From: an uncultured Gemmataceae bacterium
GTDB taxonomy: Bacteria; Planctomycetota; Planctomycetia; Gemmatales; Gemmataceae
NCBI GenBank assembly: GCA_963750165.1
Contig: CAVVPN010000010.1
Span: 224,001-288,000 of the forward strand
DNA: 64,000 nucleotides
Direction of reading: 5' to 3'
The translations under genes were made by a program, and so were the position numbers. The notes beneath the pieces are model-generated. The model was not told the origin of the DNA and searched no databases. It saw only the letters and a list, made by a program, of their open reading frames with translations. This document shows, in pieces, positions 1 through 64,000 of the stretch (positions are counted from its first letter, which is position 1; the number at the start of each line of letters is the position of its first letter).

Positions 1-161
1 AGCACCTGCAAATGCTCGAGGTGGGTCGGTTCGGGACGGGACACCTTCCTGGCCATGGCAAGCTCCTGGGTTGGGAACGCTAAAGCGTATCCAAAAGCCA
101 GGTTAACTGTCCAGCCGGCTTTGCCGTCCTGGTTTTTTTCGGCACCTGAAGAGGGCACGTC

Positions 162-1313
162 ATGAGCAAAACAGGCACGGCAGTGGTGGGCACGGGGTTC
201 ATTGGCCCGGTCCACGTCGAGGCGCTGCGGCGGCTGGGCCGCGAAGTGGTCGGCGTCCTCGGCTCGACACCCGAGCGCAGCCGCCAGGCCGCCCGGCAAC
301 TGGGGCTGGCGACGGCGTACGAGCGCTACGAGGACGTGCTCGCCGACCCCGCCGTCAACGTGATCCACCTGACCTCGCCCAACCGGCTGCACTACCAGCA
401 GTGCAAGGCGGCCCTGGCTACGGGCAAGCACGTCGTCTGCGAGAAGCCGCTGGCGATGAACGCACAGGAGACGGCGGAACTGCTGGACCTGGCGGCGCGG
501 GCGCCGGTGGTGACGGCGGTGAACTACAACGTCCGCTACTATCCGTTGAACCTGGAAGCGCGGCAGCGCATCGCCGACGGCCAACTCGGGGCCGTCCACC
601 ATGTCACGGGCGCCTACGTGCAGGACTGGTTGCTGTACGAGACGGATTTCAACTGGCGCGTGCTGGCGGAGGAGGGCGGCGCCCTGCGGGCGGTCGCGGA
701 CATCGGCACGCACTGGCTGGACCTGGTGACGGCGGTGACGGGACTGCGCGTGACGCAGGTGTGCGCCGACCTGCGCACGGTGCTGCCGACACGCCAGCGG
801 CCGCGCGGTTCGGTTGAGACGTTTCAGAGCAAATTCGGCGGCGGCGGCGCGACGGAGCCGGTGGCGATCACGACGGAGGACTACGCCAGTGTGTTGCTGC
901 GCTTCGACACGGACGCGACGGGCTGTTTCACGGTGTCGCAGGTGACGGCGGGCCGCAAGAACTGCTGCCGTTATGAAATCGCCGGGGCGCGGGCGTCGTT
1001 CGCCTGGGACAGCGAACGGCCCAACGAATTGTGGATCGGCTACCGCGACCGGGCCAACGAACTGCTGCTGCGCGACCCGGCACTGCTGCACGGCAGCGTC
1101 CGCCACTTCACCAACTACCCCGGCGGCCACAACGAGGGCTTTCCCGACACGTTCAAGCAACTGTACCGGGCCGTCTATGACTACATCGATGCTGGGGACA
1201 TGACGGCGCCGCGCGACTTCCCGACGTTCGAGGACGGGCACCGCGAAGTGGAGCTGTGCGACGCCATTTTGCAGAGTTACCAGGAAAAACGCTGGGTGGA
1301 CGTGGGTTCCTGA
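162..1313 (+). CDS. Gfo/Idh/MocA family oxidoreductase
   Basis: VVGTGFIG Rossmann motif, CEKPLA motif, DIGTHWLD. Confidence 0.92.
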   Translation: MSKTGTAVVGTGFIGPVHVEALRRLGREVVGVLGSTPERSRQAARQLGLATAYERYEDVLADPAVNVIHLTSPNRLHYQQCKAALATGKHVVCEKPLAMNAQETAELLDLAARAPVVTAVNYNVRYYPLNLEARQRIADGQLGAVHHVTGAYVQDWLLYETDFNWRVLAEEGGALRAVADIGTHWLDLVTAVTGLRVTQVCADLRTVLPTRQRPRGSVETFQSKFGGGGATEPVAITTEDYASVLLRFDTDATGCFTVSQVTAGRKNCCRYEIAGARASFAWDSERPNELWIGYRDRANELLLRDPALLHGSVRHFTNYPGGHNEGFPDTFKQLYRAVYDYIDAGDMTAPRDFPTFEDGHREVELCDAILQSYQEKRWVDVGS

Positions 1314-1365
1314 AGCCGAGGACGGTCGGCACGGCCCGTCTCCCGCTGGCGCGGGTTGCCACAGC

Positions 1366-1394
1366 AAGGGAGCCAAGGGAGCCAAGGGAGCCAA
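1366..1394. repeat. Short tandem repeat (CAAGGGAGC)x3
   Basis: Three consecutive 9-mers in the intergenic region. Confidence 0.8.
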
Positions 1395-1485
1395 CTTTTT
1401 TACGTGTCGAGAATGGCACCGACTGGCGCCATGAACCGCAGCCCTTGTCCCCGAAGTGGGCCCGGACAGGATATAAAACGGGTAG

Positions 1486-1603
1486 AGCGGTTCACAGTCG
1501 CTTGGACCACGAACCGTAGGACGGCTCTCCAGAGCCGTCGGAGCGACGAGACGGCTCTGGAGAGCCGTCCTACAACTGGTGCGCAAGCCGACCGTGAACC
1601 GCT
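1486..1603. repeat. Nested REP/REPIN-like palindromes
   Basis: Inner inverted repeat GTAGGACGGCTCTCCAGAGCCGTC...GACGGCTCTGGAGAGCCGTCCTAC (1516-1573) lies inside an imperfect outer inverted repeat AGCGGTTCACAGTCGCTTG...CAAGCCGACCGTGAACCGCT. Confidence 0.85.
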
Positions 1604-1651
1604 TGAGTTCTCAAGAAGTCTCCACGTCGCTATCCAGAAAGGTGGCCCCCC

Positions 1652-3616
1652 ATGACTCCTGTGTGCCGTCGCGGTGCGCTCCTGCTGGCCTTGCTGCTGG
1701 CTCCGTCCGTCCTGCCGGCGCGAGGGGGCGACCCCAAGGGCAAGCCGGTAACCGGCACCGACGCCCTGGGCGATCCGCTGCCCCGCCAGGCGGTCCACCG
1801 CCTGGGCACGCAACGCCTTCGCCACACGGACATGGTGCTGGACGTGACCTTCTCGCCCGACGGCAAGGTGATTGCCTCGGCGAGCATGGACGGAAGCGTC
1901 CGCGTCTGGGACCGGACGACGGGGAAGGAACTGCGTCGCGCTCCGCAGTTTCATCACCTTGTGGGTGTGGTCTTTTCACCCGACGACAGCACGCTGGCCA
2001 TCGGCGACGCCCACGGCGTCTGGATGTGGGACTGGCGAGGGAAGCGCACGCCGCAGTTGTTCGCCCAGGCGGACAAGGTGAACCCCGGGTCGGATGATTC
2101 CGGCATCCTGATCGTCACCGGGATCACCTGCTCCGCCGACAGGAAACTGCTGGCGTGGGTGGACGCTGGCGGCCAGCTGTGCGTGCGCGACGTGGCCAGC
2201 AAAAAGGACGTGTTACGCTTCAAGGGACCGAAAGGGCTGCGGACCCAACTGGATGGCCGGAGTCGTGCCCTGGCCCTGTCCCCCGACGCCAAACTCCTGG
2301 CCTACCCGTTGGAAGGTCACGCCGTCCGGGTCTGGAGTGTACAGACCCGCAAGGAGGTTCTGCGCCTGGACCGTCACCGGGACACGGTGAACACGGTCGC
2401 CTTCTCGCCGGACGGCCGCGTGCTGGCCACGGGCAGCTTTGACGGGACGGTACGGCTGTGGGAGGTGGCGTCGGGCAAGGAGCGGTTGGTCCTGGACGAC
2501 CTCGGCTGGTGTTCCAGGGTGGTTTTCTCCGCGGACGGCCGGATGCTCGCCACGGGAGACCACGACGGGGTGATTTGCCTCTGGGCACTGCCCGAAGGCA
2601 AACTGCTGCGGAAACTCCAGGGTCCGGGCAACGCCGTCCTGAGCGTGGCGCTATCCCCGGACGGCAAGACGCTGGCGGCGGTCGGCGAGGACGAGGCCGT
2701 GCGTCGCTGGGACGTGGCCACCGGCCAGGAACTCAACCTGGGGGACGGCCACCGCGCCCGCATCGAGGTGGTGGCGTACCGGCCGGACGGCAAGGCCCTG
2801 CTCACCGCCAGCCGCGACCGGACAGTGCGCTGCTGGGACGGCGCCACCGGCAAGCTCCTGTACCACGTTCCGGCGTTCGACCAGTGGCGGCTGGACCTGG
2901 TCCTGTCGCCGGACGGCAAGCAGTTCGCCACCGCGGGCAACGGCGCGCCCTTGCGGCTGTGGGACGCGGCCACAGGCAAACCTGTCGCCACGTTTGACCG
3001 GTGGAAAGGGGCCAAGTCCCTCGCCTTCTGCCAGGGCGGCAAGGTGCTGGCCTTCACCCGAGACGAGAAGCGGGCGCGGCTGCTGGAACTGACGACCGGC
3101 AAAGAACTGCCGTCCCTGGAAACCTCCAAGTGGGTGTGGTTCGTCCGCAACTCCCCCGACGGGAAGCGGCTGGCCCTCGTGTGCGACGGTCGAATCGAAG
3201 TCTGGGATTTGGAGGCGTGCAAGCGCCTGTGGGCACACGACGTGGATTCCAGTGAACATTGCGTGGCCTTCAGCCCGGACGGCAAACGGCTGGCCGCCGG
3301 CAACAGTGGGGACCGCGACGGCATCCTGATCGAATACGACGCCGCCACGGGAAAGCCCCTGGCCAACTACCGGGCGGAAAATTCCCGCCCGGCCAATTGC
3401 GTCTCCTACGTGAGCGACCGGTATCTGGCGTGTGGCCGGGACGACGGCCGTATTCAGCTCTGGGAAGTCGGCGCGAAGAGGCCGCCCCTGCTCTTCGAGG
3501 GCAACAACGGGCCGGTGCTGGCGTTGGCCGGCGCTGCGGACGGCCGGACGTTCCTGTCCGGACACGCCGACTCCACGGCGCTGCTGTGGGCGAACCCGCA
3601 TATTAAGGGACGTTGA
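1652..3616 (+). CDS. Secreted WD40 repeat protein
   Basis: Signal peptide, DALGDPLP...RLGT motif, many FSPDG...VRLWD repeats. Confidence 0.92.
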   Translation: MTPVCRRGALLLALLLAPSVLPARGGDPKGKPVTGTDALGDPLPRQAVHRLGTQRLRHTDMVLDVTFSPDGKVIASASMDGSVRVWDRTTGKELRRAPQFHHLVGVVFSPDDSTLAIGDAHGVWMWDWRGKRTPQLFAQADKVNPGSDDSGILIVTGITCSADRKLLAWVDAGGQLCVRDVASKKDVLRFKGPKGLRTQLDGRSRALALSPDAKLLAYPLEGHAVRVWSVQTRKEVLRLDRHRDTVNTVAFSPDGRVLATGSFDGTVRLWEVASGKERLVLDDLGWCSRVVFSADGRMLATGDHDGVICLWALPEGKLLRKLQGPGNAVLSVALSPDGKTLAAVGEDEAVRRWDVATGQELNLGDGHRARIEVVAYRPDGKALLTASRDRTVRCWDGATGKLLYHVPAFDQWRLDLVLSPDGKQFATAGNGAPLRLWDAATGKPVATFDRWKGAKSLAFCQGGKVLAFTRDEKRARLLELTTGKELPSLETSKWVWFVRNSPDGKRLALVCDGRIEVWDLEACKRLWAHDVDSSEHCVAFSPDGKRLAAGNSGDRDGILIEYDAATGKPLANYRAENSRPANCVSYVSDRYLACGRDDGRIQLWEVGAKRPPLLFEGNNGPVLALAGAADGRTFLSGHADSTALLWANPHIKGR

Positions 3617-3700
3617 CGGTTGTCTTGGTTCGTAGTTCCGCCTTCAGGCGGGTTCGAGCGAAGACCGGCCCCTTTCGTCACTGCCCCCAAGCAGCCGGAC

Positions 3701-3805
3701 GGGGTTGTGCTGCGCTTTTTGGAGTGCGGCGATTCATCGCCGCTTTTCCGCGCGACCAAAAAGCGGCGATAAATCGCCGCACTCCAAAAAGCGCAGCACA
3801 ACCCC
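3701..3805. repeat. REPIN-like long inverted repeat (GGAG type), possible bidirectional terminator
   Basis: GGGGTTGTGCTGCGCTTTTTGGAGTGCGGCGATTCATCGCCGCTTTT ... AAAAGCGGCGATAAATCGCCGCACTCCAAAAAGCGCAGCACAACCCC between convergent genes. Confidence 0.85.
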
Positions 3806-3820
3806 TCCCTATCCTTAGCG

Positions 3821-4705
3821 TCACCGCCGACCGACGGCGCGCAGCGCCTCCAGAAACTGCTGCACCAGCGGCCCGTGATAGCGGCGCCGCGGCCAGACCA
3901 TCGCCAGCGTCCGCGTCGGCCGCGTGCCGGCCAGCGAGCGGTACGTGCAGCGCTTGCCGCTGTCGGCGGCGCAGGCCATTGCCGGCACCAGCGACACGCC
4001 ACGGCCCACCGCCACCAGTTCCTGCACCGTCAACAGCTGAGCACCGCGGCAGCGCACCGGCAGCGGACAGCCCGGGCGCTCGCAAAAACGGATGATTTGT
4101 TTGCCCAGGCAGTGCATCTCGTCGAGCACCACGAACGGCTCGGCGCTGAGGTCTTCCAGCGTGATCTGCCGCTTGCGGCTCAGCCGATGTTTCGGCGGCA
4201 GGGCGAGCAACAGTTCCTCGCTGAACAGCGGCTCCACTTCCAACCGCTTCTCGGTCACGGGCAGCGCGACCACGCCGACGTCCAGCTCGCCCTCCAGGCA
4301 GCCGCGCAGGGTGTGCTCGGTCAGGTGTTCGACCAGCGCGATCTCCGCCCGGGGGTGCGCCAGGGCGAACTGATGCAGCAGCGGCGGCAGCAGGTACGGC
4401 GCCACGGTGGGGATGGCCCCGATGGTGACGGTGCCCTGTTCTGGGTCGGTGGCCGCTTCGATGAGCGACTTGACCTCCTCGACCGCGCCCAGGATGGCCT
4501 CGGCCGTGGGTAGCAGCGCCCGGCCGGCGGCGGTGAGGCGCACGTCGCGGCGGCGGCGTTGGAACAGCGGTTGACCCAGCTCGCGCTCCAGCTTGATGAT
4601 TTGCTGGCTCAGCGACGGTTGCGAGATGTAGCACTGCTGGGCGGCCCGCGTGAAGTTCCGCAGTTCGGCCACGGCGAGAAAGTAGCGCAGTTGATGGATC
4701 TCCAT
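3821..4705 (-). CDS. oxyR: LysR family regulator, OxyR-like
   Basis: LysR HTH (NFTRAAQQCYISQPSLSQQI); GAIPTVAPYLLP; HCLGKQIIRFC has the C-x8-C spacing of OxyR C199/C208. Confidence 0.75.
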   Translation of the reverse strand: MEIHQLRYFLAVAELRNFTRAAQQCYISQPSLSQQIIKLERELGQPLFQRRRRDVRLTAAGRALLPTAEAILGAVEEVKSLIEAATDPEQGTVTIGAIPTVAPYLLPPLLHQFALAHPRAEIALVEHLTEHTLRGCLEGELDVGVVALPVTEKRLEVEPLFSEELLLALPPKHRLSRKRQITLEDLSAEPFVVLDEMHCLGKQIIRFCERPGCPLPVRCRGAQLLTVQELVAVGRGVSLVPAMACAADSGKRCTYRSLAGTRPTRTLAMVWPRRRYHGPLVQQFLEALRAVGRR

Positions 4706-4725
4706 GCGCGGCGCCTCTCATTTGC

Positions 4726-4740
4726 ATAGGGAGAATTTAT
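4726..4740. promoter_or_regulatory. Candidate OxyR/LysR site ATAG-N7-TTAT
   Basis: 7/8 match to ATAG-N7-CTAT in the divergent intergenic region. Confidence 0.45.
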
Positions 4741-4852
4741 TGTACAAGCCGTCGCGGCCACGGCAGGATACACAACATTCGCGGCGCCCGCAGGCCGACA
4801 CGTCGTCGTTCCGCGACCGGCGCCGCTGCCAGAAGTACGGGAGGGTTTCGTC

Positions 4853-6270
4853 ATGAGACGCTGTGCATGCCTGGCCGGCCTCGCCATCCTGGCGACGCTG
4901 GCGGCCGCTGTCGCCCTCACACTGTCGCGGCCCGGGGAACGGGTCGCCGCCCAGAACCCGGCCGCGCCGGCCAAGGAGCCGGCGCCCAGCAGGAGAAGCC
5001 GTTTGCCACGATTGTGCAGGAGAAGTCCGCCGAGAAGCCCATGCTCCAGGCACGCCAGCAGGCGCTGCTCAAGGAGCGCTACGACCTGGCCGACAAGCCC
5101 CTCAAGGGCGTGATGATGTCGGCCAAGCGCAAGCCGGTGCAGGGCGGCGTCCGCGTCAGGCTGCCCCAGGGGGTCACCTGGGAGGAGCTGGCCAGGATGA
5201 CGCCCGCGGATATCAAGGCAAAAGGACTGTGGCCGAAGGGCTTCCTGCCGCTGCCGCACCCCAATCAGCCCGAGGGCGGTATGCTGTTCCCGAAGCTGCA
5301 AATCGACGAGATCAAGAAGCAGGAAGGCCGCGACCTGTCCCGCTACGACCTGGACTTCGACCTGCCCGACCACTTCCTGCCGGAGTTCCCGCCGCCCATC
5401 TTCCTGACCACGCGCCTCGACCTGGGCGACGTGTCGAAGGGCAACCTGGTGACCATCGCCAACTACTACGACCTGTTCAAGGACATCATGAATCCGAAAC
5501 AGCTGGAAGGGATGCGGCTGCTGTTGACGCCGTTCCCGCAGCAGCAGTTCAACGCCACCGATGGGCGACGGTCGCTCAAGCCGAGCCTGGGCGTGACCTG
5601 CTTCGACTGCCACGTCAACGGCCACACCAACGCGGCAACGCACCTGGTCGGCGACATTCGGCCGCAGGCGTTCCGCCACCGTATTGATGTGCCGTCGCTG
5701 CGCGGCGCCAACATCGCGAAGCTGTTCGGCTCGCAGCGGGCGCTGCGCTCGGTGGAGGACTTCACCGAGTTCGAGCAGCGCGCCGCCTACTTCGACGGCG
5801 AGATCGACAAGGCGGTCAAAAAGGGCATCAACGTGCTGGACCGCGGCGGTCAGGTCCACGCGATGGCGGAGGTGCAGGAACTGTTCGACTTCCCGCCGGC
5901 GCCGAAACTGGACGTGTTCGGCCGCCTGAACAAGAAGGCGACCAAGCAGGAACTGCGCGGCGAGCAGCTGTTCCACGGCAAGGCCAAATGTGCCGAGTGC
6001 CATCCGGCGCCGTTCTACACCGACGGCCTGATGCACAACCTGAAAACGGAGCGTTTCTTCAAGAAGCAGATGATCAACGGCCGCATGGCCGCGGTGGACG
6101 GGCCGATCAAGACGTTCGCGCTGCGCGGCATCAAGGATTCGCCGCCGTACCTGCACGACGGCCGGCTGCTGACGCTGGAGGACACCGTTGAGTTCTTCAA
6201 CCTGGTGCTGGAACGCAACCTGACCGCGGAGGAGAAGGCGGACCTGGTGGCGTTCCTGCGCTGCCTGTGA
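4853..6270 (+). CDS. Secreted di-heme cytochrome c (bCcP/MauG superfamily), -1 frameshift near 4985-4987
   Basis: Signal peptide in the frame starting at 4853; body in the other frame with CFDCH, CAECH and PPYLHDGRLLTLED; one extra C joins them (PAPQQEKPF). Confidence 0.8.
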
Positions 6271-6301
6271 CGCGCGGACTGGCGCTTGCGGTGTGAGCGA
6301 A

Positions 6302-6358
6302 CGTGGGATAGGCTGGCAGCTTGTTGTGGAGGATGACAGGTTGCCGGCCTGTCCCACG
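6302..6358. repeat. REP-like imperfect inverted repeat (GTGG type)
   Basis: CGTGGGATAGGCTGGCAGCTTGT...ACAGGTTGCCGGCCTGTCCCACG. Confidence 0.65.
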
Positions 6359-6384
6359 ACTGTTAGCGGGCGTGGCGTTTGGGG

Positions 6385-6444
6385 GTAGCGGAAGTCGCCA
6401 GACTTCCGTGCGGCGCTGCTCGGAAGTCTGGCGACTTCCGCTAC
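6385..6444. repeat. REPIN (GTAG type), copy 1
   Basis: GTAGCGGAAGTCGCCAGACTTCCG ... CGGAAGTCTGGCGACTTCCGCTAC; same arms at 28259-28315. Confidence 0.9.
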
Positions 6445-6502
6445 AGAAGAAAAGACCCGCAGATTCGCAGGCTTCCTGTTTTTCAACTGAGGAGACACCA
6501 AC

Positions 6503-8368
6503 ATGGCCGTACACGAACGGTCGAGTAAAATCCGCTGGCTCTTGCTAACGCTGGGGCTGCTGGCGCTGGCAGTCGCGCAGGCATCGGCGCAGGCACCAGC
6601 GCAGGAGGACCCGAGCGTCGCGCGGATGCGCAAGGACATTTTCTTCCTGGCCTCCGACGAACTGGAGGGCCGCGACTCCGGTACGCCGGGCAACAACAAG
6701 GCGGCGGAGCACATCGCCGCGGTGTTCAAGAAGGCGGGCCTGAAGCCCGGCGGCACCGATGGTTACTTCCAACCGTTCGCCTTCGGACGCCTCAGCCCCA
6801 AACTGGAGGGCGGCACCCTGACGCTGAAGGGGCCGCAGGGTCAGGTCGTCGAGCTGGCCGCGGGTAAGGACTTCACGGTAATGGGTAGCTCGGCCGCCGG
6901 CAAGCTGACCAACGCGCCGCTCGTGTTCGCCGGTTTCGGCATCAGCGGACCCGCGGCCAAATACGACGACTACAAGGACCTCGACGTGAAGGGCAAGGTC
7001 GTCATCGTCCTGCGCCGCACGCCGCGCTACCACGACGAACCGCCGCCGCAGTTCACCACGGCCCAGGCCAGCCTGGAAAACAAGTGGGCCCAGGCCCAGG
7101 CTCAGAAGGCCGCCGCGGTGCTGCTGATCAATGACGCGACCGAGAAGGGTGACACGCTCAGCGCGTTCGCCAAGCAGACGGGGCTGCGTGCCGCCACGGT
7201 GCCGGCGCTGCACGTTCGCCGGGCAGTGATCGACCACGTGCTGCAGTCCGGCCTGGGCATCGGCCTGAAGGAACTGGAGCAGGACATCAACCGCGACCTG
7301 AAGCCGCGCAGCGGCGCCGTCAAGGGCTGGACCGTCAGCGTGGAAACCAGGGTGAACCGGTCCGTCCCCACGACCAAAAACGTGATCGGCGTGCTCGAAG
7401 GTAGGGGGCCGTTGGCCAACGAGACGGTGGTGGTCGGCGCCCACTTCGACCACGTGGGCCGTGGGAACTTCGGCAGCCGGGGGTCAGGGGGCCAGGGCAA
7501 GATCCACTACGGGGCCGACGACAACGGTTCGGGCACCACCTCGGTCCTGGAACTGGCCCGCCGCTTCGGTGCCATGAGAGACCGCGAAGGCCGGCGGCTG
7601 GTGTTCATGTGCTTCAGCGGTGAGGAGCGCGGTCTGCTCGGCTCGCTTCACTACTGCCGGGAGCCGGTGTTCCCGCTCAAGGACACGGTGTTCATGCTCA
7701 ACCTGGACATGGTCGGCCGGCTGCACTTCGACAAGACCGTCAAGAAAGATGTGCTGGAGTGCGAGGGCATCAAGACCGGCGCGAACTTCGACACGCTGGC
7801 CACCAAGTTCAACGCGAAATACGGCTTCGACCTGTACCTGAAGCCGGGCAACATCCCGTACAGCGATCACTACTCGTTCTACCAAAAGCAGGTGCCGGTG
7901 CTGTTCTTCTGCACCGGCTTCCACCTGGACTACCATCGCCCCAGCGACACGGCGAACCGAATCAACGTCGTCGGCATGAAGAAGATCGTGGACCTGTCCC
8001 AGGACGTGCTGACCTACTTCGCCACGACGCCGGAGCGGCCGACGTGGACCCGGCTGGAGCCGTACTACAAGGCCACGTCGCCGACGCTGGGTGTCAAGTC
8101 GAGCCTGTTCGCCAACGCCGATGGCAACGGCGTAAACGTCACGGCGGTGCGGCCCGGCAGCCCGGCCGAGAAGGCGGGGCTCAAACGGGGGGACCGGATC
8201 ATCCTGTTGAACAAGCGCGAGATTCGCACCGAGGACAGTTACGAGCGTGTGATGCAGTCGCTCCAGGCCGGTCGAACCTATGACTGCGTCGTGGTCCGCA
8301 AGGATGACAAGGGCAAGGAACAGCAACTGACGCTCAAGGTGACGCCGGAGTCGGGGGCGTGGAAATAG
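6503..8368 (+). CDS. M28 family peptidase with PA and PDZ domains (paralog 1)
   Basis: Signal peptide; GAHFDH, GADDNGSG, FSGEERGLLGS, NLDMVGR, SDH, DYHRPSD; C-terminal PDZ (PGSPAEKAGLKRGD). Confidence 0.92.
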   Translation: MAVHERSSKIRWLLLTLGLLALAVAQASAQAPAQEDPSVARMRKDIFFLASDELEGRDSGTPGNNKAAEHIAAVFKKAGLKPGGTDGYFQPFAFGRLSPKLEGGTLTLKGPQGQVVELAAGKDFTVMGSSAAGKLTNAPLVFAGFGISGPAAKYDDYKDLDVKGKVVIVLRRTPRYHDEPPPQFTTAQASLENKWAQAQAQKAAAVLLINDATEKGDTLSAFAKQTGLRAATVPALHVRRAVIDHVLQSGLGIGLKELEQDINRDLKPRSGAVKGWTVSVETRVNRSVPTTKNVIGVLEGRGPLANETVVVGAHFDHVGRGNFGSRGSGGQGKIHYGADDNGSGTTSVLELARRFGAMRDREGRRLVFMCFSGEERGLLGSLHYCREPVFPLKDTVFMLNLDMVGRLHFDKTVKKDVLECEGIKTGANFDTLATKFNAKYGFDLYLKPGNIPYSDHYSFYQKQVPVLFFCTGFHLDYHRPSDTANRINVVGMKKIVDLSQDVLTYFATTPERPTWTRLEPYYKATSPTLGVKSSLFANADGNGVNVTAVRPGSPAEKAGLKRGDRIILLNKREIRTEDSYERVMQSLQAGRTYDCVVVRKDDKGKEQQLTLKVTPESGAWK

Positions 8369-8390
8369 ACCGTCTGCGTTCTGCTCGCTT

Positions 8391-8420
8391 CGTGGGGCAG
8401 GCTGGAAAGCCTGCCCCACG
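8391..8420. repeat. REP-like hairpin (GTGG type)
   Basis: CGTGGGGCAGGCT-GGAA-AGCCTGCCCCACG. Confidence 0.75.
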
Positions 8421-8498
8421 TGCAGCGGCAGAACCCCGGGCCCTGCTATAATCATCCTCATGTTGATCCTTCCAGGTTTTTCATGAGGAGACACCGAC

Positions 8499-10340
8499 AT
8501 GGCCGTGTGCGAACGGTCGAGCAAATACCGCGGGCTGCTGCTGACGCTGGGGCTGCTGGTGCTGGCGGTCGCGCAGGCGCCGGCGCAGGCGCAGGACGCC
8601 AGCGTCGCGCGGATGCGCAAGGACATTTTCTTCCTGGCTTCCGACGAGTGCGAGGGCCGCGGCATCGAGACGCAGGGCATCAACAAGGCGGCGGCCTACA
8701 TCGCGGCGCAGTTCAAGCAGGCGGGCCTCAAGCCGGGCGGCACCAACGGTTACGAGCAGCCCTTCCCCATTCGCGTCGGCCAGGCGAAGGTGGACGGCCC
8801 GGCCACGCTGACGCTGAAGGGGCCGCAGGGCCAGGTCATCGTGCTGTCATCCGGCAAGGATTTTAGCGTCATGGGCCTGTCCGGCTCCGGCAAGGTGACG
8901 GCCGCCCCGCTGGTGTTCGCCGGCCACGGCGTCACGGTGCCGGCCATCAAGTACGACGACTACGCGGGCCTCGACGTGGCCGGCAAGGTCGTCCTGGTGA
9001 TCCGCCGGGTGCCGCGCTGGAGCAACACGCAGAACCCGTTCGCCGGCGACCGCGACGCCCACGCCGGCCTGGAACGCAAGATCGCCACGGCGGTCAGCCA
9101 CAAGGCCGCCGCGGTGCTGCTGGTCAACGATCCCAGCGAGAAAGGCGATTTCCTGAGCGTGTTCGCCGATCAGGCGGAGTTGCGCGGCACCACAGTGCCG
9201 GCACTGCACGTCCGCCGGGCGGTCATCGACCCCCTACTGCAATCCGGGCTGGGCACCGGCCTGAAAGAACTGGAGCGCGACATCGACCGCGACCTGAAGC
9301 CGCGCAGCGGCGCCGTCAAGGGCTGGACCGTCAGCCTGGAAGTGAAGGTCAAGGCCAGGGTCATCACGGCGAAAAACATCATCGGCGTGCTCGAAGGCAA
9401 GGGGCCGCTGGCCAACGAGACGGTCGTGGTCGGCGCCCACTACGATCACCTGGGCCGCGGCGAATACGGCAGCCTGGCCAAACCGGAGGACCGCAAGCAG
9501 ATCCACCACGGGGCCGACGACAACGCCTCCGGCAGCACGGCGGTGATGGAGCTGGCCCGCCGCTTCGGCGCCATGAAGAACCGCCAGGGGCGGCGGCTGG
9601 TGTTCATGAGCTTCAGCGGCGAGGAGCGCGGCCTGCTCGGCTCAGCGTTCTACTGCAACAAGCAGCCGCTGCTGCCGCTCAAGGACACGGTGCTCATGCT
9701 CAACCTGGACATGGTCGGCCGGCTCCAGGACAACAAACTGCTCTGCGAGGGCGTCAAGACCGGCACCGGCTTCGAGGCGCTGGTGGACAAATTCAACGAG
9801 AAGTACAGGTTCGCGGTCAGCAAGCGGCCGGGCGGGTCCGATTACAGCGATCACGCTTCGTTCTACCGTCAGGGCGTGCCGGTCCTCTTTTACTGGACGA
9901 ACACGCATCCGGACTACCACCGCCCCAGCGACACGGCGGACAAGATCAACCTGGCCGGCATGAAGAAGATCGTGGACCTGTCGCAGGACGTATTGACGTA
10001 CTTCGCCACCACGCCGGAGCGGCCGAAGTACCAGAAAGTGGCGGCCGACACCACGACGACGCCGCGTGTCAAGGGGCCGACGCTCGGCATCGCGCCGGAC
10101 TACAACGACAAGAAGGACGGCCTGCTGATCGCCAGCGTGTCGCCGGGCCGGCCGGCGGAGAAGGCGGGCCTCAAGTCCGGTGACAAGATTGTGTCACTGG
10201 CCAACCGTGAGGTGCGCGACATCCAGACGTACATGGCGGTGATGGCCACCGTCCAGGCCGGCCAGCCGATTGAGGTGGTGGTGCTGCGCCAGGGCAAGCG
10301 CGTCACGCTCAAGGTGACGCCGGACGGGCCCAAGAAGTAA
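8499..10340 (+). CDS. M28 family peptidase with PA and PDZ domains (paralog 2)
   Basis: Same motifs as 6503-8368 (GAHYDH, GADDNASG, NLDMVGR, PDZ); tandem paralog. Confidence 0.92.
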   Translation: MAVCERSSKYRGLLLTLGLLVLAVAQAPAQAQDASVARMRKDIFFLASDECEGRGIETQGINKAAAYIAAQFKQAGLKPGGTNGYEQPFPIRVGQAKVDGPATLTLKGPQGQVIVLSSGKDFSVMGLSGSGKVTAAPLVFAGHGVTVPAIKYDDYAGLDVAGKVVLVIRRVPRWSNTQNPFAGDRDAHAGLERKIATAVSHKAAAVLLVNDPSEKGDFLSVFADQAELRGTTVPALHVRRAVIDPLLQSGLGTGLKELERDIDRDLKPRSGAVKGWTVSLEVKVKARVITAKNIIGVLEGKGPLANETVVVGAHYDHLGRGEYGSLAKPEDRKQIHHGADDNASGSTAVMELARRFGAMKNRQGRRLVFMSFSGEERGLLGSAFYCNKQPLLPLKDTVLMLNLDMVGRLQDNKLLCEGVKTGTGFEALVDKFNEKYRFAVSKRPGGSDYSDHASFYRQGVPVLFYWTNTHPDYHRPSDTADKINLAGMKKIVDLSQDVLTYFATTPERPKYQKVAADTTTTPRVKGPTLGIAPDYNDKKDGLLIASVSPGRPAEKAGLKSGDKIVSLANREVRDIQTYMAVMATVQAGQPIEVVVLRQGKRVTLKVTPDGPKK

Positions 10341-10393
10341 AGCGAAAAGACGAAACCCACGAAAAAAGACCGAAAGAATAAGGAGACAAGAAA

Positions 10394-10444
10394 GAACACC
10401 AACCCGGTTTAGCCGCGACGCGCGGCTAAACCGGGTTGGTGTTC
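10394..10444. terminator. Perfect 24-bp-stem hairpin between convergent genes
   Basis: GAACACCAACCCGGTTTAGCCGCG-ACG-CGCGGCTAAACCGGGTTGGTGTTC. Confidence 0.6.
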
Positions 10445-10472
10445 GGCGACTCCTTACTTCGGATGGCCGGCG

Positions 10473-10575
10473 TCACCACTTGAAGCTGTACTGCAAATAG
10501 AACAGGTCCGGCGCCGGCATGACCCCCGCCTTTTGCAGGTAATCGCCCAGGAACAGCTGGGAATAACCGGAACTT
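10473..10575 (-). pseudogene. 3' remnant of an outer-membrane beta-barrel gene (alginate export-like)
   Basis: Translates SGYSQLFLGDYLQKAGVMPAPDLFYLQYSFKW*, with a terminal aromatic beta-signal; no N-terminal part. Confidence 0.6.
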
Positions 10576-10612
10576 TCCTTGAGCCGGTTCCGCCGGCCCC
10601 ACGCGAAGAGCA

Positions 10613-12853
10613 TCATCGCGCCAGCGGAAACGCCCTCACCTTGGTCGCGGATTGCGACAGCAGCCGGCCGCCGTGGATCACCAGATTGCCGAGCAGTTCC
10701 GTCTGCGGTAGCGCCTGCCGCGCCACCACCTGGCCGCGTCCCAGGTCAATCGTCCACAGGGCCACCGTTTTGCCGCGCACCGGCAGCGTACACAGGCCGT
10801 CGGCCCCCAGCACGCCCAGGCCGGTCGGCTCGTCAATGGCCAACTTCCACACTTCGCTGCCGTCCTGCAATGACAACGCCCGGCAGTGGTCGCGGCCGAC
10901 CAGCAGCACCCGACCGCCGTGGACGCCCGCCACGTAGTGCGCGCCGTCGCGCTTGACCCGCCAGCGCGGCTTGCCGTCGCGCAGGTCCAGGCAGTGAACG
11001 GCGTCGTCGTCCGGGCCGGCGTAAATCACCGCGCCGGCGTGCAGCACCGGCGCCGACGCCCGCCAGGTGGGCCGCCGGAACGTGAGCTTTTCGGGTTTGG
11101 TTTCGCCGGTCGGTCGGTAACCGTGCATCCAGAGCACCGTCTGCGTCGCCAGGTCCACGCCGAGCAGGACGCCGGCGTTGGTCGGGCAGACCAGCACACC
11201 ATCCTGGTAGGCCAGATGGCACGCCTGCGTTCGCCGGTTCGGGTCGGCAAAGAATTTCTCCTGCACGGTCGCCAGCGGCTGCACCGACAGCGCTTCGCCC
11301 CGGGCGGGATCGACGCACACCAGGCGGAGGGTGCCGTCGTTCTTTTCGTTGAGCACGTAGAGTTTGTCGGCGAGCGGCAGCGGGGCGCCGAGGAAGTGGC
11401 TCTCGTGGAACGGGTCTTTCTTGTCTATGTTCCGGGGTTCAAAGCCCTGGCCGAGCCGCCAGGCCAACTTGCCGGTGTCCAGCTCGAACGCCTGCAGGTT
11501 GTTCCAGAACACGCGCGGCTTGATGTCCTCGCTGTACTGGTCGGGGGTGGTCCGGACGTTGTTCGACAGGAAGGCGGGCGGGACCGGCACCGCCAGGTCA
11601 TCGACGCTGAACACAAACTTGTGGTCGGTGGACAGCGCGCCGATCTGCTCGTTCTCGAAGACGACCGGACTGCGCCCGTCCTTGTCGTAAGCCGTCAACC
11701 AATTGTCCACGATCGGACGAACGAGGTTTTTGCCGTCCGGGATCATCAGAATTCCAAGACTGCTTTCAAACGGCGTGCTTTTCCACCAAATTTCACCAGG
11801 CTTGATGACCACGTTGCCGTCCCGGTACTCCCGCAGCGTTGCTGCGGTGATCCCGCAGTAAGTGAGGTACGCCACCTGGTTGCCGACGACGATGGGGGAA
11901 GCGCTCGGGGCCAGGAAACCGTTGTTCTTCTGGAGGTTGGCCAGTGCCTTCTTGAGCCACTCCGCGGCTCTCGGACTCGGGTCAGGGTCGTCGCCCCTGT
12001 CCATCCGGTCCATCATGGTCGGCCGCGCCCACTGCTGGGCCTTGACCTTCGGCACGCCCGCCGGCCCATAACCGTTGCGCGCCGCGTTGCCGCGGAACAG
12101 CGGCCAGTCACCCGTCGCGATCTTGATGCGCTCCAGCTCGACTTCCAGGTCCTTCAGCTTCACGGGCTCCTTTTGCAGCAGCACTTGCAACCGCCTCACC
12201 AGCCGATCCGCGTTGGCCTTGTCGCCGGCGCGGCGGTACGCGGCCGCCGTCCGGTGCAGCAGGTCCGCCTCCGCCTTCGCAGCCGGCGGCCGGCGCAGCG
12301 CCTGATCCAGGCACAGCGCCGCCTCCAGGCGCCGCCCCTTGCCGGCGTGCGCTTCGGCCAGCAGCAGCAGCGCCTCACGGCCCGCGTCGGTGTGCGCGAA
12401 GCGCCGCGCCACCTGCGCCAGCAGGGCCGCGTCCTTCTGCTGCCGGGCCTTCTTGAACAGCGCGTCCGCCTGGGGCCCGGCGTGTTTCCGATAGGCCGCC
12501 AGTCCCGGCGGCGGCAGGGCGGCCAGCTGGGCGTCGGCGACGGTGTGCGGGCTGAGCCAGTGGGTTGTCTCCTTGCCGTCGGCCCACCGCCGCGGCACCG
12601 GCACCAGCACGCCCGGCGACACGTCCAGCAGTTGTTGCAGCCCGAGGGCGGCGTCCGGCCACTCCTGTTTCTTGAGCGCGTTCGTCGTCACGCGCAGCAG
12701 GTCGGACAGCGCCGCCCACTGCTTCGGGGTGTTGGCCGACTGATCGACGGCAACGGTCGTGACCGGCGCGTCTGGCGGTTGCTGGGCCGCCGCCGGCGCG
12801 AGGCCGAGCAGCAGGCCGGCGAACAGCGACGGAATGAGGCGTAGCGTGGACAT
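10613..12853 (-). CDS. Secreted TPR-like plus PQQ-like beta-propeller protein
   Basis: Signal peptide from MSTLRLIPS; DWPLFRGNAARNG; repeated A-x-D-xx-TG-xxx-W blades. Confidence 0.85.
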   Translation of the reverse strand: MSTLRLIPSLFAGLLLGLAPAAAQQPPDAPVTTVAVDQSANTPKQWAALSDLLRVTTNALKKQEWPDAALGLQQLLDVSPGVLVPVPRRWADGKETTHWLSPHTVADAQLAALPPPGLAAYRKHAGPQADALFKKARQQKDAALLAQVARRFAHTDAGREALLLLAEAHAGKGRRLEAALCLDQALRRPPAAKAEADLLHRTAAAYRRAGDKANADRLVRRLQVLLQKEPVKLKDLEVELERIKIATGDWPLFRGNAARNGYGPAGVPKVKAQQWARPTMMDRMDRGDDPDPSPRAAEWLKKALANLQKNNGFLAPSASPIVVGNQVAYLTYCGITAATLREYRDGNVVIKPGEIWWKSTPFESSLGILMIPDGKNLVRPIVDNWLTAYDKDGRSPVVFENEQIGALSTDHKFVFSVDDLAVPVPPAFLSNNVRTTPDQYSEDIKPRVFWNNLQAFELDTGKLAWRLGQGFEPRNIDKKDPFHESHFLGAPLPLADKLYVLNEKNDGTLRLVCVDPARGEALSVQPLATVQEKFFADPNRRTQACHLAYQDGVLVCPTNAGVLLGVDLATQTVLWMHGYRPTGETKPEKLTFRRPTWRASAPVLHAGAVIYAGPDDDAVHCLDLRDGKPRWRVKRDGAHYVAGVHGGRVLLVGRDHCRALSLQDGSEVWKLAIDEPTGLGVLGADGLCTLPVRGKTVALWTIDLGRGQVVARQALPQTELLGNLVIHGGRLLSQSATKVRAFPLAR

Positions 12854-12946
12854 GACGAATGCTCCTGGTTGTCTGGGCCGGACTGTGTGATTGTCGCGCG
12901 CCGCCGGCCGAGATACCAGGAGCAAATGAGACCGTGCCGTCACTTC

Positions 12947-13005
12947 CCGTGGTGCAGGCGGCTCGCCTGCAGCGGACTGCCGCAGGCGAGCCGCCCGCAC
13001 CACGG
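12947..13005. repeat. REPIN (GTGG type)
   Basis: CCGTGGTGCAGGCGGCTCGCCTGC...GCAGGCGAGCCGCCCGCACCACGG; related to 39193-39249. Confidence 0.8.
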
Positions 13006-13014
13006 CCAGAAATG

Positions 13015-14184
13015 TCACGGGGCCTTCTTCAACGTGAACTCCTCGAAGCCCACCGCGAACGGCGTGGTGCTCGAATTGATTACCGACAGGCCGACCTTCA
13101 ACCGAGCCGGCCAGAGTGTGTCAATCGGGTGCAGTTTTTTCCACTTGCTGCCGTCAAAGGAAATGCTGCCGAAGATGCGACTGCCCTTGCGTTCCATGCG
13201 CAGGTAGCAGTCGCCACCGGGGAAGACCTCGTTGTGCAGCGCCCCGCGGTAGCCGGCCTCGCGCTCCTCGAACAGCACAATCGTACCGATTTTTTTGTTG
13301 CGCAGCATGGCGCCGCGCTCCAGGCGGATGAAGTTGTCGGAGTTGTTCCAGATCAGGATGCCGGCGCCGTGGAAGGGCACGCCCTTGGGGTTGGTCGATT
13401 TGCCGCCCGGCTTGAAGTCGCCCGTCACCTTCACCGTGACGACGAAATCGCCCTCGACCGTTTGCAGGACGCGCGGCGAGTTGAGCTTGCCGGTGTCGGG
13501 GTTCAGGTCGTGCCAGGTGCCCGGCACCGTGATGGTTAGTTTCTTGGCGTCCGGTAGGAACACGCAGTCCTTGCCCGGGTTGATGGCCAGGCCCCAGCCT
13601 TTCAGTTCCATGCCCGTCGGCTCCGGCTCCGGTTTGCCGGCCGCCCGCACCTGGCCCGGCCCCAGCGTCAGCGAACCGAGGAAGCGGCCCGTGTCCACGG
13701 GCAGTTCCCGGTTCGGCGCCGACACCACCATGACCGCGTAAATCGACCGGCCATCCAGGTACTCACGGACGCGGATGGTGACCGTGCCCTCTTCCGCGAT
13801 CGGTTTGCCGCGGACGGTGAAATCGCGACCGATCCGGCCGTCGGCCCGCACCTTCTTCTGGCTGAGTACCTTGCCGTTCCACTCCTCCGCCAGGAAGTCG
13901 CGCTCGGCGTTGAGTTCCGCCTCTTCAGTGCCCTTGACGATGGCCGTGGGGTGCTCGATCTTGTAGGCGATGTAGTAGGCGTTTTGCGCCTTGCAGCCGA
14001 GGACCAGAATCTTGATGGTGCCGCCGGCCCCCTTGCGCATGCGCGACTTCTGCATGGTCAGCTTGCCGGGCATTTCGACCGAGAACTGCCCCGCTTTTGA
14101 GGTGATGGTCTGCCACGAGGTTTGTGCGGGCGCCGGTAAGAAACCGGCCGCAGCGAACAAGGGGATGAGTGCAGCGAGGCGCAT
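13015..14184 (-). CDS. Secreted protein with C-terminal DUF1349 (ConA-like) domain
   Basis: Signal peptide; NSPRVLQTVEGDF, HGAGILIW, YLRMERKG, SFDGSKW. Confidence 0.8.
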   Translation of the reverse strand: MRLAALIPLFAAAGFLPAPAQTSWQTITSKAGQFSVEMPGKLTMQKSRMRKGAGGTIKILVLGCKAQNAYYIAYKIEHPTAIVKGTEEAELNAERDFLAEEWNGKVLSQKKVRADGRIGRDFTVRGKPIAEEGTVTIRVREYLDGRSIYAVMVVSAPNRELPVDTGRFLGSLTLGPGQVRAAGKPEPEPTGMELKGWGLAINPGKDCVFLPDAKKLTITVPGTWHDLNPDTGKLNSPRVLQTVEGDFVVTVKVTGDFKPGGKSTNPKGVPFHGAGILIWNNSDNFIRLERGAMLRNKKIGTIVLFEEREAGYRGALHNEVFPGGDCYLRMERKGSRIFGSISFDGSKWKKLHPIDTLWPARLKVGLSVINSSTTPFAVGFEEFTLKKAP

Positions 14185-14352
14185 CGGTTGGCCCTCCGGT
14201 GAACGGGGACTGGGAAAAGCACACGCAGCGACGGTCCCGCTCTCCTGCCGTCAGGCGAATGGCTACCGGCGGTGCTTCGCAAGAGATAACCCCGGCGGCG
14301 CGCCGCGGTTGCACTCGGGCGCTGGAAAGTGGCGGTTTGGTTCGGGGAAAGA

Positions 14353-14587
14353 TCAGTCCAGGTACGCCCGCCGGGCCGCCTGATCCTCGTCCAGCGCCAG
14401 GGGCAATTCCGGCAAGGGCTGACCGACCCTGAGGAGGCGACGCCAGAGAACGATTTGTGTGCCCATTTCCTCGTCGCAGGGCATGGGGCTGCCGATCCGA
14501 TAACTGATCACATGCGAGCAGTTGCGCCAGCCAGAGCCGGTGAACGCCGTCCCCGCCCCGTTCGTCCTTCCAATCGTGCAGCGGCAT
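14353..14587 (-). pseudogene. Internally deleted DUF4058 gene
   Basis: N-terminus MPLHDWKDERGGDGVHRLWLAQLL joined out of frame to C-terminus VISYRIG...LRVGQPLPELPLALD...AARRAYLD*. Confidence 0.7.
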
Positions 14588-14647
14588 GACCTGGCCTCCC
14601 CGCCAGCAGAACAAAGAGGTCATCCGCAAGGAAAAGTGCGGAAAAGG

Positions 14648-14842
14648 TCATCGCGCGTTCTGCCCGTCCGAAGCCCCGGTTGCATCGTCCTTCGCTTCGG
14701 GTGACGGCTTGCGGAACCCATACGGGCAGTGCCGGCAACCGCTCTGACAACAGTAACCGCGGCGCCGCAGGAACTCCGCGGTGAACACCCAGCGGCCGCC
14801 CTCGACGTAGTAGTCCCGCCCCGGCACCAGTTGCTCTGCCAT
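14648..14842 (-). CDS. Small Cys-rich protein (DUF5522-like)
   Basis: DYYVEGGRWVFTAEFLRRRGYCCQSGCRHCPYG. Confidence 0.85.
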   Translation of the reverse strand: MAEQLVPGRDYYVEGGRWVFTAEFLRRRGYCCQSGCRHCPYGFRKPSPEAKDDATGASDGQNAR

Positions 14843-14881
14843 GACCGTCTGCGACAGCCGCCGCCCTCCGCGTGTTGCCCG

Positions 14882-15607
14882 TCAGGAGATGTGTAACAAC
14901 CGACAGGTTTCCTCGTAACCCGGTTCGAGCGGCAGCAGCACGCGGAGGTCGGGGGTCAGCCAGAGCGGCAGCGTCGGCAGCGGCTGCCCCAGTGTCATGG
15001 GAACATACCACACGTCGAGCAGGGACCGCTTCGGTGACCGTTTGCGGTTCCGGGTCGTGACCGCGTACAGGGGCGGCGGCGCCGGGTCGAGGCGCGGGTC
15101 CGCGGCGCCGGACACTTCCAGCAGGTCCGCATACAGGTTGAACTGCTGGGCCGTGACCAGATCCACGATCGCGACGCAGATGTCGCGCTGCAGGAGGGCC
15201 GCGAGCTTGGCCACGAACGCCCCGCGGCTTTCCGGCCGGTCCTTGTTCGACGGGCTGGCGATCTCGATGGCCGCGACCAGCTGCCGGCCGTGTTCGGCGT
15301 CGTAAATGCGCACCTCGTACTCGCTCGGGTCGGGCAGGTCCACTTCCAGGGTCCGAGCGGGTTCCGGGGTTGTCGCGGTGATGACACTACCGTTCCCCGT
15401 ACCAGGAGCGGATTCGATCACTATCGGCTCATTCACCTGACAGTCCACCGCGAATGCTTTTCCCAAATGGGCAATCGGTGCGGCGACGTAACCCGAGGGG
15501 AGGAGATCAAACAGTTGCCGGACGATCGTGGCCGGCCACATGCCGTGCAGTTCGTTCCAGGAGTGGTGTTTGCTCACGGGCGGATGAAAGTGGTCGCGCA
15601 ATGGCAT
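14882..15607 (-). CDS. DUF4058 family protein
   Basis: MPLRDHFHPP, LVAAIEIASPSNK, GQPLPTLPLWL. Confidence 0.9.
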   Translation of the reverse strand: MPLRDHFHPPVSKHHSWNELHGMWPATIVRQLFDLLPSGYVAAPIAHLGKAFAVDCQVNEPIVIESAPGTGNGSVITATTPEPARTLEVDLPDPSEYEVRIYDAEHGRQLVAAIEIASPSNKDRPESRGAFVAKLAALLQRDICVAIVDLVTAQQFNLYADLLEVSGAADPRLDPAPPPLYAVTTRNRKRSPKRSLLDVWYVPMTLGQPLPTLPLWLTPDLRVLLPLEPGYEETCRLLHIS

Positions 15608-15662
15608 GGTGTGATCCCTCCCGGCGCGGCCGCCGGAGGTCCGGCAGCCGCGCCCAGTTTTG

Positions 15663-17927
15663 TTACTCCGCGAACTTCGCCGCGCCGTCGCCCAGATTCA
15701 CACTGGCCGTGCTCACCTGGCGGATGCGCTTCTCCCTGACCTCCACGTCCAACCGCTGCAGCAGCTCCGGCACGCTCATAGCGCCAAGATCGCCATCCAC
15801 GCGGTCGCGCACCGCCACGGTCTGGTTGGTCTGCTCCTTGTCGCCGACGACCAGCATGTACGGAATCTTTTCCAGCTGCGCCTCGCGAATCTTGTAGCCG
15901 ATCTTCTCCGGCCGGTAGTCGCCGCTGGCGCGGTAGCCGCGCTCACGCAGCTGCGTCTCGACGGTGCGGGCGTAGTCGTTGAAGCGCTCGCTCACGGTCA
16001 GCACACGGACCTGTTCGGGGGCCAGCCACAGCGGGAACGCCCCGGCGAAGTGCTCGATGAGAATGCCCATGAAGCGCTCCATCGAGCCGAACGGGGCGCG
16101 GTGGATCATCACCGGCTTGTGCGTCTTGTTGTCGGCGCCGACGTACTCCAGGTCGAAGCGCTTCGGCAGGTTGTAGTCCAGCTGCACGGTGCCGAGCTGC
16201 CATTCGCGGCCGATGCAGTCGCGCACCACGAAGTCGATCTTCGGCCCGTAGAACGCCGCCTCGCCCGTTTCCGCGGTGTACTTCATGCCGAGCTTGCTGA
16301 CGACCTCCACGAGCGTTTTTTCGGCGTTGTTCCAGTCCTCGTCGCTGCCGACGTACTTGCCGCTGCCCGGGTCGCGCAGGCCGATGCGGACGCGGTAGTC
16401 GGTCAGGCCCAGGCAGTCCAGCACGAAGCGCACCAGTTCGATGTTCGAGTGCATTTCGGCCTCGACCTGTTCGGGCGTCATGAACAGGTGGGCGTCGTCC
16501 TGGGTGAAGCCGCGGACGCGGGTCATGCCGTTCAATTCGCCAGTCTGCTCAAAGCGGTAGACGGTGCCGAACTCCGCCAGGCGCACCGGCAAATCGCGGT
16601 AGCTGCGCGGCTCCGCCTTGTAAATCTGGATGTGGTGCGGGCAGTTCATCGGCTTGAGCAGGTAGCCTTCCTTGGTCTCCAGCCAGCGCAGCAGCACCTG
16701 GCCGGCGTCCGCCGGGGTCGAGGCCTCGTGCAGGCCGGGGACCTCGATCCCGACCGCGTCCAGTATCCGGATGGCGGCGCGGCGGGTCATCTCCAGGCGC
16801 TCCGCGTCGCTGCCGGCCTTGCGGTACTCCTCGGCCAGCAATTTGTACTCGGCCAGGTCGAGCAGTTCCTTGAACGCATGCTCTTTCTTCTCGTCCAGGT
16901 GGCCCGCTTCGAGGCGGTACTGCGCCAGGTCCACCGCGGCGGCGATGGCGTTGAAGTACATCGGCGGGAACTGGGCGTCGCGGTAGTACGGGAAGTGGCC
17001 GCTGGTGCGGTACATCTCCAGCCGGCCGATGTGCGGCGTGTACACCGGCTGATAGCCGCGCTTGACCAGCTCCTCTTTGATGAACGCCTCCAGGATGCCG
17101 CGGACGATGGCGCCCTTCGGCATCCACAGGATCAGACCGCTGCCGGCCATCGGGCTGATGGTGAACAGTTTCAACTGCTTGCCGAGGACGCGGTGGTCGC
17201 GCTTCTTGGCCTCCTCCAGCTGCTGCAGGTAGGCGTCCAGTTCCTTCTGGCTGAAGAACGCGGTGCCGTAGAGGCGCTGGAGCTGTTTGCGGTTGTTGTC
17301 GTTCTTCCAGTAGGCGCCAGCGACGCTGAGCAGCTTGAAGGCGCCGACCTTGCCGGCGTGCGGGATGTGCGGGCCGCGGCACAGGTCGATGAACTCGCCC
17401 TGGCGGTAGAAGCTCAGGGTCGGAAAATCTTTCAAGGTGTCGTCGATGTTCTCGACCTTGTAGCCCTGGCCCATGTCCTGGCAGAGGGCGCGGGCCTCGT
17501 CGTGCGGGCGCTCGAAGCGCTCGAACGGCTCGGCGTCCTTGATGATCTTGCGCATCTCCTCCTCGATGCGCGGGAAATCCTCCTCGCGGATGGGGGTGGG
17601 CGAGTCCATGTCGTAATAGAAGCCGTTCTCGATGGTCGGGCCGAAGGCGAGCTGCACGCCGGGGAAAAGGCGCAGGACCGCGCGGGCCATGATGTGGGCG
17701 CAGCTGTGGCGGAGCACGTCGAGGGCGTCGCGGTCCTTGTCGGTGAGGATCTGGAAGGTGTGTTCGCCCTCGGGCAGCTCGCGGTCGAGGTCGGTAATGG
17801 CGCCATCAACCTTGGCGGCGACGGCGGCCTGGGCGAGGCGCTTGCCGATGCCCTCGGCGATGTCGCGCGGTCGGGCGCCGGGCGGGGCCTGTTTGACGGA
17901 GCCATCGGGGAGCTTGAGAGTCGGCAT
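15663..17927 (-). CDS. thrS: Threonine--tRNA ligase
   Basis: TGS domain, LRHSCAHIMA, DLCRGPH, KPMNCPHH, RVRGFTQDDAH, FYGPKID, MIHRAPFGSMERF, anticodon-binding domain. Confidence 0.98.
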   Translation of the reverse strand: MPTLKLPDGSVKQAPPGARPRDIAEGIGKRLAQAAVAAKVDGAITDLDRELPEGEHTFQILTDKDRDALDVLRHSCAHIMARAVLRLFPGVQLAFGPTIENGFYYDMDSPTPIREEDFPRIEEEMRKIIKDAEPFERFERPHDEARALCQDMGQGYKVENIDDTLKDFPTLSFYRQGEFIDLCRGPHIPHAGKVGAFKLLSVAGAYWKNDNNRKQLQRLYGTAFFSQKELDAYLQQLEEAKKRDHRVLGKQLKLFTISPMAGSGLILWMPKGAIVRGILEAFIKEELVKRGYQPVYTPHIGRLEMYRTSGHFPYYRDAQFPPMYFNAIAAAVDLAQYRLEAGHLDEKKEHAFKELLDLAEYKLLAEEYRKAGSDAERLEMTRRAAIRILDAVGIEVPGLHEASTPADAGQVLLRWLETKEGYLLKPMNCPHHIQIYKAEPRSYRDLPVRLAEFGTVYRFEQTGELNGMTRVRGFTQDDAHLFMTPEQVEAEMHSNIELVRFVLDCLGLTDYRVRIGLRDPGSGKYVGSDEDWNNAEKTLVEVVSKLGMKYTAETGEAAFYGPKIDFVVRDCIGREWQLGTVQLDYNLPKRFDLEYVGADNKTHKPVMIHRAPFGSMERFMGILIEHFAGAFPLWLAPEQVRVLTVSERFNDYARTVETQLRERGYRASGDYRPEKIGYKIREAQLEKIPYMLVVGDKEQTNQTVAVRDRVDGDLGAMSVPELLQRLDVEVREKRIRQVSTASVNLGDGAAKFAE

Positions 17928-17954
17928 GGAGGTGTGTCCTGAAAAGAGTATGGC

Positions 17955-18009
17955 CACCCCTACAACGGGTGAACCTGACCCCGGGACACCCATCCGGGGG
18001 CCGGGGTTC
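17955..18009 (-). promoter_or_regulatory. thrS leader hairpins, candidate tRNA-Thr-mimic translational operator
   Basis: mRNA CACCC-GUUGUAG-GGGUG: 5-bp stem and 7-nt loop with UGU at the anticodon positions; upstream hairpin loop contains GGU. Confidence 0.45.
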
Positions 18010-18133
18010 GGGCGGACGGGGGTATTGTATGCCACGCCTGCGGGGGAAGGAGGGAAGGGCGTGGCGAACCGATCCGGGGTGCGGTAGAATCCAGCCATGC
18101 AGGTGGACGTGCAGGCAAAAGGGGTGCTGGACA

Positions 18134-18379
18134 ATGGTTGAGGGAACCTACGGCCGGCTGGATCAGTTGTTACGCTCGCTGGGGTTTACCATGCGCTTGT
18201 TTGAAGGAAAGACGCGGGTATACGAGCACCCGGAAACGGGCGCGCTGATGGCAGTCCCGACCTTTCCGATGGACACGCCGGTCTACCCCCATCACCTGCT
18301 CGGAGTGCGGGCGATGTTGAAGGCGTACGGCCTGGCAGATCCGACGGACTTCGAGAGGCAACTCCAGAAGGCGGGTTGA
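18134..18379 (+). CDS. Small HicA-fold-like protein
   Basis: 81 aa; LDQLLRSLGF...RVYEHPETGALMAVP resembles the HicA dsRBD-like fold. Confidence 0.55.
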   Translation: MVEGTYGRLDQLLRSLGFTMRLFEGKTRVYEHPETGALMAVPTFPMDTPVYPHHLLGVRAMLKAYGLADPTDFERQLQKAG

Positions 18380-18501
18380 AGGCCAGCGCCGTGGCGCCAA
18401 GGCGGCCCCGAATCCGCCATACGAAATCCCCAACCCGATGCAGTCGGTGCCACTGCCGATTCCTGGCGCGACAATTCCTCGACTTTTTGGGAGCCCGAAG
18501 T

Positions 18502-18954
18502 ATGACGCTTGCTCAGGTGGGGAAGTACATGCCTGAAGGGCTGCGTGCCCTCTCGAACCTGACCACCATGCTGTTCGAGGCCGTCACGGCCTGCCAGGTG
18601 TCGGTGAAAAAGGCGGTCGGGTGGGATTACATCGGCCTGAACCTGGACGGCAAATACTACATCGGGTTGAACTTCTCCGAACCGGAAATGCTGTGGTTCG
18701 TCACGCGCTGCCGGATCGACGCCGAGGCCGCGGCCAAACTCGGCGTCGGCGAACTGACGGAGGAAAATTGGGTGCCCGGCCGTTACCGTTGGTGGCGCGG
18801 CGTCGAGCTGGATTCCGAAGCCGTCCATTTCTTCGCGCGTTCCAAGGTCAGCCAGATGCAGTGGCTGGAGAGCTTCCTGCGAGAATATCTGGCCCAGGCC
18901 CGGTCGATTGAGACGACGGACCAACCGCCGATCCCCGACGAACCCCAGGAATGA
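18502..18954 (+). CDS. Hypothetical protein, possibly the 3' part of a longer gene
   Basis: Coding-like codon bias; the frame also reads protein-like upstream (FLARQFLDFLGARS). Confidence 0.6.
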   Translation: MTLAQVGKYMPEGLRALSNLTTMLFEAVTACQVSVKKAVGWDYIGLNLDGKYYIGLNFSEPEMLWFVTRCRIDAEAAAKLGVGELTEENWVPGRYRWWRGVELDSEAVHFFARSKVSQMQWLESFLREYLAQARSIETTDQPPIPDEPQE

Positions 18955-19108
18955 GGCGGCGGGCGGCCTGCGATCCACATTCCGCACGGAACGCGGTCTC
19001 CTGGTTGAGCGCCTCCGACGGCGCATCTATAATGTCCAGAGTGACGCCACGCGCCGGGCTTCGGCCGAGGCGCCAAGTGTCCCCGCTTCCAACGGGAAAG
19101 GTCGAGCC

Positions 19109-20137
19109 GTGTACGTCAACCGTCTGCGACTGCACAACGTCAAATCGTTGCACCGGGATATTCCGGAGGGTGGCGGCCCCCTTCCGGAGCCAGCCCGGCG
19201 TCGCCTTTTGCTGCAAGGAGCGAACGGCAGCGGCAAGACGACCATTTTGGAAACGATTCAAACGCTGTGGAAGCTTTGGGGAGAGTGGATTGAGGAGGGC
19301 CAAGGGGCTGATTTCAGCAAAAGGCCTCCAAGCATTTTCATACACCCATCCGTCGATTTGATTGCTGCCATGGAAGTTGTAGGTATTCCAAACGCTCCGC
19401 CGCTCTGGATTTGTGAAGGATCACCCGCGGCATGGACCGCCCTCAAGGAGTCCCACCCGGGGGCCATTTTCGCCGGCCGCATTGTTTATGAGCATCAGGA
19501 CACCATTCGACTGCCTCCAAACAATTTCCTCGTGTTGCGCCACCGCAGCCTTGCTGGGGCAGAGCCATTTCCGAACATCGTCTACTTTCCACCAGAGGGC
19601 CGGACTATTCGGGCGCCGGAAAAGACACGCGCCGAGATCATCGACACAACGCAGTTTAATTGGACTGCGGTTTACGACTCGGCCGTGAATCTTGACTCCA
19701 TCCTCTTGACGGTCCAGGCCTTGACTCCGGAGCGCTTTGAGGAATGCCTCCGACTCGTCAACCTGGCCCTGGAACACCGACAAAAGCGGATCACGGGATT
19801 CGGACCCAAGGGCCGACTGGTTGTGGAAGGCACTACCGAGGCAGGGTTTCCCTACCAGCACCCAATCGAAGCCCTCTCGTCGGGGGAGCGACAGATGTTG
19901 CTGCTGGTCGGTTTTATCGTGGCCTTCCTGCGGCCTGGGGGAATCGTGCTCCTCGACGAACCGGACCTGCACATTCACATCGGGATGGTTGACCAGCTAC
20001 TGGAAACACTGGAATGGGTCGTCCGCAAGCGGAACGGGCAACTGATCGTCGCGTCGCACTCCGAGCGGGTTTGGGATTGGTTTGTTCGTGAGGAAGAGCG
20101 GATTCAGCTGGGTGAGTGGGTGGGAAGAACCGCATGA
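19109..20137 (+). CDS. ABC/AAA_21-type ATPase (AriA-like)
   Basis: Walker A GANGSGKT, signature LSSGE, Walker B LLDEPDLH, H-loop VASHS; no transmembrane segments. Confidence 0.88.
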   Translation: MYVNRLRLHNVKSLHRDIPEGGGPLPEPARRRLLLQGANGSGKTTILETIQTLWKLWGEWIEEGQGADFSKRPPSIFIHPSVDLIAAMEVVGIPNAPPLWICEGSPAAWTALKESHPGAIFAGRIVYEHQDTIRLPPNNFLVLRHRSLAGAEPFPNIVYFPPEGRTIRAPEKTRAEIIDTTQFNWTAVYDSAVNLDSILLTVQALTPERFEECLRLVNLALEHRQKRITGFGPKGRLVVEGTTEAGFPYQHPIEALSSGERQMLLLVGFIVAFLRPGGIVLLDEPDLHIHIGMVDQLLETLEWVVRKRNGQLIVASHSERVWDWFVREEERIQLGEWVGRTA

Positions 20138-20982
20138 GCACACCGCCAAAGCCCATCCCAGCTCTCCAGCGTATCTTGCTCGGATTTCCTGGAAAACACC
20201 TTCTGCTCGTCGAGGGGCCGAACGACAAGGCCGTCTATGAGGCGTGGCTCAAGAAACTCGCCCACCCGCATCAGTTCGCCGCCAAGGTGGTCGTCGAGAA
20301 GGTTGACGGCAAGCGGGCGGTGCTCTCGTCCCTGGAATGGTTCCGCAACCACGGCGGCAACCCGGGCAACCTGTTCGGCCTGGTAGATCGTGACGAATGG
20401 GACGCCGCCACGGTCGCCGCCCAGACTGCCGCATTGCCGCAACTGCGGATCGTTGCCGGTCGCGACTGCCTGGAAAGCTATTTCGCCGACCCCGACGAAC
20501 TCGAACCAAGTCTCCAGGCCGAGAACCCGGCCTTCGCCGTTCAGTTCCCCGCCTTCCGAACGCATCTCCAAAGCAACCTGTTGGACCGGGTAGCTCACTG
20601 GGCGTTGTTCACCACCACCGAGCACCTCAAAGAACGGATGGCCGCAGCAGTCTATCCGGGCGCCTTTCACGCCACGGTTCCGATCCCATCCGACGCCGAC
20701 ATCCAGAATCGTTTTCAAGTCTGGGCGGCGCTCGTTGCCCATCCGCAACTGTTCGACGAGTTTGACCGGCTGCGATCCCAGGCGCTGGGGGCCGCGGCGA
20801 CAGTGCAATATCGGTCCCACGTGTCGGGCAAGCGTTTCTTTGAAGAGGTCGTACACCCGGCACCGGAAGGGTTGCAGCGGTTCCGCCAAAAGTCGGATGT
20901 CACCTGGCGACTCGATCTCGCCGAGAACGCCCCACACGTCCCGGCTGACATCGCTGGCATCCTGCAACCGCTTCTGGCTTGA
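20134..20982 (+). CDS. TOPRIM/DUF4435-like nuclease (AriB-like)
   Basis: LLVEGPND, GLVDRD and CLESYF motifs; ATGA overlap with the ATPase. Confidence 0.8.
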   Translation: MSTPPKPIPALQRILLGFPGKHLLLVEGPNDKAVYEAWLKKLAHPHQFAAKVVVEKVDGKRAVLSSLEWFRNHGGNPGNLFGLVDRDEWDAATVAAQTAALPQLRIVAGRDCLESYFADPDELEPSLQAENPAFAVQFPAFRTHLQSNLLDRVAHWALFTTTEHLKERMAAAVYPGAFHATVPIPSDADIQNRFQVWAALVAHPQLFDEFDRLRSQALGAAATVQYRSHVSGKRFFEEVVHPAPEGLQRFRQKSDVTWRLDLAENAPHVPADIAGILQPLLA

Positions 20983-21210
20983 AAGCCACAGCGGCTGTCC
21001 ACAGAAGTTTTTCCAGGTAGATGATTGACGCCGCCGCGCCGCCGGCGGGGAAAATGGGGACGCTTCTCGCAACTTACTGGCAGTTAACGAGAAGCGCGAT
21101 AAATCACCCTCGTTTGTCAAGGACTACCTGTTGTTCGCCCTGCGGCGCTCAAAACCCCCGCCCGAAACCCGTATGCTGGCCTGTGGACCCTGTGGCAAGG
21201 AGATGACCCC

Positions 21211-22584
21211 ATGCGAACACAATTGCTTCTGACCGCGGCGGCGCTGCTCGTCGCCGGCACCCTGCTCGGCACGCCGGCCGCGCCGGCCTCGTCCGGTGCC
21301 CCGCCCCAGGCCGGCGACCCGGCCGATGTCCAGCTCGCCAAAAAAGTCGCGGCGCTGGTCGAGCAGGACGAGCAGCGCCTCGTCGAGATCTTCAAGCACG
21401 TCCATGCCAACCCCGAACTCGGCTTTCAGGAGGTCAAAACGGCCGCCCTCATCGCGAAGGAGTTCAAGGCCCTCGGCTACGAGACGCACACCGGCATCGG
21501 CAAGACCGGGGTGGTCGGCATCCTGAAGAACGGCCCCGGCCCGGTGGTGATGTTCCGCGGCGACATGGACGCGCTGCCGGTGCGCGAGCAGACCGGCCTG
21601 CCCTACGCCAGCAAGGCGATCGCCGCGACTGCCACCGGCTTCGTCCCGGTCATGCACGCCTGCGGCCACGACACGCACGTCACGTTCCTGATCGGCGTGG
21701 CGAAGGTGATGAAGGAACTGAAGGCCGAATGGTCGGGGACGCTCGTCCTCGTGGCCCAGCCGGCCGAAGAGATCATCCAGGGGGCGCGGGCGATGGTCAA
21801 GGACGGCCTGTACGACAAGGCGCCGAAGCCGGACGTGCTCATCGCGTCGCATGTGACGCCGATGCTACCGGTGGGGACCGCGTCCGCCCGCGCCGGCAAG
21901 CGCATGGCCGGGACCGACCAGATCGACATCATCATTCGCGGCGTCGGCGGCCACGGCTCCGCGCCGCAGCGCGCGAAGGATCCGGTCGTGATGGGGGCGC
22001 TGGCGGTGATCGAGTACCAGAGCCTGGTACACCGCAGCGTCGATCCGCAGGAGCCGGCGGTCATCACGGTCGGCGCGTTCCAGGCGGGCGACGCCAACAA
22101 CGTCATCCCGGACAGGGCGACCCTGAAGGTCAACCTGCGCTGGTATAACCCGAAGGTCCGCGCGCAGTTGATCGCGGGGATCAAGCGCGTCACCGACGCC
22201 ATCGCGGTCGCCGCCGACGTCCCCAAGGACAAGATGCCGCTGTACGTCATGAAGGGCAGCGCCGGCCCGATGTTCAACGACGAGGTTGCCACGAAGCGGG
22301 CCCAGCGCCCGCTCCAGCTCGCCCTCGGCAAGGACAGGGTCCTGCCCGGTCCGTCGCCGACGATGGGGTCGGAAGACTTCCAGGACCTGGCGGCGCCCTA
22401 CCCCGAAACCAGGGTCCTGTTCATCAACATCGGCTGCGGCCCTGCTGACGTCCTGGAGAAACTCAAAAAGGGCATCCGGCCCGCGTTGAACCACAACCCC
22501 GGTTTCCGGGTGGAACTGCCGGCGGTCGCCGCCGGTACCCGGGCCGATGCCCTGGTGTTGCTGGAGTTCCTGAAGAAAAAGTGA
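21211..22584 (+). CDS. M20 family amidohydrolase, secreted
   Basis: HANPELGFQE, RGDMDALP, MHACGHD, QPAEE, GSEDF, NHNP. Confidence 0.92.
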   Translation: MRTQLLLTAAALLVAGTLLGTPAAPASSGAPPQAGDPADVQLAKKVAALVEQDEQRLVEIFKHVHANPELGFQEVKTAALIAKEFKALGYETHTGIGKTGVVGILKNGPGPVVMFRGDMDALPVREQTGLPYASKAIAATATGFVPVMHACGHDTHVTFLIGVAKVMKELKAEWSGTLVLVAQPAEEIIQGARAMVKDGLYDKAPKPDVLIASHVTPMLPVGTASARAGKRMAGTDQIDIIIRGVGGHGSAPQRAKDPVVMGALAVIEYQSLVHRSVDPQEPAVITVGAFQAGDANNVIPDRATLKVNLRWYNPKVRAQLIAGIKRVTDAIAVAADVPKDKMPLYVMKGSAGPMFNDEVATKRAQRPLQLALGKDRVLPGPSPTMGSEDFQDLAAPYPETRVLFINIGCGPADVLEKLKKGIRPALNHNPGFRVELPAVAAGTRADALVLLEFLKKK

Positions 22585-22636
22585 CCGGTGGTCCGTGGCC
22601 GCACTCAGAAAAGGAGGCGCGCTTGCTGGGATCTGA

Positions 22637-22683
22637 CCCGTTAACGTTTCACGCACCCGGCAAGTGCGCGAAACGTTAACGGG
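22637..22683. repeat. Palindromic repeat; related copy at 24347-24399
   Basis: CCCGTTAACGTTTC...GAAACGTTAACGGG. Confidence 0.7.
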
Positions 22684-22733
22684 GCCGTCGTCAGGAGTTC
22701 TCCCTGAATTGTAGGATTTTCTCCGCTACCTGA

Positions 22734-22763
22734 TTGACGCCACCGCGCCACCGGCGGTATAGT
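22734..22763 (+). promoter_or_regulatory. Sigma70-like promoter for the DUF1501 gene
   Basis: TTGACG-N18-TATAGT. Confidence 0.55.
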
Positions 22764-22870
22764 GCAGGGAAAGGTTTAACCACCCACGGCTGCGCAACCG
22801 GACCACCCTACCCCGACTTCCCGCCTGCCAGCCGGCGCACAGCGAACCCACCAACCAGAGGACTCCGGCC

Positions 22871-24331
<1,461 letters not shown>

Positions 24332-24346
24332 CGCCGGGTGCGCGCG

Positions 24347-24399
24347 AAACGTAAACGGGGGCAGCAGGGCGCCGGTCCCAGCTGACCCCGTTTACGTTT
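24347..24399. repeat. Palindromic repeat or terminator related to 22637-22683
   Basis: AAACGTAAACGGGG...CCCCGTTTACGTTT. Confidence 0.7.
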
Positions 24400-24521
24400 T
24401 GTCAAAACGTTTTGAGCCAGCATGAAACGAAATGACGGGCGGGAGGTGCAACTATACTCGACGCGGGGAAACCTGACACGAGCCCAGTATAACCCTCTCG
24501 CCGTCGTTTTTTTATGCGGCT

Positions 24522-25052
24522 TTACACCGCGTTCGCGGCCTGAACCGCATTTCGGGCGGCGTCACCAGCCGAACCGTTCGCCGAAGCGGGAAAAGAAAAC
24601 GGCTCTTCCGTTTTTAGGTGCGGGTTATCGGCCCGATTCTCAATTTTCCCTGGAAAAATCGTGGGGTACGTGATCGTCCGTTCACCGAAAATCCAGTGTT
24701 TCGCACCTAAAAACGGAAGAGCCAAGAAAACGTCTATCGGGTTTATTGGGTCTCTGGACTCAAAGAAATCAGCGGCCACGGCCCGCCCTGTCTGGTCGTT
24801 GAATTTCACCCAAGTCCACCCGGAGCGGCCGGTCCAAAAACGAAAGGTGTAGCCCTCGGCTGAAACGGCTTCTTCGTCGGCGACTCCAAAAAGCTCCCTT
24901 ACTTCCGGGAGCGTCAGCCCCTTTACGCGATAGACGTTCGCCCTGGTGACGCGATCCGGGCGCGGCGTGTTCGTCAGCACGAAGGCCAGTGCCGCCGCAG
25001 TCACCGTCGCAAAGGCAAGCAGACCCCATCTCAGCAGTCGTCGCTTGCCCAT
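24522..25052 (-). CDS. Membrane-anchored hypothetical protein, C-terminus altered by a MITE
   Basis: N-terminal TM segment; removing the MITE and one TSD restores ...PIDVFFSRFGERFGW* (stop at 24562-24564). Confidence 0.7.
   Translation of the reverse strand: MGKRRLLRWGLLAFATVTAAALAFVLTNTPRPDRVTRANVYRVKGLTLPEVRELFGVADEEAVSAEGYTFRFWTGRSGWTWVKFNDQTGRAVAADFFESRDPINPIDVFLALPFLGAKHWIFGERTITYPTIFPGKIENRADNPHLKTEEPFSFPASANGSAGDAARNAVQAANAV
24601..24723. mobile_element. 123-bp MITE (IS1595-like ends)
   Basis: Perfect 22-bp TIR GGCTCTTCCGTTTTTAGGTGCG; 8-bp TSD AAGAAAAC at 24593-24600 and 24724-24731. Confidence 0.93.
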
Positions 25053-28000
25053 GACTCACTCCCCTGGCGCCCCGCCGTCCGGTGTAGCCGGGTTTTGCTG
25101 ACCTTGCTCGCGCTCGATTTGCGCGTGGCCAGGTACTCCAGCAAGTCCGCCGCCTGCTGGGCGGTCAGGCCGGCCAGCTGGCCGTCGGGCATCAGCGAGG
25201 TCCGCGACGGCCGCAGTTGCTCCACGTCGCCAGCCGGCAACACAATCTCCTTGTTCTGCCCGTCGCGCAGCACCACCTGCTTGTCGTCGCGCTTCACCAG
25301 CAGCCCCGTGACCGAGCGGCCGTCCGCCACCTGGGCGCTGTAGGCGGCGTACTTCGGCTCGATACGCCGCGACGGCTCCAGAATGCTTTCCAGCAAATCC
25401 GCGCGCGACCGCTGCTTGCCAATGACCGTCAGGTCCGGCCCAATCGGCGTACCACGGTCGCCGACCTTGTGGCAGCTGCCGCAGTTGACCGTCTGCGACC
25501 AGAACAGCTTTTCGCCGCGGCCGGCGTTCCCCGCCAGCGCCAGAATGGCCCGCGGCCGTGGGTTCGAGCCGAGTTTGCGTTCGCCCTTCTCGCCGGCGGG
25601 GAAGTAGCCCTCGAACAGATCGCGCACCGGCCCGGCCGGCAGTTGTGCCGCCGCGGCCAGCAATTGGGCACGCGCGGCAGGCTTCAGTTCGCCGCGCCCG
25701 AGTTGCCGCGCTGCCAGCAGCGCGGACCGCGGATCGGCCAGCAATTTTTGCGGCGGCCCGTCGGTCGCCGGCGGCTTGGCCTTGCCCGCCAGGCCGCCGA
25801 TCCATTGCTCGATCAACCGCAGCCCCGCCTCGTCGGGCAGTTCGGAGCCAATGTGCGGCATACGATCGCGGCCGAACTTCGCCATGCGGTAGTACAGTGT
25901 GCTCGCCCACGGATCGCCCGGCTTGATGAGGCAGGCGCCCGGCAGCCCGAAATCGCCGCGCGACGGCCGGACGCCGACCGCCCGCATCTGCTGCACCGCG
26001 ACGGGGAACTGCAACCGCAGGTTCACCGCCCCGCCGCCGCCGTCCGCATGACAGTGGCCGCAGTTGGCGTGCAGGTACGCCCGCGCCCGTGCCTCCAATG
26101 GCTGCTGCGCGTCCGTCGGGTTCGCCAGCTTGCGCTCTCGGCCGGCCGCGGCGTCGTCGAACAGCGGCAGCGGTTTGCCGTTGCCGCCCATGCGCTGAAT
26201 CAATCCCACCTCCGAAAGCGCCACAAGCTGGTTGCGGCCGTCAGGCCCGGGTCGATTCAGCTGCTCCGGCTGGAACGCCAGCGCGTACTCCGACCAGGCG
26301 CTATGGCACAACATGCACTGGCTGCGGCTGTGGAACTGCCAGACGCGCCGTTGCTTGCCCACGCTCACTTCCTTCTCGGCGCCGTCGGCGGGCACCAGGT
26401 CGGCGTCCGCCTGGTCGTCCCGCCACGCGAAGGTGTAAGCGCGCCAGTCCACGCCGTCGAAATGCAGCAACTGCGTCTCCAGCCGCCGGCTGCCCAGCGA
26501 CAGCGTCCGCACCAGCACCGCGTCCTTCGGGAAGTGCAGACGGAAGCGGTGCCAGTCCACCATGCCCGGGATCGGCCGACCGCCTCCGGTGTACAGGGCG
26601 GCAGAAAACTTACCCGGGAAGGCAACAAAATGCTCCGCCGTGGCGCCGTCCTGCCACTGCCGGCTGTTCACGGTGAACGGCAGCACCCCGGCCGCCGGCG
26701 TGTGCTCCTTCACCGAGGCGAACAATCCCGTCTCGGATAGCTTCGTCGGAAAGTCCGCATTGCGGCCGGCGGCATCGTTGCGCGCGATGGTGTGGACCGT
26801 GCCGCCGTCGTAATCGAGGAAGTACAACTCGCCGTGTTTGTCCTCGCCGAAGGCGACGATGCGCACGGATGGTTTGGCGATCTCCGGCATCTCCTTCGTG
26901 CGGTCGCCGTCGAAGCGCGCGGCCCAGAGTCGGCGTGTCTCCCAGTCGCCGAAGACGTAGGCGCCGCGCAGTTCGGGGAACTTCTTGCCGTGGTAGACGC
27001 GGCCGCCGGTGACGCTGCAGGCGATGGTGTGCGACAGCTCGATCAGCGGCGGGATGATTGGCGTCGGCCCGGCCTTGCCCGGCTTGATCGGCTGCGGCCC
27101 CTCCATCGCCGCCCAGCCGTAGTTACCACCCTTCTCGACCCGATGCACCATCTCCCACAACTCCCAGCCCACGTCACCAACGAACAGCGCCCCGGTCTGG
27201 CGGTCGAAGCTCATCCGCCACGGGTTACGGAAACCGTAGGCCCACACCTCCGGCCGCGCCCCCTTCAGCTTCACGAAGGGATTGTCCTTTGGCACGGCAT
27301 AATTCTTGCTCTGGTCCTTGTGGTCGATGTCAATGCGGAGGATGGACGAGAGCAGATCGGAGATGTCCTGGCCGGTTTCAAACGGGTCAGGCGGATTGGG
27401 GTCGGCAGCGTCGCCGGTGGAGATGTAGAGCATGCCGTCGGGGCCGAAGTGGAGGTCGCCGCCGTTGTGGCCGCCCTGCATGAAGGTGAGCACGATTTCC
27501 TCGCTGGCCGGGTCGATCCGCGGCGGGTCGGTGTTGGTGACGGTGAAGCGCGAGACGCGCGTGCCGTCCGCCAGGTTCCGCTGCCGCTGCTTCGGCAAAA
27601 TGGTGTAACAGACGAAACACTGACGGTTCTTCGCAAACTGGGGGTGGAAGGCCAGGCCGTAGACTGCCTCGAAGCCCCGGGTTTGCGGGTGCAGGTGGAT
27701 CTTCTTGAGTTCTTTGGGCAGATCGCAGAACAGCTCCGCCCGGGCGTCCGGTTTGTCCGCGAAGGAGTAGAGCACGCCGCGCTGCTCGCCGACGAAGAGG
27801 CGGTCGCTGCCGGGACAGCGGGTCATCAGCAGCGGGTGGTTGAATTTCAGGTTCGGGAAGGCGCGGACCACCTTGAAGGGCGGCGGCGGGTCCGGCGAGC
27901 CCACGACGCGCGAAGTCGTCCAGGGGACGCGGCCAGCCTTCGGGGGCTGGGCCTTCTGTGGGCCGGTCGGCTCGGCCGCGGAGGGGGCGAGCCACGCCAG

Positions 28001-28054
28001 CAGCCCGGCCGCGAACAGGGACAACGCCGCCAGGGCCAGGGGACGGTACGGCAT
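25031..28054 (-). CDS. PQQ-dependent glucose/sorbosone dehydrogenase-like protein with c-type heme domains
   Basis: Signal peptide; GGHNGGDLHFGPDGMLYISTGD, YGFRNPWR; CMLCH, CGHCH, CGSCH; SLMPDG. Confidence 0.9.
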   Translation of the reverse strand: MPYRPLALAALSLFAAGLLAWLAPSAAEPTGPQKAQPPKAGRVPWTTSRVVGSPDPPPPFKVVRAFPNLKFNHPLLMTRCPGSDRLFVGEQRGVLYSFADKPDARAELFCDLPKELKKIHLHPQTRGFEAVYGLAFHPQFAKNRQCFVCYTILPKQRQRNLADGTRVSRFTVTNTDPPRIDPASEEIVLTFMQGGHNGGDLHFGPDGMLYISTGDAADPNPPDPFETGQDISDLLSSILRIDIDHKDQSKNYAVPKDNPFVKLKGARPEVWAYGFRNPWRMSFDRQTGALFVGDVGWELWEMVHRVEKGGNYGWAAMEGPQPIKPGKAGPTPIIPPLIELSHTIACSVTGGRVYHGKKFPELRGAYVFGDWETRRLWAARFDGDRTKEMPEIAKPSVRIVAFGEDKHGELYFLDYDGGTVHTIARNDAAGRNADFPTKLSETGLFASVKEHTPAAGVLPFTVNSRQWQDGATAEHFVAFPGKFSAALYTGGGRPIPGMVDWHRFRLHFPKDAVLVRTLSLGSRRLETQLLHFDGVDWRAYTFAWRDDQADADLVPADGAEKEVSVGKQRRVWQFHSRSQCMLCHSAWSEYALAFQPEQLNRPGPDGRNQLVALSEVGLIQRMGGNGKPLPLFDDAAAGRERKLANPTDAQQPLEARARAYLHANCGHCHADGGGGAVNLRLQFPVAVQQMRAVGVRPSRGDFGLPGACLIKPGDPWASTLYYRMAKFGRDRMPHIGSELPDEAGLRLIEQWIGGLAGKAKPPATDGPPQKLLADPRSALLAARQLGRGELKPAARAQLLAAAAQLPAGPVRDLFEGYFPAGEKGERKLGSNPRPRAILALAGNAGRGEKLFWSQTVNCGSCHKVGDRGTPIGPDLTVIGKQRSRADLLESILEPSRRIEPKYAAYSAQVADGRSVTGLLVKRDDKQVVLRDGQNKEIVLPAGDVEQLRPSRTSLMPDGQLAGLTAQQAADLLEYLATRKSSASKVSKTRLHRTAGRQGSESWASDDC

Positions 28055-28258
28055 GGGGAAGCCACTCCGGGAGGGTCGTTGGCGGATGAGTAGTGCGTTC
28101 ATTGTAGCGAATCGCATCCGGGGCGTTGAGCACGAAACGGGCCGTGCGGCCCGGTGGCCCCTGCCCCCAGAGTTACTGGGTTGGCCGGACGGACACCAAA
28201 TGGTGGGGCGGGCGACCAGGGGCAAACGGCGTACACTAGGGCGCATCGCGGTCTGTTC

Positions 28259-28315
28259 GTAGCGGAAGTCGCCAGACTTCCGTAGCGGCTTCGGAAGTCT
28301 GGCGACTTCCGCTAC
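28259..28315. repeat. REPIN (GTAG type), copy 2
   Basis: Arms identical to 6385-6444 with a different spacer; shared flank CCCCAAACGCCA in the opposite orientation. Confidence 0.9.
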
Positions 28316-28387
28316 CCCAAACGCCAACCGCTCTGGCGGTCATTGAGTCAACCGAACCCATTCTCGACCTGCACCCGGAGGTATGTC

Positions 28388-30237
28388 ATGGCCGATCCCC
28401 AACAGAATTGGAAAGAACTGGCTGCCCAGTTACGCATCGACAGCATCCGCTGCACCACGGCCGCAGGCTCAGGCCACCCGACCTCCGGCATGTCGGCGGC
28501 GGACCTCATGGCGGTCCTGCTGGCGAAGTACCTGCGCTATGATTGGCGCAGCCCCACCACCCCAACAACGACCGGCTTATCTTCAGCAAGGGCCACGCCT
28601 GCCCCGTGCTGTACGCCATGTACAAGGCGGCCGGCGCCATCACCGATCAGGAATTGCTGACCCTGCGGAAGCAGGGCAGCCGGCTGGAGGGCCATCCCAA
28701 CCCGCACGTGCTGCCCTACGTGGACGTGGCCACCGGTTCGCTCGGCCAGGGCCTGCCGATTGGCGTCGGCATGGCGCTCAACGCCCAGTACCTGGACAGG
28801 CTGCCTTACCACGTGTGGGTCGTGCTCGGCGATAGCGAGATGGCCGAGGGATCGATCTGGGAGGCGTTCGACAAGGCTTCCTATTACAAGCTCCACCAGC
28901 TGATCGCCATTTTGGACATGAATCGCCTCGGCCAACGGGGCGAGACCGACCTGGGCTGGAATAGCGCCGCTTACGCCGCGCGGGCCCGGGCCTTCGGTTG
29001 GCACGCCATCGAACTGGACGGCCATGACGTCGCCGCGGTAGACAAGGCGTACGGCGAAGCCCTGCAACAAAAGGACAGGCCAACCGTCCTGGTTGCCAAA
29101 ACCGAGAAGGGCCACGGCGTCTCCTTCCTGGCTAACAAGGAAGGCTGGCACGGCAAGGCGCTGTCCGCCGACGAGGCCAGGGCGGCGATTGCCGAACTGG
29201 GCGGGGAGCGCCGCATCGTGGTTGCCGTGCCAAAACCCGAGGACCGCCGGCCGCCCGCCCTTCCAGCCGCCCAGCCGCTGCGGCCACCGACGTACGAGCT
29301 CGGCAGCAAGGAAGCGACGCGCAAGGCCTATGGCGACGCCCTGGTCGCACTCGGTGCGGCGCGGGCCGACGTGGTGGCGCTGGACGGCGAGGTGTCCAAC
29401 TCCACGCACGCCGATGAATTCAAGAAGGCTTATCCGGATCGGTTCTTCGAGATGTTCATCGCCGAACAGCAATTGCTGGGCGCTACGGTTGGCCTGGCCG
29501 TGCTCGGCAAGCGCGCGTTCGCGTCCACCTTCGCCGCCTTTTTTACACGCGCTTACGATCAGATCCGCATGGCCGCCATTTCCAACGCCACCATCCACCT
29601 GTGCGGCAGCCATGCCGGCGTGAGCATCGGTTCGGACGGCCCCTCGCAGATGGCCCTCGAAGACCTGGCGATGATGCGCGCGGTTTGCGGCAGCACGGTC
29701 CTGTACCCCTGCGATCCCAACCAGACGGCTCAGCTGGTGGGGGCGATGGTTGATCTCAAAGGGATTTCGTTCCTGCGCACGACCCGCGAGAAAACGCCGG
29801 TGATCTACCCGCCCGGCGAAAAGTTCCCCGTGGGCGGCAGCAAGGTCATCCGTCAATCCGACAAGGACAAGGTGGCGGTCATCGCCGCGGGCATCACCGT
29901 GCATGAGGCGCTCAAGGCCCACGACGCACTGAAGCAGGAGGGGATCGCCGTGCGCGTGCTCGATGCCTATTCGGTCAAGCCGATCGACCAGGAGGGGCTG
30001 CGTCGCGCCGCGGCAGAAGCCGGCGGTAAGTTGCTGGTGGTCGAGGACCACTGGTTCGAGGGTGGCCTGGGCGACGCGGTGCTGGACGCTTTTACCGGCC
30101 CTGGCGTCAAGATGCCGACCGTGATCAAACTGGCGGTGCGCAAGATGCCCGGCTCGAGTTCGCCCGCCGAGGAGCTCAACTCCGCGGGCATTGATGCCGG
30201 GCATATTGTTCGGGCGGTGAAAGGGTTGGTGCAATAA
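28388..30237 (+). CDS. tkt: Transketolase, -1 frameshift near 28552-28555
   Basis: AAGSGHPTS in the first frame; DRLIFSKGHA, LEGHP, GDSE..EG, DGPSQMALED in the second; one extra C in CCCC joins them. Confidence 0.9.
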
Positions 30238-30247
30238 AAATCCGGCG

Positions 30248-30274
30248 GAAAAGGGCCGTGCACGGCCCCTTTTC
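30248..30274. terminator. Rho-independent terminator-like hairpin
   Basis: GAAAAGGGCCGTGCACGGCCCCTTTTC just after tkt. Confidence 0.65.
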
Positions 30275-30527
30275 TGTCCGCGAAACGGCTGTCACGGGGC
30301 CCGATCGCCTGGACCGTCCGCGCCGTACCGAACGCTGCGCTGCCCGTGACCGGGCGCGCGTCCTGGTCCCACCAGGCACGCAGCCGGCTCAGCGCGCACG
30401 GCACGTGAACTCCCTGTTCGGCCGCGGAGGGCGCCGGGGGGCCGGGGTGTCGTCCAGTCTGTGGGTGACGCGCCCCGGCGGTTGGTGTATCCTGAGCTTG
30501 TCGCCGGAGCATCCACGGGGCAAATCG

Positions 30528-30788
30528 ATGTCCGCTACCGAACCACGCCTGAGTCGAGAAGAACTCGCCCGCCGGGGTGACGACACATTCACGCGGCAGG
30601 TCCGCCCTGCCCTCCGCCCGGAGGACAACGGCAAGTTCGTCGCCATCGACGTGGAATCTGGCACCTTCGAGGTGGACGAGGACGAGCACGCGGCGGTAAC
30701 CCGGTTGTACGGCCGGGTGCCCGGCGCGCAGGTCTGGCTCGTCCGGGCCGGCTACCCGGCCACCCACCGGCTGCGGGGCGGCCGGTGA
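30528..30788 (+). CDS. Small hypothetical protein (DUF5678-like), partner of the aspartic protease
   Basis: GKFVAIDVESG, VWLVRAG; GTGA overlap with the next gene. Confidence 0.75.
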   Translation: MSATEPRLSREELARRGDDTFTRQVRPALRPEDNGKFVAIDVESGTFEVDEDEHAAVTRLYGRVPGAQVWLVRAGYPATHRLRGGR

Positions 30789-31156
30789 TCCGTGGCACCG
30801 TGAACGCCAACCGCGAGCCGGTCGTCCGCCTCCGGGTTCGCGGCCCGGGCGGGGTGGTGGCGGACGTGGACATGGTCGTGGACACCGGCTTCACAGGGGC
30901 ACTGGTGCTGCCGGCAGCGGTCGTGGCCGCCCTCGGCCTGCCGTGGCGGTCGGGCGGGACGGCAGTGCTGGCGGACGGCTCGACCCAGCAGACGGACTAC
31001 TACGAGGCGGAACTGGAGTGGGGGCCGGGGTGGCTGTCGGTGCTGGCGATGTCGGTCGGCCCGGAAGCGCTGCTGGGGATGCGGTTGCTCGCCGGCCACC
31101 GCTTGGCGGTCGAGGGCTCCCCGGGCGGTTCGGTGGAGATCGTCCCGTGGCCGTGA
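30785..31156 (+). CDS. Clan AA (retropepsin-like) aspartic protease
   Basis: VDTGFTG catalytic motif, LADGS flap, LLGMRLL. Confidence 0.88.
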   Translation: MIRGTVNANREPVVRLRVRGPGGVVADVDMVVDTGFTGALVLPAAVVAALGLPWRSGGTAVLADGSTQQTDYYEAELEWGPGWLSVLAMSVGPEALLGMRLLAGHRLAVEGSPGGSVEIVPWP

Positions 31157-31246
31157 GCGCCGGCGCCCGCTACGGAGCGTAAAACCGAAAACCGAGCCTG
31201 AGCGGGCGCAACATAATCAGTGGTTCGGCAGCGCGGCCTGGCGGCG

Positions 31247-31426
31247 ATTCGGCGCAGCGACCTGTTCCGCCACTGGCTGCTCGGCTTCGGCTCCGGCGAC
31301 CTGCTCGTGAAGACCGCAGGCGCCCACGCGCAGCAGTTCGAGATGCATAATGTTCTTTTTGTCGGGAACAAGCTCCAATTGATCCAGCAGATGCTCCAGA
31401 CGCGCGAAGTGGTGAGCGGCAAATGA
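31247..31426 (+). pseudogene. Orphan 3' end of a gene
   Basis: Strong codon bias in RRSDLFRHWLLGFGSGDLLVKTAG...REVVSGK*; no credible start or N-terminal part. Confidence 0.55.
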
Positions 31427-31536
31427 TCTTGCGAGCGCGGCGCCAGGACCCTGGACCGCCGCAGGGCGATGCGCGTACCGGCGACCCAGACCCGCGCCCC
31501 ACTCGTGTTGGCGGGCTGCCGACCCGTCGCGACGGG

Positions 31537-32391
31537 TCAATAGCCGTCCTGCGGAAACACGTTACCCCTCGGGTCTGTTTCCCCAGCCCCCGGTAAGTCC
31601 GCGCGGGCCACCCCGTCAGCAAAGATCATCAACCACACATCCGGTTCCCGCTTGTCCTCGGGGCAGCCGTCGAGAATAAGCCCGCCGTCGGGCAGGCGCA
31701 CGCCCTCGCCCGGCCCCAGGCGGAGGCGGACCGGCGGGTAGTCGGGGGCGGCCCGCAGCCAGCGCCGGCCCAGTTCGCCCACCGACGCCGGCCCCGGAGC
31801 GTCCAGCCCCCGCGCGCGCAAATCCCGTTCCTGCCCGGGGCCCGTGAGGTTGAGGAACACCAGCGCCGTCGCCTCGTCACCCAGATTGACGCAGCCCCAG
31901 AGGCGCGGCGGTTCCGGCGGCACGGGGAGAGCCGTGGCGGGCTCCACGCCCGGCGCCAGCCCCGCCGGGCAATCGGCCGCCGCGTCCCAGCGCAGCGACC
32001 GCTGCCCCGGCCGGCCGACCACCGCCTCGGCCCACGCCCCGGGGGGCGGCGGCACCTGTTTGAAGGCTAAGAAGGCGGTGACCCGGCCCAGAAACTCCTC
32101 GAACCCGGGCAAGGGGCCGGCGCCGACCGCGCCCGCCTGGTCCAGTAATTGCCACCAGAACGACCGTAAATGCTCCGGCAGCGCGAACAGCCAGAGCCCG
32201 TCGCCGTCGCCCTCCGGGGGGGCCGTGAGCAGGGCCAGTTCCGCCCCCGTCGGGGCGAGCCAGGGTGGGCGGGGGAAGAACCGGCCGTCCTCCTCGACGA
32301 CCCCCTGCCCCAGGCGCAGCCGGGCCGGCCAGTCAGGCTCGACGTGGAAGTGGGGGGCGACCGCCAGCCGGCAGCCGGGGTGCAGGGTCAT
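31537..32391 (-). CDS. Hypothetical protein coupled to the radical SAM gene, candidate RiPP tailoring factor
   Basis: ATGA overlap with the rSAM gene; motifs VNLGDE..LVFLNL and DYPPVRLRLGPGEG. Confidence 0.75.
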   Translation of the reverse strand: MTLHPGCRLAVAPHFHVEPDWPARLRLGQGVVEEDGRFFPRPPWLAPTGAELALLTAPPEGDGDGLWLFALPEHLRSFWWQLLDQAGAVGAGPLPGFEEFLGRVTAFLAFKQVPPPPGAWAEAVVGRPGQRSLRWDAAADCPAGLAPGVEPATALPVPPEPPRLWGCVNLGDEATALVFLNLTGPGQERDLRARGLDAPGPASVGELGRRWLRAAPDYPPVRLRLGPGEGVRLPDGGLILDGCPEDKREPDVWLMIFADGVARADLPGAGETDPRGNVFPQDGY

Positions 32392-33581
32392 GCGCGGGCC
32401 TGTTCAGGGTCAAGGGTGTGGCCACCGCCTGCGCGCTCCAGCCGGTCCAGGGACACGTCGATGCAGACCTGCTTGTGCAGGCGGCAGAACAACGTCTCCG
32501 TGGAGTCGAACGTGCCGTTCTCGAAGTACTTGTTGCCCGGGGGGCCGCCGCCGCAGAACGGGAAGTATCGGCAGGTGGCCCGGCAGCGCTCGACGCCCGC
32601 CGCGACCTCGGCCGCCAGCCGCCGGTACCGCGCGTCGGCCAGCACGCGCGCCAGCGGGTCGGCGGCGACGTGGCCCACCGCGAAGTCGCCGTGCCGCGGG
32701 CTCGACAGGCCGAGCAGCTCCGGCGAGAAGGTGCTGAAGTTGCCAGCACAATCCACGTTCACGATCGCCCACGGGTTGTTTTCCTGGGTGCGCGAGCCGG
32801 CGCCGAAGCGGACGGGGTGCCGCAGGGCGCCCGCCGCCGTCTCGAATTCGCGGACCCGCAGGGGCGGGTCCGCGCCCAGGGCCAGGTCGAGGAAGCGCGT
32901 CAGAAAACGGCGGAAGCGCTCGGGCGTCCCCGCCGCCTGCAGCGACGACGCGGCGTGCGGCCCCTCGATCTCCTCGACGTTGAAGCCGACGGCGGTGATG
33001 CCGTGCGCCCCGTAGAAGTCGAACAACTCGTCGGGATAGTCCAGCGCGTCGGCGGTCAGCACGGTGATCACGTCGAAGGGGACCTGGTGCCGGTGCAGCA
33101 GGGAAATGCCGGCCAGGACGCGGTCGAGGGTGCCCTGGCCGCGGCGCGTGCGGCGGTGGCGGTCGTGCAGGAAGTGCGGACCGTCCACGCTGACGCCGAG
33201 GTGGGCCTGGTGGCGGAGGAAGTAGTCACACCACGCGTCGGTGATGAGGGTGGCGTTGGTCTGGAAGGACTGCACGACCGGGACACCGGCGGTGTTGTGC
33301 CGTTCCAGACGCCGCGCCGCGTCGTCGTAAAAGGCGACGGGCACCACCAGCGGCTCGCCCGCGTGCCACAGGAGCGTGAAGGGGTCGCGGGCGAGGCCGC
33401 TGGCGAAGACCCAGCGGAAGGTCTGGTCGAGGGTCTCCGGCGTCGCCCGCCGGGCGGACAGCCGGTCGGGCAGGTAGCAGTAGGAGCAGTCGATGTTGCA
33501 AAACGGCGTCGGCTGCAGGACGAGCAACTCCAGCGGCCCGGGGGCCGGGGCGTCGAGCGCGGCTGCGTGCCCGGGGGTCAT
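32388..33581 (-). CDS. grrM: Cyclophane-forming radical SAM/SPASM peptide maturase (GrrM/OscB-like)
   Basis: LVLQPTPFCNIDCSYCYLP, WHAGEP, FSTFSPELL, SPASM C-x3-C-x5-CGGG..NKYFENG...TETLFC. Confidence 0.92.
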   Translation of the reverse strand: MTPGHAAALDAPAPGPLELLVLQPTPFCNIDCSYCYLPDRLSARRATPETLDQTFRWVFASGLARDPFTLLWHAGEPLVVPVAFYDDAARRLERHNTAGVPVVQSFQTNATLITDAWCDYFLRHQAHLGVSVDGPHFLHDRHRRTRRGQGTLDRVLAGISLLHRHQVPFDVITVLTADALDYPDELFDFYGAHGITAVGFNVEEIEGPHAASSLQAAGTPERFRRFLTRFLDLALGADPPLRVREFETAAGALRHPVRFGAGSRTQENNPWAIVNVDCAGNFSTFSPELLGLSSPRHGDFAVGHVAADPLARVLADARYRRLAAEVAAGVERCRATCRYFPFCGGGPPGNKYFENGTFDSTETLFCRLHKQVCIDVSLDRLERAGGGHTLDPEQARA

Positions 33582-33589
33582 GGCCGTCC

Positions 33590-33931
33590 TTAAAAGTTGC
33601 GGAAGGCGCCGTTGGCGAAGCCGCCGTTGCGGAAGCCGCCGTTGGCGAAGCCGCCGTTGCGGAAGCCGCCGTTGGCGAAGCCGCCGCCGTTGCGGAAGCC
33701 GCCGCCGCCGGCGTTGCGGAAAGCTCGGTTCACGAAGGACACCGGGTAAGTGCCCTCGGCCGTTTCGACGGCCGGGGGGAGGAGGTCGGCGCGCTCCTGC
33801 GGGTCCTGCGCCGCCGCCGCCCGGGCCGCGGCCACGGGGGCCGCCGCGCAGGCGACGACCACGGCGCCGGCCGTCTGCACCAGGGCGCCCAGAAGTTCCT
33901 TGAGGAATTGCCGACGGTGTTGTCCGCTCAT
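33590..33931 (-). CDS. grrA: RiPP precursor (GrrA/OscA-like) with twin-arginine leader and 9 F-x-N motifs
   Basis: HRRQFLK, hydrophobic stretch, then core SFVNRAFRNAGGGGFRNGGGFANGGFRNGGFANGGFRNGGFANGAFRNF; 8 nt upstream of the rSAM start. Confidence 0.9.
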   Translation of the reverse strand: MSGQHRRQFLKELLGALVQTAGAVVVACAAAPVAAARAAAAQDPQERADLLPPAVETAEGTYPVSFVNRAFRNAGGGGFRNGGGFANGGFRNGGFANGGFRNGGFANGAFRNF

Positions 33932-34111
33932 GCGTCACCTGTCGTAGAGGAAGAAAGAATGGCAATGGGTGGTTTAGGCGGCGCCGCGCCGGGCGTCAAC
34001 GAGGCGCGAAAAAAAACGGCAGATTGTCGGTCCGCCCCGTTGACTTGCGTGGTAGTCCGCGCGTACAACAACGCCGTCGCATCGGTCCCCATCATTTCAA
34101 GGAGTTTGCAC

Positions 34112-34714
34112 ATGTCGCGGTGGATTCGCTGCCTGTGGCTGGTCGGCCTCGTGGCCGTGTCGGTGCCGCTGTCGGTGTCGGCACAAAAGGGGAACCAGGG
34201 CGAGATGGTCGCCAACCCCTACTACAAATTCTGGGCGGACTCCAAGCCGGGTTCGACCGTGGTCCACAAGGAAGTGTCCAGGGCGGGCGACGCCAAACCC
34301 GGGTCCGCCGACGAGGACGTGAAGCTGATCGCCCGCAAGGTCATCGAGGTGAGTCCGAAGCGGGTGGTCGTCGAGACGGTGGTGACCGAGGAGGAATATT
34401 TCGGCAGGGTGCAGGCGGCGCCGACGCGGCACATTTTCCCGGCCCAGATCCGCAAGGCGGCCCTGGAGCGCTTCCTGACCGAGACCGGCGCCAAGGCCGG
34501 CGAGGAGTCGCTGAAGGTCGGCGGCAAGGAGTACAAGTGCAAGACCCTGGCCGCCACGATCAAGGCCGGCAGCGGCGAGGAGACCCAGTACGAGTTGTGG
34601 CTGTCGCAGGACGTGCCCGGGAGCATCGTCAAGCAGGTCCGCACCACCCGCAGCCAGGGCAAGGTGATTGCGGAGACGACCATGACCCTGGTGACGTTCA
34701 AGCGGGCCGATTGA
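34112..34714 (+). CDS. Secreted hypothetical protein
   Basis: AAGGAG RBS, signal peptide, strong codon bias. Confidence 0.8.
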   Translation: MSRWIRCLWLVGLVAVSVPLSVSAQKGNQGEMVANPYYKFWADSKPGSTVVHKEVSRAGDAKPGSADEDVKLIARKVIEVSPKRVVVETVVTEEEYFGRVQAAPTRHIFPAQIRKAALERFLTETGAKAGEESLKVGGKEYKCKTLAATIKAGSGEETQYELWLSQDVPGSIVKQVRTTRSQGKVIAETTMTLVTFKRAD

Positions 34715-34737
34715 CCGGCGGCCGAATCGGGGTAGCG

Positions 34738-34803
34738 AAAAAAGGGTCGGGAGTCGATATTACGATTTTTCGGAATCGTAATATCGACTCCCGACCCTTT
34801 TTT
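34738..34803. repeat. Long inverted repeat, possible bidirectional terminator
   Basis: AAAAAAGGGTCGGGAGTCGATATTACGATT...AATCGTAATATCGACTCCCGACCCTTTTTT. Confidence 0.8.
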
Positions 34804-34851
34804 TGAACCTTTTTTTGAACTGGCCGAGCCGTTGTTGCAGATGCGTTGCCG

Positions 34852-35480
34852 TCAGCGGAGGGCGCTGCGTTGCCGTGCCTCGGAGTAAGCGGCTTCGACA
34901 TCCACGGGCACGGGTTCCTCGACCCCGCGCAGCCACAGCGGCAGCACCGGCAGGGGCTGGCCCACGGTCAGGGGGACCGGCCAGACGCTCACCTTCGCCT
35001 CCGCGCCGCGCCGGAACGGTCGGTAAGCGGCCGCGTAGGTCGAGGGGGTACCGGGGAAGCGCGGGGCAGTGCCGACGATCAATCGCGCCATCTGGTCGTG
35101 CAGGTTGGACCGGCGTTCCGTCACGACATCAATGATGATCAGGCCGATGCCGGCGTTGAGGTAGTTCAGGCACTTCATGGCGAAGGCCCGGCGCGTGGCG
35201 GGGCGGCCTTGGTTGCTGGGGCTGACCAGCTCGATGGCCGCCACGAGCGTCGGACCGGCTTCGACGTTGATGACGAGCACCGTGAACTCGGGGGTGAAGA
35301 CGGCGTCCATCTCCAACGTCGGGGTGGACGGCGACCAGGCCGGCGCGGCCAACGTCGCCACACCGCCCACGGCGGGAGCGGCCGGACCGGATACGGCGTC
35401 ATTGCCGGGGAGCCGATCCGTGGCGACGTCCACTGCGATACGGCCGCGCGACACCTGGGCCGGCTGGCGGACTTCCTCGC
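34852..35480 (-). pseudogene. 5'-truncated DUF4058 gene
   Basis: LVAAIELVSPSN and VGQPLPVLPLWL present; the MPLxDHF N-terminus is missing; upstream limit approximate. Confidence 0.7.
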
Positions 35481-35620
35481 CCCGCTGCTGCCCACCCTCC
35501 GCGCCCGCCTCGGGGCCTGACCTCCCAGAGGCGAACGACGCAGACCGACCGGAGGCGCGCTGAGTATGTCCCCCGAACAGCACTCGACCCGATCCGCTGC
35601 GACACGCCAACCGTGGTGCA

Positions 35621-36520
35621 TCACTTCTTCTTTTCCACGGGTGTGTCCTCACGGTTGCCCCACTCCGCCCAGCTGCGGTAGTAGTTGCGCACGTCGTTCG
35701 CGCCCATCAACTCCAGCGCGAATGCCATCACCGCCGCCCGGCCGCCGGACTGGCAATACGTGACGTTCGGCTGCTTCAGGTTGATGCCCGCGTCCTGGAA
35801 CAGCTTCGCCAGCGCCGCCGCACTCTTGAAGCGCGTCGTTTTGGGGTCGATCAGGTCGATATAGTTCAGGTGCTTCGCTCCAGGGATCGCGCCGGCCTTC
35901 TTCGCGGTCTTCACCTCGCCGCGGTTCTCGCCCTTGGTTCGCGCGTCCACGATGCAGGCGTCGCCCCTGTCCTTGAGCAGGGCGAGCACGTGTTCGCGTG
36001 TCGCCAGGCGCTTGGCTTGCGGTTGCCACTTCGCTTTCGTCATGCTGGCCTCACGCTGGGACTTCTCCACCGGGTTCTTCGCCTGCACCCAGGCGTCCCA
36101 GCCGCCGTTCACCAGCCGCACGTCCTTCACGCCCCAGTAACGCAGAATCCACCAGACGCGGGCCGCATCGCGCACGTCATCGGAGTACACCGCCACGCGC
36201 TGCTCCGGCAACACGCCCACCTTGCCGAGCAGCTTTCCCCACAGTTCCGCGTCCTGCGGCGACTTCGCGAACGCCTTCGCCCACACCGCCGCGTCCACAT
36301 GAAACGCTCCGGGGATGTGCCCCTTGTCGTACTCCTTCCGCGAGCGCGTGTCGAGGATCAGCAACGCCGGGGCGGTCAACTTCTGCTCCAGTTTCGCCTC
36401 CATCGGCAATTCCCCAACCTCGATCAGCAGGTTCGGCCGCGCGTACTTGCCGTCTTGCCCGGCGGCGGCCGCCGGCAGGACCAGCACCAGCAACCCCCAA
36501 CTCCACCATCGCGTGCGCAT
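35621..36520 (-). CDS. Two-domain sulfurtransferase (rhodanese), secreted
   Basis: Signal peptide; GHIPGA, LVNGGW, YCQSGGRA, YYRSWAEW. Confidence 0.92.
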   Translation of the reverse strand: MRTRWWSWGLLVLVLPAAAAGQDGKYARPNLLIEVGELPMEAKLEQKLTAPALLILDTRSRKEYDKGHIPGAFHVDAAVWAKAFAKSPQDAELWGKLLGKVGVLPEQRVAVYSDDVRDAARVWWILRYWGVKDVRLVNGGWDAWVQAKNPVEKSQREASMTKAKWQPQAKRLATREHVLALLKDRGDACIVDARTKGENRGEVKTAKKAGAIPGAKHLNYIDLIDPKTTRFKSAAALAKLFQDAGINLKQPNVTYCQSGGRAAVMAFALELMGANDVRNYYRSWAEWGNREDTPVEKKK

Positions 36521-36664
36521 CGTTTCTTCCTCCCGTGGCCAGAGTCCTGCGTTGATTGACTGCCGCTCCGGTTTACGGTAGCCCAACGGTGTTGGCTTGG
36601 CGAGCCGCTGCGGTTAGAATCAGGCACCTGGAAGTCCGTCGGCAGTCCGCACGAGGATCCCCCT

Positions 36665-37954
36665 GTGAGCAACCCTGAAGCGAAAATCCACATTATCGGC
36701 GTCGGCAGCGACGGGCTGTCCGGCCTGACCAGCCGCGCCCGCGACCTGCTGCTCAGCGCCGACATCCTCTACGGCTCCGACCACGCCCTCGCCCTCGTGG
36801 CCGACGCGCCCGGCCGCAAGGAACGCCTTGGCGCCGACCTGCAAGAGGCGGTCAAGACCCTTGAAGGCCAGCTCGGCCGTCAGCGCGTCGCCCTCGTCGC
36901 CAGTGGCGACCCGCTCTTCTACGGCGTCGCCCGCTACCTGTGCGACCGCCTCGGCAAGGATCATTTTGAAGTGCTGCCGCACGTCAGCAGCATGCAGCTC
37001 GCCTTCGCCCGCATCAAGGAAAGCTGGGAGGAAGCCTTCCTCACCAACCTGGCGACTCACTCCCTCGACAACGTGCTCGACCGCATTCGCGTCGCGGAGG
37101 TCGTCGGCCTGTTCACCAGCGAACGCGACGATCCGCCGGCCATCGCTCGCCAGCTGCTGGCCCGCGGCCTCGACTACTTCCGGGCCTACGTCTGCGAAAA
37201 CCTCGGCGGCCGCGACGAGCGTGTCACGCAGGGCGAACTGAGCGACATCGCCGAGATGGAGTTCGACCCACTCAACGTGATGATCCTGAAGCGCAAACCG
37301 GGCCGGCCCGACCTGCGCCGCAGCCCGGCCCGCTTCCGCCGCTTCGGCAACCCCGACGACGTGTTCGCCCAGAGCCGGCCCAAGAGCGGCCTCATCACCC
37401 AGGCGGAGGTCCGCGCCATCGCGCTGGCGCAGCTCGACGTGCAGTCGGGCTCGGTGGTCTGGGACATCGGTGCTGGTTCCGGCGCGGTTGCCGTTGAGTG
37501 CGCCCAGCTGGTCGGCTCGCCCGGCGTCGATGGCAGCGGCGGCGGCATGGTCTACGCCATCGAACAGGACGCCGCGGATTATCACCTGATCCTGGCCAAC
37601 GCCGAGGCGTTCGGCGTTCGCAACCTCAAGGCGGTCCTCGGCACCGCGCCGGGCGTCTTCGCGGGGCTGCCGCCACCGGATTCGATCTTCGTCGGCGGCA
37701 CCGGTCACGAGGTGTCGCGGCTGATCGAAGCGGCTTTTCGGGCGCTGCGGCCCGGCGGCCGGCTGGTCGTCAACCTGGCGACACTGGAAGCGCTCAACAT
37801 GGTCTACGCTTTGCTGAAACAGCTGGCGGGGCCGGTGCAGGTGCTGCTGGTCAACCTCGCTCGCGGCATCGAACAGCTGGAAACGCTGCGGTTTGAAGCG
37901 ATCAATCCGACTTTTCTGCTCTGTGTCACGAAGTCCGGGCCAAATGAGACGTAG
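36665..37954 (+). CDS. cobL: Precorrin-6Y C5,15-methyltransferase (decarboxylating), CbiE/CbiT fusion
   Basis: VASGDPLFYG, PHVSSMQLAFAR, ITQAEVRAI, WDIGAGSGAV. Confidence 0.92.
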   Translation: MSNPEAKIHIIGVGSDGLSGLTSRARDLLLSADILYGSDHALALVADAPGRKERLGADLQEAVKTLEGQLGRQRVALVASGDPLFYGVARYLCDRLGKDHFEVLPHVSSMQLAFARIKESWEEAFLTNLATHSLDNVLDRIRVAEVVGLFTSERDDPPAIARQLLARGLDYFRAYVCENLGGRDERVTQGELSDIAEMEFDPLNVMILKRKPGRPDLRRSPARFRRFGNPDDVFAQSRPKSGLITQAEVRAIALAQLDVQSGSVVWDIGAGSGAVAVECAQLVGSPGVDGSGGGMVYAIEQDAADYHLILANAEAFGVRNLKAVLGTAPGVFAGLPPPDSIFVGGTGHEVSRLIEAAFRALRPGGRLVVNLATLEALNMVYALLKQLAGPVQVLLVNLARGIEQLETLRFEAINPTFLLCVTKSGPNET

Positions 37955-38017
37955 AATTCAATGACGGGATTGGCTGGGCCGCCGCGGCCCGGCCGATAAA
38001 GACCGGGATTTCGGATT

Positions 38018-38046
38018 TTGCCCTGTCCGCCTTTATCAGATAAAAT
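38018..38046 (+). promoter_or_regulatory. Sigma70-like promoter of the 2-oxoacid dehydrogenase operon
   Basis: TTGCCC-N17-TAAAAT. Confidence 0.55.
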
Positions 38047-38108
38047 AATAATACCCGGGCGCAGGACGCGCCGCCCCGATGACCCCGCGAGCAGTTGAGG
38101 AGAGACCT

Positions 38109-39191
38109 GTGGCCGACGTACCTGTCCTCGAATCCAACGGTGCCACCGCGACCCTGCTGCCCGGGGTCGCCACCGGTGACGAATACCTGTCCGCCGAGCA
38201 GTGTTTGGAGGTCTATCGCCTGATGGTCCGCTCCCGGGCGCTGGAAGAGCGGATGATCAAGATGAGCAAATCCGGCGAGGGTTATTTCTGGATCGGCGGC
38301 CCGGGCGAGGAGGCGTTCAACACCGTCCTGGGCTTGCAGGTCAAAAAAGGGAGCGGACCCGCCTTCGACTACCTGCACCTGCACTACCGCAACAGCGCCA
38401 CGATGGTGGCGATGGGCATGCCGCTGATCGACGGCATCCGGCAAATGGCCATGAAGGCAACCGACCCGCACTCCCGCGGTCGCAATTTCCCCGGGCACTT
38501 CTCCTGCCGGGACTGGAACATCATCCCGGTCAGCTCCGTTATCGAAATTCAGTTTGCGATGGCCCCTGGCACGGCGCTGGTGCAGAAGCGGCACGGCGGC
38601 GCTGGTGTCACCGTTGTCGTCGGCGGCGACGCGGGCACGGCAGAGGGCGATTTCGCCTCGTGCCTGGTCTGGAGCACACGGCCGGGCAACGAACTGCCGG
38701 TGCTGATGGTGGTGATGAACAACGGCTGGGGCATTTCAACGCCGGCGTGCGGCCAGCACGGCGAGCACCACATCATCGACCGCGGCCAGGCGTTCGGCAT
38801 CCCCGGCGAGGTGGTGGACGGCAACGACCCGGTGGCCAGCTGGTTCGCGGTGCAGCGAGCGCTGGCGTATTGCCGCGCGACGCGACGGCCATACCTGCTG
38901 GAGGCGCTGGTGTCGCGGCTGCACGGTCATTCCTCATCCAGCGGGGCACACCGCGTCAAGAATGAACCGGACTGCATCCCCCTGTTCGAGCAACGGCTGC
39001 TCGAAGCGCACGTGCTGGACGCGGAGACGGCGGAGCACATCCGCACCGAGGCCCAGGCGGAGGCCAACGACGCGGTGGATCGGGTGCATCAGGAGCGCAA
39101 CCCGGAGCCGCAGGACATTTATTTGCACACCTACGCACCCAGTCCCGTGGACGCGGTGTATCCGGGCGACTACACGGGGCTGCCGAGCTGA
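38109..39191 (+). CDS. 2-oxoacid dehydrogenase E1 alpha (branched-chain/pyruvate type)
   Basis: GAGGAG RBS; ThDP motif GDAGTAEGDF...NNGWGIS; RLHGHSSS. Confidence 0.92.
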   Translation: MADVPVLESNGATATLLPGVATGDEYLSAEQCLEVYRLMVRSRALEERMIKMSKSGEGYFWIGGPGEEAFNTVLGLQVKKGSGPAFDYLHLHYRNSATMVAMGMPLIDGIRQMAMKATDPHSRGRNFPGHFSCRDWNIIPVSSVIEIQFAMAPGTALVQKRHGGAGVTVVVGGDAGTAEGDFASCLVWSTRPGNELPVLMVVMNNGWGISTPACGQHGEHHIIDRGQAFGIPGEVVDGNDPVASWFAVQRALAYCRATRRPYLLEALVSRLHGHSSSSGAHRVKNEPDCIPLFEQRLLEAHVLDAETAEHIRTEAQAEANDAVDRVHQERNPEPQDIYLHTYAPSPVDAVYPGDYTGLPS

Positions 39192-39192
39192 C

Positions 39193-39249
39193 CGTGGTGC
39201 AGGCGTCTCGCCTGCGGGGCGGTTTCGCAGGCGAGACGCCTGCACCACG
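39193..39249. repeat. REPIN (GTGG type) inside the operon
   Basis: CGTGGTGCAGGCGTCTCGCCTGCG...CGCAGGCGAGACGCCTGCACCACG. Confidence 0.85.
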
Positions 39250-39270
39250 ACCTGAGAAGGAAGGCGATTC

Positions 39271-40329
39271 ATGGCCACGCTGGTTCAGGCCGTGCGCATG
39301 GCCCTGCACTACGGCGAGGAGCACCTGGGCGTCACCGACATTTTCGGCGAGGACGTGGGGCCGCCGCTGGGTGGCGTTTTCACCGCGACGCAGGGGCTGC
39401 GAACGGCGTGGAACTCGCCACTGGACGAGCGCGGCATCGTCGGCACCGCGATGGGCATCGCCTACGCCGGCGGCCGGCCGGTCGCCGAGATTCAGTTCTG
39501 CGACTACGGCTTCAACACCATCGACTTGCTGAAAGTGGCCGGCAATCAGCGCTGGGCGGGCAACGGTCAGTTCGACATGCCCATCGTGCTGATGACGCCA
39601 AGCGGCTCCGGCATCCGCGGCAGTCTGTATCATTCGCACTCGTTCGAGAGCTGGGCGAGCCGGCTGGCGGGCTGGAAGATCGTCATGCCGAGCAACCCGC
39701 TGGACGCCTACGGCCTGATGCTGTCGGCCATCCGCGAGCCGAACCCGGTGCTGGTGCTGCTGCCCAAGGCGCTGCTGCGCGTCCGCGGCACGCAGCTGCT
39801 GCCCGGTGAGCCGGCGGACGAGAACCAGCTGAAAAGCATGATCGACGCGCCGGTCGGCGACCGCAGTCAGTGGCAGCCGCGCTGGCCGGAGCTGGAACCG
39901 TACTTCGTGCCGCTGGGCAAGGCGAACCTGGTGTGTGAGGGTGACACCGCCACCGTCGTCAGCTACGGCCGGACGCTGCCGCTGTGCGCCCAGGCGGCGG
40001 ACCAGCTGCACAAGGAAAACGGACTGACGTTCGACGTGCTCGATTTGCGCAGCATCTTTCCGTATGACTGGGCGGCCATCTCGCAGAGCGTGCTCAAAAC
40101 GGGCCGCGTGCTCATTGTCAACGAGGACACCGAGGTCACGAATTTCGGCGAGCACCTGCTGCGGCGCGTGGTGGACGAGCATTTTTACGACCTGCTGGTG
40201 CGGCCGCGCGTGCTGCTGGGCAAGCACGTGCCGGGCATCGGGCTGAACCAGGTGTATGAGCAGAACAGCGTGCCGCAGTTGAAGGAGATCAAGGCGGCGC
40301 TGCACGAGGTGGCGACAGAGCAGGCTTGA
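39271..40329 (+). CDS. 2-oxoacid dehydrogenase E1 beta
   Basis: FGEDVG...GGVF, PVAEIQF, YHSHSFE, DLRSIFPYD. Confidence 0.93.
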   Translation: MATLVQAVRMALHYGEEHLGVTDIFGEDVGPPLGGVFTATQGLRTAWNSPLDERGIVGTAMGIAYAGGRPVAEIQFCDYGFNTIDLLKVAGNQRWAGNGQFDMPIVLMTPSGSGIRGSLYHSHSFESWASRLAGWKIVMPSNPLDAYGLMLSAIREPNPVLVLLPKALLRVRGTQLLPGEPADENQLKSMIDAPVGDRSQWQPRWPELEPYFVPLGKANLVCEGDTATVVSYGRTLPLCAQAADQLHKENGLTFDVLDLRSIFPYDWAAISQSVLKTGRVLIVNEDTEVTNFGEHLLRRVVDEHFYDLLVRPRVLLGKHVPGIGLNQVYEQNSVPQLKEIKAALHEVATEQA

Positions 40330-40330
40330 A

Positions 40331-40402
40331 CCGGCGAGCGGCGCGGCGTCAGCCCGCCGGTATTGCACAGCACCGGCGGGCTGACGCCGCGCCGCTCGCC
40401 GG
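40331..40402. repeat. REPIN-like inverted repeat inside the operon
   Basis: CCGGCGAGCGGCGCGGCGTCAGCCCGCCGGT...ACCGGCGGGCTGACGCCGCGCCGCTCGCCGG. Confidence 0.85.
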
Positions 40403-40417
40403 ACGGGGGTGAGGGTT

Positions 40418-41668
40418 ATGGACTTTCCGCTGCCACAACTGGGCGAAGGCGTCTACGAGGCGGAGTTGGTGCGCTGGCTGGTGAAGCCCGGCGACGTGGT
40501 CAAGCGCAGCCAGGCCCTCATGGAAGTGATGACCGACAAGGCGACGATGGAGGTGCCGGCGCCGTTCGCAGGCAAGATCACCGCACTGCAGGCCGAGCCG
40601 GGCCAGACCGTCAAGGTCGGTCAGGTCATGCTGTCCTACGCCGACGCCGCCCAGCCCGAGCCCGCCGTCGCCGCGGCCCCCGTCTTGGCGAACTCCACGA
40701 CCGCAAATTGCCAGGCGGCCGCGCAGCGCAGCAGCAACGGCCCGGTGCCGGCGGCGCTGCCGGTCAAGGCGGCGCCGTCCGTGCGCTGGATGGCCCGCAA
40801 GCTCGGCATCGACATCGCCAGCATCCACGGCACCGGCCCCGACGGCCGCGTCCTCATTGAAGACCTGTCCGGCGCCGTGCAGCGCACCGCGTCCGCCGCG
40901 CCGCCGACGCGCACCGCCGTGGAGCTTCGCTTCGACTACGGCAAACCCGGCACACGTATCAAGCTGGTGGGCCTGCGCCGCAAAATCGCCGAGCGCATGG
41001 TGCAGTCGAAGACGACGGTGCCGCACTACACCTACGTCGATGAGTGCGACGTGACGGAGTTGGTGCGGCTGCGCGAGGGGCTGAAGGAGGCGGCGGGGCA
41101 GGCGAGCGTCAAGGTGACGTACCTGGCGTTCGTGGTCAAGGCGGTGGCGGCGGCGCTGCGCGAGGTGCCGATCGTCAACGCCTCGCTGGACGAGCAGGCC
41201 GGCGAGATCGTGCTGCACGACCGCTACGACCTTGGCATCGCCACCGCGACGCCGGCCGGCCTGATCGTGCCGGTGCTGCGCAACGCCCACAAAAAAGACC
41301 TGTTCCAGATCGCCCGCGACATCGAACGACTGAGCGGCGACGCCCGCGCCGGCCGGTCGCAGCTGGAAGACCTGCGCGGCGGCACCTTCACGGTCACATC
41401 GATTGGCAACATCGGCGGCCTGTTCGCGACGCCGATCCTCAACCCGCCGGAAGTGGGCATTTTGGGCGTGGGCAAAATCGTGCGGCGGCCGGTGTTCGAT
41501 GACGCCGGCAACGTGCGGCCGGCGGACCTGGTGTACCTGTCGTTCTCGTTCGACCATCGCGTGCTGGACGGGGCGGTCGGAGCGGCGTTCGGCAACGCGG
41601 TGATTCGCCAGCTGCAAAACCCGGTGGCGCTGCTGATGCCGTCGGCCTCGGAAGCGGGGGCGCCGTGA
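40418..41668 (+). CDS. Dihydrolipoamide acyltransferase E2
   Basis: Lipoyl motif TDKA, E3-binding GTGPDGRV, catalytic DHRVLDG. Confidence 0.95.
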   Translation: MDFPLPQLGEGVYEAELVRWLVKPGDVVKRSQALMEVMTDKATMEVPAPFAGKITALQAEPGQTVKVGQVMLSYADAAQPEPAVAAAPVLANSTTANCQAAAQRSSNGPVPAALPVKAAPSVRWMARKLGIDIASIHGTGPDGRVLIEDLSGAVQRTASAAPPTRTAVELRFDYGKPGTRIKLVGLRRKIAERMVQSKTTVPHYTYVDECDVTELVRLREGLKEAAGQASVKVTYLAFVVKAVAAALREVPIVNASLDEQAGEIVLHDRYDLGIATATPAGLIVPVLRNAHKKDLFQIARDIERLSGDARAGRSQLEDLRGGTFTVTSIGNIGGLFATPILNPPEVGILGVGKIVRRPVFDDAGNVRPADLVYLSFSFDHRVLDGAVGAAFGNAVIRQLQNPVALLMPSASEAGAP

Positions 41669-42228
41669 ACTACCGTAAACTCCTGGTGATCGCGGCGGTG
41701 ATACTGCTGGTGGTCGGCGCGGTCCTGGTGCCGCTGTACCTGACCGGTGACGGGGGGACGGCCTGGACCTATGACGATCCCAAGGGCTTCCGGCTGAAGC
41801 TGCCGTCCGATGAGTGGAAGCAGGTCAGCACGGACACGGGGCTGACGGCGTTCGCGAACCGCAAGCGCTCGCTGCAGGTGCAGGTGCGGGCCGAGCCGCA
41901 ATCCCGTAAGGAATTCCTGGAGAAAACGGTCCCGGACTTGAAAGCTAGCCTGGTCGCGAAGCGTGCCCTGATCGTGGGCAACCCCGAGTTCGTGCAAGGG
42001 GAGAACGCGGCCGGCAACCCTTACGTACTCTGCCGGTTCCAGGCCCGCATGAGTCGTCAAGGGGGCGCGGGCTGGGTGGCGGTATCCGCTACCTGGTGCC
42101 AGCGCAAAGAACTGCTCGTCCTGGTGGAGATGGTCCAGGACAGCGCGGGGAACGCTGTCGCGCAGGACCAGGGCGACGCGGAGTTCTTCGAGCAGGCCAG
42201 CAAGTCTATCTGCCTGTCGGTGGAGTGA
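41665..42228 (+). CDS. Membrane-anchored hypothetical protein
   Basis: N-terminal TM helix; GTGA overlap with E2. Confidence 0.7.
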   Translation: MNYRKLLVIAAVILLVVGAVLVPLYLTGDGGTAWTYDDPKGFRLKLPSDEWKQVSTDTGLTAFANRKRSLQVQVRAEPQSRKEFLEKTVPDLKASLVAKRALIVGNPEFVQGENAAGNPYVLCRFQARMSRQGGAGWVAVSATWCQRKELLVLVEMVQDSAGNAVAQDQGDAEFFEQASKSICLSVE

Positions 42229-42527
42229 CGCAGGCGGCCTGAACGGCACATTTCGGGTCTCCATCTACGCCAACGATGTCCGCTCACTCAGGGCCGTTGC
42301 CGTCGGTCTCGCGGATCAGGAAGCCGGTGGCGCAGTCGTGACCCGCGAAGTCCAGGGTCAGCGTCGTGCTGACTGCACGACGCCTTTGCCAGGGGCTGGA
42401 GCATCGAGTCGGTGCAGGTTGAGGTCCGCCCCAATAAACCTGCAGCGATTTTCATCACCGATCGATCTCGCCCATGACGACCTCAAGAGGCCCGTTTTTC
42501 CCAGGAAAAATGGCCTTTTTTGGTTTC

Positions 42528-42551
42528 GATGCACCTTATGATGCACCTTAT
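42528..42551. promoter_or_regulatory. Tandem 12-bp direct repeat, candidate integrase arm-type sites
   Basis: GATGCACCTTAT x2, 46 bp upstream of the integrase start. Confidence 0.55.
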
Positions 42552-42597
42552 CGACGAAGATTCCGAACTTTAAGGCGCTTACCGGCTTCTTCCTCGC

Positions 42598-43698
42598 ATG
42601 AAGAAGCCATTCCCTTGGTACTCCGATAGCCGGTCGGGCGGCGGCTGGTTCGTCAAGCTCGACGGCGAGCAACATTTCCTTGGCAAGCACCCCGCCGACG
42701 CCCCGAAACCGAAGAAAGGTCGGGGCGGTCGGTGGAACCCGCCACGGATCATCCTTGATGAATTCTACAAGCTGATGACCCTTGGGGACACGGCCTCGGA
42801 GTCAGACTACACCTTCGAGACGATCTGTGCCCTCTACGTCAGGGAACTGGAAGAAACGAATCCCGACCTGGCAAAGCGCTATGAGCAGACGACGCTGCAA
42901 CTCTGCCGTTTCGAGTACAGGGGTACACGGGTCGGCAAGCTGCTTGTCAACGCAGAACTCGAAGGGATTCACCTTCGGAAGTGGGCCGAGACTTTCCCCT
43001 CCGACCAGACGCAACGGACGTACATCAACTGCTGTAAGGCGGTGCTGACCTGGGCGGTCAGAAAAAAGGGCATCAACATCAGCCACAACCCGTTTCTGTC
43101 CGTCAAGTCGCCGAAGATCGAAAGTCGGGCTGTCGTCATCAGTCTTGAGGAACACGAGGCGCTGCTCAAGTTCTGGAACAACGACCGCTTTTGTGACTTT
43201 CTTCAGGCGTTGTGGTTCACCGGCGCACGACCTGGAGAGATCGCCAAGATCGAGGCGAGGCACCTGAAGAATGGCCTGTGGCGGCTGGACCCCAGCGAAC
43301 ACAAGACGGGCCGGGTCACGGGGAAGGACCGAGTGATCGGTGTTTGTGATGAGTTGTACGAAATCGTGGACCGACTTACGGCGAAGTACGCTACCGGACC
43401 GATTTTTCGCAATATGTATGGTCGCCCCTGGACAACGCAAGCCTCGTTCGTCCGATTCGAGACGGCACGGGCGAATAAACTCATCAGGAAGGAAGTCACG
43501 CCCTACGCCTATCGACACGCCTGGGCCACACACGCCCTGGAAAACGGGAGACTCGACATCTACGAAGTAGCGAAGGCTCTCGGCCACCAGACCACGCAGA
43601 TGGTAATGCTGCACTACGACCATTCCCGGAAGAACGCCGAGCATCTTCGGGACATCTTCCAGAGGGCGAGGCGAACTACTCCTCCTCCAGCTTCTTGA
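42598..43698 (+). CDS. Tyrosine recombinase/integrase
   Basis: TGARPGE, HKT, YAYRHAWATH, ALGHQTTQMVMLHY. Confidence 0.93.
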   Translation: MKKPFPWYSDSRSGGGWFVKLDGEQHFLGKHPADAPKPKKGRGGRWNPPRIILDEFYKLMTLGDTASESDYTFETICALYVRELEETNPDLAKRYEQTTLQLCRFEYRGTRVGKLLVNAELEGIHLRKWAETFPSDQTQRTYINCCKAVLTWAVRKKGINISHNPFLSVKSPKIESRAVVISLEEHEALLKFWNNDRFCDFLQALWFTGARPGEIAKIEARHLKNGLWRLDPSEHKTGRVTGKDRVIGVCDELYEIVDRLTAKYATGPIFRNMYGRPWTTQASFVRFETARANKLIRKEVTPYAYRHAWATHALENGRLDIYEVAKALGHQTTQMVMLHYDHSRKNAEHLRDIFQRARRTTPPPAS

Positions 43699-44347
43699 GG
43701 AAGCGGTAGGCGGCATCACCCTTCTTGAACTGGAACTGGCACGGGCGCTTTCTCCGTGGAACAGGCACCGTATGAACATCGGGGCCGTCCTGGACACCCT
43801 GGACCGTGTAGCGGGCCATGTACTCTTCAACCCACTCACGGCGGGTGCGAAGCCACCGTCCGTCCTTCACGGCCCTGATCCGACCGTCCAGAAGCCGCTC
43901 ACGGGCCTCGGTGTAGGAACACCCCAGCATTTCAGCCACGTCTCGTGTCGTCATTGCGCCTTGCTGACTTGGCCCTCGGCGACCCTCCGAAAAAGCCGGT
44001 GCATCGGACGTTTCGTTCCCGCCAGCCTTGGTGAAGGTCGAAAGACATGCCTCCAGCCGGCCAGCGATCTCCTCCATCCGGCTCGCCGGTGATCCGGTGC
44101 CCTGCCCACCGGCAGGACCAATCGCCGCCTGCTGCTCCCACGATGTCATCGAGTTCCAGCGAAAATGCTCGTAGACCTCTCGAAGCGTGACCCACTCCGG
44201 GCAGTTCGAGGCGATCTCAATGTCGTTCCCCGCCACCACGACTTGGGCGACGACCGGGCCACCAGCACCGTGGCCGAGGATGACGGTTCGTTCGGCTTCG
44301 GGCAGTTGCGACGAAATAAAGGCGATCATTCTGCGACGGTCGGACAT
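43676..44347 (-). CDS. Excisionase-like HTH protein
   Basis: MTTRDVAEMLGCSYTEARERLLDGRIRAVKDGRWLR (HTH_17-like); convergent with and overlapping the integrase. Confidence 0.75.
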   Translation of the reverse strand: MSDRRRMIAFISSQLPEAERTVILGHGAGGPVVAQVVVAGNDIEIASNCPEWVTLREVYEHFRWNSMTSWEQQAAIGPAGGQGTGSPASRMEEIAGRLEACLSTFTKAGGNETSDAPAFSEGRRGPSQQGAMTTRDVAEMLGCSYTEARERLLDGRIRAVKDGRWLRTRREWVEEYMARYTVQGVQDGPDVHTVPVPRRKRPCQFQFKKGDAAYRFLKKLEEE

Positions 44348-44620
44348 GGCAGGCGTCTCTCCTTGCACGCTCATCCGATAGCTGGTCAAAAGTGCCTGGC
44401 CGGTGTCGGGCCGTCGTCCGACCGAGGCGTAGCGGAACTGTCTGCAAAGCGGCCACAAAAACACGCTCCCGCAGCGGGATAATACTTCGGGAAGCGAGGG
44501 TTGTAAACTAACTGCGGCAAACAGAGGAAAAACGCCGCCCCGGTGCCTCCGTCTGCGTGCTGATCTGCCTGTGGGCCAGCACCGGGCGATGGGGGCCGGG
44601 CTACAGAAGGCAATCGGGCC

Positions 44621-45304
44621 GTGGCACGAGAAGAGAAACTGAAGCTGGGCAAGGATGCTGCCTTCGTCAAGAGCCGCTTCAAGCGTCTGCGCCAGGAGAA
44701 CGAAACCTGGGAGGCCGACTTCCGGGCGCTGCCCAAGCCGATCACGCAGAGCGAGACGCACTACCTCGGCCTGGTCGTTGCCCAGCCGGACGCCTCCCTC
44801 CTGGCCGAGAGCCACGTCGAGGGCAGGCCGAGCGTCAACGACCTCGCCACGCTACTGGCTCACGCCATGCGCCGCCCGTTGACCGGGAAATCGCACCGGC
44901 CCCGGCGCATCCACGTCCGGGGGCACCACCAGTGGCGAGAGCTATTCCCGCACCTGGCTGAACTCGGCATCGAGGTCGCCGTGCAGAAGGAATTGCCGCA
45001 GGTCGAGGAAGCCTACGAGGCCCACTTGCGGCAGTTGCGAGAGGCCCACCGGGTCGGCATGGTCGAACCAACCAAGGAGCAGATCGGCGTCGAGAAAATG
45101 TTCCCGGCCATCGCTCAGTGGGTCCGGGGTTACGGCCACGTCGAGATCGGCGACCAGGAGATGTTCGGCTTCGTCGTGCGGGCGCTGGACTACGGCGGTC
45201 TGGTCTTCGAGGACGACAAACCGGACACGCTGGCCGAGGCGATGGCGGCGCTGGAGAAGGGATTGACCGAGTATTTCGAGCGGGAAGGGATCGAGATTGA
45301 GTAG
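44621..45304 (+). CDS. Hypothetical protein
   Basis: Strong codon bias, 227 aa. Confidence 0.75.
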   Translation: MAREEKLKLGKDAAFVKSRFKRLRQENETWEADFRALPKPITQSETHYLGLVVAQPDASLLAESHVEGRPSVNDLATLLAHAMRRPLTGKSHRPRRIHVRGHHQWRELFPHLAELGIEVAVQKELPQVEEAYEAHLRQLREAHRVGMVEPTKEQIGVEKMFPAIAQWVRGYGHVEIGDQEMFGFVVRALDYGGLVFEDDKPDTLAEAMAALEKGLTEYFEREGIEIE

Positions 45305-45340
45305 TCGCTGGGGAGCGGCATCTTTCATGAGAGACAGCGA

Positions 45341-45694
45341 ATGTATCAGACGAAGGTGCGGGAGAGTCTGTTGCCGTGGGCCGACCTGGGCATGGCCGGC
45401 GTGACGATGAAAGTGCTGCACAAGGATGAGGCCACAGGGGCGATGGCCGTCCTGACCCGATTGGAACCCGGTGCGGTCATCCCTGCCCACTGGCACACCC
45501 AAGCCGACGAGACGGTATACGTCCTCGAAGGCGACTTCGTGGAAGACGGCGAGAGCTACGGGCCGGGGAGCTACTTCCGGGGCAAGGCCGGAACGATGCA
45601 CGGCCCACACTCGACCGTCGAGGGCTGCACGGTCCTGACCCACTTCAGCGCCGGACTTGACTTCCAGACCGGACCCGTGCCGCAGGAGGCGTGA
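45341..45694 (+). CDS. Cupin domain protein (ChrR-like)
   Basis: PAHWH...ETVYVLEG...HGPH. Confidence 0.85.
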   Translation: MYQTKVRESLLPWADLGMAGVTMKVLHKDEATGAMAVLTRLEPGAVIPAHWHTQADETVYVLEGDFVEDGESYGPGSYFRGKAGTMHGPHSTVEGCTVLTHFSAGLDFQTGPVPQEA

Positions 45695-45795
45695 GGAGGT
45701 CGGACAGAAACAGGAAACGAGCGCTGGGCAAGCTGAACTCCCTCACCCGGCACGGGGCCGGTCAGTGCCGGCGACCAGTTCCGTCAACCCCTCGC

Positions 45796-46044
45796 TCACG
45801 TCGGCTTCTTCTTTTCACTTTCACGCAGTTTCTCCAAGAAGCGATAGCCGGTTCCACCTTTCTTCAACTTGATGTGCCCCAGCCGACGCCGAGGCGGGTT
45901 CGGCACGGTGAACATGCCCGGTTCACTGTTCGCCGCCTTAATCGTCTTCTCGGCGATGTACGCCTCGATCCACTCTCGCCGAGTCCGCAGCCAGCGACCG
46001 TCCCGGATCGTGCGAATCCGACCGTCCAGCATTCGCTCCCTGGC
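45796..46044 (-). pseudogene. Truncated excisionase-like paralog interrupted by IS3
   Basis: ARERMLDGRIRTIRDGRWLRTRREW...YRFLEKL parallels the C-terminal part of 43676-44347. Confidence 0.8.
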
Positions 46045-46107
46045 TGAACCTCCCCACGAATGGTGGACACCCAGTTAAGAGTGTAAACTCTCCTGAGGAG
46101 GTCCATC

Positions 46108-46404
46108 ATGGCCAGAACCCGACGTACCTACACCCCGGAGTTCAAGCTCGAGGCCGTCAAGCTCGTCACTGAGCAGGGCTACTCCGTCGCCGAGGCCGCA
46201 CGCTCCCTCGGCATCCACGAGACCCTGCTCCGCTCCTGGAAGCAGGCGCTGGAGGCCAAGGGCGGCCAGGCCTTCCCCGGCCAGGGCAAGCTCTCCCCCT
46301 TCGAGGAAGAGAACCGCCGCCTCCGGGCCGAGAACCAGCGGCTCCTGGCGGAGCGCGACATCCTAAAAAAAGCGACGGCGTTCTTCGCCAGGGAGGCGAC
46401 ATGA
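46108..46404 (+). CDS. IS3 transposase OrfA
   Basis: RRTYTPEFKLEAV, ERDILKKATAFF; A7G slippery site at 46365-46372. Confidence 0.95.
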   Translation: MARTRRTYTPEFKLEAVKLVTEQGYSVAEAARSLGIHETLLRSWKQALEAKGGQAFPGQGKLSPFEEENRRLRAENQRLLAERDILKKATAFFAREAT

Positions 46405-47255
46405 CCTTCCGCTTCATCGAGGAACACCGCGGCCAGTGGCCCGTGCGCCTGCTCTGCGAAACCCTGGAGGTCTCGACCGCCGGCTACTACGCCTGGCGCG
46501 ACCGCCCCGCCAGCGACCGCGCCCGGCGCCGCGACACCCTCCTCGTGGAAATCCGCGCCATCCACGCCGAGGTCAAGGCCCGCTACGGCAGCCCGCGCAT
46601 CCACGCCGAGCTGGTCGCCCGGGGCCAGGACTGCTGCGTCAACACCGTGGCCCGGCTCATGCACGACCACGACCTCCGGGCCAAGACGGCCCGCAAGTTC
46701 CGCTGCACGACCGACTCCAACCACGACCTGCCCGTGGCCGCGAACCTCCTGGATCGGCAGTTCAACCCCGCCGCGGCCAACGAGGCGTGGGTGGCGGACA
46801 TCACCTACATCCCGACCCGGGAGGGTTGGCTGTACCTGGCTGTCGTCGAGGACCTGTACTCGCGGCGGGTGGTGGGCTGGTCGATGGCCGACCACCTGGA
46901 GAGCCGGCTGGTCGTCGATGCCCTGGAGCTGGCGGTGCAGCGCCGGCTGCCGGGGGAGGGGTTGCTGGCCCACTCCGACCGGGGCAGCCAGTACGCCAGC
47001 GACCACTACCAACGCCTCCTGGGCAAGCACGGCATCACCTGCAGCATGAGCCGCCGGGCCGACTGCTGGGACAATGCCCCGATGGAGAGCTTCTTCGCCT
47101 CCTTGAAGAAGGAACTGGTGCACGACGCCGACTTCGCCACCCGGGCGGAGGCGCGGGCGGCGCTCGTCGAGTACATCGAGGTCTTCTACAACACGCGGCG
47201 CCGGCACTCGTCGCTGGGGTACGTGTCCCCGGCCGAGTATGAACAGTCCGAATAA
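46401..47255 (+). CDS. IS3 transposase OrfB (DDE)
   Basis: WVADITYI, HSDRGSQY, CWDNAPMESFF. Confidence 0.95.
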   Translation: MTFRFIEEHRGQWPVRLLCETLEVSTAGYYAWRDRPASDRARRRDTLLVEIRAIHAEVKARYGSPRIHAELVARGQDCCVNTVARLMHDHDLRAKTARKFRCTTDSNHDLPVAANLLDRQFNPAAANEAWVADITYIPTREGWLYLAVVEDLYSRRVVGWSMADHLESRLVVDALELAVQRRLPGEGLLAHSDRGSQYASDHYQRLLGKHGITCSMSRRADCWDNAPMESFFASLKKELVHDADFATRAEARAALVEYIEVFYNTRRRHSSLGYVSPAEYEQSE

Positions 47256-47386
47256 CCGTTAACCCCGTGTCCACTTTTCGTGGGGAACTCCAGGCGTCGA
47301 GCAAATCGGACTCGCTATCCACGAAAGAGAAGACCTTGGCTTCTGATGGGGACCAGGAAAGTCGAGCAACTGAAGGAAGAATAACG

Positions 47387-48424
47387 ATGACTCTCCCAAG
47401 AATAACGTGGACCCTGGCCCTCTACTTGATCGTGGCTTCAGCCGCCTCGGCCCAGCACCAGATCGTTTGCTCTGCCGAGGCAGCAGGCGGATACGCTGCC
47501 TTTCCTGATGTTTGCCGCCTGAAAAACGGCGACCTCTACTGTGTCTTCTACTCCGGTTACGGTCACGTCTCGACGCCCAATGACAAGTGGCCCAAGGGAG
47601 GGCGCATCATGGCCGTGCGCTCGACCGACAACGGCAAGACCTGGGGCAAGCCGGTCGTCGCCATCGACACGGACCTGGATGACCGTGATCCCTCCGTCGC
47701 CTGCCTCAAGGACGGCACGCTCCTGCTGAATTGGTTCACGGTCCAGAAAAATCAAGCCGCCGTCATGCTCGCCCGCTCCACCGACAACGGCAAGACCTGG
47801 AGCGAGCCGGTTCAACTCAAACTCGATTCACTGTACTCGTTCGCCTGTTCTTCACCCGTGCGCCAACTGGCTGATGGGTCGCTGATCCTGGGCCTGTACT
47901 GCGAGGACGAGAAGGCCAAGAAGACCTTCGGGGCCACGATCAGGTCCAACGACGGCGGCAAGACCTGGAAAGACCTGGCGTACATCGGCGACAAGGCCGA
48001 CATCTACCTTGACGCCGAAACCGACGTGGTGCCCCTGAAGGACGGCAAGCTGCTGGCAGCCCTGCGGTCGTCCAAGGTGGACATGCACTACGCCGTCTCG
48101 GAGGATTCCGGCAAGACCTGGGGGCCGGTCAAGTCCTTCGGCTTCAAGGGGCACTGCCCGTACTTCCTGCGTCACAGCAGCGGAGTCATCCTCCTGGGCC
48201 ATCGGGTGCCTGCCACGTCGCTCCACTGGACCGCCGACGAGGGCAAGACGTGGAACGGCCCGGTCAAGATCGACACCGTGGGCGGTGCCTATCCGAGCAT
48301 GGTCGAGTTGCCGGACGGCCTGGTGTACTGCGTCTACTACGAGGAAGGCAAGGGGTCGAGCATTCGGGCCGTGCGGCTGCGGGTAGACACGAAGGGCGTG
48401 ACGGTTGTGGACAAGAAGGACTGA
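47387..48424 (+). CDS. Sialidase/BNR repeat protein, secreted
   Basis: Signal peptide; Asp-boxes STDNGKTW, SNDGGKTW, SEDSGKTW; YAAFP. Confidence 0.88.
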   Translation: MTLPRITWTLALYLIVASAASAQHQIVCSAEAAGGYAAFPDVCRLKNGDLYCVFYSGYGHVSTPNDKWPKGGRIMAVRSTDNGKTWGKPVVAIDTDLDDRDPSVACLKDGTLLLNWFTVQKNQAAVMLARSTDNGKTWSEPVQLKLDSLYSFACSSPVRQLADGSLILGLYCEDEKAKKTFGATIRSNDGGKTWKDLAYIGDKADIYLDAETDVVPLKDGKLLAALRSSKVDMHYAVSEDSGKTWGPVKSFGFKGHCPYFLRHSSGVILLGHRVPATSLHWTADEGKTWNGPVKIDTVGGAYPSMVELPDGLVYCVYYEEGKGSSIRAVRLRVDTKGVTVVDKKD

Positions 48425-49850
48425 TGGTGGTGCAGCAATGACGTTCAAAAGGAGCCTCTGGATGATCCGTTGCGCATTGGTAGTGGCCGCATTCCTGACC
48501 GTGAGCCTGACCGGGTTCGCCCAGGACAGGAAAGGGCCGCTCGCCGACCTGCCCAGCAAGCCGGGTGCGCACGTCGAGAAGATCAAGGCGATGGGCGACA
48601 ACGAGTGGCTGAAGCTCGGTGCCCCCGCCGCAGACCCGAAGTGGGGCAAGGCACGGGGAAGTGCCTGGGCGCTAAAGCCCTGATCCTCGCACCGGACAAG
48701 CGGGGAGCCTTCCTCTACGGCGAAGGCGTCCACGCTTACGTCAAGCCGGATGGGCACGTCATGGACGACCTGTGGTTCTACGACATCAACCAGCACGCCT
48801 GGACTTGCCTCCACCCCGGAACGGACACGAAGACGTTCACGCAGCGGGTGAAGGACGGGCAACTGTTGATCGACGAGAGCGGGCAGTTGACCGACGACGG
48901 CAAACGGCCCGTGCCGCTGCACCCCCTGGTTCACGCCTGGGGCTACCTCGCTTACGACTCCGACCGCAAGAAGTTCGCCTTCCTCAGTTGGTCCGCTGGC
49001 CCGGTCCCCCGGTACTTCCTGGGCGGCGAGAAGCAGATGGACGAGGGGCTGAAACTGCTCGAAGGGCAGATGAAGGGCAAGAAGAAGGCGGTCTTCTCGC
49101 CCTGGTTCTACGATGTGGCGTCGGGCGAGTTCGAGCGGTCCCCCACGGCGAACCCGACCGCCATCAACGCCGGTGGGTTCCCGCAACTCCACTACCTCCC
49201 CTCCCGGAAGCAGTTCCTCGCCGTGGGGTCCGACACGGTGGCGATCTACGACCCGGCGAAGAACCTCTGGACCGACGCCAAGCCCAAAGGGCCGTCGCCC
49301 AAGGGGTACGACGCCTGCGGCTGCCACGACACCAAGCGGGGCCGCATCTACCGGAACGACGGCGACGGCTCGAAGGGGGAAGGACTCATGGCCTACGACA
49401 TCGGGGACAACACCTGGAGCCACCTGAAGCCCACCGGGACCGCACCGGAGCCGGCCAACACGAACGCAGCGTTCTACGAGTACGACGCCCGCCTCGACAT
49501 CGTTGTGGCCGTCCACTTCAAGGGAAAGAAGCCAGGTATCTACGTCTACGACCCCAAAAGCAACTCCTGGGCGGACCCGATACCGTTCCCGGCAGACGGC
49601 CCCAAGTTCCCGTTCGCCGCCAACACGTTCTTCGACCGGGAGTTGAACGCCTACTTCTGTCACGTCGCCGGCGACAGCAAGGACGACGGCGTGATGTGGG
49701 TGTATCGGTACAAGAAGTGAGCAACAGGCACTTGCGCATGGACCGGATGACCTACGGTGGGACAACGAGGAAGGCAAAGGCTCAAGCATTCGGGGCGTGC
49801 GCCTGCGGGTGGACACGACGGGCGTGACGGTCGAGGGGAAGAAGGAGTGA
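48339..49850 (+). repeat. Diverged 86-bp direct repeat (48339-48424 and 49765-49850)
   Basis: EEGKGSSIRAVRLRVDTKGVTVVDKKD* versus EEGKGSSIRGVRLRVDTTGVTVEGKKE*. Confidence 0.85.
48438..49720 (+). CDS. Secreted Kelch-like beta-propeller protein, -1 frameshift near 48667-48669
   Basis: Signal peptide in the first frame; YD-xxx-NxW repeats in the second; one extra G joins them (RGSAWGAKAL). Confidence 0.75.
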
Positions 49851-49862
49851 GGGGGCGCAGAA

Positions 49863-50294
49863 ATGGCTCGCAAAAAACTCTCCCGCAACGATCCGTGCCC
49901 CTGCGGCAGCGGCAAGAAGTACAAGCACTGCTGCTACCGCAAGGGCGTCGAGGCCGACCTGGGGTCAGGTCGCCAGCAGCCGCAGTATCCCATCGGCACC
50001 GTGGCGATGTACGGCCCTGACGACAAGACGACCACGAAGATCGCCGCAGGCGTGATCCTCCATGACGGTGCCGAGGCGATCATGCAGCGGTGGGTGGCGA
50101 CGGACGTGACGACCAACCCGAAAGTGCAACAGGAGTTGAAGGACTTCTTCCTTCAGCACGGCGTCAAGCAGGTGGCGATGAGCCAGGGGAACATGGGGTG
50201 CCCGCACGAGGAAGGTGAGGACTTTCCCCACGGCGAGGACTGCCCGTTCTGTCCGTTCTGGAAGGGCAAGCAAGGTAGCAACAGAAAGGATTGA
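49863..50294 (+). CDS. SEC-C motif protein with a second Cys/His cluster
   Basis: RNDPCPCGSGKKYKHCC; C-terminal GCPH...CPFCPFW. Confidence 0.88.
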   Translation: MARKKLSRNDPCPCGSGKKYKHCCYRKGVEADLGSGRQQPQYPIGTVAMYGPDDKTTTKIAAGVILHDGAEAIMQRWVATDVTTNPKVQQELKDFFLQHGVKQVAMSQGNMGCPHEEGEDFPHGEDCPFCPFWKGKQGSNRKD

Positions 50295-50297
50295 CCG

Positions 50298-50711
50298 ATG
50301 GTAAAACCACGAAAAGCCTGGACCTTCAGCCCTGGCAAAAAGCCCAAGTCGGCCTTGCCCGGCACGCTCAAGGGCGAAATGGACACCAAGGCCAGGGAAC
50401 TGATCGAAACGGTCCTCAAGCCCAAGCATGTCCAGCCGCCGCCAACGGGCCACCAGTTGAACTACATCACCGACATCGCAACCAAATGGCTTGGCTCGAA
50501 GTGCTACTTCGTTTCGATCTACGCCTGCCCTGGCCCGAACGCCATCGCCCCCAATTTCGAGACGAATTTCGCCCGCATGGAATATGTCGGCAACGCCAAA
50601 TTCGCCCTGTCGTTCATGCGACACACCGGCCAGTGGGTCCAACTGCACAATGCCCTGACCGTGGATGAATGCCTGAAGGCGATCCAGGATGATCCCTGGT
50701 TCGTGCCGTGA
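50298..50711 (+). CDS. Hypothetical protein (DUF3024-like)
   Basis: FARMEY, FMRHTGQW, DPWF. Confidence 0.75.
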   Translation: MVKPRKAWTFSPGKKPKSALPGTLKGEMDTKARELIETVLKPKHVQPPPTGHQLNYITDIATKWLGSKCYFVSIYACPGPNAIAPNFETNFARMEYVGNAKFALSFMRHTGQWVQLHNALTVDECLKAIQDDPWFVP

Positions 50712-50760
50712 GTGTCTGACAGAATTGAGCCGGCCAACCAACAGAGGATGGAGTTTTCAC

Positions 50761-51087
50761 ATGAGCGTGCCTGACGAAGTACGGCGTGACGCTGAGAAGA
50801 CGGGTGAACTTGTCCGCAAGAAACTGATGGAAATCATGGACTTGCAGGCGGACATCGACGCCCTGTTGCGAGACAAACATCCCACACCGTTCGGATCGAA
50901 GAACTGGCAGTACGCCGACATCGAATCCTTGCAGCGGCTTGTGGCGATGACGGCGATCCAGTTCGTCCTTTTCGAGCCGGTGGGGAGGGTGAAGGGCAAC
51001 GAGGACATCAAAGATGCTGCGGAGAAATTGGTGTCGCTGCTCTCGGAGCAATTGAAGACGCTCAAAACGAAGAAATCCGACTGGTGA
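50761..51087 (+). CDS. Hypothetical protein
   Basis: GGAG RBS, helical coding-like sequence. Confidence 0.7.
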   Translation: MSVPDEVRRDAEKTGELVRKKLMEIMDLQADIDALLRDKHPTPFGSKNWQYADIESLQRLVAMTAIQFVLFEPVGRVKGNEDIKDAAEKLVSLLSEQLKTLKTKKSDW

Positions 51088-51092
51088 AGTAC

Positions 51093-51283
51093 ATGGAACA
51101 GAAGACCGTCGAAAAACTCGAAGAGAAGATCGAAGAAGCCATCGCCGAGATCATCGTGAAGATGGGCCTCAAGAAACTGCCGCTCCTGCCGGCCCGCCGG
51201 CCCGCCACACCATGCACCTGATGGCGAAAGCTGCGGTGACGGTCTACGAGGCGGCGGTCGAGAATCAGCGACGAGAGGAGTGA
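51093..51283 (+). pseudogene. Small gene frameshifted by an 8-bp tandem duplication
   Basis: GCCGGCCC x2 at 51188-51203; removing one copy gives MEQKTVEKLEEKIEEAIAEIIVKMGLKKLPLLPARHTMHLMAKAAVTVYEAAVENQRREE*. Confidence 0.7.
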
Positions 51284-51285
51284 AC

Positions 51286-51621
51286 ATGGCCTTTGACGAA
51301 ATCCTCGCCGCTCGCATTCGTGATGCCCTGGCCCGGAAGAAGAACATCGAGGAGAAGAAGATGTTCGGCGGCGTCGGCTTCCTTCTCAACGGCAACATGC
51401 TCGTCGGCGTGTGGAAGCGCTCGATGATCGCCAGGCTCGGCCCCGATAACTACGACGACGCACTCCTGGAACCGCACGTCCGGGAATTCGACATCACGGG
51501 CAAGCCGATGAAGGGCTGGGTGCTAGTTGAGCCGGAAGGCGTCGAGGATGATGAGCAGTTGAAGGAATGGATTCAGCAGGCGGTTAAGTTTGTTGGGAAG
51601 TTGCCGGCGAAGGAGAAGTAG
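51286..51621 (+). CDS. TfoX/Sxy N-terminal domain protein
   Basis: EKKMFGGVGFLLNGNM, GKPMKGWV. Confidence 0.9.
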   Translation: MAFDEILAARIRDALARKKNIEEKKMFGGVGFLLNGNMLVGVWKRSMIARLGPDNYDDALLEPHVREFDITGKPMKGWVLVEPEGVEDDEQLKEWIQQAVKFVGKLPAKEK

Positions 51622-51670
51622 TCATGTCCAGGTTGCAACTCGCCATCGAATGGATCGTCTGGAGGAAGTG

Positions 51671-52378
51671 ATGAAATCGACCGTCGATGAAATCCGGCAG
51701 CGGTTCGACGCCGACGTGGAACGGTTCTCCAATCTCGAAACCGGCCAGTCGGCCACGGTCGATGCGCCGATGGCGATGGCGCTGGTCGCCCAGGCAGCAG
51801 CGGCCACGACACCGCACGCCCACCATGTTCTCGACGTGGGCTGCGGGGCCGGCAACTACACCCTCAAACTGCTGGAATCCCTGCCAAACCTCGACGCCAC
51901 CTTGATCGACCTGAGCCAGCCGATGCTCGACCGGGCCAGGGAGCGGGTCAGCCGAGCGACCGCTGGCTGCATCACGACCATCCAGGGCGACATTCGAGCG
52001 ATCAACCTTGCTGCCGGGGAGTTCGACATCGTGCTGGCGGCTGCGGTGCTGCACCACCTACGCACCGATGACGAATGGCGGGCTGTCTTCACAGCGTTCC
52101 ACCGGGCGCTGCGCCCTGGCGGCTCGGTGTGGGTCTTCGATCTGGTCGAGAGTTCGATCCCTGCGGTCCAGGAACTCATGCGCCGGCGTTACGGAGAGTA
52201 CCTGACCCGGCTGAAGGACGAAGCCTACCGGGACCATGTGTTCGCCTACGTCGAGAAAGAGGACACGCCCCGACCGCTGCTCTTCCAACTGGAGTTGCTG
52301 CGTCAGGTCGGGTTTTCGCAGGTCGAAGTCCTGCACAAAAACGTCTGCTTCGCCGCCTTCGGCGCTGTCAAAGCCTGA
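51671..52378 (+). CDS. Class I SAM-dependent methyltransferase
   Basis: VLDVGCGAG, IDLSQPML, LRPGG. Confidence 0.9.
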   Translation: MKSTVDEIRQRFDADVERFSNLETGQSATVDAPMAMALVAQAAAATTPHAHHVLDVGCGAGNYTLKLLESLPNLDATLIDLSQPMLDRARERVSRATAGCITTIQGDIRAINLAAGEFDIVLAAAVLHHLRTDDEWRAVFTAFHRALRPGGSVWVFDLVESSIPAVQELMRRRYGEYLTRLKDEAYRDHVFAYVEKEDTPRPLLFQLELLRQVGFSQVEVLHKNVCFAAFGAVKA

Positions 52379-52445
52379 CGCTCTCATCGCTGCCGAAGGT
52401 GCATCCGGCAACATTTCGGCTGACCTCGAAGCCGAGAAAGATTCA

Positions 52446-52473
52446 TTGACAAGTCGGAAGGTTCCGATATAAT
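52446..52473 (+). promoter_or_regulatory. Consensus sigma70 promoter with a palindromic operator in the spacer
   Basis: TTGACA-N16-TATAAT; TCGGAA-GG-TTCCGA at 52454-52467. Confidence 0.8.
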
Positions 52474-52492
52474 CGAGTATCGGAGGCACACG

Positions 52493-52813
52493 ATGACCGC
52501 CAAGACGAAAACGCCGCCTGCCCTCACCGACCTGAAAGCTCTGGAACAGGCGGCGGAATGTCTCAAGACTCTGGCCCACCCGCACCGTCTGCGCATGGTC
52601 CAGATGCTCCTGCGAGGCCGCTACACGGTCGGTGAACTGGCCGAGGCGTGCGGCATCCCCAGCCACATGGCCTCTGAACACCTGCGGCTCATGCAGCGAT
52701 GCGGCTTCATGACCAGTGAAAAGGACGGACGCAACGTGTACTACCAAATCGCCGAACCCCACCTGGCGAACATCATGACCTGCATCGAAGCCCGGTTCGG
52801 CGGCACGGGCTGA
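52493..52813 (+). CDS. ArsR/SmtB family regulator
   Basis: LKTLAHPHRLRMV, ASEHLRLM, GRNVYY; 4 Cys. Confidence 0.93.
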   Translation: MTAKTKTPPALTDLKALEQAAECLKTLAHPHRLRMVQMLLRGRYTVGELAEACGIPSHMASEHLRLMQRCGFMTSEKDGRNVYYQIAEPHLANIMTCIEARFGGTG

Positions 52814-52899
52814 ATTTTTTTCGCCTGACGTATCGTAATGTCGGGACATAAACAACAATGAAAGACAATCCCGAACCTGCGACGGGAGGAGGCAGAACG

Positions 52900-53079
52900 A
52901 TGGAAGTCCTGATTCCCCTGGGCGTCCTCCTGATCTGGATCGTCCTGCAAGCCTGGGTGCTGCCACGCCTCGGTGTGAAGACCTGAATGAGCGGAACTTG
53001 CGAGCCGAGTTCGGCTCCTCCCCGTGTCGAGAACCAAAAACCACCAACCGTTTCCGAGGACGAAAGGAGATCGCAGTGA
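52900..53079 (+). CDS. Candidate 59-aa membrane selenoprotein (TGA at 52984-52986 read as Sec)
   Basis: GGAGGAGG RBS; MEVLIPLGVLLIWIVLQAWVLPRLGVKT-U-MSGTC...RRSQ*; readthrough stop overlaps the next GTG start; hairpin at 53002-53017. Confidence 0.6.
53002..53017 (+). promoter_or_regulatory. Candidate bacterial SECIS hairpin
   Basis: GAGCCG-AGTT-CGGCTC; loop starts 21 nt after the UGA and has G at loop position 2. Confidence 0.5.
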
Positions 53080-53648
53080 CCGTCACGACCATCAGCCCTC
53101 AGCAGCTTGCTGAATTGTGCAAGGCCGGGAAGATCGAACTCATTGACGTGCGGACGCCGGTGGAGTTCCGGGAGTTGCACACGACTGTTGCCCGCAATGT
53201 GCCCCTGGACCGGCTCGACCCAGCAGCGATCATGCAGGCCCGCAATGGAAGCAAGGACGAGCCGCTGTACATCATCTGCCGCTCCGGGAGCCGAGGCCAG
53301 AAGGCGTGCGAGAAGTTCCTGGAGGCAGGCTTCTCAAACGTGGTCAACATCGAGGGCGGCACCCTGGCGTGCGTCGAAGCCGGCCTGCCGGTCGTCCGTG
53401 GCAAGAAGGCCATTTCGCTGGAGCGGCAAGTGCGGATTGCGGCGGGATCGCTCGTGCTGCTGGGCGTGCTGCTCGGCTGGTTGGTCCACCCGGCCTTCCT
53501 CGGACTGTCCGCCTTCATCGGGGCCGGGTTGGTGTTCGCCGGCATCACGGATACCTGCGGCATGGGGATGATGCTGGCCCGGATGCCCTGGAACCAGGTC
53601 AAGGATGCCTCGACCGGCTGTTGTGCGACGAAGGAGGTCTGCTCATGA
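53076..53648 (+). CDS. Rhodanese plus DUF2892 (YgaP-like) membrane sulfurtransferase
   Basis: IDVRTPVEF, ICRSGSRG, SLERQVRIAAG, GITDTCGM...MPWN. Confidence 0.92.
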   Translation: MTVTTISPQQLAELCKAGKIELIDVRTPVEFRELHTTVARNVPLDRLDPAAIMQARNGSKDEPLYIICRSGSRGQKACEKFLEAGFSNVVNIEGGTLACVEAGLPVVRGKKAISLERQVRIAAGSLVLLGVLLGWLVHPAFLGLSAFIGAGLVFAGITDTCGMGMMLARMPWNQVKDASTGCCATKEVCS

Positions 53649-55306
53649 AACTGCTCATCGTCGGTGGCGTGGCCGGGGGCGCATCGGCAGCCGCCCGTGC
53701 CCGCCGCCTCTCGGAAGACGCCCACATCATCCTGTTCGAGCGGGGGCCGGACGTGTCGTTCGCCAACTGCGGCCTGCCGTACTACCTGGGCGGCGAGATC
53801 GCCGAGCGGGACAAACTGCTCGTCGTCACGCCGGATCGGCTGCGGACCCGCTTCAACCTCGACGTGCGGGTGCGGACCTCGGTGGAACGAATCGACCGGG
53901 CGGCAAAGAAGGTCCATGCCCGTGACCTCGCTTCGGGCCGGGAGTACGACGAAACCTACGACAAGCTGATCCTCGCCCCAGGAGCGGCACCGCTGCGCCC
54001 GCCGCTGCCCGGCATCGACCTGCCCGGCATCTTCACCCTGCGAAACTTACAAGACGTGGACCGCATCAAGGGCAGGATGGACCAGGGCGTGAAGCAGGCC
54101 GTTGTCATCGGAGCGGGCTTCATCGGCCTGGAACTGGTCGAGAACTTCGTGGGCCGGGGCATTGCAACCACGGTGGTCGAGTTGCAGGACCAGGTGTTGC
54201 CGCCGTTCGACAAGGAGATGACGACGCCCCTCGCCCAGGAGTTGGCGAGCAAGGGCGTGGCGCTGCTGCTCGGCCAATCCGCCGAGTCGTTTGAGTCGGC
54301 CCCCGATGGCTTGGTCGTCCGCCTGAAGTCGGGCCAACGGCTTCCGGCCCAACTGGTCGTCCTCGGAGTCGGCGTGCGCCCGGAGAACAAGCTGGCCGTC
54401 GAGGCGGGCCTGGAGGTCGGCCCCCGTGGCGGCATTCGGGTCAACGAACAACTTCAGACCAGCGACCCGGACATTTATGCAGTCGGTGACGCCATCGAGA
54501 TCAAGGACTTCGTGACGGGCGACTCGACGCAGGTGCCGCTGGCGGGTCCGGCGAACCGCCAGGGCCGCATCGCCGCCGACAACATTTTTGGACGGTCGGC
54601 CCGCTACCGAGGAACCCAGGGCACGGCCATCGTCCGGGTCTTCGACAAGACGGCGGCGATGACCGGCGCTTCGGAGAAGGTGTTGAAGCGGTCGAAGCGC
54701 TCCTACCGCAAGGTCTACGTTCACCCGACGCAGCACGCCGGCTACTATCCCGGTGCCGAGGCAATGACCCTGAAGTTGCTCTTCGACCCGGAGACGGGAA
54801 AGGTGCTGGGGGCGCAGGCCGTGGGTGGTGACGGCGTGGACAAGCGGATCGACGTGCTGGCCGTGGCGATCCAGGCGGGCATGACGGTCTTCGACCTGGA
54901 GGAGATGGAACTGGCCTACTCGCCGCAGTACGGCTCGGCCAAAGACCCGATCAACATGGCGGGCTTCGTGGCGGGCGGGCTGCTCCGAGGCGACCATCCT
55001 CAAGTGGATGTCGAGGCGGTCCTGGCCGCTCCTGCCGGCGAAGCCCCGTACCTCGTGGACGTGCGGACGCCGCAGGAGTATGCAGACGGGCACATCCCCG
55101 GAGCCGTCAATCTCTCGGTGGACGACCTGCGGCCCCGGCTGGGCGAACTGCCCCGTGACCGCCAGATCGCTGTGTACTGTCAGGTAGGGCAGCGGGGCTA
55201 CCTGGCGACTCGCATCTTGAAGCAGGCCGGGTTCCAGACGGCGAACGTCGGCGGCGGATACAAAACCTACCGGCTGCTGCACCCGACATCGAACGGGGTC
55301 CGGTGA
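53645..55306 (+). CDS. CoA-disulfide/persulfide reductase with C-terminal rhodanese
   Basis: GGVAGGASAA, SFANCGLPY, GAGFIG, YSPQYG, rhodanese YCQVGQRGY. Confidence 0.93.
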   Translation: MKLLIVGGVAGGASAAARARRLSEDAHIILFERGPDVSFANCGLPYYLGGEIAERDKLLVVTPDRLRTRFNLDVRVRTSVERIDRAAKKVHARDLASGREYDETYDKLILAPGAAPLRPPLPGIDLPGIFTLRNLQDVDRIKGRMDQGVKQAVVIGAGFIGLELVENFVGRGIATTVVELQDQVLPPFDKEMTTPLAQELASKGVALLLGQSAESFESAPDGLVVRLKSGQRLPAQLVVLGVGVRPENKLAVEAGLEVGPRGGIRVNEQLQTSDPDIYAVGDAIEIKDFVTGDSTQVPLAGPANRQGRIAADNIFGRSARYRGTQGTAIVRVFDKTAAMTGASEKVLKRSKRSYRKVYVHPTQHAGYYPGAEAMTLKLLFDPETGKVLGAQAVGGDGVDKRIDVLAVAIQAGMTVFDLEEMELAYSPQYGSAKDPINMAGFVAGGLLRGDHPQVDVEAVLAAPAGEAPYLVDVRTPQEYADGHIPGAVNLSVDDLRPRLGELPRDRQIAVYCQVGQRGYLATRILKQAGFQTANVGGGYKTYRLLHPTSNGVR

Positions 55307-55350
55307 GCGGGGAATCTCGTCGGAGGCAGCCGGGTATCAGAGGAACGACC

Positions 55351-55965
55351 TTGCGCTTCTACTCCGACGTGATCTTCCCTCGACTTTGCGACCTCCTCCT
55401 GAACAGGCCGCTGGTGGCACGGCACCGGCGACAACTGCTCGCCACGGTCTGCGGCGACGTTCTGGAGGTCGGCTTCGGGACGGGCCTGAACCTGCCGCAC
55501 TATCCCGCCCAGGTCCGCAGGATCACCACGGTCGATCCGAACGCCGGGATGCAACGGCTGGCACAACAGCGTGTCAGAAGGTCCAAGATCGAAGTTGACC
55601 AGCGTGTTCTCAACGGTGAACGTCTCCCCTTCGAGTCTGACCACTTCGATTGCGCCGTCAGCACGTTTACCCTGTGCAGCATTGAGGACGTGGGCCAAGC
55701 CTTGAGCGAAGTGTACCGGGTACTAAAACCGGGAGGTCGCTTCCTGTTCCTGGAGCATGGCCTCAGCCCGGAGCCGAAGGTCCAGAAGTGGCAGCGCCGG
55801 CTGAACTGGCTGGAAAGGTGCCTGGCTGATGGCTGTCGCCTGGACCGCAACATGAAGGAACTGGTCGCCGCCCAGCCCTTCTCGTCCGTGGAAGTCGAAG
55901 AATTCTACCTGGAAAGAACGCCGAGAACGCACGGCTACCTCTACCGGGGCGTTGCCGTCAAATGA
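55351..55965 (+). CDS. Class I SAM-dependent methyltransferase (start could be 55303)
   Basis: VLEVGFGTGLNL, TFTLCSI, LKPGGRFLFLEHG. Confidence 0.88.
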   Translation: MRFYSDVIFPRLCDLLLNRPLVARHRRQLLATVCGDVLEVGFGTGLNLPHYPAQVRRITTVDPNAGMQRLAQQRVRRSKIEVDQRVLNGERLPFESDHFDCAVSTFTLCSIEDVGQALSEVYRVLKPGGRFLFLEHGLSPEPKVQKWQRRLNWLERCLADGCRLDRNMKELVAAQPFSSVEVEEFYLERTPRTHGYLYRGVAVK

Positions 55966-56331
55966 GCATGTCGGCCTTGCCGCTGATCCAAGTCGGCACC
56001 GATCACCTGCTGCCGGACCAAGAGCCGCTGGGGCGAACGCAATCTGGCTGTACAACCAGACCAAATGCGTGAGCCTACTACCGCCTGTTTTTTTCTGAGT
56101 TCTCTTCCTTTTCTCTTCGGTCAGGTGTATGATTCTGATAACCTTCAACTACATTTCACTGACTTCCAAATCACAACACATTACTGCCAGGAATTCCGGG
56201 TTGCGAGCAAAAGGACGTTGCCCCGGCAATGATGCCGAAAACGGAACAATCCTCCGAATGCCTACACGGAGATTCAATAAGTGGCAATGTCGTTGATCTT
56301 TGAAAAGTCACGGTCGAAAAGTCTTTGGGCT

Positions 56332-57484
56332 TATTACCACGGCATGAAAGTTGCTCAAAAGTCCGTTGGGAGAATAACCGCGACACTCCGAGACGGAGAC
56401 TGCTCATGTCCATCCAGTTACCTGACGCCCGCCAGTTGTCGGATGAAGCCCTCCAGGTGCTGCGTCTGCGCGCCTTACGGGGGATCGAGTTGGGCTACTC
56501 CGAGTTGGATCTCGCCGAACTCCTGGGCGTCTGCCACGAAACCATCAGTCGCTGGTGGACGGCCTACGTCGCCGACGGCCTGTCTGCCCTGCCCGGCGGT
56601 CGCAGCGGCCGGCCGCTCGGTTCCGGGCGCTACTTGTCCGACCCGCAGGCCGAGCGCATCCGGGCGTGCATCGACCTGCACTCCCCGGAGGAAGTGGGCA
56701 TCCCGCACGCCTTGTGGACGCGCCGCGCCGTGCGCGACCTGATCCGCCAGGAGTTCGGCATCGACCTGGCCGAGCGCACCGTCGGCGCGTACTTGCGCCG
56801 CTGGGGTTACACCTCCAAGAAACCGAGCCGGCACGCGCGGCAGCAGGATCCCGACGCGGTCGAGGAGTGGTTGCTGGAAACCTACCCCGCCATCGAAGCC
56901 CAGGCTGAGCGCGAGCAGGCGGAAATTCTGTGGACCGATGAGGTCGGCGTGGCGGCCGATCACCACCCCGGTTACGGCTACGCCCGCCTCGGAGCACGCG
57001 CGACGATGGAGGTGCCTAAGCCCCACCTCCGGGTCAACCAGATTTCGGCCATCAGCAACGAGGGGACGGTACGGTTCATGACTTACCAGGGCGCGCTCGA
57101 CGCGGCGGTGTTCCTGATGTTCTTGACCAAGCTGATCGCAGGGGCGACGCGGAAGATGCTGCTGATCGCGGATCGGCTGCAAGCCCACAAGACGCCGGCG
57201 GTACAGGCCTGGGTGGAGGCGCACCGGGACCAGATCGAGGTGTTTTATCTGCCGGCGTATTCGCCGGAGTTGAACCCAGTGGAGTATTTGAACAACGACA
57301 TGAAGGGTACGGTGAACGAGGCGGGCCTGCCGCCCGACCGGCCGACGTTGCAGGGCCGGTTGTTGGACTTCATGAAACGCTTGGTTCGGGTGCCGGATCA
57401 TGTGATAAGTTACTTTCTACATCCGTGGACTCGGTACGCTGCCCCGGTAGAATTGATTTGATCTTATTTCGTGCCGGGGTAATA
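56332..57484 (+). mobile_element. IS630 family insertion sequence
   Basis: Ends TATTACCACGGCATGAAA and TTTCGTGCCGGGGTAATA, flanked by a TA duplication. Confidence 0.92.
56406..57461 (+). CDS. IS630 transposase
   Basis: HTH, WTDE, ADRLQAH, LPAYSPELNPVE. Confidence 0.95.
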   Translation: MSIQLPDARQLSDEALQVLRLRALRGIELGYSELDLAELLGVCHETISRWWTAYVADGLSALPGGRSGRPLGSGRYLSDPQAERIRACIDLHSPEEVGIPHALWTRRAVRDLIRQEFGIDLAERTVGAYLRRWGYTSKKPSRHARQQDPDAVEEWLLETYPAIEAQAEREQAEILWTDEVGVAADHHPGYGYARLGARATMEVPKPHLRVNQISAISNEGTVRFMTYQGALDAAVFLMFLTKLIAGATRKMLLIADRLQAHKTPAVQAWVEAHRDQIEVFYLPAYSPELNPVEYLNNDMKGTVNEAGLPPDRPTLQGRLLDFMKRLVRVPDHVISYFLHPWTRYAAPVELI

Positions 57485-57928
57485 CACCATGAAGACCAAG
57501 ACACAAAGAAAACCTACACGAGCATCAGGAGGCAAGGCGCTGAAACCACCAAGGACAAAGGCGCAAAGACAGAGAAGAAGGAAGCATGGGAACTGGCTGG
57601 ATGTAGAGATGGACAGATACCTTCAACTGAGTTACACATGAGGGTGTTTAATCCTCCATAGTGGCCCTGCGGCCTCGCAATACGCCTCCGATGGCCCAAG
57701 CCCTGCCTGGGGCGATTCAGGCGTCTCCAGGGCCATCCTGGGCGATCTAAAGGGCATTTGGAACCGACCCGTGAAATGTCCGCATCGCAGCCATTCTCAA
57801 GCAAATCCCTTTCATTTCGATGTTATCCCGCTGCTCCTGGGCCTGTGCCGACCATGACCGAGGACTCCTGGCTCCATCACGGCTACAATGCCATCCTGAA
57901 ATGACGGGCCGACATGAGAGGAACCGAC

Positions 57929-58414
57929 ATGCAACTCATCACCGTGAAGATCGAGAAGCCCGACGACACCAACTTCATCCTGGGCCAGACGCACTTCATC
58001 AAGTCGGTCGAGGACATCCACGAGGCGCTGGTCGGGGCCGTGCCCGGCATCAAATTCGGGCTGGCCTTCTGCGAGGCTTCCGGCAAGTGTCTGATCCGCT
58101 GGTCCGGCACCGACCCGGCCATGACCGAACTGGCGAAGAAGAACGCCGCCGCCATCGGAGCCGGCCACTCGTTCATCGTGTTTTTGGGTGACGGCTTCTT
58201 TCCGCTGAACGTGCTGAACACGCTGAAGATGGTGCCGGACGTGTGCCGCATCTATTGCGCCACGGCCAACCCCACGGAGGTCATCCTGGCCGAGACGGAA
58301 GCGGGCCGGGGCATCCTCGGCGTGGTGGACGGGTTCTCCCCGAAGGGCGTCGAGGACGAGGACGAGATCAGGTGGCGGAAGGACTTCCTGCGGCAGATCG
58401 GGTACAAGCTGTGA
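57929..58414 (+). CDS. Adenosine-specific kinase family (DUF355)
   Basis: NFILGQTHFIKSVED, AFCEASG, IYCATANP, GILGVVDG. Confidence 0.9.
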   Translation: MQLITVKIEKPDDTNFILGQTHFIKSVEDIHEALVGAVPGIKFGLAFCEASGKCLIRWSGTDPAMTELAKKNAAAIGAGHSFIVFLGDGFFPLNVLNTLKMVPDVCRIYCATANPTEVILAETEAGRGILGVVDGFSPKGVEDEDEIRWRKDFLRQIGYKL

Positions 58415-58472
58415 CGGGACCGAGTGATTGAGAGCAGGTGAAGGAGAGTTCGTCGGGAATTCTGCAACGGGT

Positions 58473-58787
58473 CTATTTCATCAGCAACAGCATCATGACC
58501 ACCTGCGTCTTCACCTGGATGGTGTGGCGCAGGCCCGTTGGCATGTGGACCCAGGTGCCGGGCTTCGCCTCGTGCTTGTCGTCGCCCAGCGTCACCGTCG
58601 CCTCCCCCTGAAGGAAGTGCAAGACGGCGGGCATTGAGGCGGTGTGTTCGGATAGCTCTTCGCCCTGGCCGAAGCCGAAGATCACTACCTTCAGTCGGTC
58701 GTCGTTGAACAGGGTGCGGCTGAGGATTCCCTTTTCGGGCGGCTGGACTTCCTTCGCCAGATCGACGAACAGCGTGTAGTCGGTCAT
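58473..58787 (-). CDS. Cupin domain protein
   Basis: GEELSEHTA...LQGEA...HTI. Confidence 0.88.
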   Translation of the reverse strand: MTDYTLFVDLAKEVQPPEKGILSRTLFNDDRLKVVIFGFGQGEELSEHTASMPAVLHFLQGEATVTLGDDKHEAKPGTWVHMPTGLRHTIQVKTQVVMMLLLMK

Positions 58788-58792
58788 GACCT

Positions 58793-59338
58793 TCAGCCTC
58801 CTTCGAGCGCCTGCTCCCACCCGACCACTTCGTTGCCGAAATTCTCGTGCAAACTGGTCAGCCCTCGTTCCTTCTCGACCTGCGAGAAACGACCCGTCAC
58901 GTCGGCATCGTCAGCCTCGCTCATCACCCGTTCGGCCATGTGGAAGAGGACGTTGTTCTCCTTGAAGATGTGCTGGCGTAGCAAGGGGATATACTGCCGG
59001 GCAGCGTCAACAAAGGTTTGGGCGTCGAACGGCTGCGCCTGGCTCGCCTCACGCATCCGGCCCACGCAGTCCCGGCCCAGGACATGCTCGTGAAGCATGA
59101 CGCCAATCGGCCCGCCCTGTTCGGGGATGCCTCGTTTCTTGAGGACAGGGAAGAACACGTCCTCTTCCTTGGCATGGTGGCACTGGTCGGCAAACTGCTG
59201 GAAGAACCGGGCTGCCCACTCCGAGAAACCAGCAGGGAGGGACTGTCCCGCTTCGAGACATGCCACGGCTTTTTCGAGCAGGCTCAGGCCACGTTCGATC
59301 AGGTCGTGTTCGGTTTTCAGACGCTCGACGGCTTTCAT
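58793..59338 (-). CDS. Hemerythrin/HHE domain protein
   Basis: EHDLI, CHHAKEEDVFF, EH, QHIFKENNVLF. Confidence 0.9.
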   Translation of the reverse strand: MKAVERLKTEHDLIERGLSLLEKAVACLEAGQSLPAGFSEWAARFFQQFADQCHHAKEEDVFFPVLKKRGIPEQGGPIGVMLHEHVLGRDCVGRMREASQAQPFDAQTFVDAARQYIPLLRQHIFKENNVLFHMAERVMSEADDADVTGRFSQVEKERGLTSLHENFGNEVVGWEQALEGG

Positions 59339-59389
59339 GACGACCTCTTTGATTCACGTCAGCCTCTCGGCTGTGCGTAGGACGCCTTC

Positions 59390-61654
59390 TCACGGAACCG
59401 CATCCAGTTCTTTCCTTGGCACAACAGGCTCATTCTCCCCCGTTCGGATCGAATGGCCTGTCTTCAGCCCAGCCACGAACCACACCAGGGCGACGGCTCC
59501 CAGGGCGAAGATGGTGTCGCCAGGTACACGCAGCCAGCGAAGAGTCTGCATGACCTCGGTGTGCATAAACTCTGGACTGCGAGCGTACCAGTAGCCTTTT
59601 TCGACCGAAGCCCAGGTCTGCATCAACCCGACCGGCAAGAGGCTGATGACGCACATCGCCATCAGGCCGATGTTCATGGACCAAAATGCGAACTTGAGAG
59701 TTCCTTCTTTCCACACGAGGCCCGGCAGAAGCGCCCGCAGGCACATGAGCATCAGGCCGATTCCCAGCATCCCGTAGACGCCGAAGAGGGCGGCATGGGC
59801 GTGTACTGGAGTCGTGTTCAAGCCTTGCATGTAGTAGAGGGCAATCGGCGGGTTAATCATGAAGCCGAACAACCCGGCCCCGACCATGTTCCAGAAGGCC
59901 ACGGCCACGAAGAAGTAGATCGGCCACTTGTACTTCTGGACCCAGGGGGTCGCTTTCGACATGCGCAGGTCTTCCAGGGCGGGATAGGCGACCAGAATCA
60001 GCGGCACGACCTCCAGGGCGCTGAACACCGATCCCCAGGCCAGCGCCACCGTGGGAGTCCCCGCAAAATACAGATGGTGCAGCGTGCCGATGATGCCGCC
60101 CGCCAGGAAGATCGTGGCCGACAGCAAGGAAGCCTGGGCAGCCAAACGAGGCGTGACCAGGTTGAGCCGGTAGAAGAAGAAAGCGATTACCGTGGTCGCA
60201 AAGACCTCGAAGAACCCTTCCACCCACAGGTGAATCACCCACCAGCGCCAGTATTCCACAATCGACAGATGGGTGTGCTGGCCCCAGGTGAGGCCGGCAC
60301 CGTAGAACAGGCCAATGGCGGTCGAGGCCATCAAGAAAATCAGGAGCAAGTGCCGCTGTTCGCCGGACTTCTTCAAGGCCGGAACGACCACTCGCACGAC
60401 CAGCGCCAACCAGAGCAGCAGGCCGACGAAGAGGCCGATCTGCCAGACCCGGCCCAGGTCGATGTACTCGTAGCCCTGGTGTCCGAAGTAGAAGGAGGCG
60501 CTCGGCGAGAGTTGGTTCTGGATGCTCAACCACTGACCGGCCATCGACCCGACCACGACCACCAGCAGGGCCACGAACAGGATGTTGACGCCGAGCCGCT
60601 GGCCGGCTGGTTCCGACCCGCTGACCAGCGGCCCAATGAACAGCCCAGCGGCGAGCCACGCCGTCGCAATCCAAAGCACGCCGAGTTGAAGGTGCCACGT
60701 CCGAGTCACGCTGTAGGGAAGCCATTTCGAGAGAGGAATGCCATAAAAGCCGTCGCCCTCGACCCCGTAATGAGCGGTGACGACGCCGAGCAGGATTTGC
60801 ACGAGGATCATTGCCGCCACGACCCAAAAATACTTGACCGTGGCTAGCTGTGACGGCGTGGCCTTCCAGCCAACGATGGGATCGGCTTCGGGAACCGGCC
60901 CCGTGGGGCGTTCCTGCGTTTGCGAGGCGTACCACCAAACCATCGCTCCGATCCCGGCGAGCAGCATGATGACGCTCACGCCGGTCCAGACCACGGCCTC
61001 GCCGGTCGGGCGATTGCTGACCAGCGGCTCATGCGGCCAGTTGCTCGTGTAGGAAAGGTCGGCCCCAGGGCGGTTGGTGGACGCCGCCCAGGAGGTCCAG
61101 AAGAAGAAAGCGGCCAACTGGCGCAGCTTGTCCGGGTCGCTCTGCGCTCCTTTGGGGATGGCATAGTTCGTGTTGCCGTTGCCGAACACGTCGGCGTAGT
61201 GCCGCAGGTTCGACTCGAACGCCCTGGCTCGCACCGGGTCCACGGTGATCGTATGCTTGGCGGGATCGAACGTGTTCGTGCGCATCAGGCGTTCAAGACG
61301 CTTCTGAAGTTGGGCTTGCTGTTCTGGCTCGATCTGGTCGTATTCCTTCCGGTAGGTCGCCGTGGCCCAATCGTTGAGGATGAACACGCATTCCCGGTGC
61401 AGCCAGTCCGCCGACCAGTCCGGTGCGACGTAGCTGCCGTGGCCCCAAATCGACCCAACCTCCATGCCGCCCATCGCCTGCCAGACGTTCTGCCCTTTCC
61501 CGATGTCGCCGCCTGGGATGACCACCTGGCCGTCCGTGGCGACGACTTGATCCGGGATCGGCGGCTGTTCCTGGTAGATGCGGGTGCCGACCCAGCCAAG
61601 AACGGAGAAGGAAGCCAGGACCACGATGCCAAAGGCCAGCCAGAGTTTCTTCAT
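59390..61654 (-). CDS. norB: Quinol-dependent nitric oxide reductase (qNor)
   Basis: GSIWGHGSYVAPDW, RTWHLQ, WVIHLWVEGFFE, GTLHHLY, HAHAALFGVYG; 754 aa. Confidence 0.96.
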   Translation of the reverse strand: MKKLWLAFGIVVLASFSVLGWVGTRIYQEQPPIPDQVVATDGQVVIPGGDIGKGQNVWQAMGGMEVGSIWGHGSYVAPDWSADWLHRECVFILNDWATATYRKEYDQIEPEQQAQLQKRLERLMRTNTFDPAKHTITVDPVRARAFESNLRHYADVFGNGNTNYAIPKGAQSDPDKLRQLAAFFFWTSWAASTNRPGADLSYTSNWPHEPLVSNRPTGEAVVWTGVSVIMLLAGIGAMVWWYASQTQERPTGPVPEADPIVGWKATPSQLATVKYFWVVAAMILVQILLGVVTAHYGVEGDGFYGIPLSKWLPYSVTRTWHLQLGVLWIATAWLAAGLFIGPLVSGSEPAGQRLGVNILFVALLVVVVGSMAGQWLSIQNQLSPSASFYFGHQGYEYIDLGRVWQIGLFVGLLLWLALVVRVVVPALKKSGEQRHLLLIFLMASTAIGLFYGAGLTWGQHTHLSIVEYWRWWVIHLWVEGFFEVFATTVIAFFFYRLNLVTPRLAAQASLLSATIFLAGGIIGTLHHLYFAGTPTVALAWGSVFSALEVVPLILVAYPALEDLRMSKATPWVQKYKWPIYFFVAVAFWNMVGAGLFGFMINPPIALYYMQGLNTTPVHAHAALFGVYGMLGIGLMLMCLRALLPGLVWKEGTLKFAFWSMNIGLMAMCVISLLPVGLMQTWASVEKGYWYARSPEFMHTEVMQTLRWLRVPGDTIFALGAVALVWFVAGLKTGHSIRTGENEPVVPRKELDAVP

Positions 61655-61743
61655 GGACGCACTTCCTTCGAGTACCCGAACTCGACTTTATCGGTGCTAT
61701 TTGAATGAGTACCGAACCGACCCGCACGAGCTACGCCCTTTGC

Positions 61744-62340
61744 TCAGGCCACGGAAACCAGCGCCGGGCTTTCCTGGTAGTGGCGGTTGATGAGGTCGTT
61801 TTGCAGCCAGAGCAACTTGCCAAAAGCCCGCAGCGTTCGGATTTCCTGCCCCCGCTCCAAGTTCAGGCTCAAAATCGTGTTGGTCAGGGCGTCGGCAACA
61901 AAGCCGAGCAGCGCATTCATTTGCACCAGGGGCACGGCGAGTTCTTTGGCCCCTGCCTTCGACGTGTGCATCTTCCCGACCGTATCGAGGTAGGCGACCA
62001 TCTTCTCGTCGTAGGGTTTGCTGACGAGTGCAGTCAGGTAGCGGGCAAGGTGTTCCTTCCGGTAGCGAATCATCTCGTGGTCTTGGGTCACTTCATCGAG
62101 AGATTTCGGCACGACCCCTTCGTAGCCGGTCTGCCGAGGGAGGAAATGTCTCCAGGTGGCGTCGTAGCGGTAAAGTTGATCGTAGACGGCATTCACCAGC
62201 GCTGGTACGACCGGGGCGAGGGCGGACGCAGCGGCATGAATCGCAGCGATGTCCTCCGCACCAAATCCGATGAACTCGGACGTGTACCGGAAGCGATAGG
62301 TGAGGTCCGACTCAAGGCGTTTTTCGTTGACGTGAATCAT
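61744..62340 (-). CDS. Protoglobin-like single-domain globin
   Basis: EFIGFGAEDIAAI, VNAVYDQL, YLDTVGKMHT (proximal His), KLLWLQNDL. Confidence 0.85.
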   Translation of the reverse strand: MIHVNEKRLESDLTYRFRYTSEFIGFGAEDIAAIHAAASALAPVVPALVNAVYDQLYRYDATWRHFLPRQTGYEGVVPKSLDEVTQDHEMIRYRKEHLARYLTALVSKPYDEKMVAYLDTVGKMHTSKAGAKELAVPLVQMNALLGFVADALTNTILSLNLERGQEIRTLRAFGKLLWLQNDLINRHYQESPALVSVA

Positions 62341-62387
62341 CGGTGTTCCTCCAGGACATTCGGGTTGACGGCGGGCAGCCAAAGCCG

Positions 62388-62415
62388 GATAATTGGATAA
62401 CGATGTCCAATTATC
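62388..62415. promoter_or_regulatory. Candidate Rrf2 operator (10-8-10 inverted repeat)
   Basis: GATAATTGGA-TAACGATG-TCCAATTATC in the divergent intergenic region. Confidence 0.7.
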
Positions 62416-62477
62416 GACTAGAATACCGTGGCCGAACTGGATGTCAAGGTCCAGTTTTGCCGGTCGAGGAAAAAATC

Positions 62478-62924
62478 ATGTTCTCGCAGACGGTCGAATA
62501 CGCATTGCGGGCCGTCGTTCACCTGGCGGATCAAGCGCCGTCTCCTCGGACCACCGAGCAAATTGCGACGGCGACTCAGGTGCCCAAACCCTATATGTCG
62601 AAGGTGCTACAAGGCTTGTGCCATGCCAAGATCGTGCAGTCGAAGCGTGGTTTGGGCGGCGGCATGGTCCTGACGAAATCCCCGTCCGATTTGACGATTC
62701 TGGAGGTCGTCAATGCGGTGGAACCGATTGGCCGAATTCGAGAATGCCCGCTCGGATTGACGGCCCACGGCGTCCGTCTGTGCCCATTGCATAAACGGTT
62801 GGACAGTGCTTTGGCGATGGTGGAAGAAGCATTTCGGCAAACGACCTTGGCCGAGATTCTGGCCGAACCGACCGAAAGTTATCCGCTGTGCGATTTTCCG
62901 GGCAGAATCAGCCTGAAGTCGTGA
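62478..62924 (+). CDS. Rrf2 family regulator
   Basis: SQTVEYALRA, SKRGLGGG, TILEVVNAVE, CPLG...LCPLH. Confidence 0.93.
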   Translation: MFSQTVEYALRAVVHLADQAPSPRTTEQIATATQVPKPYMSKVLQGLCHAKIVQSKRGLGGGMVLTKSPSDLTILEVVNAVEPIGRIRECPLGLTAHGVRLCPLHKRLDSALAMVEEAFRQTTLAEILAEPTESYPLCDFPGRISLKS

Positions 62925-62973
62925 CAGACGGCTGGGACAACCTGGCAGCGGCTACAAGTTGTGATGAATCGTT

Positions 62974-64000
62974 GTGAAATCCGTCGAACGAATCCTTGTT
63001 TTGATGGCAGTGGTCATCGCCGTGTCCCTCGGCCTTGCCGGTGAGAAACGTCCGCTCCGGGATGGCTCAGACCGCATGGCCTACCTGAACAACGGCATCA
63101 TCAAGGTCGGGGTGGACCTCGACAGGGGCGGGAGCATTGGCTTCCTCGCCGATGTCAGGAAGGGCGGCAACGTCGTCAACGTCCACGACCTGGGCCGGTG
63201 GATCGGCCAGTCGTACTACGCCGGCCCCAAGCCCTTCGGCACGGCGCACCCGGCCTGGAAGGACTGGCCCTGGAACCCGGTCAGCGCCGGCGACGTGTAC
63301 GGCAACGCCTCGAAGCTGGTCGAGAAGACGAACGACGGCAAGACGCTCTACGTCAAGTCGGTCCCGATGCAGTGGGCCTTGAAGAAGGTGCCGGGTGACT
63401 GCACCTTCGAGACGTGGATCACGCTGGAGGGCCGCAGCGTCCGGGTCTGCAACCGCCTGACGAACCAGCGGAAGGACCAGAAGCAGTACCCGGCGCTGGA
63501 CCAGGAGTTGCCGGCTGTTTACACCATCGGCAAGCTGCACCGTCTGATGACCTACACCGGCGACAATCCGTTCGCCGACAAGCCCCTCACGGAGATTCCC
63601 AGGCGACCGGCGAAGGACGGCAGGCCGCAGTGGGCGACGTTCTTCGCCACCGAGCATTGGGCCGCTCTCGTGGACGATGATGATTGGGGGCTGGGCGTCC
63701 TCCATCCCGATGTCGTTCGGTTCCTGGGCGGCTTCCACGGCAAGCCGGACACGGGTGGCCCCAACGACGATCCGACCGGCTACCTCGCCCCCGTGCGCCA
63801 GGAAATTCTCGACTACAACATCGTGTACGAATACCGCTACACGCTCGTCCTGGACTCCCTGGCGAACATTCGCCGGGAAGCCTCCAGGCAGCGTCCAAAA
63901 GTTGCGGTCCCGGACTACCGCTTTACGAAGGACCGCCAGCACTGGTGGCTCGTGAACGCCCAGGACACGGGCTTCCCGCTGAAGGATTGCTGGCGGCTGA
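62974..64000 (+). CDS. Secreted hypothetical protein, runs off the window
   Basis: Open frame from GTG 62974 to the end: MKSVERILVLMAVVIAVSLGLAG...YLNNGIIKVGVDLDRGGSIG...HDLGRWIGQSYY; absent from the ORF track because it has no stop. Confidence 0.8.
   Translation, partial: MKSVERILVLMAVVIAVSLGLAGEKRPLRDGSDRMAYLNNGIIKVGVDLDRGGSIGFLADVRKGGNVVNVHDLGRWIGQSYYAGPKPFGTAHPAWKDWPWNPVSAGDVYGNASKLVEKTNDGKTLYVKSVPMQWALKKVPGDCTFETWITLEGRSVRVCNRLTNQRKDQKQYPALDQELPAVYTIGKLHRLMTYTGDNPFADKPLTEIPRRPAKDGRPQWATFFATEHWAALVDDDDWGLGVLHPDVVRFLGGFHGKPDTGGPNDDPTGYLAPVRQEILDYNIVYEYRYTLVLDSLANIRREASRQRPKVAVPDYRFTKDRQHWWLVNAQDTGFPLKDCWRL

Follow-up and report, generated by a model that had tools for sequence, protein, structure and literature searches.

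How might a radical SAM cyclophane synthase of the GrrM/OscB type, a family whose natural products and export route are to our knowledge still open, send its peptide out of the cytoplasm from a locus with no transporter or protease of its own? The question is raised by a gene cluster in the window, a 64,000-nucleotide stretch of DNA from an uncultured Gemmataceae bacterium. An earlier note described a minus-strand group of a precursor, a radical SAM enzyme plus a third protein, and the open reading frames bear this out. The precursor frame A ends 8 nt upstream of the maturase frame B, and frames B and C overlap by ATGA, an overlap from which C is read as translationally coupled to B. The group is however not complete with three genes, as a fourth conserved gene, D, lies beyond the region that the note considered. 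The genes and their candidate signals are as follows.

33590..33931, minus strand: precursor A (P0001, 113 aa), with Tat-type signal, acidic leader and Gly-rich core carrying nine F-x-N motifs
32388..33581, minus strand: B (P0002, 397 aa), GrrM/OscB radical SAM/SPASM cyclophane synthase, from its TIGR04261 match
31537..32391, minus strand: C (P0003, 284 aa), predicted MicC-like double-stranded beta-helix pseudo-oxygenase, from profile and fold matches
34112..34714, plus strand: D (P0257, 200 aa), divergent beta-sheet protein with a signal peptide, from synteny, structure model and fold searches
33971..33999, minus strand: sigma70-like promoter candidate for A-B-C (TTGACG, 17 nt, TAAACC), read by eye
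34040..34069, plus strand: sigma70-like promoter candidate for D (TTGACT, 18 nt, TACAAC), read by eye
34747..34794, no strand assigned: 20-bp perfect hairpin past D with T-runs on both sides, bidirectional terminator-like

The GC content of the cluster is 73.2%, against 66.5 ± 2.9% in equal-sized windows of the genome (top 0.6% of 4011), in keeping with the GC-richness remarked on before. The reported lack of a transporter or protease also holds, in that none recurs among 53 loci in neighbourhood clustering. A clan AA aspartic protease at 30785-31156 on the plus strand (47.4 bits, cut-off 57.35) was rejected as the pathway protease because its gene runs on the other strand and is not a recurring neighbour in related loci. 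A consensus promoter scanner called neither sigma70-like candidate; GTTGAC, on either strand, is present in 9 of the 11 upstream regions compared. The hairpin has a few further copies in the genome. Four soil metatranscriptome contig sets contain short, near-identical pieces of B and of the 5' end of A, which as contigs cannot show transcription, and none of the matches listed spans C.

The maturase B matches TIGR04261 at 438.6 bits (cut-off 310) over residues 22-383 and model positions 1-363, which confirms the GrrM/OscB assignment made earlier. Against the AmcB model NF041718 it scores 308.9 bits, below the cut-off of 425. The cysteines C28, C32 and C35 (CxxxCxxC) and C333, C337, C343 and C366 are conserved in at least 90% of 91 sequences, and there is no room for an N-terminal RRE. 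In the enzyme tree the window clade stands separate with 30 rows and an SH-aLRT of 100, the cyanobacterial clade having 96. The planctomycete setting was right as far as it went; the clade has Gemmataceae-like members but extends to a mostly alphaproteobacterial subgroup of 16 loci. The predicted substrate of the enzyme is divided as follows.

33809..33931, minus strand: Tat-type signal region, residues 1-41 of A, from the sequence, 32 homologues and a TatFind-like rule
33785..33805, minus strand: leader motif D-x-Q-x-R-A, residues 43-49 of A, with R47 and A48 invariant in 32/32
33593..33736, minus strand: core, residues 66-113 of A, with F-x-N motifs mostly within GG-F-x-N pentapeptide repeats

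The nine motifs described before (FVN once, FRN five times, FAN three times) were found exactly in the 113-residue frame, as were the 15-nt tandem repeats, which run from 33596 to 33704 with a period of 15 in 7.1 copies and a period of 30 as well. All nine Asn of the 51-residue core sit two residues past a Phe, whereas 20,000 shuffles of the core gave a mean of 1.7 and a maximum of six such motifs. The locus thus has one mark of a triceptide system, aromatic-x-x motifs in a precursor adjoining a 3-CyFE, here nine F-x-N next to B. The proposed profile check came out above the cut-off for the maturase but not for the precursor, which scores 16.3 bits against TIGR04260 (GrrA/OscA1; cut-off 31). 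Four of nine homologous clade precursors tested pass that model at 33.5-44.4 bits, and 30 of 32 match it at E<=1. The cores of the 32 clade precursors hold 325 F-x-N and 12 W-x-N motifs, with up to 19 Phe-x-Asn units in homologues. The description as a Phe-only peptide fits the window core but not the whole clade, since W-x-N is present in five of the 32. For OscB a bond between Phe C4 and Asn C-beta has been reported (PMC11002830, accessible text). By analogy with its family, B would very probably crosslink a Phe ring carbon to Asn C-beta in the cytoplasm at some or all of the nine F-x-N motifs, with a loss of 2 Da each. The conserved D-x-Q-x-R-A motif is likely the maturase recognition helix.

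The N-terminus of A has the sequence H5-R-R-Q-F-L-K followed by a stretch of 24 uncharged residues and by A36-R-A38, in line with what had been stated, and offers A-R-A and A-A-A as candidate signal peptidase sites. The twin arginine (R6, R7) and G22 are invariant in the 32 precursors, which come from Gemmataceae-like planctomycetes and Alphaproteobacteria. The homologues share a consensus F/L at +2/+3, the uncharged stretch and frequent A-x-A sites. A TatFind-like rule (a twin-arginine motif followed by at least 13 uncharged residues), picks out 32/32 precursors compared with about 1.9% of the genome's long ORFs (105/5438), and the RRxFL motif is conserved, as the reading in the earlier note requires. 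A lipoprotein reading of the lipobox-like V-V-A-C28 was rejected as a family trait, being found in just 2/32 homologues.

The same N-terminus might instead be a recognition helix or membrane anchor, the product being cytoplasmic, membrane-tethered or exported in some other way. The sister Trp clade has a similar N-terminus with K-K-R, K-Q-R or the like where RR is expected (RR in 1 of 12 complete precursors), and Tat HMM scores are weak: A matches neither TIGR01409 nor PF10518, five of the 32 homologues match each at E<=1, and one homologous precursor passes TIGR01409 (17.8, cut-off 16.7). This alternative is nevertheless improbable in view of the RR in 32/32 precursors across two phyla, with F/L, uncharged stretch and A-x-A sites in place, of the TatC encoded in the host genome and of the secreted D that flanks the precursor. 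Tat export is the probable route. The stapled precursor would leave post-translationally, its signal cut near residues 38-41, and the product would be a stapled polypeptide of about 72-75 residues unless a host protease trims it. Trimming by signal peptidase, as first proposed, would leave about 25 leader residues before the first motif, and therefore no bare core would be released.

The third gene, left unidentified in the earlier note, can now be named. The profile of C matches MicC (PDB 9VKM) at E 6.7e-14, the sole PDB match at E<=0.001. MicC is the alphaKG/Fe oxygenase of the mic cluster, described in 2026, that amidates the triceptide minviopeptin (PMC12912966, accessible text). In its fold C resembles Fe/alphaKG dioxygenases, with a best match of Z 10.8 at rmsd 3.3 over 177 aligned residues; MicC itself is not in the fold libraries, and the link to it comes from sequence profiles. 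An ESM Atlas search with C gave only unnamed clusters, with a Kdo hydroxylase cluster (0.85) as a lead.

Previous mutagenesis showed that H160A, D162A, H253A and R188A each abolish MicC activity (PMC12912966, same text). At H160, D162, R188 and H253, P0003 has A, G, T and L. Among 219 near-full-length homologues the first ligand is His in 5, the Arg is kept in 4 and the distal His in 15; Thr takes the R188 position in P0003 and 136 of the 219. All four positions are variable across the family and mostly small or hydrophobic, and the alphaproteobacterial copies have the whole H-x-D segment deleted. Eight intact homologues, in which H, D, R and H are invariant, match MicC at 1.3e-44; their alignment to the C family has a probability of 99.8 and confirms the ligand columns. 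K266 varies among intact homologues and therefore cannot be used as a marker. At radical SAM loci the series runs from an intact triad through the distal His only to no ligand and then to a deleted ligand segment. C is thus almost certainly, from these alignments, a MicC-type oxygenase unable to bind iron or alphaKG. One homologue, P0042, is from a record of a cultured planctomycete, Urbifossiella limnaea.

The cluster's want of a protease, the Gly-rich core of A, cleavage of a triceptide at Gly by MicC (PMC12912966, accessible part) and conserved polar residues in the C family (H74, E173, E229, D251) would suit a C that remains enzymatically active, its site rebuilt or metal-free, and tailors or cleaves the core, for example by freeing single cyclophane units. 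Such activity is highly improbable given that all four catalytic positions tested in MicC are replaced, with the H-x-D segment gone from the alphaproteobacterial copies, and that an intact MicC-like paralogue, a possible heterodimer partner, was found neither in genome G000 nor in 252 family genomes save G134, which has a different radical SAM enzyme.

C was probably retained for a role as peptide-binding adaptor. In 30 of 34 distinct clade loci it is the gene immediately downstream of B. Searching metagenomes from C gave 24 loci, of which 17 have B directly upstream, and five of the other seven have no upstream room; a metagenome scan with P0003 alone as query gave no match. C is away from B at two loci, G021 and G138; in G021 it is flanked by a precursor gene on either side, with D next to it, and the contig has no B. 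In G013, G019 and G020 (93-97% complete) a dead C stands alone, neither a precursor nor B having been found there. The dead domain is fused ahead of a 2OG-Fe(II) oxygenase in four proteins and, in P0253, ahead of an intact MicC-like domain. Longer fused forms were not found among proteins of 586-2000 aa, which is weak evidence, and apparent fusions of the radical SAM enzyme to C came from other frames or frameshifted assembly. The sister Trp clade keeps the dead C mostly without RR, and therefore C is not Tat-specific.

What C would grip is less certain. Tentatively, C would hold the precursor until stapling is complete, hiding its signal or offering the peptide to B, which has no RRE. Its client could be other than the signal or leader, with C stabilizing or regulating B, or binding the finished core for shielding or immunity. 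The coupling of C to B through the ATGA overlap and the lone copies without a precursor point that way, as does the action of MicC on modified core without need of leader (PMC12912966, accessible text), by which the inherited pocket of C would recognize cyclophane cores. In G021, however, C moved with the precursors and not with B, and in the Trp clade the dead C co-occurs with a similar signal region, scoring at least 4 bits in 9 of 12 precursors versus 2 of 23 others, a correlation confounded by shared descent. A client of this other kind is considered unlikely.

The fourth gene encodes a secreted partner. D has no family match in Pfam or NCBIfam. Its structure model (pLDDT 88.5) matches LolA3 (Foldseek E 5.5e-5), MucB (Z 9.5) and LolA (Z 9.4); the best fold match has Z 11.2, rmsd 3.9 and 142 aligned, with TM-scores of 0.3-0.45. 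LolA, LppX and MucB rows are many, but their scores are moderate and similar to those of porin barrels. The ESM Atlas gives only unnamed clusters, with a DUF3108-like one (0.90) as a lead. With some reserve, D may carry or bind the aromatic-rich product in the periplasm, a role that GrrP may play in cyanobacteria.

D stands head-to-head with the precursor at 15 of 15 assessable same-family B loci, at G021 and G236, and at nine Trp-clade loci. Were A-B-C alone the functional unit, D, as a member of a large planctomycete family, would be just a linked passenger; D-like genes are indeed present in 104 of the 252 family genomes, and D is absent from the alphaproteobacterial subgroup. The passenger reading is judged rather unlikely, as the 18 best-scoring D genes (E<1e-53, the next 1e-33, a gap due partly to profile construction) all face a precursor gene and the same head-to-head arrangement is seen again in records labelled Planctomycetaceae, Isosphaeraceae, Myxococcota and Binatia.

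Taken together, the locus would be a triceptide cassette of four genes within the GrrM/OscB lineage, a reading to which we give a probability of about 0.55 for all steps as a whole. The fullest version, in which a tailoring oxygenase became a dead chaperone that grips a Tat precursor until all cyclophanes are in, with Tat export of the rigid poly-paracyclophane chain and its hand-off to a LolA-like carrier, is speculative and somewhat doubtful. If the chaperone reading is true, it would be a transporter-free and protease-free triceptide route spread between planctomycetes and Alphaproteobacteria, and its product would be no small molecule but a stapled miniprotein in the periplasm or at the surface. 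The clade offers a compact four-gene system for testing GrrM/OscB products and export. With its decay series the MicC-like family is a clear example of an enzyme retained after catalysis was lost, and C is a candidate precursor-recognition module, of a new type, for maturases that lack an RRE. Should B staple up to nine units (19 in homologues) on a Tat-exported chain, it would be a tool for building rigid scaffolds from peptides. For new amidation or cleavage chemistry, the intact MicC-like genes found at Trp/Gly-rich loci form a separate set of candidates.

Literature searches, some of them crowded with unrelated uses of the terms, brought up no paper on Tat export of triceptides, on MicC homologues that are inactive or on OscB clusters of planctomycetes, although the primary OscB papers or their supplements may include such clusters. 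OscB-type Phe-Asn cyclophanes are already published, and cyanobacterial precursors have F-x-N repeats and signal-like N-termini as well; the system is less new than had been proposed. One of the closest known systems is the cyanobacterial GRRM system (OscA/OscB; GrrA TIGR04260, GrrM TIGR04261, GrrP TIGR04262), which shares the maturase family above cut-off and whose precursors, likewise Gly-rich, combine numerous aromatic-x-Asn motifs, F-x-N among them, with a leader helix and an N-terminus that resembles a signal. Unlike it, the window clade has an invariant twin-arginine signal and almost pure F-x-N cores, and the cluster has the dead MicC-like C and the secreted D. The claimed difference in host and third gene stands, C being a MicC-family relative and GrrP having no match at E<=0.001 in G000 (93% complete). 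The claimed difference in export route stands in part; the N-termini of cyanobacterial precursors are hydrophobic and signal-like but have no RR, so that what differs is the type of signal, Tat against Sec, and not export itself. None of 12 canonical cyanobacterial loci has C within 1.5 kb, and GrrM enzymes can therefore work without it.

C is homologous to MicC, and both are DSBH proteins whose genes adjoin that of a three-residue cyclophane synthase; unlike MicC, C is without H160, D162, H253 and R188, and the cluster is without an ADP-ribosyltransferase. MicC homologues are reported from Actinomycetota and Bacteroidota clusters, the accessible text of PMC12912966 making no mention of inactive copies or planctomycetes. 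In bufferins and other MNIO RiPPs with Sec signal peptides a general-secretion signal on the precursor similarly replaces a dedicated transporter. Masking of the bufferin signal peptide by a partner protein, lasting until modification is complete, has been proposed (PMC12452194, accessible text) and is a precedent for the masking role suggested for C. Bufferins differ in using Sec rather than Tat, Cys thiooxazole rather than cyclophane chemistry, and an unrelated partner. D, finally, differs from LolA, LppX and MucB-RseB in having no sequence-level family match and TM-scores at the low level given above, but its model resembles these open beta-barrel periplasmic carriers.

A precursor (A), a GrrM/OscB-type radical SAM/SPASM enzyme (B), a MicC-like double-stranded beta-helix protein (C) and a secreted protein (D) together form a genuine, conserved gene cassette belonging to a known class of RiPP. 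The features of the region are:

33590-33931, minus strand: precursor A, ORF of 113 aa
32388-33581, minus strand: radical SAM gene B, 397 aa, starting 8 nt past the end of A
31537-32391, minus strand: third gene C, 284 aa, overlapping the stop of B by ATGA
34112-34714, plus strand: divergent gene D, 200 aa, N-terminal hydrophobic signal, single-copy in the host genome
34726-34822: long perfect inverted repeat with A/T tails
31220-31426, plus strand: ORF of 68 aa, no family match
30258-31156, plus strand: small ORF, then a clan AA aspartic protease-like gene, match below cut-off

The ORFs, the gap and the overlap bear out the three-gene minus-strand operon described in the earlier note, and its other readings of the DNA also held. 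The core of A has exactly the nine F-x-N motifs reported (FVN once, FRN five times, FAN three times), encoded by a tandem repeat with a period of 15 nt and 7.1 copies. Phe occupies position -2 of all nine core Asn, and no more than six such motifs arose in any of 20,000 shuffles. No other ORF of the genome carries, as A does, at least five aromatic-x-Asn motifs within the final 70 residues. The cluster is GC-rich as noted, 73.2% versus 66.5 +/- 2.9% in genome windows (top 0.6% of 4011).

B scores 438.6 bits against the GrrM/OscB model TIGR04261 (cut-off 310), which agrees with its earlier family assignment, and reaches the cut-off of neither AmcB nor any other model listed. The match begins at residue 22 of B, leaving no room for an RRE. 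OscB is described as linking Trp C7 to Asn or Asp C-beta and Phe C4 to Asn C-beta (PMC11002830), and Phe motifs as generally giving paracyclophanes (PMC11499958). Relatives at E<=1e-80 occur in 18 of 251 other host-family genomes, 17 of them above cut-off; among 400 genomes sampled across the phylum, 2 have a match. In a tree of 91 sequences built by a quick method, B falls within a clade of 30 rows (SH-aLRT 100), part of which is a mostly alphaproteobacterial subgroup; it also has a few small contigs titled as other phyla, which may be misbinned. The clade is nested in a 38-row group (support 94) having Trp-rich precursors; canonical cyanobacterial enzymes form another clade (support 96).

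C has no family match in Pfam or NCBIfam. A profile of 99 C sequences gave a single PDB match at E<=0.001, MicC (9VKM, E 6.7e-14), and the C model (pLDDT 90.8) resembles Fe/alphaKG dioxygenases in fold (best match: Z 10.8, rmsd 3.3, 177 aligned). MicC is reported to cleave a triceptide at Gly to a C-terminal amide, the leader being dispensable, and its H160A, D162A, H253A, R188A and K266A mutants to be inactive (PMC12912966). At H160/D162/H253/R188/K266, mapped via the printed alignment, C has A/G/L/T/W. Among 219 near-full-length homologues (254 aligned), the first-ligand His is present in 5, the Arg in 4 and the distal His in 15. Eight homologues are intact, with H, D, R and H invariant, seven of them from more distant radical SAM loci. 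These match MicC at E 1.3e-44 and the C profile with a probability of 99.8 over the same columns, and group apart (support 100) from the dead copies, which have lost the 2-His-1-Asp ligands and the alphaKG Arg. By sequence comparison, C is a MicC homologue that has lost its ligands. The decay series runs from intact through distal His only (three Myxococcota/Binatia loci) and none to absence of the H-x-D segment (alphaproteobacterial copies of ~185 aa). A search of the host genome found no intact C paralogue.

Intact MicC-like oxygenases (G-L-H-x-D ... R ... H-D-G) adjoin GrrM/AmcB-like radical SAM genes at L019 (L124), L055, L061, L063, L084, L088 and L095, in records titled cyanobacteria, Rhodospirillaceae, Roseobacteraceae, Streptomyces and one same-family genome. 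They may act in amidating or cleaving Trp/Gly-rich triceptides.

Outside the window, 30 of the 34 distinct clade loci have C directly 3' of B; of the rest, one has the end of B and then C on the next contig, two genomes encode C at another place, and one locus is cut. At 24 metagenome loci found via C (two near-duplicate pairs included), B is directly upstream in 17, has no room in 5 and is absent in 2. A search of a representative library gave 1207 C matches at E<=0.001. In four proteins (P0009, P0011, P0148, P0224) a dead C domain is fused before a prolyl-hydroxylase-like 2OG-Fe(II) oxygenase that keeps H-x-D...H. The same order occurs in a GrrM locus with B (L146:1893-3310), and in P0253 a dead C domain precedes an intact MicC-like domain. 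This order is as would be expected of a recruiting module. In genome G021, contig C378 (L183, 2079-4644) has the order D, RR precursor, dead C and second RR precursor, with no B there. Its radical SAM gene is on another contig, adjoining a toxin-antitoxin-like pair and a RecD-like gene, both named by eye. Lone dead-C genes lie amid housekeeping genes at L179, L181, L182 and L184, three of them in genomes, 93-97% complete, in which neither A nor B was detected. These three genomes argue against strict dedication of C, as do the canonical cyanobacterial loci, none of which (0/12) has C within 1.5 kb.

The 32 clade precursors compared (after dropping 13 duplicate loci, a frameshifted one and two whose precursor could not be recovered) carry 4-19 F-x-N per core, five also having W-x-N, and share invariant R6, R7, G22, R47, A48 and F71. 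Some cores (L003-L005, L011, L013, L018) mix F-x-N with F-x-R and F-x-K, eight each in the 32 precursors, which are possible alternative acceptor residues. The Tat-type leader proposed earlier stands as a motif: the twin arginine is kept in 32/32, a TatFind-like rule selects 32/32 versus 105 of 5438 long host ORFs, and the host encodes TatC. However, two findings argue against a simple Tat story: Tat HMMs score weakly on the clade precursors, and RR is mostly missing from the otherwise similar N-terminus of the sister Trp clade. Were the signal cut near A38-A41, the first F-x-N would still be preceded by ~25 acidic residues, among them the conserved Q-x-R-A. The window precursor alone has a lipobox-like V-V-A-C (33848-33859, residues 25-28); some such motif occurs in 2 of 32 homologues, and a lipoprotein reading was rejected as a family trait. 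Trp-clade loci (L042, L043, L045, L046, L048, L052, L058, L085, L089, L091, L094) have W-x-N cores (WHNWHNW-like), a dead or half-dead C, mostly D, and K-K-R or K-Q-R replacing RR, a replacement that suggests an export-signal switch inside one lineage.

All 15 assessable same-family loci with B have D facing the precursor, as do G021, G236 and nine loci of the Trp clade; no locus of the alphaproteobacterial subgroup has this layout (14 with sufficient DNA upstream). More distant relatives are widespread, in 104 of 252 genomes. The D model (pLDDT 88.5) resembles LolA, LppX, LprG and MucB/RseB with moderate scores. Back-to-back sigma70-like motifs in the 180-nt A-D gap are seen by eye and not called by a consensus scanner. 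Contig C4 carries four more copies of the inverted repeat (89% over 64 nt) and C12 a short one; the element may be either a terminator or REP-like. RNA-library contigs of other organisms match the 68-aa ORF and then continue into unlike sequence, so it is probably the remnant of a common gene. The pair at 30258-31156 is convergent with the cluster and, by neighbour clustering, conserved at no related locus. That the cluster has no transporter or protease largely stands, since none recurs across 53 loci, except for an efflux operon at four related alphaproteobacterial loci.

Gene content, its conservation and the family identity of B are established. By analogy with established chemistry, B would form Phe-Asn cyclophanes in A, and motif conservation suggests that A is exported by Tat. 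Tat export is post-translational, so time remains for cytoplasmic modification. Co-occurrence and fusions are consistent with C as a precursor-binding adaptor and D as a periplasmic carrier. A similar signal-masking role is proposed for bufferin enzyme partners (PMC12452194), and WprB is described as requiring a small unannotated helper (PMC11851443). Passages of PMC10288494 and PMC10885120 contained nothing further about the system.

The invariant twin-arginine signal, the retained pseudo-oxygenase and the LolA-like partner were not found described in the literature searched, and the primary OscB papers may list the clade. GrrP was not found in the host genome. The earlier note held that the system differs from the cyanobacterial GRRM system, which is true only in part. 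The cyanobacterial precursors recovered have FAN/FGN/FVN repeats after signal-like N-termini, and these repeats, with the passing of TIGR04260 by 4/9 clade precursors tested, count against novelty. Differences do stand: the hydrophobic cyanobacterial N-termini lack RR, whereas RR is invariant in the clade, and C is absent within 1.5 kb of the 12 canonical cyanobacterial loci, whereas in most clade loci it directly follows B.

Follow-up and report, generated by a model that had tools for sequence, protein, structure and literature searches.

The window, by which we mean the whole 64,000-nucleotide stretch of the uncultured Gemmataceae bacterium analysed here, carries a compact run of plus-strand genes headed by a regulator. 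A sigma-70-type promoter, TTGACA-16-TATAAT (52446-52473), matches the consensus at 12/12 positions (0.1 such matches expected), and a palindromic site, GTCG-N8-CGAT (52453-52468), lies between its hexamers, where it might serve as an operator; judged by eye, the same arrangement stands upstream of arsR in most of 35 relatives. An ArsR/SmtB-family repressor gene follows (52493-52813; NF033788, 80.5 bits against a cut-off of 55), with the conserved cysteines C23, C53, C70 and C97. BigR-type identity was not recovered for this repressor, which scores 50.7 bits on NF040642 against a cut-off of 155. In our alignment it also lacks a Cys at what we take to be the usual BigR helix-2 position. A terminator-like hairpin with a T-run was seen at the end of arsR (52793-52823); relatives conserve the T-run that follows the stop codon of arsR, which hints at a separate transcript for the small gene and the genes downstream. 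A degenerate second operator-like site (52832-52847) lies upstream of the small gene, and since the loose operator pattern matches 110 places in the host genome, only its position, conserved in many spacers between arsR and the small gene, is informative.

The small gene occupies 52900-53079 of the plus strand and is preceded by the ribosome-binding site GGAGGAGG (52885-52892), 7 nt 5' of the ATG at 52900; a purine-rich site precedes the start codon in most homologs. Twenty-eight codons lead to an in-frame TGA at codon 29 (52984-52986) and 30 open codons follow it, among them the codon of Cys34 (52999-53001), which homolog alignment marks as a partner residue at +5. The final TGA (53077-53079) overlaps the GTG (53076) of the next gene. 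The original prediction described each of these elements and read codon 29 as selenocysteine (U29) in a hidden 59-residue membrane protein; the elements are all in the sequence as described. So is the bacterial SECIS-type hairpin GAGCCG-AGTT-CGGCTC (53002-53017), the loop of which (53008-53011) lies 21 nt after the UGA and has G at its second position. Contigs from the RNA libraries of relatives cover the small gene, one of them spanning 52721-53236, such contigs being no read-outs of transcription or readthrough.

Next in the run is a gene for a rhodanese joined to a YgaP-like transmembrane protein (53076-53648; PF00581, PF11127), with the active-site motif CRSGSR, a Cys that is invariant in the aligned membrane domains and its own AAGGAG site. 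It is followed by a fusion of CoA-disulfide reductase with rhodanese (53645-55306; TIGR03385, 480.9 bits, below the 578.8 cut-off; PF00581 at residues 465-542), which has the architecture of a CoA-persulfide reductase. A class I SAM methyltransferase gene (55303-55965; PF08241) ends the run. The small gene had been placed in a persulfide operon, and the host operon does contain a rhodanese together with a putative persulfide-clearing enzyme. A third arsR and rhodanese-YgaP pair of the host (G000:C3:919367-920247) has the same promoter-like and operator-like sites and no small gene.

The host genome also contains a second copy of the operon (L042, G000:C1:477112-483452), which is in decay and about 91% identical. 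In this copy the Trp19 codon of the small gene has become TGA, about 3.5 kb of repeated transposase-like ORFs are inserted after arsR, and the CoADR gene contains a stop. Around the operon itself, at 46108-47255 and 56325-57461, there are transposase-like ORFs, which we take to be an IS3-like pair and an IS630-like one; their position on both sides of the region suggests a mobile island. On the minus strand, at 58473-62382, genes for a protoglobin, a quinol-type nitric oxide reductase, a hemerythrin and a cupin likely form an NO/oxygen stress cluster near the operon.

A TGA-containing match (E <= 2e-6) was found in 56 of 150 sampled genomes from the order of the host, and TGA stood at codon 29 in 31/31 of the order's loci in which the codon was read. 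Starting from the pre-TGA motif alone, a contig scan confirmed 119 loci, and among the best 80 of these the site was TGA in every one; the record titles were mostly from Planctomycetota (Gemmataceae, Pirellulaceae and others), and a few bore the labels of Myxococcota, Acidobacteriota and other groups. Across 112 distinct stop-bearing loci the codon is always TGA, never TAA or TAG, and the terminal stops vary (73 TGA, 25 TAA and 14 TAG). The reading frame stays free of stops for 15 codons in 112/112 loci, the other two frames in 67/112 and 36/112. Cys is kept at +5 in 108/112 loci and is written as TGC in 76 and TGT in 32, Gly at +3 uses all four of its codons, and yet the third positions of codons +7 to +9 are nearly fixed. 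Such frozen wobble beside free wobble is a signature of RNA structure laid over a coding frame. Codon analysis of the same loci places the helix and the LPxxGxxT linker under protein-level constraint. Conservation past the TGA, which had been named as a check, thus appears in both frame and codon pattern across 112 loci that are kin rather than independent; those found with the read-through peptide are biased toward such conservation.

Several aberrant copies were met in this survey. One degenerating copy (L013/L101) has Ser in place of Cys34, a weaker hairpin and an early TAA. Copies resembling those of planctomycetes (L069, L071, L072, L074, L076 and L085) turned up in assemblies that bear the labels Chitinophaga, Kuenenia, Eisenbacteria, Nitrosopumilus and Alcaligenaceae, and represent either mis-binned contigs or transfer.

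A profile search of 1.84 billion representatives returned 1029 protein matches at E <= 0.001. Among the best 150 of them, three of which were re-read by eye for this tally, the site is occupied by Cys in 96, by Trp in 7 and by some other residue in 6, and the remaining 41 stop immediately ahead of it; the Trp rows presumably reflect TGA read under another code. As the original prediction expected, gene callers cut the product short at 28 residues or overlook the small gene altogether. At the DNA level, TGC or TGT occupies the site in 6 genomic and 12 metagenomic loci. Cys therefore aligns to the TGA, as had been anticipated, and the adverse outcome, in which all homologs end at the TGA and none has Cys, did not occur. 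The Cys homologs continue after the site with the same M-S-G-x-C, keep Cys at +5 in 91 of 94 proteins and average 2.7 Cys per protein, many having extra ones; the residues that the hairpin encodes in TGA forms (PSS or PRSR) are free to vary in them. On this comparison, the 59-residue product very probably belongs to a family that exists in both Sec and Cys versions. A 34-residue tree of the family required 23 Sec/Cys changes against at least 85 with shuffled labels, and it is too short to fix their number or direction.

A second protein search yielded 1623 proteins, and each of the 120 listed entries that has a genuine name from its source is called 'hypothetical protein'. Neither the host protein nor any of 24 homologs and 89 Cys-form members came near a cut-off in NCBIfam 20.0 or Pfam. 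Foldseek gave 0 matches against the PDB, the sequences of which matched only at E >= 0.47, and in the ESM Atlas the sole relative was an unnamed 123-member cluster at 0.89. Fused forms were sought among 7999 scored candidates, of which four were longer matches, none with a Pfam domain, and this is weak evidence.

Taken alone, the host hairpin is unremarkable (z from -0.9 to -1.8); it is the centroid of the 47-nt fold, and a different pairing forms the minimum-energy fold. The case for it therefore rests on comparison. The bSECIS consensus asks for a loop of 3-9 nt with G(G/U) in its first two positions, at a spacing of 16-37 nt (section 5 of PMC13188914), and we applied the rules published in that section in a script of our own (stem of at least 4 pairs, energy <= -7.5 kcal/mol). 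In this implementation the host hairpin qualifies, with a 4-nt loop, 6 pairs, a distance of 21 nt and -9.5 kcal/mol. The conserved SECIS-type hairpin named as a further check was likewise recovered, 105 of the 112 TGA loci passing our script with hairpins at <= -5 kcal/mol, against none of the 6 genomic Cys loci. As a control, a hairpin follows 16% of 1500 TGA stops of long host ORFs. Weak hairpins occur in 7/12 metagenomic Cys loci (five of -4.9 at 16 nt and two of -5.1 at 31 nt), and none of the 12 has one at the family's spacing of 20-24 nt. The spacing is 21 or 22 nt in 85 TGA loci; stems vary in sequence between clades, and the loop, the spacing and the pairing persist. Because the hairpin occurs in two registers one base apart, with AGUU and GGUC loops, RNAalifold gave no consensus on a fixed 30-sequence DNA alignment, and a single-register count on 30 aligned sequences showed 72% pairing, no better than shuffles. 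Per-sequence rule testing was thus used in place of covariation.

The host genome also holds the machinery on which the prediction depended: selA, selB, selC (tRNA-Sec) and selD were each found above the cut-off. Moreover, it contains three UGA genes of known selenoprotein type, two peroxiredoxin-like (UxxC) genes and one for a formate dehydrogenase alpha subunit (G000:C12:1195647-1196036, C3:2187524-2187874 and C3:1169622-1170353), each with an in-frame UGA and a hairpin. These hairpins lie at 18, 21 and 26 nt, so that the geometry of the small gene is the host's own. A motif scan for further host selenoproteins returned mostly noise.

Matches to the small gene were found in 39 of 401 sampled genomes of the phylum, misses being likely at 16 scored candidates per genome; the counts of TGA-form and Cys-form genomes leave out G295, whose match stops at model position 29, as well as the weakly matching G273 and G305 (both with E about 5e-4). 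In this sample selA is present in 28 of 30 TGA-form genomes, six of which were counted from the TGA tally of the match with the codon unread, and in 0 of 6 Cys-form genomes, against a background of 268/401. Either selA or selB is present in 29/30 TGA-form genomes, and neither was found in any of the six Cys-form genomes; these six come from three genera only, so the co-occurrence with the Sec trait is to be read as a pattern and not as a statistic. Within the host's order, selA occurs in 139/151 genomes, including 54 of the 56 with the TGA form (the other two have selB), and at such frequency the test is uninformative. The tRNA-Sec search separates genomes poorly, as two Cys-form genomes scored 49-50 bits, just above the cut-off (a clear tRNA-Sec scores about 72 bits). 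The one exception among the TGA forms, G483, is near-complete, 24 kb being withheld, and lacks selA and selB. Its copy (L127, G483:C1:3108503-3108658), which has a weak hairpin and sits between a dioxygenase-rhodanese gene and DUF1641-sqr, may have been recently acquired or orphaned.

The invariant TGA, the Cys forms, the hairpin, the host machinery and the tracking of selA by the TGA form all support the original reading. In our opinion, comparative evidence makes it almost certain that UGA codon 29 is a selenocysteine codon, which the host SelA/B/C/D would decode via the hairpin 21 nt downstream.

The product would consist of a helix at about residues 4-24, the LPxxGxxT linker, the segment U29-M-S-G-T-C34 and a low-complexity tail. 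AlphaFold models a single helix spanning residues 4-24 (mean pLDDT 75), with a tail that is unstructured, and hydropathy peaks at 2.5. In 171 Cys forms the mean number of K/R residues is 2.1 just past the helix and 0.5 before it, a charge bias that suggests an N-out/C-in orientation. Ten residues, W13, L16, W19, L21, P22, G25, T28, U29, C34 and P36, are invariant in an alignment of 29 sequences. The protein is thus likely to be anchored by a single N-terminal membrane helix with N-out/C-in topology, and to have a flexible tail that presents the U-x4-C pair on the cytoplasmic side, next to the membrane. Such a build recalls the eukaryotic SELENOK and SELENOS, single-pass membrane proteins with Sec in a disordered cytoplasmic tail, the latter of which forms a Se-S bond with a nearby Cys. 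We regard this as an analogy of working only: the small protein is likewise predicted to be single-pass with Sec in a cytoplasmic tail, but Pfam scans give no sequence relationship, the small gene has a bacterial SECIS, and its Sec is membrane-proximal, while that of SELENOK and SELENOS lies near the C-terminus.

The neighbours of the small gene were surveyed in 118 distinct loci with flanks of 1.5-4 kb. Rhodanese was found in 44, YgaP in 37, ArsR in 37, CoADR in 27, an ECF sigma factor in 21, a membrane-fusion protein in 20, AcrB in 19, zf-HC2 in 19 and a metallo-beta-lactamase in 11; SQR (8), thioredoxin (8) and YeeE (4) were rarer. A sulfur set (rhodanese, YgaP, CoADR-rhodanese, SQR, metallo-beta-lactamase-rhodanese, YeeE, SulP, DUF302 and DUF1641) is represented in 52/118 loci, or 57/118 when thioredoxin is added; as background, a rhodanese domain is found within such a distance of 0.2-0.5% of host positions. 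In a broad phylum sample, a sulfur-set neighbour was found in only 11/29 loci, and 38/118 loci have none of the queried neighbours. Four Cys-form genes lie between a persulfide-dioxygenase-type (dioxygenase-rhodanese) gene and sqr, and metagenomic Cys forms adjoin ArsR, thioredoxin, DsbD-thioredoxin or AcrB-Usp. With no universal neighbour, and with the host's arsR-rhodanese pair that does without it, the small gene looks accessory. In about 16 loci the small gene adjoins the gene of an unnamed protein of 160-230 aa that has a signal peptide and a number of conserved His residues; it is upstream in L029, L035, L075, L080, L087, L091 and L092, has no Pfam match and is found mostly in loci with ECF sigma, zf-HC2 and RND genes.

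From this neighbourhood we are inclined, on balance, to see the small protein as a membrane-tethered relay of sulfane sulfur, in line with the proposed role as a sulfur carrier or redox partner, a role that is not tied to the host's operon type alone. In such a scenario, the selenolate would attack the sulfur of a polysulfide or persulfide formed at the membrane and transfer this sulfur to one of two acceptors, the rhodanese/YgaP protein or a low-molecular-weight thiol; from the latter it might be cleared by CoA-persulfide reductase or persulfide dioxygenase. U29 would then be reset through a Se-S ring with Cys34, to be reduced by thioredoxin or the flavin reductase. The protein would thus be an accessory of ArsR- or ECF-controlled sulfide-stress modules and not an obligate subunit. 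Published work on related systems fits these steps: sqr-pdo-rhodanese operons detoxify sulfide (PMC9163753), CoAPR clears CoA persulfide (PMC9405070), and Sec is catalytic in a polysulfide reductase (PMC13510729).

RND pump genes stand beside 24/118 loci, 17 of which have no sulfur-set or thioredoxin gene in view, and in about 20 loci the small gene is directly upstream of membrane-fusion and AcrB genes. This raises another reading, in which the selenoprotein binds soft metals or metalloids through U and C as ligands, or regulates a membrane transporter as its accessory, either as the AcrZ-like helix of an RND pump or in partnership with a P-type ATPase. P-type ATPase, ArsM-like methyltransferase and zf-HC2 anti-sigma neighbours, AcrB with Usp beside three Cys loci, and the extra Cys of many Cys forms (the mean of 2.7 given above) would suit it. 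Indeed, AcrZ is also a small single helix of about 50 aa that acts as a pump accessory, but it has no conserved redox pair, and no Pfam match links the small protein to it. Sulfur-handling neighbours occur in more loci than pumps do, SQR, YgaP or thioredoxin is present in several of the RND loci as well, and Sec-Cys exchange at one of two conserved residues, as seen here, is the usual signature of redox catalysis. Overall, we consider a transporter accessory rather unlikely.

Thioredoxin or DsbD-thioredoxin genes adjoin several Sec and Cys loci, and together with the 38 loci devoid of any queried neighbour they are compatible with a general redox module, anchored in the membrane, that acts on thiol-disulfide or peroxide chemistry with thioredoxin or DsbD at its service and was placed in sulfide operons of some lineages only. 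Genes specific to persulfide are strongly enriched in the Sec clades and the Cys clades alike, which speaks against such a module, and we give it a low probability. It is also quite improbable that the gene is mainly regulatory, a selenium-sensing leader ORF whose readthrough couples downstream translation to Sec availability. The terminal stop does overlap the next start in 39/112 TGA loci, including that of the host, but 73/112 have no overlap, the Cys forms keep the motif and 3/6 of their loci the overlap, the host rhodanese gene has a ribosome-binding site of its own, and the helix and linker are constrained at the protein level. Finally, the TGA might be a real stop, in which case the gene would either make a peptide of 28 aa or be the pseudogene remnant of an ancestor with Cys, and a conserved RNA element or an ATG restart would come next. 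This is very unlikely: ATG does follow the TGA in 70/112 loci and G483 has the TGA form without Sec machinery, but the non-ATG codons in the remaining loci (CTG, CTA, CTT, GCG etc.; non-start codons in about 40) argue against restart, as the absence of TAA and TAG, the Cys homologs that carry on with M-S-G-x-C, the loss of the hairpin in Cys forms and the tracking of selA argue against a stop.

It is also important to compare the family with described systems. With the bacterial selenoproteins covered in PMC13188914 it shares the in-frame UGA, the hairpin geometry, the Cys homologs and the Sec-utilising hosts, yet Table 1 of this 2026 review, with its 119 families, has no entry with U-x4-C or a single-helix build of 55-70 aa, and the string 'UxxxxC' is absent from the review text. 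None of the new deep-Sep families in section 7 of PMC12013277 fits the small protein, and NCBIfam 20.0, which holds models for many catalogued selenoprotein families, has none for it. Among the candidates in Table S9 of a study on planctomycetes (PMC4807772) is a 'hypothetical' one that has both a Cys homolog and a SECIS. A further parallel is the Tso operon, where, according to the relevant part of PMC13188914, the selenoproteins TsoA/B/C/X/Y cluster with an ArsR-type regulator and rhodanese/DsbD-like parts, and TsoB, a rhodanese/DsbD-like fusion with UxxxxU, shows the same five-residue spacing. However, no Tso protein model matches the small protein, the host operon has one selenoprotein, and the host ArsR reaches 41.3 bits with the TsoR model, for which the cut-off is 115. 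Neighbours of the types known from sqr-pdo-rhodanese and cst-like (CoAPR) operons accompany both Sec and Cys loci, but the accessible sections of the respective papers (PMC9163753, PMC9405070) do not mention a small Sec/Cys membrane protein, and the host regulator is of ArsR type but not BigR by cut-off. Since the literature that we searched yielded no description of a small U-x4-C membrane selenoprotein, the family is probably undescribed so far.

Our results point to an apparently new family of selenoproteins, whose U-x4-C motif is unlisted and whose members, anchored in the membrane, are unusually small; the family is common within a single planctomycete order and is also met in other lineages. 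The reality of this micro-selenoprotein family, apparently uncatalogued, is well supported by sequence comparison, and the function proposed for it is plausible. Since Sec and Cys versions occur naturally in operons of one kind and the active part is a short peptide, the family offers a simple system for studying the role of selenium in persulfide chemistry. It is also a candidate sulfur acceptor beside SQR and rhodanese. More tentatively, and with some doubt, it is tempting to suppose that the family as a whole is a widespread, uncatalogued, single-pass sulfur shuttle of about 60 residues, tethered to the membrane, in which Sec and Cys have switched repeatedly in step with the Sec trait. On this reading, the shuttle would be the missing immediate acceptor, carrying sulfane sulfur between sulfide oxidation in the membrane and rhodanese, dioxygenase or CoA-persulfide reductase in the cytoplasm.
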